DNA from: a virus
Lineage: Duplodnaviria; Caudoviricetes
Virus record (IMG/VR): IMGVR_UViG_3300022917_000018
Span: 1 to 42,344 of that record
Direction: 5' to 3' (one strand)
Length of the DNA stretch: 42,344 nucleotides
Positions 1-42,344 of the stretch are shown one piece after another; positions within the stretch are counted from its first letter, which is position 1, and every line of letters begins with the position of its first letter. A program made the translations under genes and the position numbers. The notes below the pieces were generated by a model, which saw only the letters and a program-made list of their open reading frames with translations, did not search any database and was not told where the DNA came from.

Positions 1-80
1 CATATACGTAAAGTACCAATCCACCATGAAGGCTAGGAGTATTAGGGCTACAACTATGGTTATCTTACTTATTAGGCGCA

Positions 81-587
81 TTATTTTTTCCCTTTATCTT
101 TTCTAGCAGTATCTTTCCTTTTCTCACTGCTTGAACGTAGTCTTTTATCACCTGATTCTCCGGATTCGGCTTCGGAAGTCTTCTCTTTTCCATGGTTAAC
201 CCTCAGTATTTTACTAGCTATTAATGAATATAGTTTATCGACACTATGTGCATAGAATTCTTGAGTTTCGGGCACGAACTTTATATTGTTCGCCTCCCAT
301 ATACGCACGACGATATGTATGATCTCGTGTATTAATGAAGACTGATCTTCTAGTGTCCAGTTGAGATTGTTCAACCAGATAAGATACACATTAGCTTTGC
401 CTGGTGACGAGTAGTGGGTGGAGAAAGCCATAAAGTTTGGGTTTAATCCTTCGTTATCATCATCGCTCACACCGATCCTTCTCTGCCAGGAGAGCAGATT
501 AGCCTCAGTATTGTTACAAAACACATGTATTTCTTGCTTGAATATCGGGTCATACACTTTGAAACTTATGGGTTTTATGTCACTCAT
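81..587 (-). CDS. Hypothetical phage protein with HExxH (possible zincin-like metallopeptidase) and basic tail
   Basis: 168-aa ORF in minus-strand operon; LIHEIIH motif. Confidence 0.55.
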   Translation of the reverse strand: MSDIKPISFKVYDPIFKQEIHVFCNNTEANLLSWQRRIGVSDDDNEGLNPNFMAFSTHYSSPGKANVYLIWLNNLNWTLEDQSSLIHEIIHIVVRIWEANNIKFVPETQEFYAHSVDKLYSLIASKILRVNHGKEKTSEAESGESGDKRLRSSSEKRKDTARKDKGKK

Positions 588-954
588 TGTCTTGCATTTC
601 TTTAGTGAGCTGCTCGATGTCGGTCAGGAACACTTTTAACGTCTGTCCATCATCCTGAAGGCTGTATTCAACCTTAAATGACTTTCCCTTCCATACTACG
701 ACTTCCCTACCACTGCCGTCCGAGAGGTGGTTAATAACCTCGAATCTATTGACAGTATCCGTGCGCTCCAGCACCTTCTGATCTATATGGGCTTGGAGAG
801 CGGCTTTAGACTTTAGGTCTGAGTGATGAAATTCTTTGTCACGCTCCTCCTCGGTCAATATGTCGATGATGAAGCCCATTGTTGCTATCGCGTAGGCTAA
901 AGCATGATCATCCAGTATTTCCTCTAGTGGGTCGGTTGTGTTTGGGGTCATCAC
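580..954 (-). CDS. Hypothetical phage protein
   Basis: ORF overlapping both neighbours; exact start uncertain. Confidence 0.7.
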   Translation of the reverse strand: MMTPNTTDPLEEILDDHALAYAIATMGFIIDILTEEERDKEFHHSDLKSKAALQAHIDQKVLERTDTVNRFEVINHLSDGSGREVVVWKGKSFKVEYSLQDDGQTLKVFLTDIEQLTKEMQDNE

Positions 955-1352
955 CAATCACCTCTGATGTACTTCTCTATCCGATACGCGGCCTCTTGGG
1001 GCGTATGGCCGTCGTATTCTGGCGCACGCTCAGACTCAAGTACCTTGAACAGATCCCAGTGTTGACCCTTGTAATGGTTTGACACCTGGCCAGTAGGTAA
1101 TTGAGCAACTACCACAAAGTAGTTTTCTTTGCCGAAGCACAGCTCGCCATCAGAGTGTCGCCATGACTTCGTGACAACTGCGCCATCATCATGGTTACTA
1201 TAGTCTGCATATAGCTGATTAAACCAGCCAGCTTGCAATAACATTCGATAGTGGTAAAGCTCTTCAAACGTGTGATAACCATCAGATACCTCACTAATTG
1301 TCTCGTAATAACCCTCTTCATTCTTACCATCATTGATGATTAGCGTACTCAT
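951..1352 (-). CDS. WDGH-domain-like phage protein
   Basis: SDGYHTFEELY, KSWRHSDG, QVSNHY and EYDGHT motifs typical of this family. Confidence 0.7.
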   Translation of the reverse strand: MSTLIINDGKNEEGYYETISEVSDGYHTFEELYHYRMLLQAGWFNQLYADYSNHDDGAVVTKSWRHSDGELCFGKENYFVVVAQLPTGQVSNHYKGQHWDLFKVLESERAPEYDGHTPQEAAYRIEKYIRGDW

Positions 1353-1763
1353 CTACTTATCTCCTTCAGGTTTAGCGGTGTCTATGTCAACACCGGAATT
1401 TTCTATGTCGCTTCTATGTAAGGTGGGGGTAGTAAGGCCAAGTTTGGCACGGATTTCTTGACGCAATACGTTTTTTCCATTCTTCTCTGCGTATATCGCC
1501 ACGTCCATCGGATCGTCAAATCTTTCGTCATACGACACGGTGTCACCCCTTCTAAGCGCCTTACCACGCCACACGACCTCGTCATCGCTTCCTATTGCTG
1601 CCTCTACTTGCTCTCGGGGGAGGAATTTATCTAATATCTCATTGAGTGCCATGTACATATAGTCTTCGTCTGGGTCACGGTCGAATATTTGGGCATAGAA
1701 GAAACTCTCGATTATTTTCCTTAGTTCTTCAACGCTATTGGATTGTTGGTTAGAGTGGGTCAT
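1353..1763 (-). CDS. Hypothetical phage protein
   Basis: 136-aa ORF, abuts/overlaps neighbours. Confidence 0.75.
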   Translation of the reverse strand: MTHSNQQSNSVEELRKIIESFFYAQIFDRDPDEDYMYMALNEILDKFLPREQVEAAIGSDDEVVWRGKALRRGDTVSYDERFDDPMDVAIYAEKNGKNVLRQEIRAKLGLTTPTLHRSDIENSGVDIDTAKPEGDK

Positions 1764-2119
1764 AGCTCAGGCACCTCACTAAGCTCTTTCTTAGTTAGCC
1801 ACTGCAACTCCGGGCCGAGTTCAAAGGCATATCTGTCGGTGGTCTGGTGCTGGTAACTTTCATACCACTCGTCTATAGCTGAACCGATAAGGGATTCGAG
1901 TTGGTGCTTACTGCCGCCAACGGTGTCGTCGAGGGCGTAGTGGGTAACCTCCTCATAGATGCCACGTTTCGTAAGCACGATGGTTGGTATTCGCCTTTCC
2001 TCCAGGTTGCCTTTGAATACTGCATCGTGGAAGTGGCACAGTATAGGGCCGCCATCGTTGGAGTTGGCTGTCCTTGTCCTGCAATCTTCACAGTCCATAT
2101 AGTTTTCTACTTTACGCAT
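1760..2119 (-). CDS. Hypothetical protein with N-terminal CxxC...CxxH zinc-binding motif
   Basis: CEDC...LCHFH; GGAG RBS upstream. Confidence 0.7.
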   Translation of the reverse strand: MRKVENYMDCEDCRTRTANSNDGGPILCHFHDAVFKGNLEERRIPTIVLTKRGIYEEVTHYALDDTVGGSKHQLESLIGSAIDEWYESYQHQTTDRYAFELGPELQWLTKKELSEVPEL

Positions 2120-2130
2120 CTGTCTTCTCC

Positions 2131-2493
2131 TTATCCTAACTTCCCATTAGCAGCCATAACAACAATTCCCATTACAAAACCTAGGACAGTGATTGATATA
2201 CCTACTATGGCTATTATTTTTCCTACTGTTACTTCTGAGCCTTGCTTCTGGCCTTCGCCTCGTGTCAATCGCTCGGTTAGGGCTGCTATTTCCTTCTCTA
2301 GGGCTGTGAGCTGTTCTTTGGTGGCAACGCCCTGACGAAGTTCGTTCAGCAAGTCGAACCTTTTCTCGGCCGATACCTCTGTCTTACGGCTCTCCTCTTT
2401 AACAGCTACCAATGCAGCTTGAAGTGCCTTGTCCTTCTCTGCTAAGATAGCTTCAAAGTAGTCTTTGAGGCTGGCTACGTCCCAGGCCATCAC
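2131..2493 (-). CDS. Coiled-coil protein with C-terminal transmembrane helix
   Basis: Heptad-like AEKDKALQAAL...; hydrophobic IIAIVGISITVLGFVMGIVVM. Confidence 0.75.
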   Translation of the reverse strand: MMAWDVASLKDYFEAILAEKDKALQAALVAVKEESRKTEVSAEKRFDLLNELRQGVATKEQLTALEKEIAALTERLTRGEGQKQGSEVTVGKIIAIVGISITVLGFVMGIVVMAANGKLG

Positions 2494-2714
2494 TTATTCC
2501 AAAGCTCGTCAGCCTGCTTATCGGCGAGCGCCTTAGCGACGAGTGGCCTCATCTCTTCAGGTGTAAACTCAAGCTTCGGTAGGTCAGCCTGTTCAACCAG
2601 GGCTTTGACTAATTGGTTCCTGACTTCTTGGCGTACAGTCTTGGTTATCCACTCTAGATTGCCCATTAGATCGGAGTCCAGCCAATCATCGGGGAGTTCA
2701 ATCAATACCTTCAT
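2490..2714 (-). CDS. Hypothetical phage protein
   Basis: 74 aa, 4-nt overlaps, GGAGG RBS. Confidence 0.75.
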   Translation of the reverse strand: MKVLIELPDDWLDSDLMGNLEWITKTVRQEVRNQLVKALVEQADLPKLEFTPEEMRPLVAKALADKQADELWNK

Positions 2715-2965
2715 TGTTCCTCCTTATTAGTCTTAATATAGCCGTGGTCTTTTCTCCTAAAAGCTCGGTTCATCTGGCAATGCATCTCTGTATGATCTAT
2801 AGCCGTAGAGCCACAGAGGTCACATTTTTGCCCGCCCTTCGGTTTCAGAGGCAAAGGAAACTGAATTGCTGACGACGATCCATGTTTAATAGGGTCGCAA
2901 GGGTGGCAAATTATACATCCTTGCTTACATGTGGGGCATGGCGCCATACATCCGTGCGTGCTCAT
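2711..2965 (-). CDS. Cys-rich putative zinc-binding protein
   Basis: CMAPCPTCKQGCIICHPC and CDLC...H...C. Confidence 0.7.
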   Translation of the reverse strand: MSTHGCMAPCPTCKQGCIICHPCDPIKHGSSSAIQFPLPLKPKGGQKCDLCGSTAIDHTEMHCQMNRAFRRKDHGYIKTNKEEQ

Positions 2966-3204
2966 TGTCTTAACTCCTGCATTACAACCTGCTTAAGAAC
3001 GACTGGAGTGTATCTAGGCTTTGGATATTCAAACCCATCGACGCGCTTAATAGCCTCTTCTTTCGACTTCTCTATCGAGAGTTGCGTTGCCTTAATAAGG
3101 GCGTCTTGATATTCGTCACATCCTTCAGTACGCCATGAGAAATCATAGTAGGTGTGCTTAAAATGATTGTCCTCTACGAAGACGCCGGGGATATACTTAC
3201 TCAT
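2962..3204 (-). CDS. Hypothetical phage protein (start revised to MSKYIPG)
   Basis: ATG at 3204 couples to the stop of the upstream gene; the longer 3315 start overlaps that gene heavily. Confidence 0.65.
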   Translation of the reverse strand: MSKYIPGVFVEDNHFKHTYYDFSWRTEGCDEYQDALIKATQLSIEKSKEEAIKRVDGFEYPKPRYTPVVLKQVVMQELRQ

Positions 3205-3619
3205 GATATGCCTCACTGTTGGTAGCCCTGTACCCAGCTTTATTCCGAGCTGTAATATATGCACCGTCTTGGGCTTTATTAATGGCGTCCTTGTAGCCTG
3301 TGCGGCCTGCCTCACTGTTGGTAGGGATAAGCTGGCGTTTCGCCTCGGCTATTAAGTCTTGGTAGCGTGCTCGGTTCCAGAGTTGCGTATTGTCATCCCA
3401 ATACACGGCAAACTCTTCCCCGTCAATGGTATTGAGCATCATAGGGCGCATACGCTGGATGGTACTCTCAACGGTCTTGACGTGCCTTAGTTCCTGAGCC
3501 CCCCTATCCTGCTTAATGAGCTGCATGATCCTAGCGAGCTTTTGTTTCCGGATAACCGGCTGCTCAAATATCTCACGGAGCTCGGCATCTACCTGCTTTT
3601 CTAAGAGTTCATCATCCAT
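3197..3619 (-). CDS. Hypothetical phage protein (start revised to MDDELLE)
   Basis: AGGAAGGA upstream of ATG 3619. Confidence 0.7.
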   Translation of the reverse strand: MDDELLEKQVDAELREIFEQPVIRKQKLARIMQLIKQDRGAQELRHVKTVESTIQRMRPMMLNTIDGEEFAVYWDDNTQLWNRARYQDLIAEAKRQLIPTNSEAGRTGYKDAINKAQDGAYITARNKAGYRATNSEAYHE

Positions 3620-3635
3620 TGGTCTTTCCTTCCTG

Positions 3636-3803
3636 CTAGTGACCACATTTTGTATTGTGTATACCTGGGCCGTGGCGCTCGAACCCGAGGTTTCTGTAAC
3701 ATCTCTGGCACTCAACCGGGCAGCCGTTTACAAAAAACCAGTACTTACGCATATGGAGTCCTATCTTGCATAGAAAGGGTATCCTCGGTTGCTGCTTGCT
3801 CAC
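3636..3803 (-). CDS. 55-aa Cys/His protein (LCKIGLH...CQRC), not in ORF track
   Basis: Manual translation; GTG overlaps upstream stop and fills the gap exactly. Confidence 0.65.
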   Translation of the reverse strand: MSKQQPRIPFLCKIGLHMRKYWFFVNGCPVECQRCYRNLGFERHGPGIHNTKCGH

Positions 3804-4147
3804 TTGGTCTTTCCTTCCCGTTTGGGGTAGCGCTCTTCATCAGCGGCCAATTCTAAAAAGCTCTTGCGCACACACTCACCTATTTTTGCGTTGTCGAGGT
3901 CATAACTATACTGGTCTTCTCCCGTAGGATATTTACCCACTAGGGTAGCCACGCGTCCTGCTTGAACATATTCTTGAGCTAAGTCCAACCGTACCTGCTG
4001 TGCCACATCGTAAAAGAAGTTGGCCTGCTTATTGGTGAAGTTCAGGCCGTTTCCACGCCATGAAGCTGGTTTAGGATTGTATTTAGAAATAATGCGAACA
4101 AATTCCTGTTTTTCCATGAACGCTGCTACTTTTTCTTGTTTGGTCAT
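3800..4147 (-). CDS. Hypothetical phage protein
   Basis: 115 aa, 4-nt overlaps. Confidence 0.75.
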   Translation of the reverse strand: MTKQEKVAAFMEKQEFVRIISKYNPKPASWRGNGLNFTNKQANFFYDVAQQVRLDLAQEYVQAGRVATLVGKYPTGEDQYSYDLDNAKIGECVRKSFLELAADEERYPKREGKTK

Positions 4148-4386
4148 ACGCCTAGCCCCTTGTGCCTATCGTAGTTGTTGTTATCCCATTTGCGGTGAAA
4201 ATCAAACTCACTCGCAAAATGCGGTTGAGGTGACTCATAGATCTTTTTGACCACCCAAACAATCTCGGGGTTATAGTCTGCGAGGGTGATCTTTGCTCCT
4301 TCAGCAAGTCGGGGGTGTCTATCCAGCCAGGTTGTCATTGTTCGGTTATCTGCTATTAGGTCACAGAGTACTATCTGTTTACTCAT
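4144..4386 (-). CDS. Hypothetical phage protein
   Basis: 80 aa, 4-nt overlaps. Confidence 0.75.
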   Translation of the reverse strand: MSKQIVLCDLIADNRTMTTWLDRHPRLAEGAKITLADYNPEIVWVVKKIYESPQPHFASEFDFHRKWDNNNYDRHKGLGV

Positions 4387-4718
4387 TTCGATGCCTCTTT
4401 CTTTAAATCATGAAGACGTCGCTTCACGTTTTCATATGTCCACCTGGGAGAAGATGCTGACTCGTTAACATGTAGCACCGTCGTAAGTTCATCTATCCGT
4501 GCGGCTACGATCTCCTTGCTAGATTTATCAATAGCAGCGTCCCAGCCGTCACTACGTCCTCTCTCTTCTGCGGCTCGTACAGCAGCTTGGAGATGGGCGG
4601 CGAAGAAAGCACGAACCTCTTTTGGTGTAGCTGCAAATATATCCTCACCGTCTGAACCTGGCTGGAAGTCGCCATAGGTGTGGGTCTTAATAAAAGCTTC
4701 TAGATCGTCATCTGGCAT
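4383..4718 (-). CDS. Hypothetical phage protein
   Basis: 111 aa; ARIDEL motif; GGAG RBS. Confidence 0.75.
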   Translation of the reverse strand: MPDDDLEAFIKTHTYGDFQPGSDGEDIFAATPKEVRAFFAAHLQAAVRAAEERGRSDGWDAAIDKSSKEIVAARIDELTTVLHVNESASSPRWTYENVKRRLHDLKKEASK

Positions 4719-5349
4719 TTAATGCTCCTTCGACTTGTTTTATATATGATTCGGTTAGGCGGCCATGGGCCTTGAAGTGGTGAAATCTACACAGCCATAA
4801 GACATCTTTCCAGTGCTCCCCCTCGTAACCCAAATAATGATGGGCGTCCACCTTGGGATTGCCACACTCCTGGCAAGGTTGTCTCTGAATGTCCCCTCTG
4901 TTCACGGCGCTACGCAAGCGAACACGTGCCGCCTCTTTCTCAGGGTACTTTGCACGGGCATTCAAGTGAGCGCGCCTCTGTACTTCGCGTCCTGCGTCTG
5001 ATCTCTTGTATTCACGCTTTGTCGCAAGCTTTTTCTCGCGGTGTTTTACATAGGTCTCTTTAGAAATAAGATTCTGGCATGGGCGGCAGTAAGCTAAGGG
5101 TTGGCCTTCCTGTTTACCCCTGCGTGGAGTATAGTCGGCTACCGGCTTTGATACTTCGCATCTAGCACAGACCCTCTCGCCCGGTTTATTTGGCATGCCA
5201 TGCCTGGGCCTACTTGGATACACAATATGGGGGTCGCCATGCCTTGTAAGGCGCTTGTAATGCATTGAACAATAACCTTTAGCACTGTGGTCGCCAAGAG
5301 TTCTTTCACAGCCGAGCGCCTTACACAGTCTTTGTTCTGTATCATTCAT
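4708..5349 (-). CDS. Multi-zinc-finger HNH-like endonuclease
   Basis: C..xGC...GYCSMHY, CARC...CRPC, C-terminal PCQECG...DAHH...WLCRFHH. Confidence 0.65.
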   Translation of the reverse strand: MNDTEQRLCKALGCERTLGDHSAKGYCSMHYKRLTRHGDPHIVYPSRPRHGMPNKPGERVCARCEVSKPVADYTPRRGKQEGQPLAYCRPCQNLISKETYVKHREKKLATKREYKRSDAGREVQRRAHLNARAKYPEKEAARVRLRSAVNRGDIQRQPCQECGNPKVDAHHYLGYEGEHWKDVLWLCRFHHFKAHGRLTESYIKQVEGALNAR

Positions 5350-5356
5350 TGCTATT

Positions 5357-5376
5357 CTCCATTTAGGGGTTAGTTA
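5357..5376 (-). repeat. Cassette boundary box B (TAACTAACCCCTAAATGGAG), copy 1
   Basis: 20-bp exact match to 11378-11397; contains stop codon plus RBS. Confidence 0.9.
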
Positions 5377-5630
5377 TTCGGCATGTCCTTATAAGACAGA
5401 CCTTCTTTCCATTTGATGAATCTTGCCCTTTTGGTGAGTTCTGATGCCCTATCGCTCGAAAAATCTTCGTTGAGTTTTTCTGCAGTCATAGGCGCAACCT
5501 TTGGGTAGTAGAATGCGTCACACTTCTCGCACCAGTAAATATCTGGATAAAGCATGCTCGCAGGTATGAATACCCAATCCCCGTGTCCTTTAGGGCAGTA
5601 GGTGTCATCCCAGCTGTAAGTTCGTGCCAT
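5370..5630 (-). CDS. Small zinc-ribbon-like protein
   Basis: CPKGH...WCEKC; GGAGG RBS. Confidence 0.75.
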   Translation of the reverse strand: MARTYSWDDTYCPKGHGDWVFIPASMLYPDIYWCEKCDAFYYPKVAPMTAEKLNEDFSSDRASELTKRARFIKWKEGLSYKDMPNN

Positions 5631-5651
5631 ATCATCCTCCAGGGTTAGTTA
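5623..5651 (-). repeat. Cassette boundary box A (TAACTAACCCTGGAGGATGATATGGCACG), copy 1
   Basis: 29-bp exact match to 11563-11591; 15-bp partial copy at 11725-11739. Confidence 0.95.
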
Positions 5652-5962
5652 TTATTGCCTTTATCGGGGTTAGTGAGCTGATCCAGACGTTTTGTAAGAT
5701 CCGCTAGACGCTGCAATTTGAACTTGGAGATGTCGCGTCCCTGGTTAATGGCCTGTTCTAGCAGGTCTAGCTCAACAAGACGCTGCTCCAAGGCATGCCT
5801 ATTGTTTCTAGCCTCATCACGTTTGTGGATGAGAGCCATAATCTTATCAACTGTGTCAGGACTTAGGGTTCTCTTAAACCTATGTGCGCTATGCGATAGT
5901 AGAGGGATATTCAACTGTAGGTTTTCTATCTGCCTCCGTAGCCCATCATTCATTTCACTCAT
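5645..5962 (-). CDS. Hypothetical coiled-coil phage protein
   Basis: 105-aa ORF. Confidence 0.75.
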   Translation of the reverse strand: MSEMNDGLRRQIENLQLNIPLLSHSAHRFKRTLSPDTVDKIMALIHKRDEARNNRHALEQRLVELDLLEQAINQGRDISKFKLQRLADLTKRLDQLTNPDKGNNN

Positions 5963-6044
5963 TGCTTTCCCGGCTTTCCTTTAGGGATAGTGCTTGGCGT
6001 TGGGTCAAATGGGTCTAGTGGGAATGTGCTGGTGCTGTTGTTGG

Positions 6045-6695
6045 TCATATTTGCTCCTGGTTGAAGTCTTCATGTTTGATCTTTGTGATGATCCGGTCGC
6101 CCCTACGCGTGAATAGTTCCACGACAGGCTTGGCCACGAGGCCCTCCGCAATAAAGTCACCCCACTGAGATTTGAGACCAGCCTTTATCATATCAACACC
6201 CTCCAGCAGCTTGCCTGTGTGCACAATCGGTACAACATCCAGGCTGAACTTGCCGGCTATATCTTCGACGTCTTTGCGCTTAAGGTAGAGCTCGCCTATC
6301 TTAACGTCAAATAGCACAAACTCCTGGGAGCTAGAGTAGTTGCCCCCACCTTTCTGTATCTTTGCTCCGTAACCTTCTCCAAACAGGGTGGCCGGAACCT
6401 CCCCAAATACCTGTTCGAATACCTGTTCTACCCGTGTGCCCATAAACAATTCGTTTAGCTTCGTGACAAGATGGCTTGGGATCTGCGCATTCTCTGTACG
6501 TCCACCAAAATAAACCTTATGGCCGTCCCATATAATGCGAATATTGGTGCCGTCAACCTTCTCCGTGAATACCCATTCTATGTCCTTCAGTAATTCAAGC
6601 TCGGGTTCTCTATATACCCCCTCGATAAGACGGAAGGGCTTCTGCTCCTCGCGTTTATAAAGTCCAGGTATCTTGTGGTATAGTTCACTCATCAT
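6045..6695 (-). CDS. ATP-dependent RNA ligase, Rnl2-like nucleotidyltransferase domain
   Basis: Motif I TEKVDGTN, III LFGEGYG, IIIa FVLFDV, IV EGLVAK, V KIK. Confidence 0.85.
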   Translation of the reverse strand: MMSELYHKIPGLYKREEQKPFRLIEGVYREPELELLKDIEWVFTEKVDGTNIRIIWDGHKVYFGGRTENAQIPSHLVTKLNELFMGTRVEQVFEQVFGEVPATLFGEGYGAKIQKGGGNYSSSQEFVLFDVKIGELYLKRKDVEDIAGKFSLDVVPIVHTGKLLEGVDMIKAGLKSQWGDFIAEGLVAKPVVELFTRRGDRIITKIKHEDFNQEQI

Positions 6696-6979
6696 CTTCT
6701 CCTAGCCCTAATCCTATCCACGACAGCCTTAAGCTTAGCGCGGCCTTTTAGGGCGGTATTGGTTAATATTGTGTCCATTTCAGTATCATGTTCTACGGTA
6801 CGTCTGTTTCTGTTGGGCGTAGCTATTGGTTCAAACTTAATGTGAGCTATATTAGATACGAAGTTGGCTTGCTCTTTATTCTCAGGTTCTACTTCGCAAT
6901 CTAATATTTGCTTAATCTGAATAGCTTTGTCGTAGTCTACGTCCTTTTTGGTACCGTTGGTGAGTATGAGGGTTGGCAT
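6692..6979 (-). CDS. Hypothetical phage protein
   Basis: 95-aa ORF. Confidence 0.7.
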   Translation of the reverse strand: MPTLILTNGTKKDVDYDKAIQIKQILDCEVEPENKEQANFVSNIAHIKFEPIATPNRNRRTVEHDTEMDTILTNTALKGRAKLKAVVDRIRARRR

Positions 6980-6982
6980 CTG

Positions 6983-7414
6983 CTAGTCGCCAGAACCAAG
7001 CAAAAGGTTACTCTGCCCTGCTATATATTCATATACTGATGACCCGTCCTTTGTGATCGCGTAGGGCAGGAATACCTGCGCTGTCGTTACCATCCGGGTT
7101 TCGATAATCGCTAGCTGGGCTTCAACCCAATCCTTGGTGATCCTCCAGGCCACACGTAGCGCCTGCTCAGGGGTCTGGTACTTGGCTGATACCCTTTGAC
7201 GCTTTAGTGTCTCATGCACCGGTTGCCATGCCGTAGGTAGCTTGAAGGATATTTCGCCCTGCTCCGCACGGAGCTGGAAGCTCAAGGCTGTTATATTACC
7301 CTCGTGGTCGTAATCGGCCAGTATCTTTGACGCCCCCGCTTTGGCAAGTAGCGCCTGTATCTCCATAACTGTCTTCTGTGGAGCTATGCTAGTCGTATAG
7401 TTCAATAGTGGCAT
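6983..7414 (-). CDS. Conserved phage protein of unknown function
   Basis: NYTT...KTVMEIQ.LL...QALRVAWR...DWVEAQLA...VFLPY pattern common in phage early regions. Confidence 0.75.
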   Translation of the reverse strand: MPLLNYTTSIAPQKTVMEIQALLAKAGASKILADYDHEGNITALSFQLRAEQGEISFKLPTAWQPVHETLKRQRVSAKYQTPEQALRVAWRITKDWVEAQLAIIETRMVTTAQVFLPYAITKDGSSVYEYIAGQSNLLLGSGD

Positions 7415-7647
7415 TACAGCTCCAGCTTTTGTCTTATGAGTTTATTCAAGTCTTCTATGTTAACCGCCTCTATGTGACGGCGTCTAAGGGTGGGCAGTTT
7501 TATGCCCTCTGTCCTTAGTGTCGCGGCCATACCGGATATAGTTGTTCTGCGGCGATTCATGCGTTCGGCGATCCAATCAAGTCCATCACCGTTCTTATAT
7601 GCTTCGAGCCACAGCCTTACGAAGTGCTCTGCCTTAATCTGTCTCAT
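7414..7647 (-). CDS. Small HTH-like DNA-binding protein (paralogue of 8351-8596)
   Basis: LDWIAERMNRRRTTISGMAATLRTEGIKLP. Confidence 0.6.
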   Translation of the reverse strand: MRQIKAEHFVRLWLEAYKNGDGLDWIAERMNRRRTTISGMAATLRTEGIKLPTLRRRHIEAVNIEDLNKLIRQKLEL

Positions 7648-7821
7648 CTACGGTTTTCCCCCTATTACTAATTCCCAAAACAGCTTTGATGTCATTGCTG
7701 CTATCAGTATTGAAATGCTTACGAGTCCAAGAGCTAACCAAAAGGATAGTCTTGCCTGCTCTTTTGAGTTTTTTAGTTTCGATTTCTTCATATACAAACT
7801 TAAATCCATCAAGTGAGTCAT
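7648..7821 (-). CDS. 57-aa single-TM protein, not in ORF track
   Basis: Manual translation MTHLMDL...FWLALGLVSISILIAAM...; ATGA coupling with upstream gene. Confidence 0.6.
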   Translation of the reverse strand: MTHLMDLSLYMKKSKLKNSKEQARLSFWLALGLVSISILIAAMTSKLFWELVIGGKP

Positions 7822-7997
7822 TTACTTTCTTCACGTTCTCTGTTCCTGCGGCGTGTTTCCGCACTCTTAAGTTGTGCTGCGCGTATCTTCTCTGGGGTCA
7901 TGCTACCGAAGCCTTTCTTAGGATTCCTTGCCCTACCCATGACGCTCATTGCAGCGCTAAGCACAAGTCGCTTTTCCTTGTTCGTTAATTCAGGCAT
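7818..7997 (-). CDS. 59-aa basic protein with KGG/stress-protein-like motif, not in ORF track
   Basis: MPELTNK...KKGFGSMTPEKIRAAQLKS. Confidence 0.65.
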   Translation of the reverse strand: MPELTNKEKRLVLSAAMSVMGRARNPKKGFGSMTPEKIRAAQLKSAETRRRNREREESK

Positions 7998-8350
7998 TAG
8001 CTGTCCTTGCTCCCTTTATCTTCATTACACTCACCGCAAGCAGGCTTCAGTTTCCCTTTATCAAATCTGAATTCAGGATGCCGTGCCTTGCTTTTGGTGT
8101 GTTCTACGTTCATTTCATCTGCTGGTATCCACACATCACATATGTAGCATATGTAGTAGCCTTCGTGGTTAGGTGGATTATCTATGCGCCACTGCTTACT
8201 TTGGGCTGATAGCCGTTTACCGATCTTCCCAACCCTATTCATTCGCTTCTTAGGTTTCAACTGAGATTTTGCGACTATAGGTTTTCGTGGTTTAAACGGA
8301 CATAAGAAGGTACTGTGATAGTAGCTTCCACAGCTCTTGCAGGCTCGCAC
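7997..8350 (-). CDS. HNH endonuclease
   Basis: CYIC...VEH...PACGECNEDKG. Confidence 0.75.
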   Translation of the reverse strand: MRACKSCGSYYHSTFLCPFKPRKPIVAKSQLKPKKRMNRVGKIGKRLSAQSKQWRIDNPPNHEGYYICYICDVWIPADEMNVEHTKSKARHPEFRFDKGKLKPACGECNEDKGSKDS

Positions 8351-8575
8351 CTATTTAGTGTGTTTTCTCACGAGCGAATTTAGTTGAGCTACCGTTAGTC
8401 TATCTAGGCCAGACATAGCGGGCTTTAACTCTGGGAGGACTACGCCGGAGGCACGTAATCTCTTCGCGTGGTATCTTATTTGTGGCTTAGTGAGTTGCTG
8501 TGATCGCATCAGATCATCCAGAGTTGATGACGTGCACCATTCCACTACGAAGTCTCTGTAGTCTATTTTCTTCAT
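8351..8575 (-). CDS. Small HTH-like protein (paralogue of 7414-7647)
   Basis: FV..W...LRASGVVLPELK...LNSLVRK; AAGGAG RBS favours MKKID start. Confidence 0.6.
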   Translation of the reverse strand: MKKIDYRDFVVEWCTSSTLDDLMRSQQLTKPQIRYHAKRLRASGVVLPELKPAMSGLDRLTVAQLNSLVRKHTK

Positions 8576-8611
8576 TGTTGCTCCTTGCATTGGCAATATA
8601 ACTTTGGTCTT

Positions 8612-8803
8612 TTATTGTCTGGTTTTATCCTTTTGTGACAAACTAGACAGAGTCGTTGAATCATCATCGTAAACCCTCTCTCTGTGTTCTGGCTTGCAGT
8701 TTAGGCAATACTTCCTGAAAGCGCGCAGGATAGCTATCCTTACTTCATATACTGGCCCCATACGTTGGCAGCTATCACAATGACCTAAGGTTGCGCTACT
8801 CAT
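8612..8803 (-). CDS. Small CxxC-CxxC zinc-binding protein
   Basis: CDSC...CLNC. Confidence 0.6.
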   Translation of the reverse strand: MSSATLGHCDSCQRMGPVYEVRIAILRAFRKYCLNCKPEHRERVYDDDSTTLSSLSQKDKTRQ

Positions 8804-9074
8804 TCTCATATTCCTTTTCCCGTTTAAGTGGTCGCCAGTACGTAGCCTTTCGACCTTGGTCTATGCCGATATACGCTGCTACAACCTTGCCCTTACCCCG
8901 AAGCTCTAAGCAACGGGGTGTGACCGTATTAATAGGCCAGTTCAGGTAATCTGCTATCATGCGGTTAGTAGCTGGAGCTACTTCGAGCAGTGCATCTAGT
9001 ACAAGCTGCTGACGTTTGTTAAGTTTCTTCTCATCCAATGCACGGTACGCAAAAATGCTAGTCTGTTGCATCAT
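8796..9074 (-). CDS. Winged-helix DNA-binding protein
   Basis: LNKRQQLVLDAL...TNRMIADYLNWPINTVTPRCLELRGKG; GGAG RBS before MMQQ. Confidence 0.75.
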   Translation of the reverse strand: MMQQTSIFAYRALDEKKLNKRQQLVLDALLEVAPATNRMIADYLNWPINTVTPRCLELRGKGKVVAAYIGIDQGRKATYWRPLKREKEYENE

Positions 9075-9243
9075 CTTCGCTATCTCCCTCATCGCCAAGC
9101 CGGTCTTCGGCAAACTCAATTGCACTGTCGAAGAACTGCGCGGCGCATTCTAAGAACTCTTCTCTCGTTGTAAAGTCGATGTATTCGACCAGATTATCTT
9201 CCTTGCCCATGAAGGCTTGAAGCTTGAACTTGTTAATCTTCAT
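9058..9243 (-). CDS. Small acidic hypothetical protein
   Basis: 61 aa. Confidence 0.65.
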   Translation of the reverse strand: MKINKFKLQAFMGKEDNLVEYIDFTTREEFLECAAQFFDSAIEFAEDRLGDEGDSEDDATD

Positions 9244-9350
9244 TTAACCCCCTGCTTGTGATGACAGCGGAATACGAAGTCACCACACTTTAGACATGTA
9301 ATTGCTTTTACTACTGCGTTTGCCATATATCCCCCCACTCACTTCTGCCG

Positions 9351-9638
9351 TTAAAAAGGTATGTCGTTCATATCAATGGGATCGTCAGTAACTTCTGAGA
9401 TCACATCAGGCTTAGCCTCTTCTGGTTTCTGGTATTCCTCGTGAGGATAGGCATTTACCCATTTGCCCTCAGTTGTTGCCGTAGGATTCAGGTAGATTGT
9501 TACCCTACTCAGATGAGGAGAGTGGTACAGTCTACCTACCGTAACGTAACGGGTCTTTTCTTTACCGTCTTTCGCGGTATACTTACCATCTGGTATTTTC
9601 AGCTCGCCGTAATATACAAGTGGCTTCTTATCGTTCAT
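9351..9638 (-). CDS. Single-stranded DNA-binding protein (SSB-like)
   Basis: Acidic tail ending DIPF; position after recombinase/exonuclease. Confidence 0.7.
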   Translation of the reverse strand: MNDKKPLVYYGELKIPDGKYTAKDGKEKTRYVTVGRLYHSPHLSRVTIYLNPTATTEGKWVNAYPHEEYQKPEEAKPDVISEVTDDPIDMNDIPF

Positions 9639-10324
9639 GATTCCTCCGTGAGTTCAGCTATTAACTTATTAACCTCGATTAGGGTCTCGACTTGCATCTG
9701 TCGCTGCGCCTCGATCTCTTCTAGGATGTCGCTACGTTTGATGACGATCACATGATGCATATACTTGTCGAGGGCTATACGGTCGTCGTAGAGAGTGAAG
9801 TAGAGAGTCTCTAAGTTCTCATTAACAACGAACCCGTCGATTGCCTGTTCCCTATATGATGACTTAGCGTCATTAGGCACTGAATCGATTGGGTTATAGT
9901 CATCTTGTTTTCGGGCGCGCATGTCTTTGATGACATATTTAAGGTGGTTCGCCGAACTCAAGCACTTGGCTTCAGCTACCCATGTAGGCCGATCCGACTT
10001 CTCACAGCCATCTGGTGAGAAGATGATGTCTTCGTTTTCGTCGCTCACCCATACACCTGGGTCAAGATCCATATCTAAGCCATACTTTTCAGCGGTCTTA
10101 GTTAGCGCCTCATCCTCAAGGCGATGGCCTCTATCCATATCTGGCTCGCCGTCGGAAGCGATAGCTATCTTCTCTGCTAACAGCTGCCAAAAGCCCATGG
10201 GTGTTCTGTCCTTGCCCCGTGCGAGGGGCTTCACGATCTTGACTTTCGTGCCAGATATTCGGCCGCGTCGGAAGTCAAGCCATGCTTCTCTATCCTTAGA
10301 CTGGCTTAGGCGTATTATCCGCAT
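9635..10324 (-). CDS. YqaJ-like (lambda-exonuclease family) 5'-3' exonuclease
   Basis: WLDFRRGRISGT, RGHRLE, SPDG, EAKC motifs. Confidence 0.85.
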   Translation of the reverse strand: MRIIRLSQSKDREAWLDFRRGRISGTKVKIVKPLARGKDRTPMGFWQLLAEKIAIASDGEPDMDRGHRLEDEALTKTAEKYGLDMDLDPGVWVSDENEDIIFSPDGCEKSDRPTWVAEAKCLSSANHLKYVIKDMRARKQDDYNPIDSVPNDAKSSYREQAIDGFVVNENLETLYFTLYDDRIALDKYMHHVIVIKRSDILEEIEAQRQMQVETLIEVNKLIAELTEES

Positions 10325-10850
10325 TGAGCTGCTCCTTTAACGCTTTCCTTTTATTTTCTAACTCGTCTTCGCCAATAATATTTACCTCGAAGAAATCTTC
10401 CTGAGAGTAAACATCTGCGAATAGCCCTAGTTCGCTTGCGCATTTCTTCTTGGCATCGGTGGCAGCCGCTTTCACGTCGTTACCAAAGTCAAGTGGCTCT
10501 TGCGTGCCTTTCTTGAAGGCGACTTCCTTGCGGCCATACTGTTCCTTGACAATCCATTGCTCGCCAATGAGCACCTTTAGAGTACCCTTGAGCACGACTG
10601 TCTTAGTCTTTGTAGCCACTTCTAGAGCCTCGGTCATGCTGGTGTCTATGGTGAATGACCAATTAAACCCAAACAAACTGTTCAGCACCTGAGTGACATA
10701 GCCACCTGATACATACTTCCACTGACCGCCACCCTTGGCTGGTCGGAGTTTAACCTTGTCCTCAGGAGTTGTGCTGAAGAACTTCTGTACCTGATCTGTG
10801 GTGAGGTCCGTCTGAACTTTCAGTATCTGGGACGTAGTAGCTGATGCCAT
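10296..10850 (-). CDS. Rad52/Sak-like single-strand annealing recombinase
   Basis: KLRPAKGGG..KYV...VLNSLFGFNWS...KAAATDAKKKCASELG. Confidence 0.8.
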   Translation of the reverse strand: MASATTSQILKVQTDLTTDQVQKFFSTTPEDKVKLRPAKGGGQWKYVSGGYVTQVLNSLFGFNWSFTIDTSMTEALEVATKTKTVVLKGTLKVLIGEQWIVKEQYGRKEVAFKKGTQEPLDFGNDVKAAATDAKKKCASELGLFADVYSQEDFFEVNIIGEDELENKRKALKEQLNADNTPKPV

Positions 10851-11077
10851 TATTCCTGTCTCCCTTCATCGTGCGAGCGCAAAAGCTCCAGACGTTCGTT
10901 AGTATTAAGATGTTCATTGCTACAATCGGGACACCACATATCCTGCAACTCAGCGTCGTAAACAATGCTGTCATGTTGGCAACGGATAGCGAGGTGTAGA
11001 CCTTCTTCGAAGTCGCCTTCGCTCCAGTCATCATCTAGCGCATATGTGGTGGGATGCTCTATTACGTTAATCTTCAT
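10850..11077 (-). CDS. Hypothetical protein with C.H...CPDC motif (start revised to MKINVIE)
   Basis: GGAG RBS before ATG 11077; upstream extension is a hairpin. Confidence 0.65.
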   Translation of the reverse strand: MKINVIEHPTTYALDDDWSEGDFEEGLHLAIRCQHDSIVYDAELQDMWCPDCSNEHLNTNERLELLRSHDEGRQE

Positions 11078-11100
11078 GTCATTCTCCAAGTTATTTGAAG

Positions 11101-11181
11101 ATAGGCAGGAAACTGCCCTGCTGTCGTACATGGCTGCATGCTTATTGGCTCATGTACAGTTCGAGGACAGGTTGCTACCTA
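11101..11181 (-). other. Intergenic long imperfect stem-loop
   Basis: ATAGG/CCTAT closing pair and GTACATG/CATGTAC inner stem. Confidence 0.5.
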
Positions 11182-11206
11182 TCTGTTTGTTATCTATGGT
11201 TATGTG

Positions 11207-11371
11207 TTAGTCAGCCCGTAGCGTATAGGGCCAGTTGTGTTTGTCGTAATAACGCAGCAGCTTCTTCAGCTTGAATTGATACCACTTTGGCTTATCGTAT
11301 ACTGGCGGGCTAAAGCCGAGTGACACAAAGCTGTTTGCTAGTGCTGACACGAGCTTTTCTCCCTTTGCCAT
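11207..11371 (-). CDS. 54-aa hypothetical protein, not in ORF track
   Basis: MAKGEKLVSALANSF...; GGAGG RBS. Confidence 0.7.
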   Translation of the reverse strand: MAKGEKLVSALANSFVSLGFSPPVYDKPKWYQFKLKKLLRYYDKHNWPYTLRAD

Positions 11372-11377
11372 ACATTC

Positions 11378-11397
11378 CTCCATTTAGGGGTTAGTTA
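11378..11397 (-). repeat. Cassette boundary box B, copy 2
   Basis: Identical to 5357-5376. Confidence 0.9.
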
Positions 11398-11570
11398 GTA
11401 AACTTCAGCACGTTGATAAGGTCACCTGACTCGTTCTGGACATTTACGATGACGTGCTTCTTACCCTTGCGGGCTTGAGACTTAGCATAGTGAATCGCTT
11501 TGCCGCGCTCGTGCTCGAACTCTTCTATATCATCATTCTCGCAGGCGACGCTGTAGTAGTACCGTGCCAT
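11391..11570 (-). CDS. 59-aa hypothetical protein, not in ORF track
   Basis: MARYYYSVACENDD...; GGAGG RBS. Confidence 0.75.
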   Translation of the reverse strand: MARYYYSVACENDDIEEFEHERGKAIHYAKSQARKGKKHVIVNVQNESGDLINVLKFTN

Positions 11571-11591
11571 ATCATCCTCCAGGGTTAGTTA
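11563..11591 (-). repeat. Cassette boundary box A, copy 2
   Basis: Identical to 5623-5651. Confidence 0.95.
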
Positions 11592-11717
11592 CTTTTTCTT
11601 ACGTGCTATACAAGGCTCGCCACATTCTTCGCAGAAGTACTTAACCTGTTGGTCTTCCTCGATTCTCACGGGAGCACCGCAACAGTGGCTTTCGTATTTC
11701 GGGTAGGGCCTCTTCAT
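11589..11717 (-). CDS. 42-aa zinc-finger protein, not in ORF track
   Basis: SHCCGA...YFCEECGEPC; GGAGG RBS. Confidence 0.7.
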   Translation of the reverse strand: MKRPYPKYESHCCGAPVRIEEDQQVKYFCEECGEPCIARKKK

Positions 11718-11747
11718 ATATGTGCCTCCAGGGTTAGTTGGTTATAT

Positions 11748-12038
11748 TTAGTTAGCTCTGGCCTTCAAGAGTTCGACGACCATCTCTACGGCTTTATCAC
11801 TAAAGATGATCATGTGACCTGCTTCTCTGCCAGCCGGATAATCGACTTGTGAGTCAGCAGAAATTTCATTCAAGAATTCTTCGGCTTCTTTGTATAACTC
11901 TTCCTTGGATACGTATCCATCGAGGGCAATATCATACCCCTCCCAGTTATCTACACCGGCCGATTCAAGTCGTTGCATTATTGCTTTTGCGTTCTGTAAT
12001 TCCAGGTATTCTTGTTTTGATATAGTCACATTACTCAT
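11748..12038 (-). CDS. Conserved phage protein (LESAGVDNWEGY motif)
   Basis: Motif widespread in phage hypotheticals; GAGGAGG RBS. Confidence 0.8.
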   Translation of the reverse strand: MSNVTISKQEYLELQNAKAIMQRLESAGVDNWEGYDIALDGYVSKEELYKEAEEFLNEISADSQVDYPAGREAGHMIIFSDKAVEMVVELLKARAN

Positions 12039-12060
12039 ACCGGCCTCCTCTTAATTAAAG

Positions 12061-12294
12061 TTACTTATACCAGTTATCATGTTTAAGGGTTACTACCTTA
12101 AAGGCGTATTGATGAACGCAATAGCCCAAAAACCTATGTTTCTCCGGTGCCAGGTGTCCAGTTCTATACTCCACCTCGCTATCTGGGGACTTACCGGTAA
12201 TGTAGAAGTACTTACCTTTAATCCAGGCGCGCGGAGCACCGTCATCTGTTTTCCTGCTGAGCCATACGGAACTAATAGTTAGAACTCGGTTGAT
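12061..12294 (-). CDS. 77-codon ORF with apparent ATC start (or mutated ATG)
   Basis: GAGGAGG RBS 6 nt before ATC; open frame to TAA at 12061; in-frame stop just upstream of the RBS. Confidence 0.5.
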   Translation of the reverse strand: MNRVLTISSVWLSRKTDDGAPRAWIKGKYFYITGKSPDSEVEYRTGHLAPEKHRFLGYCVHQYAFKVVTLKHDNWYK

Positions 12295-12328
12295 GTTACT
12301 CCTCCTCGCTTAAGTTACTTATACTTGC

Positions 12329-12446
12329 TTGAAGACAAATGGCTGCCGCTGCTAACTTACTTCCGTTTACTCCGACTTTCCCGCTTCGGTGAGTCATCGG
12401 CCTAGGGGGCATGTAAGTTGCCGAAGCTGCGGCCAGCTGTCTTCAA
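12329..12446 (-). ncRNA. Structured RNA module 4
   Basis: Closing stem TTGAAGACA/TGTCTTCAA; inner TGGCCGC/GCAGCCA-like and AACTTAC/GTAAGTT stems. Confidence 0.55.
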
Positions 12447-12490
12447 ACTTATCTATTACTACCAGCTGAACCGTCTCTAACGGTGTGTAT

Positions 12491-12610
12491 GGGTAAGAGC
12501 GTATGGTGCTAGTAGCAACTCCTATGAATTGATGGCATTGCCAATGCGTACACTCTTCTCATAAGAACGACTACGCAGACGGTTTACTACCAGCTTCATA
12601 CGCTCTACCC
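12491..12610 (-). ncRNA. Structured RNA module 3 (GTAGAGCGTAT closing stem)
   Basis: GGGTAGAGCGTATG/CATACGCTCTTACCC; second stem has G-U pairs only on the minus strand. Confidence 0.65.
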
Positions 12611-12619
12611 TCCGCTACC

Positions 12620-12829
12620 CTAAAAAACAAGAGTAGCGATAACATTGTCTACGTGTAGATTGAGACCCCAGCCTATAAGGGCTGCAATTGCTAGCAATCC
12701 AACACGATGCTTCTTAGCTACAAACCATAGAATTCGTGTCGTGGACATCTCCGAGATAACCCTGATGCCTGATTTAGTTGGTTTGCTTACTACTTCTGAA
12801 TCTATATATTCTTTGTTGTGTACTAACAT
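12620..12829 (-). CDS. Small membrane protein, first gene of early operon
   Basis: GAAAGGA RBS; hydrophobic VGLLAIAALIGWGL. Confidence 0.7.
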   Translation of the reverse strand: MLVHNKEYIDSEVVSKPTKSGIRVISEMSTTRILWFVAKKHRVGLLAIAALIGWGLNLHVDNVIATLVF

Positions 12830-12877
12830 AGTTAGTCCTTTCTATTTTGTTGTTTGTGTCTGGCGTAGAGCACCCAT

Positions 12878-13013
12878 AGGGAGAGGCAGGGATTTGGACA
12901 GCGTCACCCTGCATGATTTAAGCTCATCCTCCTTGGTGCGCTTTACCTGGATTCTCTCTCGAACAGACTTAAATCTTTCGAGCTTAAGCGTCTACCTATT
13001 CCGCCACTCTCCC
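12878..13013 (-). ncRNA. tRNA-Leu-like scaffold RNA with replaced anticodon arm (module 2)
   Basis: Acceptor GGGAGAG/CTCTCCC, Leu-type D arm TGGCGGAATAGGTAGACGC, T-stem GCAGGG/CCCTGC with enlarged loop, TTAAGCTC/GAGCTTAA enclosing ~50 nt. Confidence 0.75.
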
Positions 13014-13028
13014 TAAAGGGGCTCTACT

Positions 13029-13116
13029 GTAGAGCGTATAGCACTGACACTGAAGCTTACCAATCCGGCCGGCCGCAGCGTTGTCGTAACCTTAGTGCCA
13101 GAGATATACGCTCTAC
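13029..13116 (-). ncRNA. Structured RNA module 1 (GTAGAGCGTATA closing stem)
   Basis: Perfect 12-bp stem 13029-13040/13105-13116 plus GCACT/AGTGC. Confidence 0.65.
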
Positions 13117-13124
13117 TATGTTCA

Positions 13125-13135
13125 AGTTGTAAAAG
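13125..13135 (-). promoter_or_regulatory. boxA-like motif CTTTTACAACT, copy 2
   Basis: 11-bp identity with 13477-13487; resembles rrn/nut boxA. Confidence 0.45.
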
Positions 13136-13296
13136 GGCGCACTTAACCAGAGCTAACCACCATACGTTAGACTTTATGTGCTAGTTTGACCTCAGTCATA
13201 AGTCTACGAAAGTTCTCTTCAGTTACTCTGCGCGCTGGCTCGTAATATGACGAGCAGTCGGGCTTGTTCACTTTGGAACAGGTTTCGTTATCCTGC

Positions 13297-13325
13297 CGAG
13301 GTCATAACCCTTTGTAGTGACCTCG
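13297..13325. repeat. 29-bp dyad site (11-7-11); 23/25 inverted match to 14980-15004
   Basis: CGAGGTCATAA CCCTTTG TAGTGACCTCG. Confidence 0.85.
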
Positions 13326-13333
13326 ATATTAAT

Positions 13334-13363
13334 AAAAAAACCTCTCGTCTTCTAACGAGAGGT
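13334..13363 (-). terminator. Intrinsic terminator downstream of tRNA fragment
   Basis: CCTCTCGT-TAGAAG-ACGAGAGG followed by T7. Confidence 0.85.
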
Positions 13364-13376
13364 GAAAGTTTACTGA

Positions 13377-13431
13377 TGGAGCCGACAGAGGGATTCGAAC
13401 CCACGACCCGCTGTTTACAAAACAGCCGCTC
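13377..13431 (-). other. attP-like 3' portion of tRNA-Thr(UGU)
   Basis: Anticodon arm GCTGT-TTTGTAA-ACAGC, GGTTCGAATCC T-loop, TGTCGGC-T-CCA; no matching 5' acceptor/D stem at the right distance; ~130 bp from integrase stop. Confidence 0.8.
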
Positions 13432-13476
13432 CGTAAACTGACATTGTCTCTGTTAGGAGATGAATATGTTCAGCTT

Positions 13477-13487
13477 AGTTGTAAAAG
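13477..13487 (-). promoter_or_regulatory. boxA-like motif CTTTTACAACT, copy 1
   Basis: ~30 nt downstream of the predicted early TSS; identical to 13125-13135. Confidence 0.45.
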
Positions 13488-13521
13488 ATTCGGCCTCGTC
13501 TGTGCTCGGCTTACTGTCTTA

Positions 13522-13550
13522 ATACTAGCATAACTGTTATGTGATGTCAA
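13522..13550 (-). promoter_or_regulatory. Strong sigma70-type early promoter with palindromic operator-like spacer
   Basis: TTGACA-17-TAGTAT with TG extension; ATAACAGTTAT palindrome in the spacer. Confidence 0.8.
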
Positions 13551-13565
13551 TAGACAAACGATAAG

Positions 13566-14432
13566 CTAGATAGTAGTATAGCTCACTTTGTTCATGGTGT
13601 CATCAAAACTCTTATGCACACGCGTGTTTCTAAAGTGAAGGTAGATCATAGTGGTGTGGATCTTCTCATGCCCAAGTATCTGCTGGGCTTCTTCAATACG
13701 CCCATCGGCCTCTAAATAGGTAGTAGCGCCCGTATGCCGGAGTGTATGCGGTGTTACCTTCTTCTTAATGCCAGCCTTTTCTGCATAGAACTTCACTTTA
13801 CGAGCAACGATAACTCTACTTAATGAATTGCCATCCGGATTCGGGAATAGTGGGCCTGGATCGTTACCCCTTCTCAGCTTAATATAGAGGTCTAGGGCAG
13901 CTTGTGCTTCTTCTGTTATGAATACGGGTCTAGGCTTGCCACCCTTGCCCTTGCGGATGAGTACAGAGCGTTTGTGAACGTCATCGTATTGTATGTTTAT
14001 AAATTCAGTAACACGTACCCAGCTAGTTAGTAAGAAGAGCATCATGGCCTTATCACGGATGTCATCTATGACGGATATAAACTTCTGCGCCTCCTCCATT
14101 TCTAAGAAGTTAGCTTCTTTGTTCCACTCTTCTTTGGGTACTTCTACCTTTTCAGGTTTAATATCTGCTAAGTCCTTTATATATAGGTAGCGTACAAAGC
14201 TGCGTACTGCATTAAGCTTGCAACGGTATGTCTTGGAAGCGTAGTTACGGAGGCTTAGCACATCCGCAAAGTAGTCAACATCATCAATATGCAGCTCAGA
14301 GACAGGCTTGTTGCCTGTTATGTCAGCGAACTGCGCCAATATACCTCTATAGGTATCTATTGTCGTCAGTGACCTGTTTTTGCGCATACGTAAATAGCGC
14401 AGAAAAGCATCAACTGCCTCTGTAGTATTCAT
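13566..14432 (-). CDS. int: Tyrosine integrase/recombinase, XerC/D size, no arm-binding domain
   Basis: Catalytic R (VRVTE), K (KGKGGK), HTLRH, LGH, Y (TTMIY); adjacent tRNA fragment. Confidence 0.92.
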   Translation of the reverse strand: MNTTEAVDAFLRYLRMRKNRSLTTIDTYRGILAQFADITGNKPVSELHIDDVDYFADVLSLRNYASKTYRCKLNAVRSFVRYLYIKDLADIKPEKVEVPKEEWNKEANFLEMEEAQKFISVIDDIRDKAMMLFLLTSWVRVTEFINIQYDDVHKRSVLIRKGKGGKPRPVFITEEAQAALDLYIKLRRGNDPGPLFPNPDGNSLSRVIVARKVKFYAEKAGIKKKVTPHTLRHTGATTYLEADGRIEEAQQILGHEKIHTTMIYLHFRNTRVHKSFDDTMNKVSYTTI

Positions 14433-14447
14433 TTGGTTTAGACTCCG
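14433..14447 (-). promoter_or_regulatory. Integrase RBS box CGGAGTCTAAACCAA
   Basis: Directly precedes ATG; exact inverted copy at 15062-15076. Confidence 0.85.
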
Positions 14448-14595
14448 CCTGTAAGTAATCTTACAGTTATCAATATAGCCTTACATCCTTCCCATTAATA
14501 CAAAAGAAAGATCACATACAAGTAGAACTAGCGTATAGTAGTGTTACGCGCTAGTTTTGCTTGTATTTCTCTCTATTTAATCTATTGGTAACCTT

Positions 14596-14735
14596 TTGTT
14601 CGCTGCCTGTGTACTCTACAATCTTGCTTGTTTTACTAACCTAGTTATTCCTGTTTTCAGAGCATAGATCTAGGCTGGTAGTGTGTTAATAGGAAACAAA
14701 CAAAATTGTAAAAGTACAAAGGCAACAGCGAGCAA
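14596..14735. other. ~140-nt rod-like imperfect hairpin
   Basis: TTGTTCGCTG/CAGCGAGCAA, TGTACT/AGTACA, TACAAT/ATTGTA, TTGTTT/AAACAA in register. Confidence 0.7.
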
Positions 14736-14904
14736 TGCCATCTATTGGTTTAACCTGTTGATGGCGTAAGGTTACGTACCCTCACGTAATTGCTCACTTC
14801 CCTTATTCCCGTCCTCATCACATGAGTCTGAGTGTGGCGTACCGGCATTAACGCACCCGGTACTTTAAAGTGTCGCGAAATCCGCACATTATGCTTGACA
14901 AATG

Positions 14905-15006
14905 AAAAAACCTCGTTCGGAATTTCTCCAAAACGAGGCATTTTTCGTGGTTTTGTCACTACAATAATGCCTCGGATACCGAGGTCACTACAGCGGGTTA
15001 TGACTA
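14905..15006 (-). ncRNA. Candidate sRNA-A (~100 nt)
   Basis: Promoter TTGTAA-17-(TG)TACACT at ~15012-15040; terminator CCTCGTT...AACGAGG-T6 at 14905-14938; no credible ORF. Confidence 0.55.
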
Positions 15007-15044
15007 GCAACTAGTGTATCAGATAGTGGTCTAGATTACAAGTT

Positions 15045-15152
15045 AGGACACTCCCCTAGAACGGAGTCTAAACCAATCAGCAAAGCTCGCGCCTTGTTTT
15101 CGGGAAGTGCCCCTTCCTCAGCGCGATGAGATTACAGAGATTGGTTTAGACT
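15045..15152 (-). ncRNA. Candidate sRNA-B
   Basis: TGcTAGGAT extended -10 just upstream; 14-bp closing stem AGTCTAAACCAATC/GATTGGTTTAGACT; inner CGCGC/GCGCG stem. Confidence 0.55.
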
Positions 15153-15180
15153 TATATTATCCTAGCATATTAGGTATATA

Positions 15181-15315
15181 CTACTTCAAGTCTTTTTTAA
15201 AAAAGATAGCGTGACAGTTATTGCACTCGACCTCTTCAGTGGGTTTAGTACCCTTTTCAATGACTATAGCGTGTACGCCGCAGTTTAGACAGGCTTTAAG
15301 GTTGATCTTTGGCAT
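15181..15315 (-). CDS. 44-aa zinc-ribbon protein, not in ORF track
   Basis: MPKINLKACLNCG...ECNNCH; AGGAG RBS; own TGcTACAAT promoter at 15347-15355. Confidence 0.7.
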   Translation of the reverse strand: MPKINLKACLNCGVHAIVIEKGTKPTEEVECNNCHAIFFKKDLK

Positions 15316-15387
15316 ATAGCTCTCCTAATTGGTTTAGACAATCCGCATTGTAGCAGGTAGCTAATCCTAAGATCATTAAATGGCATA

Positions 15388-15408
15388 GAAAAAGACCCCG
15401 AAGGGTCT
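15388..15408 (-). terminator. Intrinsic terminator
   Basis: AGACCC-TTCG-GGGTCT followed by T-tract. Confidence 0.85.
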
Positions 15409-15411
15409 CCT

Positions 15412-15492
15412 CTACTTGCGCTTGCTGATTACTCTTGATGCAGCGGCAAGCCCCAGTACACTTACAATAAGTAAGGTCGTAAAAACTACCAT
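15412..15492 (-). CDS. 26-aa hydrophobic peptide with basic C-terminus (type I toxin-like), not in ORF track
   Basis: MVVFTTLLIVSVLGLAAASRVISKRK; GGGGGA RBS; own promoter and terminator. Confidence 0.6.
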   Translation of the reverse strand: MVVFTTLLIVSVLGLAAASRVISKRK

Positions 15493-15510
15493 CTATCCCC
15501 CGATAATACT

Positions 15511-15590
15511 AAAAGAGCAATCTTCTGGTGATTAGGCCATGTATCCCGAAGGATACGTGAAGATTGCTCTTTTGTGTTGGCCTAATCACC
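15511..15590 (-). promoter_or_regulatory. Interleaved-stem (A-B-A'-B') 5' leader with cUUCGg hairpin
   Basis: GGTGATTAGGCC/GGCCTAATCACC (12 bp) and AAAAGAGCAATCTTC/GAAGATTGCTCTTTT (15 bp); TATAAT at 15595-15600. Confidence 0.75.
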
Positions 15591-15602
15591 TTTGATTATA
15601 CA

Positions 15603-15761
15603 CTAGACCATTCGGGCAGCAAAGTCCGCCATAAAGACTACAATACCCACTAGGATCCCTACGAGTACCGCAATGGGATCGGTAACTTTACAGCTGTTAA
15701 GTAGATAGCGTGTCAGAAAGCCCGCTATAAGGGCTAGGATTAGATTAATTAATAGTTCCAT
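15603..15761 (-). CDS. 52-aa two-TM membrane protein (holin/antiholin-like), not in ORF track
   Basis: MELLINLILALIAGFL...IAVLVGILVGIVVFMA; follows holin. Confidence 0.65.
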   Translation of the reverse strand: MELLINLILALIAGFLTRYLLNSCKVTDPIAVLVGILVGIVVFMADFAARMV

Positions 15762-15763
15762 AT

Positions 15764-15955
15764 CTATAAACCTTTCTTGTTAGGAACGCTTATCACACCA
15801 CCAGCTGTGATAGCTGCAATCAGCGGCTGTAGCCAAAGGGCGTCAGGGAAGTAGTTGGATAGCAGTGTCATTAGGAAACCAGCGGCGGCTACCCAGAACT
15901 TAGCGTATACCTCTGGTCGTTCAAAAACATCTTTCGCATAATCTAATATACTCAT
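15764..15955 (-). CDS. Holin
   Basis: Two TM segments, YAKFWVAA...GVISVPNKK; adjacent to endolysin. Confidence 0.7.
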   Translation of the reverse strand: MSILDYAKDVFERPEVYAKFWVAAAGFLMTLLSNYFPDALWLQPLIAAITAGGVISVPNKKGL

Positions 15956-16653
15956 TTCAATAACTCCTTAATCTTTCTAAATTTCTCGGCATCTGACTGG
16001 TCGGTCGTTGACGCCGTCTGTATCTGGTCATAGGCCACAAGCTTATCGTTCTGGCTGCGCCATTTGTCATAGTTCACGAGTGCCCTAACGACTTCCGCAT
16101 ACGGCTGGCCCTTTACCGACTGTATAGCGTCGTCGCTAATGTTCTCGGGAACCTCGTGTAATATAGCAACGAACAGATCGCGCGCCTTATTGTCAGTATC
16201 AATCATCTCATCTCCTCTCTTGCTGCTTAATGCTATCATCGGGTTAATGTATCCCCTATAGCCATTGGTCATATCAGGACTATGAGGCCGGACACCCCAA
16301 TGCAGGTGCGGGCCTGTGACTTCACCGGTGGCCCCAGTGTAGCCAATTAACTCTCCCTCTTGCACCTCCTCGCCTGGATAGGCCAGACGCTTAGAGAGGT
16401 GTAGTAGCCAGTGCTCGAAGCTATCGCCCTGGATTATAATGGTCTCCCCGGCTACATACCGGCCGCTCCTGTCGTCTGTCAGGCCATTTGCTGACTTTAG
16501 AATGTAGCCATGTTCTGGGGCGTATACAGGCTTAGGTACTAACGCACGGCAGTCACAGCCATGATGGCCGACAAGCCCCCACTGTGCATAGTCGTAGCCG
16601 TTCTCGCCAAAACCCTGGACAATATCAATTTCTTCGTCTAATGGATAACGCAT
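15952..16653 (-). CDS. Endolysin, M23 family peptidase
   Basis: HHGCD (HxxxD), HLS, GATGEVTGPHLH (HxH), INP. Confidence 0.85.
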   Translation of the reverse strand: MRYPLDEEIDIVQGFGENGYDYAQWGLVGHHGCDCRALVPKPVYAPEHGYILKSANGLTDDRSGRYVAGETIIIQGDSFEHWLLHLSKRLAYPGEEVQEGELIGYTGATGEVTGPHLHWGVRPHSPDMTNGYRGYINPMIALSSKRGDEMIDTDNKARDLFVAILHEVPENISDDAIQSVKGQPYAEVVRALVNYDKWRSQNDKLVAYDQIQTASTTDQSDAEKFRKIKELLK

Positions 16654-16654
16654 G

Positions 16655-17107
16655 TTACTCTACCCTGAACTCATTGGAGGTCTTGTTCTCCGTGAAGTTT
16701 CTAATTAGTCTTATTTTGTATGCTGTTGAGATGCTCACTCGACATGTAGAACCTTTAGGCACTACAGGCACGAGGATACCTATTTCCCTATCCTTGTAGA
16801 TGCCCTTCTTGGTCGATGCCGGGGCGTCTACTAGGCTGGCGGTGTATTTGTCATAGACCCCACGGGAATTCTTACACTGGATATAACGGTCGGATTGCAG
16901 AGCCTTAGCGTTCTGAAGCTTCTCGAATGATGCCTGGAGCTTTATTACATCTCCTGTCGCGTACTTAGGCTCAGGTGCTACTAACTGCCATGTACTGTCT
17001 TTTATTACGTCTGCACCTGGGAAGAAGTAGATGTAATTGAGAGCAATGGCTACTACGAATATGATGACGACGGTGGCGTAGGCTGCGTACACATCTAGGC
17101 GTTTCAT
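16655..17107 (-). CDS. N-terminally anchored membrane protein of lysis cassette
   Basis: N-terminal TM, two Cys. Confidence 0.7.
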   Translation of the reverse strand: MKRLDVYAAYATVVIIFVVAIALNYIYFFPGADVIKDSTWQLVAPEPKYATGDVIKLQASFEKLQNAKALQSDRYIQCKNSRGVYDKYTASLVDAPASTKKGIYKDREIGILVPVVPKGSTCRVSISTAYKIRLIRNFTENKTSNEFRVE

Positions 17108-17388
17108 TTAAGTTGTCCTTGTAACAGGAAGAATAGGAGACCGATAAGACCGGTGATGAGCGTACCGATGATTGTCCAGAATAGCGTTTTCATGGGGCGG
17201 TTCTCCTCTTTAGTCATGTACGTGTCTTTCACTTCCTTTTTAAACTCCTCAAACACTGCTATAGGTACCGCGCTCTGGGCATCGATCTTGGACTCTATAC
17301 GGTCGAGACGCCTATTTGTCTCCGCTCTGCCCATCTCTATCTCTTTTTTGAGAACCCGTACGTCCCCTTCACTGTCTGTCGAATTCAT
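17104..17388 (-). CDS. Coiled-coil protein with C-terminal TM (XhlA-like lysis accessory)
   Basis: RLDRIESKID...LFWTIIGTLITGLIGLLFFLL. Confidence 0.65.
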   Translation of the reverse strand: MNSTDSEGDVRVLKKEIEMGRAETNRRLDRIESKIDAQSAVPIAVFEEFKKEVKDTYMTKEENRPMKTLFWTIIGTLITGLIGLLFFLLQGQLK

Positions 17389-18255
17389 CTATGCAGCCTC
17401 ATACTCGAACGTAAGGTCAAAGTAGTCGTTGTTAGTCCATGGCGAAGTAGGCGTGGATGCGTTAACTGGTACTATGTTTCCGTAGCTACCTGATACGTCC
17501 ATGGTTCGTACCTCGCCTACGGTGGTATTTATAGCTGCGAATGCGTTATACGTAAGGCCATTGTTGATAGCTACACCTGTGCCAACGACATTGATATTTG
17601 CGCCATATTGCGATGCGGCTGTTACGGGCAGGGTGAATGTTGGGGCTGTACCCATTACAGATGTTGAGCCAAAGACGACCTTAATATATGCTGTCACCTT
17701 TTTGCCTATCTGAGTGTATCGGGCAGTAACCGTACCGTTCCCAAGTGATAGGTTGGCAAGTGTAGGTGTCCAAGCTGTCCATCCCCAGCTTGTGCCTGAG
17801 CCTGCTTGCAAGTAGTTTGGGATGATAGAGCTAGCTGGCAGAGTTGCCGTGGTAGACACCGAGAGGGTGGTAGCCGTAATGTCGGTGTGCTTGCCTTGCG
17901 TGTCATGTTCGTCGAGTAGAGCCTGAGCTAAGTCATCTCCCCAAGCAGCTGTAGGCATACATTCAATGATGTCGCCGATGTTGTTACCTATATCAGTCCC
18001 AGCGCGTAGCTGAAGGGCGGTAATTGTGGTGCCGCTTACAAGACCCTTCCAGTCACACTGCGTACCATCTATTTTCTCGTTATTCGTGTCAACCTGGTAT
18101 GTAGCGAAGTGCACGGCGGTCGTGGCGCTTTCCCATCCACTAAATGCCGCACCGCTAAGTGTGGTCACGCCAGGTGATCGGGTAGCAGTCACAGTCGTTG
18201 GTACTGGTCTGGAACCGTCGGTAGTCTTTGTAATCTTATCGTTAATCGAGGCCAT
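17389..18255 (-). CDS. Tail fibre / receptor-binding protein
   Basis: Thr/Gly-rich; WTAWTPTL...ARYTQIGKKV...FTLPV...FEYEAA C-terminal domain. Confidence 0.75.
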   Translation of the reverse strand: MASINDKITKTTDGSRPVPTTVTATRSPGVTTLSGAAFSGWESATTAVHFATYQVDTNNEKIDGTQCDWKGLVSGTTITALQLRAGTDIGNNIGDIIECMPTAAWGDDLAQALLDEHDTQGKHTDITATTLSVSTTATLPASSIIPNYLQAGSGTSWGWTAWTPTLANLSLGNGTVTARYTQIGKKVTAYIKVVFGSTSVMGTAPTFTLPVTAASQYGANINVVGTGVAINNGLTYNAFAAINTTVGEVRTMDVSGSYGNIVPVNASTPTSPWTNNDYFDLTFEYEAA

Positions 18256-18265
18256 AATGTTTCTC

Positions 18266-20254
18266 CTATGAAATGTCCTTAGTTCCTATGCGTACAAACC
18301 GAATGATTACGTCAGAGAGTTGATAACTTACGCCCCTGGCGACACTAGTAAGCTCCCAGGTCAACCACTGAAGCTCCTCATCAACTTCAATGACCACTGG
18401 TTCGTTCGCATCGCCAGTTTGGATCGGCACTCTTATAACTTCGCTCCAACCCCTCTCGCTCCAACCAGCACCGCCCCAGCCTGTGACCGAAGCGCTGGAA
18501 ATGAAGTTCTGCCCACCAACACTAGCTAGCATCGAGTCCTCGGTTTTACCTGCCACACGCAAGCTGATAGCTCCTTGCGGCCTTTGGAGGAAGAAGGTGA
18601 CATCTATAACCTTTGCCCACTCCAGACCGTCCTCAGAGAACTTCAGGAGGCCGGATGTTGCGCTGGTGGGAAAAGCTACGCCATCATCACTTGTGGCGCT
18701 CGTGTACGTGAATTCATATATGACGTTGTTAGCTATAGTGCAAAAGTGGACAACACCGTTATTGTCGTTGTACAGCCACATCCATTCCGCTTCCATATTC
18801 CAAGGCTTCATCCACGCCCCGTCACGGTCGAGGTCGAGCACCCAGATCTCATTGTTTGTGCTCGTGCCAACTGGTAACGAGTAGTAGAGTTTTCCTTCGA
18901 ACCCGAGGCCAACGGCATTCTTCATGGCATCGTTATTCAAGTTCCTAATATCTGTCTGGATGGTGTTAGATACGCGGTTAGTTGAGAGGATGTTCTGTAA
19001 TTGAGGCTTGGTACCTGTAGTTTTGAATCCATCACGAGATGGGTACCACAGTGAGTCGTTATAAAGAATGACAGCATCAGGGGAGTCAGTTCCGTCTTGC
19101 CCGTTGTCTTCTACAATGTCAAAGAAGTTAATAATAGTTTCACCTATAGTCGTGGAATTAGGGCTCATAAGGTAGCGCTTGCCACGTCCAGAAGTACCAC
19201 GACACAGAACGGTGATCTGAGCGTTGCCCTTACCATCACGGAATGGCATGACCTTAACGGGGAACTCTTTTGAGCCCTTAGCTATCTCGACATAGCCACC
19301 GCCGTTAAAGGGCGAGAAGTCCAGTACAAACTTACCAGTGCCGCCGAAGCGTACATAGCGAGGGTTGTCTTTATCGCCTACTAGAAATATCTGGCCGTTT
19401 ATAACCTTGCCACGGGTAACCTTTGGCCCTGCTGTAGAATCAGAGACGGGTGCTAAGCGTGTCGAATCTTGGGCATATGATCCGTCATCAACAAGCTCAA
19501 GTCCATTTACGCCCGCTGCGATTAAGAACTCGCTGCCTGATACTGAACCCATGTAAACGTTGTAGCTTGAAGCACTAGATACCGCCGACCAGGTAACCTT
19601 TACGTTATTAGTAGTACTGTCCCACGTCTCACGAACTGCACCAACGGAGACAGAGCCAGCGACCGAGCCAGCTGTCTCGCCTACTGTGCTGTTAGCTGTA
19701 ATACGGTAAGTATAGGTATACGTTGTACCTACTAGACCGGTTTTCGTAACTGTCGGGGCTGTTGGAGTAGTTAGGGCCGTGAACGGTACTACTGTAGGCG
19801 TGCCGCCCGATGTGGTGATGTCGTAGTAGCTTAAGTTATCCTCGCCGTTCATGACTAACACCTTGTCGTCGATCTGCTCGAAGTGAGCTGCAGCGGTGTT
19901 GTTATACGTCTTGCCTGTAGTTGCTACCCAAGCAGCACCGTCTTTACGCACATACGGACGAGTGGTACCAGACACGTTTTGCATGCATATTTCCCAGTTC
20001 TCGCTAGAACCGGACAATGTACGCACAAACTCAAAAACTTCACCAAGCACAGTGCCAGTCGGTTGGATGCCGTAGCGTACACGTGAGGGTCGTGGACGAA
20101 GAGTACCGTCCTGGTCAAGGACTACGTTGCCAGAGCTTCGTAGGCCATCCGTAGGCGTCCTGCCATCGTCGTAGGCTGTGACTGTACCTTTAAGCCAGTC
20201 TTTGAAGGAAAGACGTTCTATCTTTGGCTTAGGGTATTGAGTGGCTTTAATCAC
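18266..20254 (-). CDS. Tail tubular/nozzle (P22 gp10 / T7 gp12-like) protein with Fn3-like insertion
   Basis: NVVLDQDGTLRPRP start, beta-rich, TWSAVSSASSYNVY. Confidence 0.7.
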   Translation of the reverse strand: MIKATQYPKPKIERLSFKDWLKGTVTAYDDGRTPTDGLRSSGNVVLDQDGTLRPRPSRVRYGIQPTGTVLGEVFEFVRTLSGSSENWEICMQNVSGTTRPYVRKDGAAWVATTGKTYNNTAAAHFEQIDDKVLVMNGEDNLSYYDITTSGGTPTVVPFTALTTPTAPTVTKTGLVGTTYTYTYRITANSTVGETAGSVAGSVSVGAVRETWDSTTNNVKVTWSAVSSASSYNVYMGSVSGSEFLIAAGVNGLELVDDGSYAQDSTRLAPVSDSTAGPKVTRGKVINGQIFLVGDKDNPRYVRFGGTGKFVLDFSPFNGGGYVEIAKGSKEFPVKVMPFRDGKGNAQITVLCRGTSGRGKRYLMSPNSTTIGETIINFFDIVEDNGQDGTDSPDAVILYNDSLWYPSRDGFKTTGTKPQLQNILSTNRVSNTIQTDIRNLNNDAMKNAVGLGFEGKLYYSLPVGTSTNNEIWVLDLDRDGAWMKPWNMEAEWMWLYNDNNGVVHFCTIANNVIYEFTYTSATSDDGVAFPTSATSGLLKFSEDGLEWAKVIDVTFFLQRPQGAISLRVAGKTEDSMLASVGGQNFISSASVTGWGGAGWSERGWSEVIRVPIQTGDANEPVVIEVDEELQWLTWELTSVARGVSYQLSDVIIRFVRIGTKDIS

Positions 20255-20936
20255 CCCAGCCGTCCGTATCGACTCTCGCTAAGGGGTTCCAAGGACGCAG
20301 AACTTCTGATAGTTGCGCCTCGTTATCCTGCTTCATCCGTTCCATGCAGCCGTTGGCCTCGGATATAAGATCAGCACGAAGGTCTTTGCGCGTTATGTCG
20401 TTTCGCACATAGTCCGCAGCAACCACGAAGACAAGCCAGTTAGGGTCGTCTACAGGCACCTCGCCAGTCGCGGCTACCATCTTCTCGGGGAATAGATATA
20501 CGGGTAGGAATATCTCACCACCGTATTGGGGATTGGAGGACAAGAATGCCTTGTTAAAACGGACTGTACGGCCAACTTGTGCTGCGTAATGACCAGAGCT
20601 TTCATCATAGCTGCGTAGTCTATCTGCCTTAACTAAATCGTAGTCAGTCCATTGGGTGCCGTTAGTATGTACAATGCGTAAGAAGTCGTCTTCTTGCTGG
20701 CTGATCTTTCGTATAGTCTCGTCGAGGTCATAAGTTTGCTCGGTTGTTACGGTGCCTATCGAAAAGGCTGGGTCGTATAGAGAGTTCCAGTCAACATTTA
20801 ACTCGCGCGACCACTGGTCAATGTAGAAGTTACCGCTAGATACAAGGTTATTCCACTTGGTACTTCCCACGGGAAATGTAGGTAGCTTACCTGTAGCTGC
20901 CCTGAATGCCTGCTGCACAAATTCGGTTGTAGTCAA
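20247..20936 (-). CDS. Head-tail adaptor (P22 gp4 / T7 gp11-like); likely TTG start
   Basis: Size and position directly before nozzle gene; TTG at the base of the leader hairpin. Confidence 0.6.
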   Translation of the reverse strand: MTTTEFVQQAFRAATGKLPTFPVGSTKWNNLVSSGNFYIDQWSRELNVDWNSLYDPAFSIGTVTTEQTYDLDETIRKISQQEDDFLRIVHTNGTQWTDYDLVKADRLRSYDESSGHYAAQVGRTVRFNKAFLSSNPQYGGEIFLPVYLFPEKMVAATGEVPVDDPNWLVFVVAADYVRNDITRKDLRADLISEANGCMERMKQDNEAQLSEVLRPWNPLARVDTDGWGD

Positions 20937-21032
20937 CGTCGAGCCTAACAGAAAAAGCAAGGAGGGTTGCTCTTACGTGCAACACGTTCCTTGCTTTTTT
21001 AGGTGACGTCTTTTTCTGAGGCTATTATATCA
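20934..21032 (-). promoter_or_regulatory. TGaTATAAT promoter plus start-codon-sequestering leader hairpin with CACCTAAAAAAG.A.GGAAC motif
   Basis: Motif 20986-21005; AAAAAGCAAGGA/TCCTTGCTTTTT stem; GACGTC/GACGTT base. Confidence 0.7.
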
Positions 21033-21035
21033 CGT

Positions 21036-24000
21036 TTAGGCGATCTTCGTACGCGCACCTGTCAGCTTGTTGAGTGCCGTATTAGTGATCTTAGGGGAGC
21101 GCACCTTTGGCACACTGAATTTTGGTGAGCGAGTGCCCTTGACGGCAAAGCGTGATTGGCGCACTCGGCCTACTTTTGGTAACTGTATAGCTTTAGCCAT
21201 CCTGGTCGAAGCGGCTTTGGCGGCCTTTGCAGTTTTAGCTTTTGTACCGTCAGAGCCTTTCTTTGCTGGTGCGATGCCAGTCTTGAACTTCAGACTGGGA
21301 GTAAGACCAGCGTCATGTAACTTCTGATCATATTCACTGAGCTGCGCAACGAGCTTATTGCCGTCTGGGTTTGTTGTCACGTAATCGTATATTTGCTGCT
21401 TGCTGAGGCTGTAGAGATCACGTAAGTCTTTATCGTATGTAGAGCCAACCTCAAGTTTCTTGAGCGCACGGACACGTTCTACGTCTTTAACTCCTGATAT
21501 TTTGCCGTCCTTCTTGTCCTGCTCGTATTTCTCTTTGGCTGCTTTGTATTCGGCCTCCGGTGAGGAACGTAGATCAGTAGTGGAGCTTGAGCTATAGCCT
21601 AGCTCTTTCTTCTTATCTTTAACGTAACTTCTAAGTCCGTCTAACTTCTCTTTCGTGATAGTGCCTTGGCTAACGAGTTTCTCTTGGTCAACTTTAGACA
21701 GTTGAGATATAGCGTAGTCGTCTTTGCTGAGAGATGACTTGAAATCCTTACTGCGCTGCCTGCTATCAGCCTTCAAAGTGTCAGCAGTTGTGGCGGCTCC
21801 CGTTTCCTTCTTACCGACGTCGGCGTCGGCCTCTTTCTTGAATGGGAGCAGCCTATTCTTCACGGCCGTTCCTACAATTGGTACCTGCTGGAGGCCAAAC
21901 CTAGATATGGGCGTAAGGTCGGTGTAGCTTTCTGGTGTCTTGCCAGCTACTACCTTGCCCTCTAACCTCGACTCATCTGTTGGGGTATTCTTGCGTTGGA
22001 TAGCTTCAGAGATTGCACCTGCACCTTGGGCGGCGACACCGACGGCTGGGCCACCAAATGCACCTACCGCCATAGTGGTACGCCTGTCAGATGGGATGTA
22101 TTTACTACCCACTGGATTGAGTGTTTGGTATAGGTCAAAAGCAAGGCCAGCGCCACCGACGTTCTGGAACGCTGATAAGCCAACTTTCTTCTTATCCTCT
22201 TCCTCAGGCCGCCCGGCTATAACACGCTTAGTTTCATACAAAGCGTAGCCTAGTGGTAGAGCTGCTAATAATCTTGCTAAGGGCAAAAGGTTGCCACGGG
22301 CGATTGGTTTCAGTATCTCGTTACTCACAAACTTACCCTGGCTATAGCTAAAGGTTCTGAACTGGGCTACTAGCTTGCCCCCTGGGGTATCGACCCATCC
22401 AGGCAAGTCTTGGGGATCGACCTTAAACTGTGTCTTCTCGACGACTTTGCGTGCTACCTGTATTTGCTGTTCAGGAGTAAGCGTCTTATTCCTTATCTCC
22501 CCGGTGACACCGAGCCTACGCAACGTCCTCTCATCGCCCTTTTGTGCTAGGCGTAGCCCATAGTCTCTTCCGGCGGTGGCAGATATGGAGCGGTTAATCT
22601 TCTCTACAGTACCGAAGAGCGGCGCGGTAATCGCTTTGATTGTCCTGCCTGCCGCTCGTGCGCCAAAAGTGTCACCCCGCTGGGTGCGCATATCATTGAG
22701 AACTGCGTCAGCTATAACGCCAGTGTCGCCTACAAATGCCCTAGTCTTTGGGTCGAGTTGTTTAGCAGCCGCTGCCAAGGTACGCATGTGACCTGTAACT
22801 ATACCTGTATTGACGTTCTGGGAGACATTCGTTAGTGCTCCTAAGCCTAAGCGGGTCGTAGTTATGTATCTCCTAATATTCTGAGACACATTGGTGGTGG
22901 TGGGGTTATATTGTTTTGCGCCAACGGCGACATCGTATGCATTCTTGGCGGCTTCTGTGTCCCCACCTTCCTGTCCGATTTGAGAGATCAGCTTTAGAGC
23001 CTTTTCATCCTTAGCGCCAAATGTCTCCGTCTGTGCGATTCGTTTGCCCGAACCAGATAAGTAGCTTATAAGGCTGTTTGGGGTCTTGTCGTAGAATGGC
23101 AAGTCTACTAAACGAGAGGCTTCGAGGTTGCCGAACTGCCGATTACGTGATGTATCACGGGCGAAACCCAACAGCTTGATAGCCTCGTCTTGATTAGGCG
23201 CTTGGCCTGTCTCCACGAGATGATTTATCGCCTTGTTAAAGGTGTTAGTGTCCTTAAATACACGGTCGTAATCGATAAAGTGAGGGTAATAGTTCTCACC
23301 AAGGTCGCCTACATCAAGCCCCGCATCGACTGCCCGTTGTCTAATCGCTGGATGTAGGGCCTTCCATTCCTGCACGGCTTGCGCGATACGAGGGTTAAGA
23401 GGTTTGGCAAGTCCTTGTGTAGCATCTACGAAGTTCTCGAAAGCCTTGCCCTTAAGCTTACGGAGAGTTGGTATCTGCTTCTGAACACCGGCTAGTAGCA
23501 ACTCTTGAGTGTCGCGACCCTGTTGCAACATTGAGCCAAGGACTTTACCACTCTCACCCTGTCGCTCAATCACTGAGCGGGTGGAACGGAGTGCCTTAGA
23601 GATATTTCCCTCACGCTTTGTATTACGTATAGGTAGAGGTTGTTCTGGATTCATCGCCGCCTGCATACGCGCCTTAGCCGCTTCCACTGCACCCGGGGCA
23701 GATCCTGTACCAGATAGAGCGGGATCGTCTAAGGCCTTAGCAATACGCTCTGCCTCTTGTACGTTACCGCTATTATGGGCTGCTTCATATGCTCGCTGTA
23801 ACTCGGCCTGCGGTCGAGTGTTACCGGAGTTAACTATGTCGGCAGCGGTGGGTTCAGGCTTCGAGCTAGGGATCTTTGCAAATCCACCCTCACCGAGATC
23901 TGTGTTCACCTTCTTTGCTGTTTGGACAGTTTTACGTACACCTGCACCAACGAATGGAGCTGCGACACCAGCGCCTGCACCTAGGCCACCGCCCAGAGCG

Positions 24001-24617
24001 GTGTTTGTGGCTACGGCACGTATTGACTGGGGTAAGTTCTGCTCTTCCTTAAGAGACGTTGCTACACCCTGAGCAGCACCAAATCCAGCACCAACTTTAG
24101 CGCCAGCAATTGCACCTTGCTTAATAATAGGACGTATTGCAGCCTTTGCACCTTGTGCAGCGAGTCTAGCACCACCACCTATAGGCGCGACGCCAGCTAT
24201 AGATATAACGTCCTGTAGAGCTTGTCCTGCTTGTTGTTGGCCGCTACCTGAGTATGGGTTACGCTGTTGCAAGAGCTTTCCGGCGTTTCCTTCAGCCTTG
24301 AGCGCTGGCTCTAAGAAATTGTTGTCTACGAATCTAGTTACAGGATTACTGAGTGAGCGTATTGCTGGGATATTCTTAACTGCCTGATAAGCCTGTGGAG
24401 CTTGTTGCAAGACACGTCCTACTGGCGCGGCAGCACGAGCAATAGGAGTATTACCAGCTGCTTGGGCTGCCTGCTGGATAACGCTCTGCTGATTAGTGGG
24501 TGTACGCTGGTTAAACGTCCTACCATTATCGAGAACGTTTACCTGGTCATACACTCGGCTAGCAGTATCAGCTACTTGCTGAGCACGGTCTCTTGCCCAT
24601 TTGATTATGTTGGCCAT
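21036..24617 (-). CDS. Large internal-virion / DNA-ejection protein (start revised to MANIIK)
   Basis: ~1190 aa, Ala/Gly/Gln-rich hydrophobic segments, basic tail; GGAG RBS. Confidence 0.65.
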   Translation of the reverse strand: MANIIKWARDRAQQVADTASRVYDQVNVLDNGRTFNQRTPTNQQSVIQQAAQAAGNTPIARAAAPVGRVLQQAPQAYQAVKNIPAIRSLSNPVTRFVDNNFLEPALKAEGNAGKLLQQRNPYSGSGQQQAGQALQDVISIAGVAPIGGGARLAAQGAKAAIRPIIKQGAIAGAKVGAGFGAAQGVATSLKEEQNLPQSIRAVATNTALGGGLGAGAGVAAPFVGAGVRKTVQTAKKVNTDLGEGGFAKIPSSKPEPTAADIVNSGNTRPQAELQRAYEAAHNSGNVQEAERIAKALDDPALSGTGSAPGAVEAAKARMQAAMNPEQPLPIRNTKREGNISKALRSTRSVIERQGESGKVLGSMLQQGRDTQELLLAGVQKQIPTLRKLKGKAFENFVDATQGLAKPLNPRIAQAVQEWKALHPAIRQRAVDAGLDVGDLGENYYPHFIDYDRVFKDTNTFNKAINHLVETGQAPNQDEAIKLLGFARDTSRNRQFGNLEASRLVDLPFYDKTPNSLISYLSGSGKRIAQTETFGAKDEKALKLISQIGQEGGDTEAAKNAYDVAVGAKQYNPTTTNVSQNIRRYITTTRLGLGALTNVSQNVNTGIVTGHMRTLAAAAKQLDPKTRAFVGDTGVIADAVLNDMRTQRGDTFGARAAGRTIKAITAPLFGTVEKINRSISATAGRDYGLRLAQKGDERTLRRLGVTGEIRNKTLTPEQQIQVARKVVEKTQFKVDPQDLPGWVDTPGGKLVAQFRTFSYSQGKFVSNEILKPIARGNLLPLARLLAALPLGYALYETKRVIAGRPEEEDKKKVGLSAFQNVGGAGLAFDLYQTLNPVGSKYIPSDRRTTMAVGAFGGPAVGVAAQGAGAISEAIQRKNTPTDESRLEGKVVAGKTPESYTDLTPISRFGLQQVPIVGTAVKNRLLPFKKEADADVGKKETGAATTADTLKADSRQRSKDFKSSLSKDDYAISQLSKVDQEKLVSQGTITKEKLDGLRSYVKDKKKELGYSSSSTTDLRSSPEAEYKAAKEKYEQDKKDGKISGVKDVERVRALKKLEVGSTYDKDLRDLYSLSKQQIYDYVTTNPDGNKLVAQLSEYDQKLHDAGLTPSLKFKTGIAPAKKGSDGTKAKTAKAAKAASTRMAKAIQLPKVGRVRQSRFAVKGTRSPKFSVPKVRSPKITNTALNKLTGARTKIA

Positions 24618-24618
24618 G

Positions 24619-25038
24619 TTATCTCCAGGAGCCAGGTTGTACGCGTCGTGTGTAGCTTCCTTGCTGTAGTTGGTTAGCACCAGGGTTAAATGCAGGTCCT
24701 TGTGGAAGTCTTACTGACCACTCTGGGTCATTAAACGACTGGAGGTTCTGGCGATTCTGCATCACTGGAATCTGAGGACGAGCAGTCATGTCTTCTGGAT
24801 AGCCGAACTGCTGTGGGTCAACGCCTATGAATTCGGGAGAAGTTGGGTTAGCAGTATAACGATTACCCATCTGTGCCATCTCAGGGGTACGTGCGGAGAA
24901 TGGTACGTTCGCGTTGGGGCTAGGGTTGTAAGTTATGTCCGGAGCTGGTGCCTGTGGTGCGGCTTGCTGTGGTCGTTGCATTTGCTGTTGTTGCTTGCCA
25001 CGTCCCACCAGTCTTTCGAAAGCATCTAAAAATCCCAT
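24619..25038 (-). CDS. Gln/Pro-rich putative internal virion protein
   Basis: 139 aa, low complexity, between ejection genes. Confidence 0.6.
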   Translation of the reverse strand: MGFLDAFERLVGRGKQQQQMQRPQQAAPQAPAPDITYNPSPNANVPFSARTPEMAQMGNRYTANPTSPEFIGVDPQQFGYPEDMTARPQIPVMQNRQNLQSFNDPEWSVRLPQGPAFNPGANQLQQGSYTRRVQPGSWR

Positions 25039-25046
25039 GATTTTGC

Positions 25047-26129
25047 CTATTGTCCTATTCTTTGTTTACGGTTACCTAATAATGAGCTGAGGAACGGATT
25101 GATTGTGTCTGTATACGCAGAGTTGTTTTCTACGCTTGGGCCTTGTCCAGCTTCATAGTTATATTGGGCTAGATCAGGTGAGGTGTAGGTGGGTGTATTC
25201 ACATTGATGGCATTAGCGAACTGGCGGCCATAGTCAACTATGTCGCCCTGTAAACGGTTTGCCTGATCAATCGACGGTTGGGCTGCTGCTAGAGCGGCTG
25301 CACTGTTACCACCCTGGGCGGCTACTCGCTGCGACTGTAGTTGTCCAAGTGAGTTGAGCAGATTAGCACGACGCTCTGCCACGCTAGACCTAAGAGACTG
25401 CTCCTGTGTGAACTTCTGTCTATCAAGATCTTCACGGCTGTTAGACCAATCACGGTTGAAGTCCTGGTAGTTAGTGTCAAGGGACTGCATATTACGTCCG
25501 AATGCGTCGGTGACACCCTTGAGCTGTTGTGTGCCCTGAAGAGCTGCACCATACGGAGCGACAATCTGAGCCGCGCTAGAGTTACCTGCACCGCGTTGAC
25601 CTAGTAGTCTCTGCACTGCGTTGGCGTTACGGCCTACACTTGTCTTAATGTTGTTTCGAGCAGTGATATTGTCCTGCGTAGACTGGGTTTTAGTCGTGTT
25701 GTAGTTACGGTCTGCAGTAGCTTTGCCACCAAGCAACCTATTGAGGCTAGAATTGAAGCCATTGTTAATGTTTTCTTGGCCAATGTCTTGTTGGCGGTCT
25801 AGTAAACCTAGAGAGTTATTGGCGCTGTTAATGCTTGTGTCGAAACTAGCAAGAGCTGCGGGGTCGTAGCCAGCGTTGCCGCCAGACGATGAACCACCGT
25901 TGGAGCCACCCAAATATGCACCGGTCGGGATTGGCTGGGGTTCTTGATCATTCCTTGGTTGGGCGATCGGTGATGCCTGTGGCCTACTAGTAGTGATACC
26001 ATTAGGGTTCGAGAACATGACCTTGTTGCCGCCTGCCCCCTGAAAGCTATTAGCGGCGGTACCGAACTGTGATAATTTATTCTGGACTGCGTCAACAGGC
26101 GTCCACGTTGCTGGGTTAAACCATGCCAT
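25047..26129 (-). CDS. Putative ejection/pilot protein (Gln/Asn/Ala coiled coil)
   Basis: GGAG RBS before ATG 26129; composition typical of podovirus ejection proteins. Confidence 0.6.
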   Translation of the reverse strand: MAWFNPATWTPVDAVQNKLSQFGTAANSFQGAGGNKVMFSNPNGITTSRPQASPIAQPRNDQEPQPIPTGAYLGGSNGGSSSGGNAGYDPAALASFDTSINSANNSLGLLDRQQDIGQENINNGFNSSLNRLLGGKATADRNYNTTKTQSTQDNITARNNIKTSVGRNANAVQRLLGQRGAGNSSAAQIVAPYGAALQGTQQLKGVTDAFGRNMQSLDTNYQDFNRDWSNSREDLDRQKFTQEQSLRSSVAERRANLLNSLGQLQSQRVAAQGGNSAAALAAAQPSIDQANRLQGDIVDYGRQFANAINVNTPTYTSPDLAQYNYEAGQGPSVENNSAYTDTINPFLSSLLGNRKQRIGQ

Positions 26130-26330
26130 ATAAAAAGACTCCAAAAGATGAGATTAATTAAGATAGCTTCTTAATCGTTTGCTCTTCTTTTAGAGTCACG
26201 GGCAGACCTTTTTGTCGTGTCCCTAAACTATTTGGCTATATCCTTGGCACCTTATAGCCCGTATTTTTAGGCTTTCCCCTATCCGTATTTTTAGATTCGA
26301 GTGGGTGCTGTAATGTATGTATTATAACAC
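26130..26330 (-). promoter_or_regulatory. TGtTATAAT promoter, two CTAAAAATACGG direct repeats and an RBS-sequestering hairpin
   Basis: Repeats at 26259-26270 and 26283-26294; GACTCTAAAAGA/TCTTTTGGAGTC stem. Confidence 0.65.
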
Positions 26331-26332
26331 TG

Positions 26333-26977
26333 TTATAGCCATTCGCATACGCTGTCATGGTGTGAACAAGTGCCTCGACCAGTTGAATGACTATACACAC
26401 CGTCACAGCATCGCGCAGTAGCACCCTCGGGAGCGTCTGTTTCACTAGCTGCATCGCTTGGGCGGGCAAAATGTTGTACGACTAGGGTCTGTTTATCTGC
26501 AGATGTACATACCGCGTAACCCACATACTTGTTAGCGGGTTCAAGGATGGCTTTCCTGTGCTGTTCGCTTCCCATCCAGCTGTCCACAACTGACTGGTTA
26601 GTGTTAAAGACACCTTTATTAAGGTTCTCGGACCTGAAACCGATCCCCTCCATGGTTATATATTCGTATCCATGTTTTCCTGATGCAGGGTTTACATGGT
26701 CATAGTAGTTATTGGCTACCATGTCGTCGCATTTCAATTTTGCGGAGCTATTTAGATCAGTCACATACTCAAGTTCTGTCACACCAGCCTTCTTGCGTAC
26801 TTCATCTACTATATACGCTAAAGCACCGGGACTTATCTCCTCGGTATGTTCGATTACCGCTGTGTTCGGTTTATTGTCGTTGTATACGTAGGCCACGACG
26901 CTAGCACATATGCCTAGGCCCGCGATAGCTGCTAATGGCAGCCAGAACGTGAGCAGTCTCTTTTTGTTTTTCAACAT
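26333..26977 (-). CDS. CAP/SCP-domain membrane-anchored protein with C-terminal DUF3761-like domain (moron)
   Basis: SAKLKCDDMVANNYYDH, SENL, WMGSEQHRKAIL, VVQHF; ATARCCDGVYS..RGTCSHH; own TTGACA-17-TAAATA promoter at ~26987-27015. Confidence 0.85.
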   Translation of the reverse strand: MLKNKKRLLTFWLPLAAIAGLGICASVVAYVYNDNKPNTAVIEHTEEISPGALAYIVDEVRKKAGVTELEYVTDLNSSAKLKCDDMVANNYYDHVNPASGKHGYEYITMEGIGFRSENLNKGVFNTNQSVVDSWMGSEQHRKAILEPANKYVGYAVCTSADKQTLVVQHFARPSDAASETDAPEGATARCCDGVYSHSTGRGTCSHHDSVCEWL

Positions 26978-27040
26978 ACTATTTAATATTTAGCATATAA
27001 TACGTATATTGTCAATGTATGTTAGAATCATGCTATGACA

Positions 27041-27196
27041 ATGTTTGATACCCTACTAGTGATAACGGGCGGATGCCTAATTACCTATTGGGCAACCCTC
27101 TACGACAACCCAAAACGTAACGATCATGCAGGAATGATGGGGTTACTAGGCATTACGTTAGTAGCTGGTGGTCTGGGACATTATTTCTCCTACTAG
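27041..27196 (+). CDS. 51-aa two-TM membrane protein; only credible plus-strand gene
   Basis: MFDTLLVITGGCLITYWA...GMMGLLGITLVAGGLG; TGtTAGAAT upstream. Confidence 0.55.
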   Translation: MFDTLLVITGGCLITYWATLYDNPKRNDHAGMMGLLGITLVAGGLGHYFSY

Positions 27197-28062
27197 TTAT
27201 ACTCAACCGGCAACCTACCATCGAACAGCTCCCACCAGAACAAGCGGTAAGTACCATCCGCTAACTTACAAGCAAACTGGTCGTCATTGACATGTGAGTA
27301 CATAAAGAAGTAGGCATCTATGTTCAATGCTATGAGATGCCTCTGCCTATCGCGCACCTCTGTCCGCTGCCGAGCCTGGCTCATAGTCAGTTGCGTCCAG
27401 TCATAGTGCAGATTCCATTCAGATATATAACCAGTCGAACCGTATGCAGCGTGGAATAGGTCAATAACCCTGTTGAAGCGTCCAGTTGTATATTCGTTCT
27501 CACCGTAAGCGTTCATGCCCTGGCTATCAGTTGCACCTTTGCCCAGTGGTATCCAGTCTTGCAGATCTGATTCAGCGTAGTTAGTACTCTTATCACCAGT
27601 GAACACGGCAGATATAGCGTTGGGTATGTCGTTTAGGCAGTAATCACGTATCTGTGCTTTAGTAAGCGTAGTGTCGTCTACATGCCGATCCTCTTCGTTG
27701 GTGGCAAACCTATCAACTCCGTGTGCCTCTGCAAGCTGTGCCCTGGCTATTGCCGCAGCGCGGAACAACGGGTACTTGGCGGCCGTTAGAGTGTCTTCTG
27801 TAGAGGTGACACCCCATGTAACATGAAAGCCGAGTGCCTTCGCCTGATCAATTATGTATATACAGTTCAGCACTATAGGGTTGCTAACACCGTAGATATA
27901 GCTGGGTATGAATATGCGGATCTTATCGAAGTACCTGCGGATCTGAGCAAGGTCATTCTTAATGATTGTCTGGTCGAAGTACGGGTTAAAAGCTCGTTCG
28001 TTACCGTAGTTCATACCTGCACCGCCCCACTTCTGACCGGATGGGAATGTGTCGCGTGCCAT
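27193..28062 (-). CDS. Glycoside-hydrolase-like (clan GH-A TIM barrel) protein
   Basis: GMNYG, IRIFIP, TNEE (acid/base), ISEWN (nucleophile), YFFMY. Confidence 0.65.
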   Translation of the reverse strand: MARDTFPSGQKWGGAGMNYGNERAFNPYFDQTIIKNDLAQIRRYFDKIRIFIPSYIYGVSNPIVLNCIYIIDQAKALGFHVTWGVTSTEDTLTAAKYPLFRAAAIARAQLAEAHGVDRFATNEEDRHVDDTTLTKAQIRDYCLNDIPNAISAVFTGDKSTNYAESDLQDWIPLGKGATDSQGMNAYGENEYTTGRFNRVIDLFHAAYGSTGYISEWNLHYDWTQLTMSQARQRTEVRDRQRHLIALNIDAYFFMYSHVNDDQFACKLADGTYRLFWWELFDGRLPVEYN

Positions 28063-28565
28063 TATTGGGTTTCCTCTATCCAGTCTACGTGTGCTACGGC
28101 ATTCGTGACTGCTATGATCGCCCCCAGGCCGCTTAGATTCGCAACTATGCTAATACTACTACCAGGGTATATAGCGATGATACCTTTGGAGAACTCCTGC
28201 ATCGGCCCGTTATTTATAGGTAATGACCTATATTTGGTGCCGCCAGATATGTCACTGCCGCTCTGATCCCACGCTATCGTTGCCACCGACTGTATCGTGG
28301 AGCTTGTATTCTGGTTCCTTGGCGTTACGGAGTTAGTATTTATAGTGGTGGTAGGGTTGACAGTAACTACAAGCTTCATCCCTGCGCTTAGGGCTGTCCA
28401 CGCACTGAAGTTATATAGATATATCACTCTCCCTGATCCAACAGGATTCGACATCTTGAACCTAAGATATGGCGTTAGTAGCGCAATACCCTGCACATCT
28501 GTATCGGCAGACCATGCTCTACCAGTCTTAACGTATTCTATGAGTCGCACGCTTTGTGGTTGCAT
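28062..28565 (-). CDS. Putative virion beta-sandwich protein
   Basis: NPVGSGRVIY...IYPGSSI...WIEE. Confidence 0.6.
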   Translation of the reverse strand: MQPQSVRLIEYVKTGRAWSADTDVQGIALLTPYLRFKMSNPVGSGRVIYLYNFSAWTALSAGMKLVVTVNPTTTINTNSVTPRNQNTSSTIQSVATIAWDQSGSDISGGTKYRSLPINNGPMQEFSKGIIAIYPGSSISIVANLSGLGAIIAVTNAVAHVDWIEETQ

Positions 28566-30625
28566 TATTTAAATATCCCTATTACTGAGAAAGTGAAAGA
28601 TGGTGTTGTACCGCCCAGTGTCCAGACAACACGCATGATAGACCCGAAGGTATTTACCTTTATAGCCTGAGATCCAGTTCCTGTGAGCTGTGTAAAGGCC
28701 GAGTCTGGTATGTCGTACCACACAGAACCGTCAAAGGTCTGTAGCTTGGCGTTGAGTGTGGGCGTGGTTCCTGATGCTGCGGTACAGCTCAGCATCACAA
28801 TCGCTTCCTGAAATTGACCAACCGTAAAATTTGTACCGTTTCCGGTAGTAGTCTCTGCGCCAGATGTGTGGAGGGTAACTGTCGTGGAGGCCATACGGCT
28901 GACTAGGTTACCAGATGTGTCAGTCTTTGCTCTCTGGTAGTTAGCGCCGTCCCATCCGATAAGACCGACTGCTTGGATGCCCTTACCGTCGGTAGTTCCC
29001 TGAGCTGACGATACGTCCATAGTTCGATTAGAGGTGGTAGCGGCAACGTTGTAGGCATACGGCAACATGCCAAGTAGTCGTACAGACACGTTATCGACTT
29101 CAGCAGTTCGTGGAATTACTAAGTTGCCCGTCTGGTCTTGGATGCCCATTGCGTTAGCGCGGGAAGGTACCGCTGCACCAGTTGCACCAGCCGAGTTAAT
29201 GGGTATTGCACTCTGGTCGGAGGCGATCACCACTGGAGAGGATGCAGCCATTGCAGCTTGACCAAGAGCAGGTGTACGTGTGACTAAAGTTGCTAGGTTA
29301 CCACCAGTCTCCTGAGCCGCGTTAGCTGGCAGTGTCGTAGATGTATTCGCAACGGGCATCGGCGTAGAAGCTGTAGCATATTGCCATGACGTACCGTTGT
29401 AGTACATTGGAGCAACACCTTGGATACCCTTACCATCCGTTGAGCCGAGAGCTGCAACACCAGTCTTTGGCCGATCACCCTGCGTGCCATTAAAGATGTA
29501 GTTATAGGAACGTATTGCGCCAGTAGTAATGTTGTCAGCACTAGCTTCACGGAACTCAAGTAAGTTACCTGAAGCATCACGCATAGCAATAAGCTGGGCG
29601 GTTGTGGGTATCGGGCTGGCTAGTACGGCCGAAGGGCTTACATACCAGTTACCAGAAGTATCTACGGTAACACGCTTGTATATCGAGTTAACTGCATCCC
29701 AGCCTAATGCACCAGCAGCTTGAATACCTTTTCCGGTTGCAGAGGAGTTAGCAGCCGTAACATTCATCGGCCTATCTGACTGAGTACCATTGAATATGTA
29801 GGCCTGCGTGCGGAGCATGCCCACGATTACGTTGTCTTGTTCAGCGGTACGGAATCCTAGAATGTTACCTGAAATGTCACGCATACCAGTGTAGCCAATA
29901 GGCGTAGGTACAGATTCACCTTCACCAGCGACGTTCTTAGAGGGCGAATCAACGGGAAGACTGTGCATTGTGGCTCGGACTGTTGCTGTGCCTCCGGTTG
30001 CAGCGGTACGGGCGACCTTGAAGTAGCGTGCCCCTCTTAGCGAGCCTGACCACTGGCCGTTAGCAGCCGTACTGGCTACATCTTTGCCTGGTGCGCCGTT
30101 TACGGGGGCAAGCAATAGGTTAAACCATGTTGTCTGCGTTGGGTCGTTGGTCACCTGCCATTGCACCGTACCCGTCCAGGTATTGGATACGAATACCGAT
30201 ACGCTTGAATAGGCGCTTACGTCCATTGGCGCGATGATGTCGCCGACTAATGGAGATTCATTCGCATAGTCATCGCCAATTGAGATGACCCTTAGTGCAT
30301 CTAGATCTGGGTTTTCACCTGATATGCGGTCTGACAGCGTAGCTGGGTCGGGGTCTTGTACCGGATCGGTGCCGTGGTTAGTGTAATCAATGCGAAGTTT
30401 ATCTGTGTTGTTACACTCGACAGGTAACACGTTAAGCGTTATCACATTGCCTGCTACTGTGGCAGATGTGACGCTATTATCCGCGAAGTTGTAGATGACC
30501 TTATTAATCGTGGTGTCAGTAATAAGCGCAAGCCTATCAAGACGTAGTGTCGTATAGTCCGTGAGTGTTATTGTCTTTGCTGCGACGTTGAATGTGTAGT
30601 TTGTGGGTTGTTGTGGTTTAGCCAT
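28565..30625 (-). CDS. Tail fibre/spike with three internal repeats
   Basis: YTFN...KTITL...VIYNFAD N-terminus; repeats D.SGN...R.A..DN...GKGIQ. Confidence 0.7.
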   Translation of the reverse strand: MAKPQQPTNYTFNVAAKTITLTDYTTLRLDRLALITDTTINKVIYNFADNSVTSATVAGNVITLNVLPVECNNTDKLRIDYTNHGTDPVQDPDPATLSDRISGENPDLDALRVISIGDDYANESPLVGDIIAPMDVSAYSSVSVFVSNTWTGTVQWQVTNDPTQTTWFNLLLAPVNGAPGKDVASTAANGQWSGSLRGARYFKVARTAATGGTATVRATMHSLPVDSPSKNVAGEGESVPTPIGYTGMRDISGNILGFRTAEQDNVIVGMLRTQAYIFNGTQSDRPMNVTAANSSATGKGIQAAGALGWDAVNSIYKRVTVDTSGNWYVSPSAVLASPIPTTAQLIAMRDASGNLLEFREASADNITTGAIRSYNYIFNGTQGDRPKTGVAALGSTDGKGIQGVAPMYYNGTSWQYATASTPMPVANTSTTLPANAAQETGGNLATLVTRTPALGQAAMAASSPVVIASDQSAIPINSAGATGAAVPSRANAMGIQDQTGNLVIPRTAEVDNVSVRLLGMLPYAYNVAATTSNRTMDVSSAQGTTDGKGIQAVGLIGWDGANYQRAKTDTSGNLVSRMASTTVTLHTSGAETTTGNGTNFTVGQFQEAIVMLSCTAASGTTPTLNAKLQTFDGSVWYDIPDSAFTQLTGTGSQAIKVNTFGSIMRVVWTLGGTTPSFTFSVIGIFK

Positions 30626-30633
30626 ATGTACTC

Positions 30634-30882
30634 CTAAAGCACCGTCGCCATAGCTATTACGTAGGGTTTATAGTTCAGATCAGAAGGCGTCTGCCAGGAT
30701 GTATCGTTATCTACCGAGCTGTTCTTGGTTAACACTTGGCCTGACGTTCCACCTGCCGGTACACCCAAACCATCCCTACCTGGGTCGCCCTTGCGGCCAC
30801 CATCGATAATGAACGTCTGAGTATCGCCAGTACGTATGATTGCAGTTGTCTCAGTGTCTGATGTGACGAAAAAGTTAGCCAT
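30634..30882 (-). CDS. Small fibre-associated protein
   Basis: GRKGDPGRDG collagen-like; GVPAGGTSGQVLTKNS. Confidence 0.65.
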   Translation of the reverse strand: MANFFVTSDTETTAIIRTGDTQTFIIDGGRKGDPGRDGLGVPAGGTSGQVLTKNSSVDNDTSWQTPSDLNYKPYVIAMATVL

Positions 30883-31277
30883 TACACTACCTTCCTTTTA
30901 ATATCTGCGTATACCAGTACCTCAATGAATGAATCATCACCAGGGAAACTTACTGGCTGCCCACCAGAGGGGACGAACTGGAATTCGCCTAGGTATTTCT
31001 TACGCTTACTCCCATCCGCGAATGACACGTCTTGGGTGTCAGAACCGATAAAGGCGAGTGTGTATTTCTTGTATGTGATTAAACCGACCGTTTCTTCAGT
31101 AACGACTGTGTCATCAAAGGTCTTGTCTATAACGGCGGCGGAATCAGTAGAGTCATCGTCTGGAACCGTCTTAGCTGCAAAGAACAGCTTGCCGCCAGCA
31201 GACCATGAATCTACAGGCATCATGAAGTAGTGAGTCACACGGTCACCTTTTTTAAACTCCATTGTTGCTTTTGACAT
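30882..31277 (-). CDS. Virion structural protein (BppU N-terminal-like)
   Basis: FKKGD start, FAAK, beta-rich. Confidence 0.5.
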   Translation of the reverse strand: MSKATMEFKKGDRVTHYFMMPVDSWSAGGKLFFAAKTVPDDDSTDSAAVIDKTFDDTVVTEETVGLITYKKYTLAFIGSDTQDVSFADGSKRKKYLGEFQFVPSGGQPVSFPGDDSFIEVLVYADIKRKVV

Positions 31278-31338
31278 TGATAATTCCTTAATTCAGTTGC
31301 TTTGGTGGGTAGTTTCAGTCATACCCAGGACTATGGGA

Positions 31339-31755
31339 CTAGGCTTCGCGTGCCCAAGTACCTACAAGCTCAGCAATGCTCCATGCAGTCACACCGGTAG
31401 TACCGGAACCAACTACAGTGATTTCATCACCTACCGTTGAGGTAGCTTTGGTATTCAGAGCGTCCTTGTTGACAGCAGCGGTGAAGCCGTTGCCAGCGAT
31501 AGCGTCTGCAGCAGCAGGGCTTACAGCAACCAATACGGTGCCGTTAGCGCCTGTACCAGCAGCGCCGTTAGTAACCTTTACACCACCATTACGTACGGTG
31601 AATGAGAGGCCAGCAGCAGTCGAAGGCAAAGTGATCACGATGCCATCAGCTACTACGTTTTGGACAATGCCTTGGTCTGCAGCGGTAAGAGTCTTGTTGG
31701 CGCTTACATCTACTGACTGACGGCGCTTGTCAGATGGGAATTGAACGGTAGCCAT
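31339..31755 (-). CDS. Head decoration / capsid fibre protein
   Basis: KTLTAADQG...ITLPSTAAGLSFTV; downstream of MCP. Confidence 0.6.
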   Translation of the reverse strand: MATVQFPSDKRRQSVDVSANKTLTAADQGIVQNVVADGIVITLPSTAAGLSFTVRNGGVKVTNGAAGTGANGTVLVAVSPAAADAIAGNGFTAAVNKDALNTKATSTVGDEITVVGSGTTGVTAWSIAELVGTWAREA

Positions 31756-32105
31756 TATTTAGCTCCCTTCTTGTCGTTAGTTTTGTCTTCTGCCTTGACA
31801 GTCTCTTCGCGAGAAGCCTTTTGCTCTGCTTCACGCTTCTCTGCTTCGGCAAGTTCGCTGCGTAATTCAGCAACAGTCTTTACGCCCATTGGTGTAGCTG
31901 CGGGAGCTGCATGTGGGTCAACTTGTGCTGGAGTTTCCTTTGGCACTGGGCCAACGCGCTCAAAGCCAAGGCGTACATATGCGTCAGCCTGTGGGTTGCC
32001 AAACTTGCTGGTTTCAATAGCAACTAATTCTTCGCCAGTCTCTTTGTGGCGGTATAGTCCGCCAGGGTTAGTAGCGCGGCCATCGCCTTGTTTTTCGTTA
32101 GTCAT
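31755..32105 (-). CDS. Hypothetical head-associated protein
   Basis: 116 aa directly after MCP. Confidence 0.7.
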   Translation of the reverse strand: MTNEKQGDGRATNPGGLYRHKETGEELVAIETSKFGNPQADAYVRLGFERVGPVPKETPAQVDPHAAPAATPMGVKTVAELRSELAEAEKREAEQKASREETVKAEDKTNDKKGAK

Positions 32106-32107
32106 TA

Positions 32108-32941
32108 TTAGGACTCCTTGTGGTAGCGGATTGCTTTACCTTTGTTTGTTGGGATGAAGACGTCGTAGTAACGGCGGCCTTCTGCTACCCAACCGTCGAT
32201 ACCTTGAACTTCGTCCAGAGTACGGACCATGTCAAACTTAGTAGGACGAACCAGTACGTTGTCAGCGATGAACAAGAAGTTCATGTTGGCTGGCATGTAG
32301 CTGGTAGGAACTACGTGGATGTTCATGCCGTCAACTTGTGTTACGTTGCCAGTCTTTACATCCTTGTAAGCGCCGTCTGAGGCAACTTTAAATTCAGGGT
32401 CACGGCGAAGTAGGTTGTACTTGGTCTGTGACATGAAGATGTGAATGTTGTCTGGCTCGATGAGCAAGTCAATCATTGCGGCCTTCTGAGCAATTACTTG
32501 CTGGTAGGCGTTAGCGTTGGTAGTAGCGGCAGTTGCACCCTGCGTGTTAGCTACTGCGTAAGCACCAGCTGTTGCAAGGGTGTAGATGTCTACAGTTGGT
32601 ACAGATACTTCACGTACCTGGCGCTTTACAGCTTTACCAACTTCTTGAGCCATCATTGAGTCTTCGAGGTTTCCACGGTCTACGGTGAAGGTAAACGACT
32701 TGTCCTGTGAAAGGGTGAAAGTCTGAGTACCAGTACCGAGTTCGATTAGAGCACCGAAGCGGTTAGGACCTGAACGGATGTAGTCGCTTTCGGCAACAAC
32801 GTCAACGTTGTAGATGGTTACTGAGTTCTTACCGTTAAACTCAAGGCGCATGCCTTTGTTAACGATGTCACTTGTCTTTGAGTCGATGAAAAATCGCTCA
32901 TCAAGCACCTTTAGGTGCGAGGCTGCATAGTTCTGAGCCAT
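32108..32941 (-). CDS. Major capsid protein (HK97 fold)
   Basis: MAQNYA, LSQDKSFTFTVD, EGRRYYDVFI; position after scaffold. Confidence 0.85.
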   Translation of the reverse strand: MAQNYAASHLKVLDERFFIDSKTSDIVNKGMRLEFNGKNSVTIYNVDVVAESDYIRSGPNRFGALIELGTGTQTFTLSQDKSFTFTVDRGNLEDSMMAQEVGKAVKRQVREVSVPTVDIYTLATAGAYAVANTQGATAATTNANAYQQVIAQKAAMIDLLIEPDNIHIFMSQTKYNLLRRDPEFKVASDGAYKDVKTGNVTQVDGMNIHVVPTSYMPANMNFLFIADNVLVRPTKFDMVRTLDEVQGIDGWVAEGRRYYDVFIPTNKGKAIRYHKES

Positions 32942-32957
32942 TTAGTTAAGTCCTTTG

Positions 32958-33761
32958 CTAGTCGGACATCAAACCTTCCATGATTGGATCTTTCTTGGTC
33001 TCACGTGGTGAAGCACTGGATGGTGTCTCTACGCTAGCTATCATCTGTTCGGTAGCCTTCTGTCCTTGAATTTTTCCAATCGTGGCACTAGATTCGTATG
33101 TCTCGGCGATTGTTTTATAAAATTCATAAGGCAACATGTTGGCGCTAACGATAAGACCGGTATTAGGGTCTTTCTGGAAACCAGAGGCTTGCATGTAGAG
33201 TGCCGTCGCACGTTCTGCTATCTCTGGCTTGTATTGCTCGCTGTCAGGGTCGAATATAGGAAAGTCCTGGAGAACCTTCTGTGACTCGCTGTCAAGGCCG
33301 TGATTTAGTTCTGTAACCTGACGGTTAAAGCGTTCCATCTCGATCTCTTGGCGGAGTGACTTCGTTTCTGCCATCGCTTCCGTTTCGCCCTCTTCCATCA
33401 GTTCTTGGGGGGTCTGCGCCCGGTAGATCTGCGAGTTCATCTGCTCAATCTGCTGGCGGTATTCCCTATTCTGATTTGCTAGCTCACGAATACGGGTGTT
33501 AGCGTCTTTTTTGCCTTCTCGCTGTTCCTCAGGCTTTTGTTCCTCAGCTTCTGGCTCCTTGGGCTGTTCTTCTTCAACAGGCTTGGGTGCTTCGCTTTCT
33601 GTTTCTTTCTTTGGCTCCGTTACTTCGGGTTTACCTTCTGATAAACCTTCCATGATCGGATCAGCTTCAGGTGCTTTGGTTTCCACTGGCGACGATTCAG
33701 TTGCGGTAGTATCCTGCGCGTCTACCGGTTGTGTATTTACGTCTGTTGAACTTTCGTCCAT
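32958..33761 (-). CDS. Scaffolding protein
   Basis: Acidic Glu/Pro-rich N-terminus, coiled coil; AAGGAG RBS; before MCP. Confidence 0.75.
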   Translation of the reverse strand: MDESSTDVNTQPVDAQDTTATESSPVETKAPEADPIMEGLSEGKPEVTEPKKETESEAPKPVEEEQPKEPEAEEQKPEEQREGKKDANTRIRELANQNREYRQQIEQMNSQIYRAQTPQELMEEGETEAMAETKSLRQEIEMERFNRQVTELNHGLDSESQKVLQDFPIFDPDSEQYKPEIAERATALYMQASGFQKDPNTGLIVSANMLPYEFYKTIAETYESSATIGKIQGQKATEQMIASVETPSSASPRETKKDPIMEGLMSD

Positions 33762-33861
33762 GTGTTTCTCCTTGGTTTACGTCTATACGCTGACGATGCG
33801 GGTGCGTGAGATGTGCCCCGATGTAGCCTAGTGGTAGGGACTAGGCCACGTCGCAACACAC
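33762..33861 (-). promoter_or_regulatory. Scaffold leader: hairpin plus small pseudoknot next to the RBS
   Basis: CGACGTGGCCTAGT/ACTAGGCTACATCG hairpin; ACGC/GCGT stem with loop CGTC pairing to downstream GACG. Confidence 0.5.
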
Positions 33862-34161
33862 CTACTTTCCGTATTGCGAACGGAGGCTCACGAGATAATC
33901 CTTTTCAGCTACTAGGTTTTCTTTGACGATGCGGTTAGCGAGTACAGCGCGGAGGTGCTCTTCGGGCTTTGATTCGACTTCGCTTGGTATAGAATCAATC
34001 CGCTCGTAGAAGCCGATACGCTCCTCGAAACGCTTAATAAGCTCTTCAAGTAATGCCATGCCTTCCTGAGCCTTGGCCTTTTCGGCATTACGCTCTGTGC
34101 GCTGCTCTTGTGGCTCTTCAGGTGTGAAGAATGTTGTCTCGTTTGGGTATAAGTCGTCCAT
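33862..34161 (-). CDS. Hypothetical protein between portal and scaffold
   Basis: 99 aa. Confidence 0.75.
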   Translation of the reverse strand: MDDLYPNETTFFTPEEPQEQRTERNAEKAKAQEGMALLEELIKRFEERIGFYERIDSIPSEVESKPEEHLRAVLANRIVKENLVAEKDYLVSLRSQYGK

Positions 34162-36107
34162 TACTGTGCTCCCTCTAATACGGCTATGATTTCCTCATCA
34201 GGCATGCCTGACTGTTCCATGGCCAGTGCTTGCTCAATCTTCTCTGGTGGGTAACCCATCTCCTCTAGCTGAGCGATGAACTGCATATCCTCTTCACTCA
34301 TCTGAGGCTGTCCCTCTGGCATAGGCTGTTCGACTAGTTCGCCTTCTTGGACGGCAGGATCTTCAACGGGTTCCTGCATAGCCTGCTCCTCAGCCATAGC
34401 CTGTTCCTGCTCGGCCTGTTGTTGTGCCATCGCCTGCTCTTGCTCTAGCTGCTGCTTGAACTCCTCTTCGTCGATAGAGAGGTCTTCAGGGTTCTCTACA
34501 CCGCTAACAGCAACGATGGAGTTGAATATGCCCACGATCTTCTCTGGGAAGCGGTTAACAACTGACTGAAGTATTGGGGAGCTATCAATGCGTTCGAGTA
34601 ATACAGATAGGCCCTCAAGCTGTTCCTGGTTGCTCTTCATGTTGGAGGTGCTTGCGTCTACTTCGAACTTGAGCTTCTCGGTAGATCCTGTGAAGTCAAT
34701 GCGTACCATGTTCTCTTCACCCACAAGGGACTCATCGATCTTGCGGAGCTTCATGGCTGTCTCTTTATCTACCTGGATCTCTTCTACGCCACTGCGTTCT
34801 GCGAAGTAGAGGTTAATGGCTGTCTCACTCCATGCGGAAAAGAACGTCTCGAATTGTTTGCGGAAGTAGTTGTCATCAACGGACACGTTGCTAGCTATCT
34901 GCTTCACGCCACTGTCCGTCTTACTGAAGCCTGGGTTACCAACCTCAGAGCTAATGGATGTGTCGGGGCTAGAGGCTATGTTCAGTAGCTGGGACTTCAT
35001 AAGGCCGTATAACTCTGGGTATTGAGCGATAGCGGTAGATTCGCGCTTTAGTACTTCCCACGATGCGTTAGGGTCACTGCCGAGGTCTACAATGACGTTA
35101 GGAGCAAGCTTTGCCTGGCCCTTGTTCCAGTTACCCTTCTTGACTGTTGGAGGTGCTAGCATCAATGCACGCTCAAACTGGTACATCTGCATGTCGGAGT
35201 CCATAAGGTTCTGGAGAGGAGCGAGCTGTTCAATAAGACCCCAACCAAGCGGGTTGTAGCCGTCAACATCTGCATAAAGGGTAGTTAGTGGTATCTCGCC
35301 ACGGGGGTCTTTGTTAGTAGTCGTGCGTAATATCTTCTGTGTCTGAGGGTGGAATGAGTAGAACTCACCGCCTACGCCACGTTGGAAGGCATGTATGACC
35401 TCAACACCTGATTTGTGTGTTGCATCCTGCTTCTCCTTCTCAGCACGTGACATCTGGTCGTCTGCCTTGGATGTGACCATGTCGCGTATCTTCTTAAGCT
35501 CGGAGATCTTCCATGTTGGTTCGTATTTCTCGCCACGAGCCTTAGCCCGGTCTTTGAGCCACTTCTGCTTGTAGATCTCTGCGTCTATATCAGTGGGCTG
35601 GTACCAAGCACGCATGTACTGCACGTCGCTATCTAGTGCTGACAGCTTGCCATTAATGAATAGGATGTCCTTAGGTGCGATGATACGCATATCAGGGCCA
35701 AAGTAGCTGCCACGTTGTATGAATGGGGTATAAACAGTACAAGAGCCGTTAGTAAGCGCCATCTTGACTGCGAGCCAACACTTTTGCAAGAGTGCATATT
35801 GCATGTTGGCATTAGGTATAATCTTGTTGAGATAGATAAAACTGGCCACGATACTAAGCCAGTCGTTAGTATCAGAGATAACCTTACCCGTAGGTAGCTG
35901 CTGGATAATACGACGAGGTGTCTTCTGGATGATTGAAGAAGCGGTACCGTCCGTTACCTTGGGATATGCTTTATCGATGCCTGCATGAGGCTTATTACGT
36001 GCCAAGCGCTCATACTCATTGAGCGGGTCTTGGAAGGTGCGCATGTACTTCTTAGAGTCATTGAACGCATCGAAAATAGTTTCGGGGTCGATATATGAAA
36101 AAGCCAC
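34161..36107 (-). CDS. Portal protein (P22-like) with acidic Gln/Glu tail
   Basis: 648 aa; GWGLIEQLAPLQNLMD; position; GTG start. Confidence 0.8.
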   Translation of the reverse strand: MAFSYIDPETIFDAFNDSKKYMRTFQDPLNEYERLARNKPHAGIDKAYPKVTDGTASSIIQKTPRRIIQQLPTGKVISDTNDWLSIVASFIYLNKIIPNANMQYALLQKCWLAVKMALTNGSCTVYTPFIQRGSYFGPDMRIIAPKDILFINGKLSALDSDVQYMRAWYQPTDIDAEIYKQKWLKDRAKARGEKYEPTWKISELKKIRDMVTSKADDQMSRAEKEKQDATHKSGVEVIHAFQRGVGGEFYSFHPQTQKILRTTTNKDPRGEIPLTTLYADVDGYNPLGWGLIEQLAPLQNLMDSDMQMYQFERALMLAPPTVKKGNWNKGQAKLAPNVIVDLGSDPNASWEVLKRESTAIAQYPELYGLMKSQLLNIASSPDTSISSEVGNPGFSKTDSGVKQIASNVSVDDNYFRKQFETFFSAWSETAINLYFAERSGVEEIQVDKETAMKLRKIDESLVGEENMVRIDFTGSTEKLKFEVDASTSNMKSNQEQLEGLSVLLERIDSSPILQSVVNRFPEKIVGIFNSIVAVSGVENPEDLSIDEEEFKQQLEQEQAMAQQQAEQEQAMAEEQAMQEPVEDPAVQEGELVEQPMPEGQPQMSEEDMQFIAQLEEMGYPPEKIEQALAMEQSGMPDEEIIAVLEGAQ

Positions 36108-36181
36108 CTAGATGTACGAATTCCGTTATCGTAACAGTTCCGTACTTTTTTAGGTGGCCTTACGTTGGTTGTATTATACCA
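36103..36181 (-). promoter_or_regulatory. TGgTATAAT promoter plus GTG-sequestering leader hairpin with CACCTAAAAAAG.A.GGAAC motif
   Basis: Motif 36137-36156; GCCACCTA/TAGGTGGC stem contains the portal GTG. Confidence 0.75.
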
Positions 36182-36190
36182 GGTTGGGGT

Positions 36191-36394
36191 TTATTTGTCT
36201 AAGCCTGCCTTGAATGCTTCCTTTAGCTTAGTCGCATTGTGAATTAAGTTATCCATCTGCTCTACCAACGTAGACCTAATAGCGTCGCCCTCCTCTTTAT
36301 CTAAGGCATCGAACAAGGCACAGATTAGCTTTGCACTTTTCCTTGCATCAGCATCTGTCATCCGTTCTTTCATGAGTTGTTGTAAGTCGTTCAT
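36191..36394 (-). CDS. Hypothetical protein
   Basis: 67 aa, GGAG RBS. Confidence 0.65.
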   Translation of the reverse strand: MNDLQQLMKERMTDADARKSAKLICALFDALDKEEGDAIRSTLVEQMDNLIHNATKLKEAFKAGLDK

Positions 36395-36630
36395 ATATTC
36401 TCCTTTGATTTATCTCTTAACTCAATAATCCAGTCAATTACTTCGTCCTGGAGCTTCGCTACATGGCCGTTCCATTCCTTTTCGGGGTCTTCACCGATAT
36501 ACGTAGTAAGGTCGTGCATGTTACCAATGTGAGAGTAGAGATCAAGTAACGATCGCTCTCTTGAGTAGTCCTTTACTGCGTCATCCCACTCGAATACAAG
36601 GCCACGGGTGTAAAGTGTATGTTTACCCAT
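36391..36630 (-). CDS. Hypothetical protein
   Basis: MGKHTLY start with GGAG RBS. Confidence 0.65.
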   Translation of the reverse strand: MGKHTLYTRGLVFEWDDAVKDYSRERSLLDLYSHIGNMHDLTTYIGEDPEKEWNGHVAKLQDEVIDWIIELRDKSKENI

Positions 36631-36970
36631 CCAAGTGCTCTCCAAGGTAGGCTATAGGATCTTCTGCGATAACCATTCGCATTAGGTGATGGTGCCAGCA
36701 GTAAGGTTGGACTATTTCTCCCTCATACCCGCAGTTTTCGCATGGCTCAGCCCCGTAACTATCCATACCGGGAGACGCTGTATGCTCATCCTCACCCCAC
36801 AGTGCCTTAGCAAAGTCGTGGTTGTAAACGATACGTTCGTTAGGCCAGTCCCGAATCCAATGCAGGACAGCTTCCGGGGTACATTTGGTACTGCCCCCTA
36901 CCGTCATTGGGTCCCAACCATTTCTTACGGCCCCCTGTATGGCTTTGGTTAGTATCTCGGAATCAGTCAT
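36623..36970 (-). CDS. Conserved phage protein (ILTKAI..A..NGW...HDFAKALWGE...W.HHL..MV)
   Basis: Motif pattern recurrent in phage hypotheticals. Confidence 0.75.
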   Translation of the reverse strand: MTDSEILTKAIQGAVRNGWDPMTVGGSTKCTPEAVLHWIRDWPNERIVYNHDFAKALWGEDEHTASPGMDSYGAEPCENCGYEGEIVQPYCWHHHLMRMVIAEDPIAYLGEHLDG

Positions 36971-37130
36971 TATGTCCCTCGTAAAAAGCGTCCAGCATTC
37001 GCCTATTCAGAGTAGCGTAAGCTTTGTCTAATGAGGTACGTATCCGTTCGTCCTGCCCCCGTTGTATAAGCTCTTCAGGGTCAAGAAGATGTAGCCAACG
37101 ACGGACTAGGTAGATTTTGAGTCGTTTCAT
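36963..37130 (-). CDS. 55-aa hypothetical protein, not in ORF track
   Basis: MKRLKIYLVRRWL...; fills the gap with coupled ends. Confidence 0.55.
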   Translation of the reverse strand: MKRLKIYLVRRWLHLLDPEELIQRGQDERIRTSLDKAYATLNRRMLDAFYEGHND

Positions 37131-37345
37131 CACTCTATACCACTATCTTTCTCGCCCCAGTGGTTGAAGACGTCCAACTCTGCTACAAACTTCCCGCCCT
37201 CAATCACTACCGCCTTTTGGTAAATGTCATCAAAGTCGACGTAAACACCATCAGGTATCAATACATCATCCCCAATCTCATACTGGCGGCCCCATGGATC
37301 TCCGGCCTTGAGCTGTGTGCCGCCGTAGGTATCGAAGAGACCCAT
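37130..37345 (-). CDS. Hypothetical protein (MGLFD N-terminus)
   Basis: 71 aa, coupled. Confidence 0.7.
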   Translation of the reverse strand: MGLFDTYGGTQLKAGDPWGRQYEIGDDVLIPDGVYVDFDDIYQKAVVIEGGKFVAELDVFNHWGEKDSGIE

Positions 37346-37746
37346 TACGATATACCACTAGCTTTCTTGGCAATAACATCGATGTCTCTACGTATAAGGG
37401 TGCTATCAATGAGCTTAGGATTACGGCCCTCCGGCAAGTCGTATTCCTCCCAGAACCTCTCATACCATACTTGGCCGGTCATGACCTTACCGTCCACTAT
37501 ATCCTTAGTCATATCGCCTAACCGCCTGACAAACGGCTGCGATTCCCGACAAAAGTAGTCAACTTGTGCAAGTTTTACTCTTTCAGGAGATAGCCACCCT
37601 GCATCTATAAAGGCCTGTTTGATCTGCCCTATAGATTCCCATGTTCCCTGTTTTTCCCAATCTTGATATTTGAGGACAGTCTTGTCGGCGTAATCTACCT
37701 GTATGTCATATAGCTTCTTATCCAACTTATCCATAATCTCTCCCAT
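37345..37746 (-). CDS. Hypothetical protein
   Basis: 133 aa; GGGAG RBS. Confidence 0.7.
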   Translation of the reverse strand: MGEIMDKLDKKLYDIQVDYADKTVLKYQDWEKQGTWESIGQIKQAFIDAGWLSPERVKLAQVDYFCRESQPFVRRLGDMTKDIVDGKVMTGQVWYERFWEEYDLPEGRNPKLIDSTLIRRDIDVIAKKASGIS

Positions 37747-37832
37747 GATATTAATTCTCCCTACCTTTTAGTAACAAGCCGCATATTTCGACACTGAGCA
37801 CAGTACTCAACGTCATACACGGTATGAATGTG

Positions 37833-38126
37833 TTAATAAACCAGCTCAGTCCAGCTCTTCACCACAAAGTAATAACCATTCTGACTACCATGTGTGGTGC
37901 GCTCAATGTTAAAAGCAGGGTCAAGCTTAGAGTCATCCAGGCTATCACTGAACTTCAAGTACTCCGTTAGCTCATCTTTCTTGCTCTTTACCTTCTCACG
38001 GATGCTGTATTGCATACGAACGGGGCTGATTGTTTTGTAGTCCACTATATTCTTTACCTCTTTTATTGTTGAACCATTATCGTCTATTGTCTTGGTCTCG
38101 GTTTGTTTGCCGTAACGTAAGTGCAT
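37833..38126 (-). CDS. Hypothetical protein downstream of TerL
   Basis: GGAGG RBS before MHLRYG. Confidence 0.7.
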   Translation of the reverse strand: MHLRYGKQTETKTIDDNGSTIKEVKNIVDYKTISPVRMQYSIREKVKSKKDELTEYLKFSDSLDDSKLDPAFNIERTTHGSQNGYYFVVKSWTELVY

Positions 38127-38134
38127 TTGCCCTC

Positions 38135-39490
38135 CTAATGTGCCCACATGTTAGTTATATTGCCGGTACTAAACGATTGATCCTCTTCCTCAGGCTTAGC
38201 GAAAGGCATAAGCCCATAGCGCAGCATGTCATAGTCGTGGTCGTCTGCCTTGGTGTCAACGTCATCGACTTTAATCTTGTCGTAAGGAAGCGACGGTAGC
38301 GTGCGTATGATGCTCACACAAGTGCTAAAGAACTGGAGTTTAGGTAGCCCATCCTTGGCAGTACGTAAGTACTCATGTACGGTGTCAAGCCCTGCCTTAC
38401 GGTCGTTGTTAGCGGGCATCCAGTTAACACCTTCGTCAGAATAGATTTGAGCGATACTCTTACCCGTTGCGTGGCTACCTTGTCCTGCTGCCCATATAGA
38501 GGGGTCTGCCATGCCATATGCAACATTCTCGCCTGCTTCAAACTGCTTGATGTTACGAGATTTGTCACTAATGGTGGTGTACTCAGTAGTCCTGTATTCT
38601 CTATACATGTAGATCCGTTCGCTAGCAGGATCCTGAGCGAACCAACCTACGGCGTTGTTATTACCATGGTCCATTGCACGCCAGCGTTGCCAGTGTGAGG
38701 GGATGGTAAAGGGGTCAACAACATGTTTATCGCGCGTGAACTCTCGGAATACCTGGCCAGAGAATACATCCCAGTCACCATCCTTAAGCGCCCTACGCAG
38801 TTGTGGATCGGATATAGCAGCCAGTGTGCGTTTGTAGTCAGTCTTGAACTTCTCAATAGGGTGGTCGTCTACCTTAGCAGGGATGAATACTCTAGTACGC
38901 GTCATGCCCTCATCTAGGTTAACTGTGTTGACAGTCTCAGCTGGTACAGGATCAATGAAGCGTGACTTAACCCACCCATGGCCAATGCCTCCAGGGTTAG
39001 TACCTGCTAGAAACATCACAGGCCAGTCAGGATTGCTTGTACGGTTACGAGTAAGTAAGTACTCTATCCATGCCTGAGGAAACTGTGTGAGCTCGTCTAC
39101 ACATATTATGGGCATTTCCGAACCCTGGTAGCGGTATATGTCATTATCATTGTCTAGGTAGTTCAGAACGAGGCTGGAGCCGTTGGAAAGTATGTACTTA
39201 CGGTCTTGGCCGTGCCATGTCATATGACCTGCGCGTATGTAAGCACCATATTGCTTGTTGATCTCAGGAATAATAGTAGCCTTGAGCTCGGGTATGGTAC
39301 GCCTAAACAGGTTCACTGGTATACCAGGATACTCCAAGGCTAATGTGCCACCCTCCGCTACGATAGCAGCAGTCTTGCCACCACCTGCCGCGCCACCGTA
39401 TAGCTTCTCGTCAGCAACCATTCTATGAAAGACGGCTTGACGATCACTAGCGGTATAATCAGGAACTTTTACTTGGACGGGGGACGTCAT
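38135..39490 (-). CDS. terL: Terminase large subunit
   Basis: Walker A YGGAAGGGKT, Walker B ICVDE, TNPGG, nuclease AMDHG...ADPS...DDHDYDMLRY. Confidence 0.95.
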   Translation of the reverse strand: MTSPVQVKVPDYTASDRQAVFHRMVADEKLYGGAAGGGKTAAIVAEGGTLALEYPGIPVNLFRRTIPELKATIIPEINKQYGAYIRAGHMTWHGQDRKYILSNGSSLVLNYLDNDNDIYRYQGSEMPIICVDELTQFPQAWIEYLLTRNRTSNPDWPVMFLAGTNPGGIGHGWVKSRFIDPVPAETVNTVNLDEGMTRTRVFIPAKVDDHPIEKFKTDYKRTLAAISDPQLRRALKDGDWDVFSGQVFREFTRDKHVVDPFTIPSHWQRWRAMDHGNNNAVGWFAQDPASERIYMYREYRTTEYTTISDKSRNIKQFEAGENVAYGMADPSIWAAGQGSHATGKSIAQIYSDEGVNWMPANNDRKAGLDTVHEYLRTAKDGLPKLQFFSTCVSIIRTLPSLPYDKIKVDDVDTKADDHDYDMLRYGLMPFAKPEEEDQSFSTGNITNMWAH

Positions 39491-39827
39491 TGGTAAACTG
39501 AACCTCTCCAGTGTGATGTTGGTCTACTTCTGTCTTTTCCACATAGCCATATTTACTAAGCATCATCTTTGCAATTGTCGGATTGTACTTGTTGACTATG
39601 CTATTTTGTATCAATTTATTTGCCTGAAGTTGACGAATGTTTTCTAAGATGTCGGAAAACGCGTCATTCTCCTTCTCCCATTCATACAACGTATCGCGTC
39701 GAATATTGAGGAAATAAGCCAGGCCCTCGATAGTAGGGAGATGTGTAGTCACTTCCATATCGTGTTGCTTTATATACTCTATTGCTCTCAATATAAGGGC
39801 ATCATCCAGCTTTGTAGGTCTGGCCAT
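39459..39827 (-). CDS. terS: Terminase small subunit (Sf6 gp1/P22 gp3-like)
   Basis: MARPTKL...PTIEGLA..LNI.RDTLYEW...FSDIL...NPTIAKMML. Confidence 0.85.
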   Translation of the reverse strand: MARPTKLDDALILRAIEYIKQHDMEVTTHLPTIEGLAYFLNIRRDTLYEWEKENDAFSDILENIRQLQANKLIQNSIVNKYNPTIAKMMLSKYGYVEKTEVDQHHTGEVQFTNDVPRPSKSS

Positions 39828-39930
39828 TACTTATCCCTCCTACTGATCATCCAGGTAGCGTAGAAGACGACTAGGCCAACTATAATACCTGCTATGAATA
39901 TTGCTTTTACTATGGTCCAGAGGGTGTCCA

Positions 39931-40191
39931 TTATTGCTCCTTTGTGAAATCAGTAACGTTATCCACAAAGAGCTTCTTTCTAATATCTTTGCTAATACCG
40001 CCAGCAGGGTATTTGTATACCTGTAGCAGCACTGCAACAAAAGCTTCTTTCAAGTCGTATCCTTCGGTTCCATTGTCACAACTAAACTCAGCTTTTTTGC
40101 CATCAGAATACTCAACTAATATGGAGTGGCCTGTGTCTATCTTCTGAATAGTTACTTTCTCAACTTCGCTATCTTTTCGTGGTGTATTCAT
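39931..40191 (-). CDS. Hypothetical protein (start revised to MNTPRK)
   Basis: AGGAG RBS; coupled to upstream stop. Confidence 0.65.
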   Translation of the reverse strand: MNTPRKDSEVEKVTIQKIDTGHSILVEYSDGKKAEFSCDNGTEGYDLKEAFVAVLLQVYKYPAGGISKDIRKKLFVDNVTDFTKEQ

Positions 40192-40376
40192 TATTGCTTC
40201 TCCTGTATCTGTGCATTCATCAGCACATTTAAGCTTTCTATAATAATTGCAAACCAACTAAGTCCTAGAATGAACTGTGGTTCACCCTTAGCTACGGTAA
40301 GTGCAGATAGAGGCCAACCTATTGTGGCTATGATGAGTAGTGCCCATGACATCTTTATGCGTAGGTTACTTGTCAT
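40191..40376 (-). CDS. Small two-TM membrane protein
   Basis: WALLIIATIGWPLSALT...EPQFILGLSWFAIII. Confidence 0.7.
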   Translation of the reverse strand: MTSNLRIKMSWALLIIATIGWPLSALTVAKGEPQFILGLSWFAIIIESLNVLMNAQIQEKQ

Positions 40377-40566
40377 TGCTTACTAACCCCTGTAACTTGT
40401 TGATCTCATCCTCGGTATAAGTACGAGTCTTCTCAGCCCAGCACTTCTTGCTCTTCCTGTTGATCTTCACTATGCGCATCTCTGCTGTCTGGAAGCGAAG
40501 TAGCTGGCCTTTCTTGAGTTCTAAGAAGGCTTTGTCGGTTAGCTGGTCGGATATGTCTATTAACAT
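40366..40566 (-). CDS. Hypothetical protein
   Basis: 66 aa. Confidence 0.65.
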   Translation of the reverse strand: MLIDISDQLTDKAFLELKKGQLLRFQTAEMRIVKINRKSKKCWAEKTRTYTEDEINKLQGLVSNDK

Positions 40567-40665
40567 GTTGCCTGCATGACATGATCGTAATTAGGCACTA
40601 AGAATACTACTCCGTACTTAGTGGGGTCTTTGGTGTAATCAGTTTGCATGTGCTCCCTTTAGGGA

Positions 40666-40865
40666 TAGAAGAATCTAGGTAAGGCGTGCCAGCTAATGTT
40701 TGAGTGTATATGTGTAGACAACTTGCTCTATTTATGGCACGCCGCCTAATTGTAGTTGGTAACAGCTTCGTTGGAAGTCGTGTTACAAGAACTAGGACGG
40801 ACGATTGCTCGTACGCCTCACTTAGATTCTGCTACCTACCACTTTTAGTTGGGTACAGTATAGCA
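40666..40865 (-). promoter_or_regulatory. TGcTATACT promoter plus ~170-nt structured leader of the packaging operon
   Basis: Closing stem 40670-40687/40813-40830; competing GGCGTGCCA/TGGCACGCC stem. Confidence 0.55.
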
Positions 40866-40901
40866 TAGACTCTATTAAATTGATAGTTGATGGGTATATA
40901 G

Positions 40902-41051
40902 AAAAAGCCCGCTACTTATGTAACGAGCCTTGTCCAAAAGTTAATGATTAGTGTGTAATGTGCAGCTCCCCGAAGTCTTACACACGGAGGGGAGTTCGCT
41001 TAACATAACAGTTATCTACTACAAATATAATAATCAATTACATTTGGGAGT
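40902..41051 (-). ncRNA. Candidate sRNA-C (~150 nt)
   Basis: TGgTATAAT at 41058-41066; terminator GCTCGTTAC/GTAGCGGGC-T5; no ORF. Confidence 0.5.
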
Positions 41052-41101
41052 GCCTACATTATACCACATCTGAGGCATGTCGATAACGTTTGTGGCTAAC
41101 T

Positions 41102-41184
41102 AAAAGACCAGCATCATCGTTCGGTCGAAACCTTAGGACTAGCTGGTCATGGTTCTCTACGAGTCTAGACAGGTAGAGTGCTGC
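41102..41184 (-). ncRNA. Candidate sRNA-D (~85 nt)
   Basis: TGaTATAAT at 41191-41199; CTCTAC/GTAGAG hairpin; GACCAGC/GCTGGTC-T4. Confidence 0.45.
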
Positions 41185-41202
41185 ATAGGTATTATATCAC
41201 GC

Positions 41203-41505
41203 TTATCTATCTAATTTATACGTCAGCTCATCTACTTTCTTGTACCTACCAGTTGGTAGAAGCCCTGATCTCACAAAACTATACGCTCTTATAAAGTAGC
41301 TGCCCTGGTTATTCCTAGACAGCTTGAAGTCGTTTTCGCTGCCCTGCGAGAAGCGAATAGCTCGCCGTTCGGTATCGTATTCAACGGCTACATACTCGAA
41401 CGGCAGTTGGAACTCCCCGAAATATATCTGCGAGGAAGTTATAGTGATGCAGTCTTTTGGCAGCCTCCGACCTCGGTGGGCAGGACGGTATATCTCAAAA
41501 CTCAT
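41203..41505 (-). CDS. Hypothetical beta-rich protein with its own promoter
   Basis: TGgTATAAT at ~41528-41536, GAAAGGA RBS, MSFEIYR start. Confidence 0.7.
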   Translation of the reverse strand: MSFEIYRPAHRGRRLPKDCITITSSQIYFGEFQLPFEYVAVEYDTERRAIRFSQGSENDFKLSRNNQGSYFIRAYSFVRSGLLPTGRYKKVDELTYKLDR

Positions 41506-41588
41506 ACGCGGTGTATCCTTTCTCAAATTATACCACTATCTGCACTTCTCACCCTTAGCATGGGGCTTATGGCATATCTTGCAGGGCT

Positions 41589-41933
41589 TCATTTATCTTC
41601 TCCAGTCAAATCACCATCCAGGTCTATGCCGCTCATGGCTAGCGTACGCCGCAGTTCTCGGGGTTCCATGTCTTTCACTTTCACCCAGCCCTCGGAACCA
41701 ATAAGCCATTTGATTGTTGCTGTAGCACCAAAACCATCTGGGCCATCCTGCTCAACAAGCGACTTAAGATGTTCGTAACTATAAGCGCCGCATGCCATCT
41801 CGTGACCAAGGCCCGACATCGGGGTATCCACTGGGCGGTAGTATGGCTGGCGGTGAGGTGAATCGGGTTTACTAACGAGCATATTTGCTAGTCTAACAAG
41901 GCCACTCGCTATTTTTCTACGGTAATTACTCAT
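41589..41933 (-). CDS. Hypothetical protein
   Basis: 114 aa. Confidence 0.7.
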   Translation of the reverse strand: MSNYRRKIASGLVRLANMLVSKPDSPHRQPYYRPVDTPMSGLGHEMACGAYSYEHLKSLVEQDGPDGFGATATIKWLIGSEGWVKVKDMEPRELRRTLAMSGIDLDGDLTGEDK

Positions 41934-42124
41934 TTCTCTGTCCTTCCATCTAAATCTTTAATATATTTCAAATACTTCTTCTCCAACCGTCTAAAGCCTG
42001 CATCACTGATGTACCAAGGGTCTTGACCTGTTACTTCATAGGTTAGACGGTTTACTTCTTTGTGGAATACTAGGACTTTATTGTATTTTAGCACTTCTAG
42101 TATGTATTGGAGGTTACGCATCAT
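41930..42124 (-). CDS. Hypothetical protein (start revised to MMRNLQY)
   Basis: ATGA coupling with the upstream partial gene. Confidence 0.6.
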   Translation of the reverse strand: MMRNLQYILEVLKYNKVLVFHKEVNRLTYEVTGQDPWYISDAGFRRLEKKYLKYIKDLDGRTEK

Positions 42125-42342
42125 GGTTTCTGCCTTATGTATTGCCACCATTGTTCTATAGGTGCGTTCAAATAGTCGTGGAGCTGCATACGGCGGCGGT
42201 AGACGGGTCGTAACCATCTTGTACCAGAATCTACAGTCCAAACAGGCAGCCATGCAAAGTGTCTTGTCCAGCCTGATATTGGGTTGGCATACATAAGTTG
42301 GTATTTGTCCTTATCTATGTCGGATTGGTGGGCGATTATGCG
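42121..42342 (-). CDS. 5'-partial hypothetical protein (FAWLPV...RWL...RR motif), not in ORF track
   Basis: Open frame from window edge: RIIAHQS...WTRHFAWLPVWTVDSGTRWLRPVYRRR. Confidence 0.6.
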   Translation of the reverse strand, partial: RIIAHQSDIDKDKYQLMYANPISGWTRHFAWLPVWTVDSGTRWLRPVYRRRMQLHDYLNAPIEQWWQYIRQKP

Positions 42343-42344
42343 CT

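Follow-up and report, generated by a model that had tools for sequence, protein, structure and literature searches.

The window, by which we mean the whole stretch of DNA analysed (42.3 kb), derives from leaf-litter metagenomes and carries the genome of a tailed, temperate phage, in a record that CheckV rates as linear and 54% complete. All identified genes lie on the minus strand, where a terminase, a major head protein and an endolysin-like peptidase are followed by a tyrosine integrase and then by the early genes. Single-protein queries with the window's integrase or exonuclease returned no close relative, and one metagenome scan yielded generic integrases only. An array of stalk-closed elements lies between the attachment site and the early genes, among the following landmarks.

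13566..14432, minus strand: tyrosine integrase (PHROG 1, E 6.5e-47)
13522..13550, minus strand: promoter TTGACA-17-TAGTAT with extended -10, upstream of attP (promoter scan)
13375..13431, minus strand: attP core, the 3' part of a tRNA-Thr(UGU) (tRNA match)
13332..13363, minus strand: intrinsic terminator (terminator scan)
11748..12038, minus strand: T7 gp5.9-like RecBCD inhibitor domain in an early gene downstream of the array (domain match)
9635..10850, minus strand: Rad52/Sak-like annealase and YqaJ-like exonuclease (domain match), which may serve as cargo-exchange machinery
6045..6695, minus strand: RNA ligase PF09414 (domain match)

The attP half was compared with 120 genome loci retrieved by a tRNA pattern. 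The best ten show 0-2 mismatches, and seven of these ten are labelled Saccharibacteria (L370, L373, L385, L288, L366, L371 and L382), the match to tRNAs of Saccharibacteria MAGs extending over up to 57 nt. tRNA-Thr(UGU) is also the integration site of two related prophages (L009 and L016). Because attP matches their tRNA-Thr, Saccharibacteria are the likely hosts of the phage.

Four modules (M1 to M4) make up the array, together with an orphan copy of a stalk arm and an open reading frame (ORF).

13029..13116, minus strand: module 1 (M1), a stalk and a cargo of about 55 nt (fold z -4.99)
12865..13027, minus strand: module 2 (M2), a putative tRNA-Leu-derived scaffold inside an outer stalk (fold z -4.44 and family comparison)
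12491..12610, minus strand: module 3 (M3), a 24-bp stalk with an internal loop and a 65-nt cargo (fold z -5.45)
12329..12446, minus strand: module 4 (M4), second stalk family (fold z -4.12)
12456..12467, minus strand: orphan 12-nt copy of the M3 5' arm (repeat search)
12620..12829, minus strand: 69-codon ORF with a ribosome-binding site, between M2 and M3 (no family match)

The modules and motifs that an earlier note had read from this DNA are present at the stated positions: M1, M2 and M3 begin with GTAGAGC and end with GCTCT(T)AC, all on the minus strand; GTAGAGCGTAT is common to M1 and M3; M4 is closed by a different stalk (TTGAAGACA); and CTTTTACAACT occurs twice, at 13487-13477 and 13135-13125. 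The second copy is separated from M1 by an 8-nt gap, TGAACATA, which also accompanies the first copy, and a third variant of CTTTTACAACT lies at 14714-14704. The attP half and the terminator intervene between the promoter and first boxA-like site on one side and the array on the other. A protein gene, the 69-codon ORF, is contained in the array beside the RNA modules. The earlier note had mentioned neither this ORF nor the attP half, the terminator, the tRNA likeness of M2 or the antisense pair described below.

Each module folds better than all of its 200 shuffles (z -4.1 to -5.5), compared with z scores of only -0.07 and -1.01 for two neighbouring control stretches. The GTAGAGC..GCTCT(T)AC arrangement is found three times within 1.2 kb, and at least once in just 5 of 2000 first-order Markov resamplings. 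Folding gives the stalks of M1, M2 and M4 about 17-25 pairs; the opposite strand of M4 folds better than its sense strand. Pieces of M2, M3 and M4 recur, with 0 differences, in contigs of two other studies.

The earlier note had proposed a design of constant stalks and variable cargos, to be checked in relatives, and the design is borne out there: stalk sequence is conserved and cargos are exchanged. A pattern built on the M3 5' arm has 29 viral matches, of which 17 were aligned with M3 (n = 18), leaving out L428 (a duplicate of L408) and L429 (near-identical to L409); the remaining matches, tallied as 11 of 29, are chance occurrences in coding DNA. LoVEphage (L514), which has a different 3' arm, was left out of the count. 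Across the 18 sequences the arms are 85-89% alike, and the cargos, 53-147 nt in length, are 41% alike (36% when shuffled); BLAST among these cargos gave no match, and they share no motif. In the 24-pair stalk 97% of cells are paired, with 27 double-sided changes, a result reached by none of 500 shuffles (a control that ignores the relatedness of the 18 contigs), and slid controls are 20-48% paired. Two near-invariant G-U pairs (15 of 18 each), which would be A-C on the other strand, and better folding of the sense strand in 16 of the 18 elements complete the picture. The alignment establishes that M3-type stalks are conserved and covary as a predicted RNA helix, with cargos unrelated between phages.

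The other modules are less well represented. For M4, 120 pattern matches contain the closing arm in nine cases and a single real homolog (L607, in provirus G442), which has a diverged interior and stands third after a boxA-like head; a hammerhead was rejected for M4 on inspection by eye, because the core lacks the consensus. No homolog of M1 was found beyond the part that it shares with the M3 arm, and a 15-nt match of its cargo to that of L238 (E 0.63) is not significant. Pieces of tRNA lie inside several cargos (L202, L220 and L233). The first stalk pattern used gave four matches, of which the two read (L002 and L005) are chance occurrences in coding DNA.

Oral-type relatives carry arrays of a second layout, in which an outer stem encloses modules joined by TCAA/CTGG; 24 of 25 loci are complete, each with 2-5 modules. 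Three stalk types hold 5-6 cargo clusters apiece, and one type, CTGGCAACA, retains a single cargo. These arrays are close kin of one another, lack the antisense pair, and lie downstream of an exonuclease, several kb from the integrase and not at attP. Among 13 relatives picked for having the antisense pair, all 13 carry one or two long stalks after attP (that of L042 may fall in an ORF), compared with 0 of 13 shuffles.

M2 differs from the other modules in containing tRNA-like parts, which on the minus strand are as follows.

13013-13007/12885-12879, minus strand: acceptor-like stem (scaffold parse)
13004-12988, minus strand: D arm (scaffold parse)
12912-12907/12891-12886, minus strand: 6-bp T stem, with an 8-nt T-loop insert (scaffold parse)

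Its D arm matches the one in host tRNA-Leu(UAA) at every position, and a 75-nt insert takes the place of the anticodon arm. An exact 21-mer scan found about 300 viral stretches, and 122 sequences were examined (120 of these, L014 and the window). Among these listed matches, 97 of 122 parse as the scaffold, 76 of them distinct (98 before a spurious parse with a 248-nt insert, L216, was dropped); the others are seven ordinary tRNAs and 17 unparsed sequences, among which several are clearly variants or truncated contigs. The order is constant: acceptor-like stem, D arm, insert, 6-bp T stem and a loop of the form TG[insert]CAAAT. Sequences were searched for by their D arm, and a parse was accepted only if the first five acceptor pairs and the T stem were present; these columns therefore carry no independent evidence. 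None of 36 host tRNA matches parses. Among the matches listed, pairing of the acceptor-like stem up to position 7 is kept in 75-76 of the 76 distinct scaffolds, followed by 66 and 52 of 76, and pairing extends to 7 bp in 95 of 96 real pairs, compared with 34 of about 1500 swapped ones. An alignment of 28 rows, three of them misaligned in the outer helix, contains 122 double-sided changes, a number reached in none of 500 shuffles.

Further regularities hold among the same listed matches. The T-loop starts with TG in 94 of 98 parsed scaffolds, T-loop inserts begin with AC in 40 of 41, and CCA is encoded after 7+1 in 2 of 98 and after 8+1 in 19 of 98 (in the window, not at all). The inserts that replace the anticodon arm span 28-190 nt, are unrelated to one another, and are closed by a helix in 38 of 86 scaffolds, compared with 25 when shuffled. 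Folded alone, M2 takes up the tRNA-like structure at 6.5 kcal/mol above its minimum free energy, with D- and T-arm pair probabilities near 0; because the single-sequence fold disfavours it, the tRNA-like reading rests on covariation in the family. The comparison establishes module 2 as a predicted tRNA-Leu-derived scaffold whose anticodon arm is replaced by a hypervariable insert.

The same scaffold can be recognised by eye in SPP1 (between genes 9 and 11), in phi3T (after yonN) and in Listeria phage B054, all three of which the parser missed because the closing pair differs, and none of which is annotated as an RNA; the word tRNA is absent from the part of the SPP1 paper that was available (PMC6316719). 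In host genomes the D-arm pattern, allowing up to one mismatch, occurs in 129 of 401, a tally that takes in the unpublished G344 and G248. Of 30 such loci that were read, 29 are normal tRNA-Leu genes (L449 from G344 included) and one is a scaffold heading a stalked array. No conserved neighbour gene was found among 40 ORFs downstream of scaffolds, which are a mixture of terminase, HNH, endolysin and unknown genes.

rrn operons combine boxA antitermination with RNase III stalks, and the earlier note had likened the array to them. boxA-like sites in the window were scored with a profile built from rrn leader sites of the host class.

13477..13490, minus strand: boxA-like site 1 (5.4 bits, weak)
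13125..13138, minus strand: boxA-like site 2, at the array head (8.2 bits, a score reached by 1.2% of control windows)
14704..14717, minus strand: boxA-like site 3 (15.4 bits, the genome's best match to the host rrn boxA profile)

Sites 2 and 1 are weak and off the host profile, ranking 12 and 30 of 42,330 minus-strand positions. The TTTTACAA variant carried by the window's boxA-like copies is that of the genome-best site at 14717, and the TTTACAA variant also occurs at the array heads of L170 and L501. Scores above the 95th control percentile are found at 9 of 17 M3-type and 10 of 16 oral array heads, and the oral head GAACATTAACAATT falls inside the range of host rrn boxA sites. In the rrn leaders of the host class, boxA starts the 16S processing stalk in 16 of 28 (by regular expression), with trailer pairing shown in 12; the stalk core TAGTG(C/A) is modestly enriched there (15 of 28 leaders vs 6 controls) and absent from the window's M3. 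Host-class genomes encode NusB (41 of 41), RNase III (40 of 41) and RNase P RNA (5 of 5), with nusB and rnc side by side. The fusion of boxA to a stalk in the hosts, the boxA-like heads of many arrays and the presence of NusB and RNase III lend support to the rrn analogy. Substrates of RNase III are typically two helical turns long, and an internal loop can restrict cleavage to a single bond, according to the accessible part of PMC1540722; the M3 stalk fits this description.

A second candidate RNA element links the region upstream of the integrase to the leader of the array.

15013..15041, minus strand: promoter-like site TTGTAA-17-TACACT of a predicted antisense sRNA (read from the sequence; not in the consensus scan)
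14903..15006, minus strand: predicted antisense sRNA (29-nt inverted repeat)
13298..13329, minus strand: hairpin immediately after the attP terminator, the predicted target of the antisense sRNA (inverted repeat)

Positions 15004-14976 of the sRNA and 13329-13301 of the hairpin form a 29-nt inverted repeat at 90% identity, with a predicted duplex energy of -47 kcal/mol. Such a pair, with other sequences, is present in 15 of 29 integrase-linked relatives. The upstream arm reads as an antisense sRNA because a sigma70-type promoter stands directly before it in 12 of 13 relatives examined and because, in most of these, it runs into a terminator-like hairpin. An invertible segment was considered and rejected, given that the mismatches are central and the upstream arm lies right behind a promoter; no strand-change joint was seen in the contigs examined, which show presence only. 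No CI-like HTH repressor was found among the 55 ORFs scanned, in a record that may be incomplete, and no Rho above the cut-off in five host-class genomes, themselves incomplete. We infer a form of RNA-based immunity akin to P4 CI or c4, with a downstream step that would have to differ, because there is no c4 Rfam match and no Rho above the cut-off. The earlier note's placement of the array at the very start of infection is conjectural: in this temperate phage, attP, a terminator and the target of the predicted antisense RNA all precede the array, and a protein gene interrupts it.

The reading that we favour, at somewhat better than even chances, is that of an exchangeable RNA-cassette array that heads the early operon and is likely cut by host RNase III, and at the tRNA-like cassette by RNase P, into stable small RNAs that probably act as decoys. 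In the circular phage genome, the promoter at 13550 would load an rrn-type antitermination complex at boxA, and this complex would read through attP and the terminator and reload at the second boxA. Integration would sever the 13550 promoter from the array, and read-through would be intercepted by the antisense sRNA at the 13329-13298 hairpin. Cleavage of each stalk by RNase III would release a cargo whose two ends are held and protected by a helix, and the D/T elbow of M2 would draw RNase P. Recombination between the constant arms, carried out by the adjacent Sak/YqaJ pair, may swap the cargos, whose turnover would reflect an arms race in which they act as decoys for host RNA-binding defence or control proteins; RNA anti-CRISPRs and pseudo-ToxI provide a precedent for RNA decoys. 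The decoy role is the weakest step, and we put it at somewhat under even odds given that the RNAs are released. A more encompassing version, of RNA-only accessory cassettes in which rrn-mimicking handles and a tRNA scaffold release a fast-evolving library of small structured RNAs as decoys for host defence proteins, under an antisense RNA switch that takes the place of a repressor protein, is a speculative proposal that we consider less likely than not.

The position of the arrays immediately ahead of early genes, with one ORF inside that of the window, would be expected if the stalks acted in cis only, processing or stabilising early mRNA in the manner of T7 or hiding insertions from the ribosome, with cargos that are neutral debris or partly decayed tRNA genes rather than working RNAs. 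The tRNA pieces in cargos, the lack of a motif shared among them and the number of helix-closed scaffold inserts given above also point this way. However, tandem stalks with linkers of 1-10 nt and no intervening gene are unneeded for one mRNA, and the covarying acceptor-like and T stems, like the AC at the start of T-loop inserts among the matches listed, recur in phages of distant hosts; we regard a purely cis role as unlikely. The cargos might instead be base-pairing guide sRNAs directed against host or phage mRNAs, a CRISPR-like design without Cas, and some oral and gut cargos are indeed U-rich and contain CAT or CTCC words that could pair with start regions, in phages that employ a predicted antisense pair. 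Against this, the complementarity search suggested in the earlier note revealed no base-pairing target above chance in the phage or in five host-group genomes: the four cargos of the window are complementary to the phage sense strand over at most 10-11 nt, the same as shuffles; one oral array gave a best E of 0.04 in the five host-group genomes, which do not include the true hosts; and six host matches inspected lie inside ORFs or are AT-rich. We consider guide RNAs a long shot.

Terminal inverted repeats, variable interiors and an adjacent tyrosine recombinase also recall mobile DNA elements (MITE- or REP-like) or attC-like single-strand sites for the integrase, particularly as some stalks start with GTTAGAG and end with YYAAC. 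The core of attC sites has the reverse of the modules' GTT/AAC order. Moreover, the GTT/AAC core is unconserved, with covariation at the outer bases instead, the conserved G-U pairs point to one RNA strand, several kb separate the oral arrays from the integrase, and no inverted joint was seen in the contigs examined (which show presence only), all of which makes this origin very improbable. The RNA ligase (PF09414, 6045-6695) encoded in the window could in principle circularise modules after excision; a relative of it was found in 0 of 33 array-bearing records (completeness 90% or more in 20; a single-protein query with no positive control), and we find circularisation scarcely credible.

If true, the more encompassing version would represent the non-coding counterpart of anti-defence gene islands, a system widespread in phages of Saccharibacteria and unnoticed in SPP1 and phi3T. 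The arrays point to an RNA layer of phage accessory function missed by gene callers, ARAGORN and Rfam. Since the handles can be searched for, hundreds of candidate effector RNAs may be collected together, and the presence of the scaffold in SPP1 and phi3T makes its processing and function testable in Bacillus subtilis. The locus would also provide a first model, for the hardly studied prophages of Saccharibacteria, of how lysogeny may persist without a recognisable repressor. RNA expression could benefit from a natural tRNA scaffold that offers two cargo sites.

No Rfam 15 family is found at the gathering threshold in the window, and none over the modules at E <= 10; in 20+12+20+20+14 related loci (some repeated), only tRNA reaches or approaches the threshold, on neighbouring elements. 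The literature searched contains no description of the arrays or the scaffold. The available parts of six supplements to PMC10690425 hold no motif match, and the scaffold may figure unnamed among the candidates in files 1, 2 and 4.

Several known systems share individual traits with the array. As in rrn leaders, boxA directly precedes a long stalk, but the cargos are 30-250 nt long, non-ribosomal and exchanged between phages, and the stalks stand in tandem. T7 early mRNA is cut at RNase III hairpins that are short-looped and separate protein genes. The arrays likewise occupy a phage early leader and have long stalks with an internal loop (as in the R1.1-derived substrate described in the accessible part of PMC1540722); unlike T7 sites, the array stalk encloses a non-coding cargo. 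M2 shares with tRNA-Leu(UAA) (RF00005) an identical D arm and a 7-bp acceptor-like stem; it differs in lacking an anticodon arm (5 bp and a 7-nt loop) and in having a 6-bp T stem and a TGCAAAT loop where tRNA has a 5-bp stem and a TTC loop, an optional second insert and usually no CCA, and neither RF00005 nor ARAGORN matches it. An engineered tRNA scaffold also carries its cargo at the position of the anticodon arm, as far as described in the part available (PMC3753655). YrlA Y RNAs, in the accessible part of PMC4201824, provide a tRNA-mimic D/T elbow in phages, and one of them is an RNase P substrate; in contrast to the unpermuted order of M2, YrlA is permuted, with a closed acceptor stem-loop, and has Ro60 nearby.

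A Y RNA was rejected, with Ro60/TROVE in 0 of 5 records searched and no Rfam match, as was a tmRNA, since RF00023 has no match over M2 and ARAGORN finds none; a weak RF00023 match at 13374-13497, which scores 15.4 of 47 bits, corresponds to the attP tRNA half. Allo-tRNAs of the 8/4 or 9/3 type have a 12-bp branch, a short T stem and an anticodon arm, and were set aside given the 7/6 branch of the M2 scaffold and its lack of an anticodon arm. CRISPR arrays, in which direct repeats alternate with spacers, were likewise rejected: the units are inverted-repeat stalks, with no CRISPR-repeat Rfam match and no Cas among the scanned ORFs. P4 CI RNA and the c4 RNA of P1 and P7 are phage immunity RNAs. 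Like them, the predicted small RNA has its own promoter and terminator and is complementary to a lytic-operon leader; unlike them, it has one continuous arm of 21-34 nt and no c4 Rfam match. GOLLD/ROOL and skipping-rope RNAs (PMC5737381, in the part available) are also unannotated structured phage RNAs near tRNA-like elements, but these and similar motifs are conserved inside, whereas the present modules are conserved only at the handle. As an exchangeable array of non-coding cassettes, the locus fits no described family that we found, and its parts resemble the rrn leader, tRNA and antisense immunity.

The integrase gene of this phage is flanked by a predicted antisense RNA pair, whose members lie at the following window positions:

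15041-14903, minus strand: predicted trans-encoded antisense sRNA with a promoter-like site, upstream of the integrase
13329-13298, minus strand: hairpin complementary to the predicted sRNA, just behind the attP terminator

In the window and its relatives, the sequence predicts an sRNA of ∼45-100 nt that carries its own promoter and terminator, and the sRNA/hairpin pair is conserved in related loci L006, L023, L024, L026, L028, L033-L039, L042, L046 and L047. The pair is a candidate immunity switch that would operate without a repressor in Saccharibacteria-type phages. Also upstream of the integrase, a 12-nt word, TTGGTTTAGACT, occurs four times, in both orientations, with one copy located at the integrase start codon; these copies are possible operator or integrase arm sites. 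RBS-containing linkers recur ahead of small early ORFs, and may mark the edges of protein-gene cassettes, which would be a counterpart to the RNA cassettes.

14433-14447, 15062-15078, 15139-15152, 15329-15340: copies of TTGGTTTAGACT
11388-11408, 11570-11594, 11719-11743, 12045-12099, 12299-12324: repeated RBS-containing linkers

Elsewhere in the window, ∼600 nt (40570-41200) preceding the small genes that stand before terminase lack any minus-strand ORF of 50 codons. Several hairpins are present there, together with two promoter-like -10 boxes, and the stretch is possibly a late control region or an additional ncRNA.

Relatives L015 (10882-10925), L006 (∼10965-11015) and L016 (10961-11037) use the same tRNA-Thr(UGU) as the window, although their attP contains the 5′ half of the tRNA (in reverse orientation in L006) rather than the 3′ half. 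The L016 promoter on the integrase side points towards the tRNA-Thr/Tyr pair of the host. In most host-class genomes searched for NusB and RNase III, including G001 (C2 113558-114937), nusB and rnc share a strand, with nusB placed ∼1 kb upstream. In host-class 16S flanks (L406-L407, L467-L495), the 16S processing stalk has boxA itself as its 5′ arm, and what comes after many of the 16S genes is a terminator-like hairpin, not 23S.

The tRNA-Leu-derived scaffold RNA, in which a variable insert replaces the anticodon arm, adjoins tRNA elements in L220 (2136-2744), L233 (2561-2657), L253 (153-247) and L202 (2722-2804); these are either ordinary-looking tRNA bodies with a ∼31-32 nt insert replacing the anticodon loop, or complete tRNAs clamped in stalks. 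In L218 (810-2294), the scaffold lies immediately 5′ of a 495-aa gene whose product matches PHROG 850 ‘RNA-binding protein’; no such match occurs among the other 39 neighbouring genes scanned. The scaffold also occurs, unannotated, in model phages:

SPP1, ∼6645-6751 (L512 893-999): tRNA-Leu-derived scaffold
phi3T, L513 896-1025: tRNA-Leu-derived scaffold
Listeria phage B054, L515 ∼693-830: tRNA-Leu-derived scaffold

The SPP1 scaffold is immediately followed by a second element, which bears a T-arm-like hairpin.

What the first reader, a model, noticed from the sequence alone, without database searches (positions are those of the whole stretch)
13297..15352. Candidate repressor-less, antisense-RNA-based lysis/lysogeny switch around the integrase
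Seen: no recognisable CI/Cro or excisionase and essentially no plus-strand genes. Instead, 14.9-15.35 kb holds tandem short minus-strand units with promoters but no long ORFs, and their sequence boxes recur in inverted orientation at control points: the integrase RBS (15/15), the zinc-ribbon gene RBS (12/12) and the early-operon leader hairpin (23/25). Because both unit and target are on the minus strand, each unit's RNA is complementary to the target mRNA. Known: RNA immunity exists in P1/P7 (c4) and P4 (CI RNA). Inference: a multi-sRNA switch combined with an arm-domain-less integrase, an arrangement I do not recognise as described.
Basis: partly seen in the sequence, partly recalled or inferred. 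Interest (0 to 1): 0.85.

Follow-up and report, generated by a model that had tools for sequence, protein, structure and literature searches.

The report
Two-RNA switch in repressor-less phages
This phage and many relatives show no recognisable repressor gene but carry two matching non-coding stretches whose sequences change together, and pairing of their RNAs is predicted to lift a transcription stop signal in front of the integrase and replication genes, which would make an RNA-only choice between killing the host and lying dormant.

Summary
The three inverted matches are real, but only one is conserved: the unit at 15005-14902 against the hairpin at 13329-13301. I found this pair in 27 phage loci (integrases about 25-44% identical to the window's). 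Antisense segments have 46% median identity yet stay 483/521 complementary to their own partner. Where the early operon is inverted (L239, L067) the DNA match turns direct, as RNA pairing requires. The layout is fixed: promoter, 21-29 nt antisense, terminator, then replication genes and/or int. The partner lies 5-16 nt behind the attP terminator, followed by a boxA-like motif. In 22 of 24 units the antisense overlaps the unit's own terminator stem. The window uses a 1:2/2:3/3:4 attenuator relay instead (terminator probability 0.97 to 0.04). Best reading (inferred): the early-leader RNA antiterminates the unit, like a natural STAR, and the terminated unit RNA neutralises it in lysogens, giving immunity. 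The int-RBS and zinc-ribbon boxes are window-specific. The host is likely Saccharibacteria. There are no RNA data, one clade member lacks the pair, and the scan had not noted it before.

The parts
15013..15041 (-). Predicted sigma70 promoter of the conserved unit (8/12 consensus, 17-nt spacer)
   Evidence: Sequence. Relatives carry 9-10/12 promoters at the same place
14902..15005 (-). Conserved 'unit' RNA: predicted attenuator leader and small RNA. Segment 1 (antisense) 15004-14976, segment 2 14974-14966, segment 3 14942-14934, segment 4 plus U tract 14915-14905
   Evidence: Fold z -6.1. Terminator 3:4 P 0.97 free, 0.04 with segment 1 blocked. A real cofold with the partner gives the 2:3 antiterminator
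13296..13329 (-). Partner hairpin at the head of the early leader, complementary to segment 1 (26 WC + 1 G.U + 2 mismatches)
   Evidence: fold z -4.7
13566..14432 (-). Tyrosine integrase, 288 aa, SAM-like plus catalytic domain, no arm-binding domain detected
13522..13550 (-). Predicted early promoter (10/12, extended -10) just after int
   Evidence: A similar promoter lies about 200-300 nt before the partner in 18 of 21 leaders
13376..13431 (-). attP core: 3' 56 bp of tRNA-Thr(UGU)
   Evidence: 56/56 identical to intact tRNA genes with other flanks in two runs (X2 record 3 and X5 record 8). Relatives integrate at tRNA-Thr(UGU)
13333..13363 (-). Intrinsic terminator behind attP, ending about 7 nt before the partner
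13124..13135 (-). boxA-like motif in the early leader (10/12)
   Evidence: Second-best minus-strand site of a matrix built without the window
14703..14714 (-). boxA-like motif in the untranslated stretch between unit and int (11/12)
   Evidence: Best minus-strand site. Found at this position in only 2 of 21 loci
14433..14900 (-). Non-coding slot between unit and int. Relatives hold rep/DnaB genes, a replisome organiser, ORF X or another conserved non-coding element here. Holds one weak 9/12 promoter at 14689-14661
15060..15152 (-). Window-specific hairpin RNA ('unit 1'). Its 3' arm (15087-15060) can pair with its own 5' end, the zinc-ribbon SD or the int RBS
   Evidence: No int-RBS pairing in 8 of 8 relatives
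14433..14447 (-). Integrase RBS box complementary to the unit-1 arm
   Evidence: 15/15, 17 nt with G.U; cofold ddG -13.6 kcal/mol
15181..15339 (-). 44-aa zinc-ribbon ORF (15315-15181) with the box at its predicted mRNA 5' end (15339-15328)
   Evidence: no family assigned

Best explanation
The phage carries two complementary non-coding elements, a promoter-and-terminator unit in front of the integrase and a hairpin at the head of the early operon, and their RNAs likely pair so that the early-leader RNA is predicted to abolish the unit's terminator, while the short terminated unit RNA would soak up the leader RNA in lysogens. Shown by sequence and comparison: the complementarity, its covariation, the fixed layout, the overlap of the antisense segment with the terminator (or the relay in the window), attP and the boxA-like motif. 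Inferred step 1: after infection or excision the early promoter reads through attP and its leaky terminator and makes the hairpin RNA. Inferred step 2: that RNA binds the nascent unit, segment 2 pairs with segment 3, the terminator fails, and int is transcribed (with rep and helicase genes in other clades). Inferred step 3: after integration the early promoter is cut off from the leader, the unit terminates, and its roughly 55-105 nt RNA accumulates and neutralises leader RNA from leaky or superinfecting genomes, with loop sequence setting the immunity type. Inferred step 4: boxA recruits host Nus factors to carry transcription through the long untranslated leader.
For: Pair found in 24 loci analysed in detail plus 3 more. 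Antisense segments of 20 distinct pairs have 46% median identity but 483 of 521 positions are WC with their own partner. The cognate partner is best or tied in 21 of 24. In a 7-member clade 12 of 25 columns show compensatory changes (116 kept vs 20 not); L229 vs L234 is an A-U/G-C swap, 24/24 each. The DNA match is inverted when both parts are on one strand and direct when the early operon is flipped (L239 26/26, L066/L067). Non-WC pairs are patterned: outside positions 11-15, 16 G.U, 0 A.C, 1 other; inside, 13 A.C, 1 G.U, 1 other. The antisense overlaps 2 or more basal terminator pairs in 22 of 24 units. The two exceptions use a relay; in the window only 1 of 300 shuffles of the relay region loses the terminator. 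No promoter lies between unit and first ORF in 20 of 21 loci. Downstream genes are HTH_36 rep plus DnaB helicase, or a replisome organiser, then int. Loop types A and C each co-occur only with their own unit type (15 contigs and 4 of 4 records). A boxA-like motif occurs in 15 of 21 leaders against 14 of 767 background windows. The geometry matches engineered STARs (PMC5648800, passages).
Against: No RNA data exist here. For the 22 overlap cases the loss of the terminator on blocking follows from the constraint itself; only the conserved overlap and the relay are informative, and the L067 relay control is weak (43 of 300 shuffles). L006 and L046 lose the terminator only partly (0.48, 0.32). The partner lies behind a terminator in both the free and the integrated state, so what makes it state-specific is not shown. 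Binding must outrun terminator folding. The immunity arm has no predicted structural effect on the leader: no new terminator seen, boxA accessibility unchanged, C>G in only 12 of 21. Overall G.U 19 vs A.C 18. The window has a weak promoter (9/12) between unit and int. L238/G002 has the integrase and ORF X but no pair. G003 has an HTH_3 gene, though about 7.5 kb down the early operon beside terS. The window record is rated 54% complete.
Confidence: 0.55

Rival explanations
1. One-way P4-like immunity: the unit is simply a constitutive small RNA that binds the nascent early leader and triggers premature termination or decay; the overlap with its own terminator is incidental.
For: Same covariation and immunity-type loops; no repressor found; partner at the head of the early operon before a boxA-like motif; precedent in P4 (PMC4825925 passage).
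Against: Does not explain why pairing always invades or relays to the unit's terminator (24 of 24), which costs binding energy, nor why rep/int lack their own promoter. No terminator, boxA occlusion or rut signal appears on blocking the partner.
Confidence: 0.27
2. Replication or copy control of the plasmid type (ColE1 RNA I, CopA): the pair governs a primer or initiator rather than lysogeny.
For: Replication genes follow the unit in two clades. The window has no recognised initiator and long structured non-coding stretches. Kissing-hairpin geometry.
Against: The partner is tied to attP and the early promoter, and int always follows the unit. The pair persists in the clade that has its own rep and iteron-like repeats. 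This rival partly overlaps the best model, where replication genes are among the gated genes.
Confidence: 0.1
3. DNA operators for an unrecognised repressor (for example the zinc-ribbon protein), or DNA-level repeats.
For: The window-specific box occurs 4 times, twice at predicted start sites. A repressor could be missed in a record rated 54% complete.
Against: For the conserved pair: non-palindromic 21-29 nt matches with unrelated sequences between phages, orientation following transcription, G.U-only substitutions outside the centre, and no shared DNA-binding protein. It stays open for the window-specific box only.
Confidence: 0.05

Closest known systems
Phage P4 CI RNA with seqA/seqC
   Same: Repressor-free immunity by an antisense RNA that pairs with the early transcript (PMC4825925 passage).
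   Different: CI is processed from the regulated transcript, binds two short sites and causes termination. Here the RNA has its own promoter and terminator at a separate locus, binds one 21-29 nt site, and pairing is predicted to abolish a terminator. These are full-size tailed phages, not satellites.
P1/P7 c4 antisense RNA (Rfam RF01695)
   Same: Loop variation defining immunity types (recalled); antisense control in a temperate phage.
   Different: No Rfam match. c4 controls an antirepressor beside a protein repressor (recalled); no icd/ant/C1 homologue was detected here.
Engineered STARs (small transcription activating RNAs)
   Same: A trans RNA binds a linear region plus the 5' half of an intrinsic terminator in front of a gene and turns it on (PMC5648800 passages).
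   Different: STARs are synthetic. Here the activator is the head of a natural early transcript, both partners are hairpins with a conserved central mismatch, and the terminated leader would act back on the activator.
Gifsy-1 IsrK
   Same: Prophage RNA-RNA switch involving read-through of an intrinsic terminator (PMC4825925 abstract).
   Different: IsrK activates translation of its own read-through isoform and hence a Q-like protein; here there are two loci and the predicted output is termination control.
T-box leaders and pT181-type attenuators (recalled)
   Same: A trans RNA decides between terminator and antiterminator; the window's four-segment layout is a classical attenuator.
   Different: T-boxes sense uncharged tRNA through short contacts. 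pT181 antisense RNA is cis-encoded and induces termination, the opposite sign.

Membership tests
P4 CI / seqA-seqC immunity | Antisense RNA processed from within the regulated early transcript, between two target sites | tested here: not met
   The unit lies 1.7 kb from its single target with its own promoter and terminator
P4 CI / seqA-seqC immunity | Pairing causes premature termination of the early transcript | tested here: inconclusive
   No predicted terminator, boxA occlusion or rut enrichment; Rho-dependent termination cannot be tested by folding
P4 CI / seqA-seqC immunity | No protein repressor | tested here: met
   None recognised in the window; a divergent one is not excluded
c4 antisense RNA (RF01695) | Match to the Rfam model | tested here: not met
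   No hit at E<=5 in 11000-16200; none at gathering score in the window and 6 relative loci
STAR-type transcription activator | Promoter, linear or loop recognition region and intrinsic terminator ahead of a gene with no other promoter | tested here: met
   Terminator P>0.8 in 23 of 24 units; no promoter before the first ORF in 20 of 21; the window has one weak site before int
STAR-type transcription activator | Trans RNA complementary to the recognition region and the 5' arm of the terminator | tested here: met
   22 of 24 by direct overlap, 2 by relay
STAR-type transcription activator | Measured rise in read-through when the trans RNA is present | not testable with these tools
   Needs in vitro transcription or a reporter
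rrn-type boxA antitermination | boxA-like sequence in an untranslated leader | tested here: met
   15 of 21 leaders vs 14 of 767 windows; core resembles the published gamma-proteobacterial consensus (PMC5725501 passage) but lacks its 5' part
rrn-type boxA antitermination | Host encodes NusB/Rho and NusB binds the site | not tested
   No host genome at hand; the paper search gave nothing on Saccharibacteria
DnaD-like initiator (ORF X of relatives) | Fold or family match | tested here: inconclusive
   No convincing Pfam and no PHROG family; DnaD domains only at Z 4.5-4.7 among unrelated helical bundles

The most novel reading that the evidence does not exclude
A whole lineage of temperate phages of ultrasmall (CPR) bacteria runs its lysis-lysogeny decision on an RNA-only toggle: a natural small transcription-activating RNA that opens the replication/integrase operon by invading its terminator, opposed by the terminated leader itself, with dozens of orthogonal loop codes acting as immunity groups.
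Probability: 0.5. Interest if true: 0.92.

Novelty: new variant of a known kind. Interest (0 to 1): 0.82.

Why it matters
How temperate phages of CPR bacteria hold lysogeny is unknown, and these genomes show no recognisable repressor. The pair gives a concrete mechanism testable in E. coli or in vitro without culturing the host. If the antitermination reading holds, it is a natural counterpart of engineered STARs and a protein-free bistable switch, and the 20 or more divergent cognate pairs form a ready library of orthogonal RNA regulators. Even under the weaker reading it extends RNA-only immunity from the P4 satellite to full-size phages and gives a sequence rule for predicting immunity groups from metagenomes.

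Tried and rejected
Two extra boxes that I first noted (14767-14776 vs 13085-13094; 14732-14742 vs 12531-12541) are chance-level (3 hits, shuffle mean 1.3, P 0.16). A mini-ORF inside the partner hairpin is not conserved (start codon absent in loop types B and C and in the L034 group). A promoter hidden in the att terminator: no usable -10 seen by eye. A simple G.U-over-A.C asymmetry fails overall (19:18:5) and holds only after splitting by position, a split chosen after seeing the data. boxA occlusion and rut enrichment: not seen. A leader-borne antiterminator for the att terminator: no conserved pairing in the folds. ARAGORN finds no tRNA; relaxed thresholds gave noise. The conserved 200-nt element of L227/L229/L234/L239 is not detected in the window. 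ORF X is absent from the window and has no clear fold match. No RNA holder was listed. The metagenome scan and the genome scan returned only distant integrases, used as background; the closest integrases (56-60%) have no retrievable DNA, so the window-specific boxes could not be tested for covariation. Annotated phages held no close integrase (best about 31%). Of 24 extra loci from the relaxed pattern, none showed the pair; they are distant integrases. Of 14 loci rechecked, 3 were positive, 3 lacked a flank, and 8 had no pair; 7 of those 8 also did not match the early-promoter pattern, as was true of 1 of the positives.
Full report
VERDICT. It belongs to a conserved, covarying two-RNA module shared by many related temperate phages. 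All functional steps are inferred from sequence; there are no RNA data.

THE GENOME. The window is a 42-kb virus record with nearly all genes on the minus strand: early recombination and nuclease genes, terminase, capsid, tail, lysis, then the control region and a 288-aa integrase with SAM-like and catalytic domains only. No repressor or excisionase family was found among 93 ORFs, nor in six-frame searches for HTH_3, HTH_17, HTH_26, S24 and RHH_1. Among 9 related records at least 90% complete, S24 and RHH_1 hit 0 of 9; HTH_17 and HTH_26 hit 1 of 9 below cut-off; HTH_3 hit 1 of 5. All these hits are in G003, mainly one gene beside terS, about 7.5 kb downstream of the partner hairpin. CheckV rates the window 54% complete; complete relatives are mostly 31-41 kb, so it is probably near whole, but this is not shown. 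The run that holds the whole stretch, possibly its source, is a leaf-litter metagenome. The host is likely Saccharibacteria. A gene flanking the integrated relative G001 clusters with a protein named for Candidatus Saccharimonas, and module-bearing G003 shares capsid (60%), terS (61%) and the probable portal (41%) with the window. The window's own host was not identified.

After int come a strong predicted promoter (13550-13522), a 56-bp attP core (13431-13376), an intrinsic terminator (13363-13333), the partner hairpin (13329-13296) and a long structured leader. The core is identical, 56 of 56, to the 3' part of intact tRNA-Thr(UGU) genes with other flanks in two runs. Relatives show integrated ends at the same tRNA species. 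Integration therefore separates the early promoter from the leader.

CHANCE. For the 261-nt unit region, shuffles reached an exact 15-mer in 9 of 1000 and a 12-mer in 394 of 1000; none of 150 reached the scores of the leader pair or of the extended zinc-ribbon pair, and 6 of 150 reached that of the int pair. In 125 mostly cellular integrase loci the same automated scan gave 23 weak or direct-repeat hits and no same-strand hit above 16.6. In 28 unrelated viral loci the best long-range same-strand duplex was 12.6-20.3, so the weakest true pairs (L006 19.6, L046 18.6) rest on position as well as score.

COVARIATION. Scans of viral contigs gave relatives. The pair was found in 24 loci analysed in detail, the window included, and in 3 more. 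In each, the antisense segment starts about 5-10 nt after a sigma70 -10 element (two alignments extend further 5'), is followed by a terminator, and lies upstream of int on its strand; the partner starts 5-16 nt behind a terminator U tract downstream of attP. Twenty distinct antisense segments have 46% median identity yet 483 of 521 positions pair WC with their own partner, and the cognate partner is best or tied in 21 of 24. L229 and L234 differ by one A-U/G-C swap made on both sides. Where the early operon runs opposite to the unit (L239; L066/L067), the DNA match is a direct repeat, which keeps the RNAs complementary. In the L012 clade (71 hits, 56 contigs) the loop comes in types. All 15 contigs with both ends pair type A with type A (6 perfect, 5 with one G.U, 4 with one A.C); 4 of 4 whole records with a type C partner carry a type C unit; type B unit and partner were each seen on 4 contigs but never together. 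Non-WC pairs are 16 G.U, 0 A.C and 1 other outside positions 11-15, and 13 A.C, 1 G.U and 1 other inside. The sequences are related and the split was made after inspection, so this is a pattern, not a P value. Misses: L238/G002 has no pair; G008 (79% complete) shows no unit; L231 has a unit but its other end is not held.

MECHANISM. In 22 of 24 units the antisense segment covers the base of the unit's own terminator stem; terminator probability is above 0.8 free in 23 of 24 and below 0.5 with the segment blocked in 24 of 24. For the overlap cases the fall follows from the constraint, so the evidence is that the overlap is kept across unrelated sequences. The window and L067 lack the overlap and use a relay instead. 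In the window segment 1 normally holds segment 2; when the partner binds segment 1, segment 2 pairs with segment 3 (9 bp plus an inner helix), the 5' arm of the terminator, and terminator probability falls from 0.97 to 0.04. An unconstrained cofold gives the same structure, and only 1 of 300 shuffles of the relay region reproduces the loss (43 of 300 for L067). Behind the terminator lie an HTH_36 initiator and DnaB helicase (L012), a replisome organiser (G007), an unknown four-helix ORF X, or a non-coding element, and always int. No promoter was found between unit and first ORF in 20 of 21 loci (for the window that test is uninformative, and a 9/12 site lies at 14689). This is the layout of an engineered STAR target (PMC5648800). 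The reverse action, unit RNA silencing or titrating the leader, is inferred from the lack of a repressor and the immunity-like loop types; folding gave it no direct support. A boxA-like motif follows the partner in 15 of 21 leaders against 14 of 767 background windows, and a matrix built without the window ranks 14716 and 13137 first and second on its minus strand. I recognised the motif from memory; it resembles the core of the consensus in PMC5725501. The main gap is how the partner, which sits behind a terminator in both states, becomes abundant only in the free phage.

WINDOW-SPECIFIC BOXES. One arm (15087-15060) can pair with three sites: its own 5' end, the zinc-ribbon SD and the int RBS, each extending in a different direction. 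It is mostly sequestered in cis but can still bind the int RBS in a cofold (-13.6 kcal/mol). None of 8 relatives shows comparable pairing to the int RBS (best score 11). It may be a second, translational lock on int; a protein-binding role is not excluded.

WHAT IS KNOWN. Rfam gave no relevant family in the window or 6 relative loci. Ten paper searches listed no description of this module; the library lacks most subscription papers. I read passages of PMC4825925 (also its abstract), PMC12647753, PMC10746230, bioRxiv 10.1101/2020.04.29.069278, PMC13753749, PMC5725501, PMC5648800 and PMC2864571. The passages seen in the CPR-phage papers report prophages but no switch mechanism. I opened no supplements; large candidate-RNA catalogues could list the unit unnamed. 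Details of P1 c4, T-boxes and pT181 are recalled. Earlier notes of this scan held nothing on this DNA or its relatives and one loosely analogous case with a repressor.

SCORES. Observation confirmed; first reading partly supported. Best mechanism 0.55, P4-like one-way silencing 0.27, replication control 0.10, DNA operators 0.05. Novelty: new variant of antisense phage control, categorically new if the antitermination toggle is confirmed. Interest 0.82.

Noticed in passing
window 12878-13013 (-): tRNA-like cloverleaf in the early leader (acceptor, D and T arms recognisable by eye) with an expanded anticodon loop of about 60 nt and a long T loop; not called by ARAGORN or Rfam; fold z -2.3. Possible RNase P processing site.
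   Followed up: partly
window 15385-15595 (-): Interlocked 12- and 15-bp repeats (A-B-A'-B') in front of a 26-aa hydrophobic ORF (15492-15412) with a terminator; looks like a type I toxin-antitoxin leader (fold z -5.5).
   Followed up: partly
window 13029-13116 and 12496-12608 (-): Two long leader hairpins share the same basal stem sequence.
   Followed up: no
window 13188-13195 (-): Second copy of the partner hairpin's 5' arm; offers an alternative long-range pairing for its 3' arm.
   Followed up: partly
L227, L229, L234, L239, about 200 nt between unit and int: Conserved structured non-coding element, absent from the window; candidate origin or RNA.
   Followed up: partly
L026:3562-3918 and homologues: ORF X, a conserved 90-130 aa four-helix protein between unit and int in one clade; no family, weak DnaD-like lead.
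   Followed up: partly
L276, L364 (G007): The module also sits behind a different att site (3' half of another tRNA), so it is not tied to tRNA-Thr.
   Followed up: partly
L027:5112 and 5364: A 28-nt complementary pair downstream of an unrelated integrase with a different layout.
   Followed up: no
window 5623-5656, 11563-11596, 11712-11745, 38986-39001: A repeated 16-34 nt motif covering the RBS region of several early genes (D1/D2/D5).
   Followed up: no
L231 (oriented) about 3100-3250: A small ORF that reads like a ribbon-helix-helix protein in an insert upstream of the unit; not scanned.
   Followed up: no
window 11748-12038 (-): An early gene matches the T7 gp5.9 RecBCD inhibitor family.
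   Followed up: no
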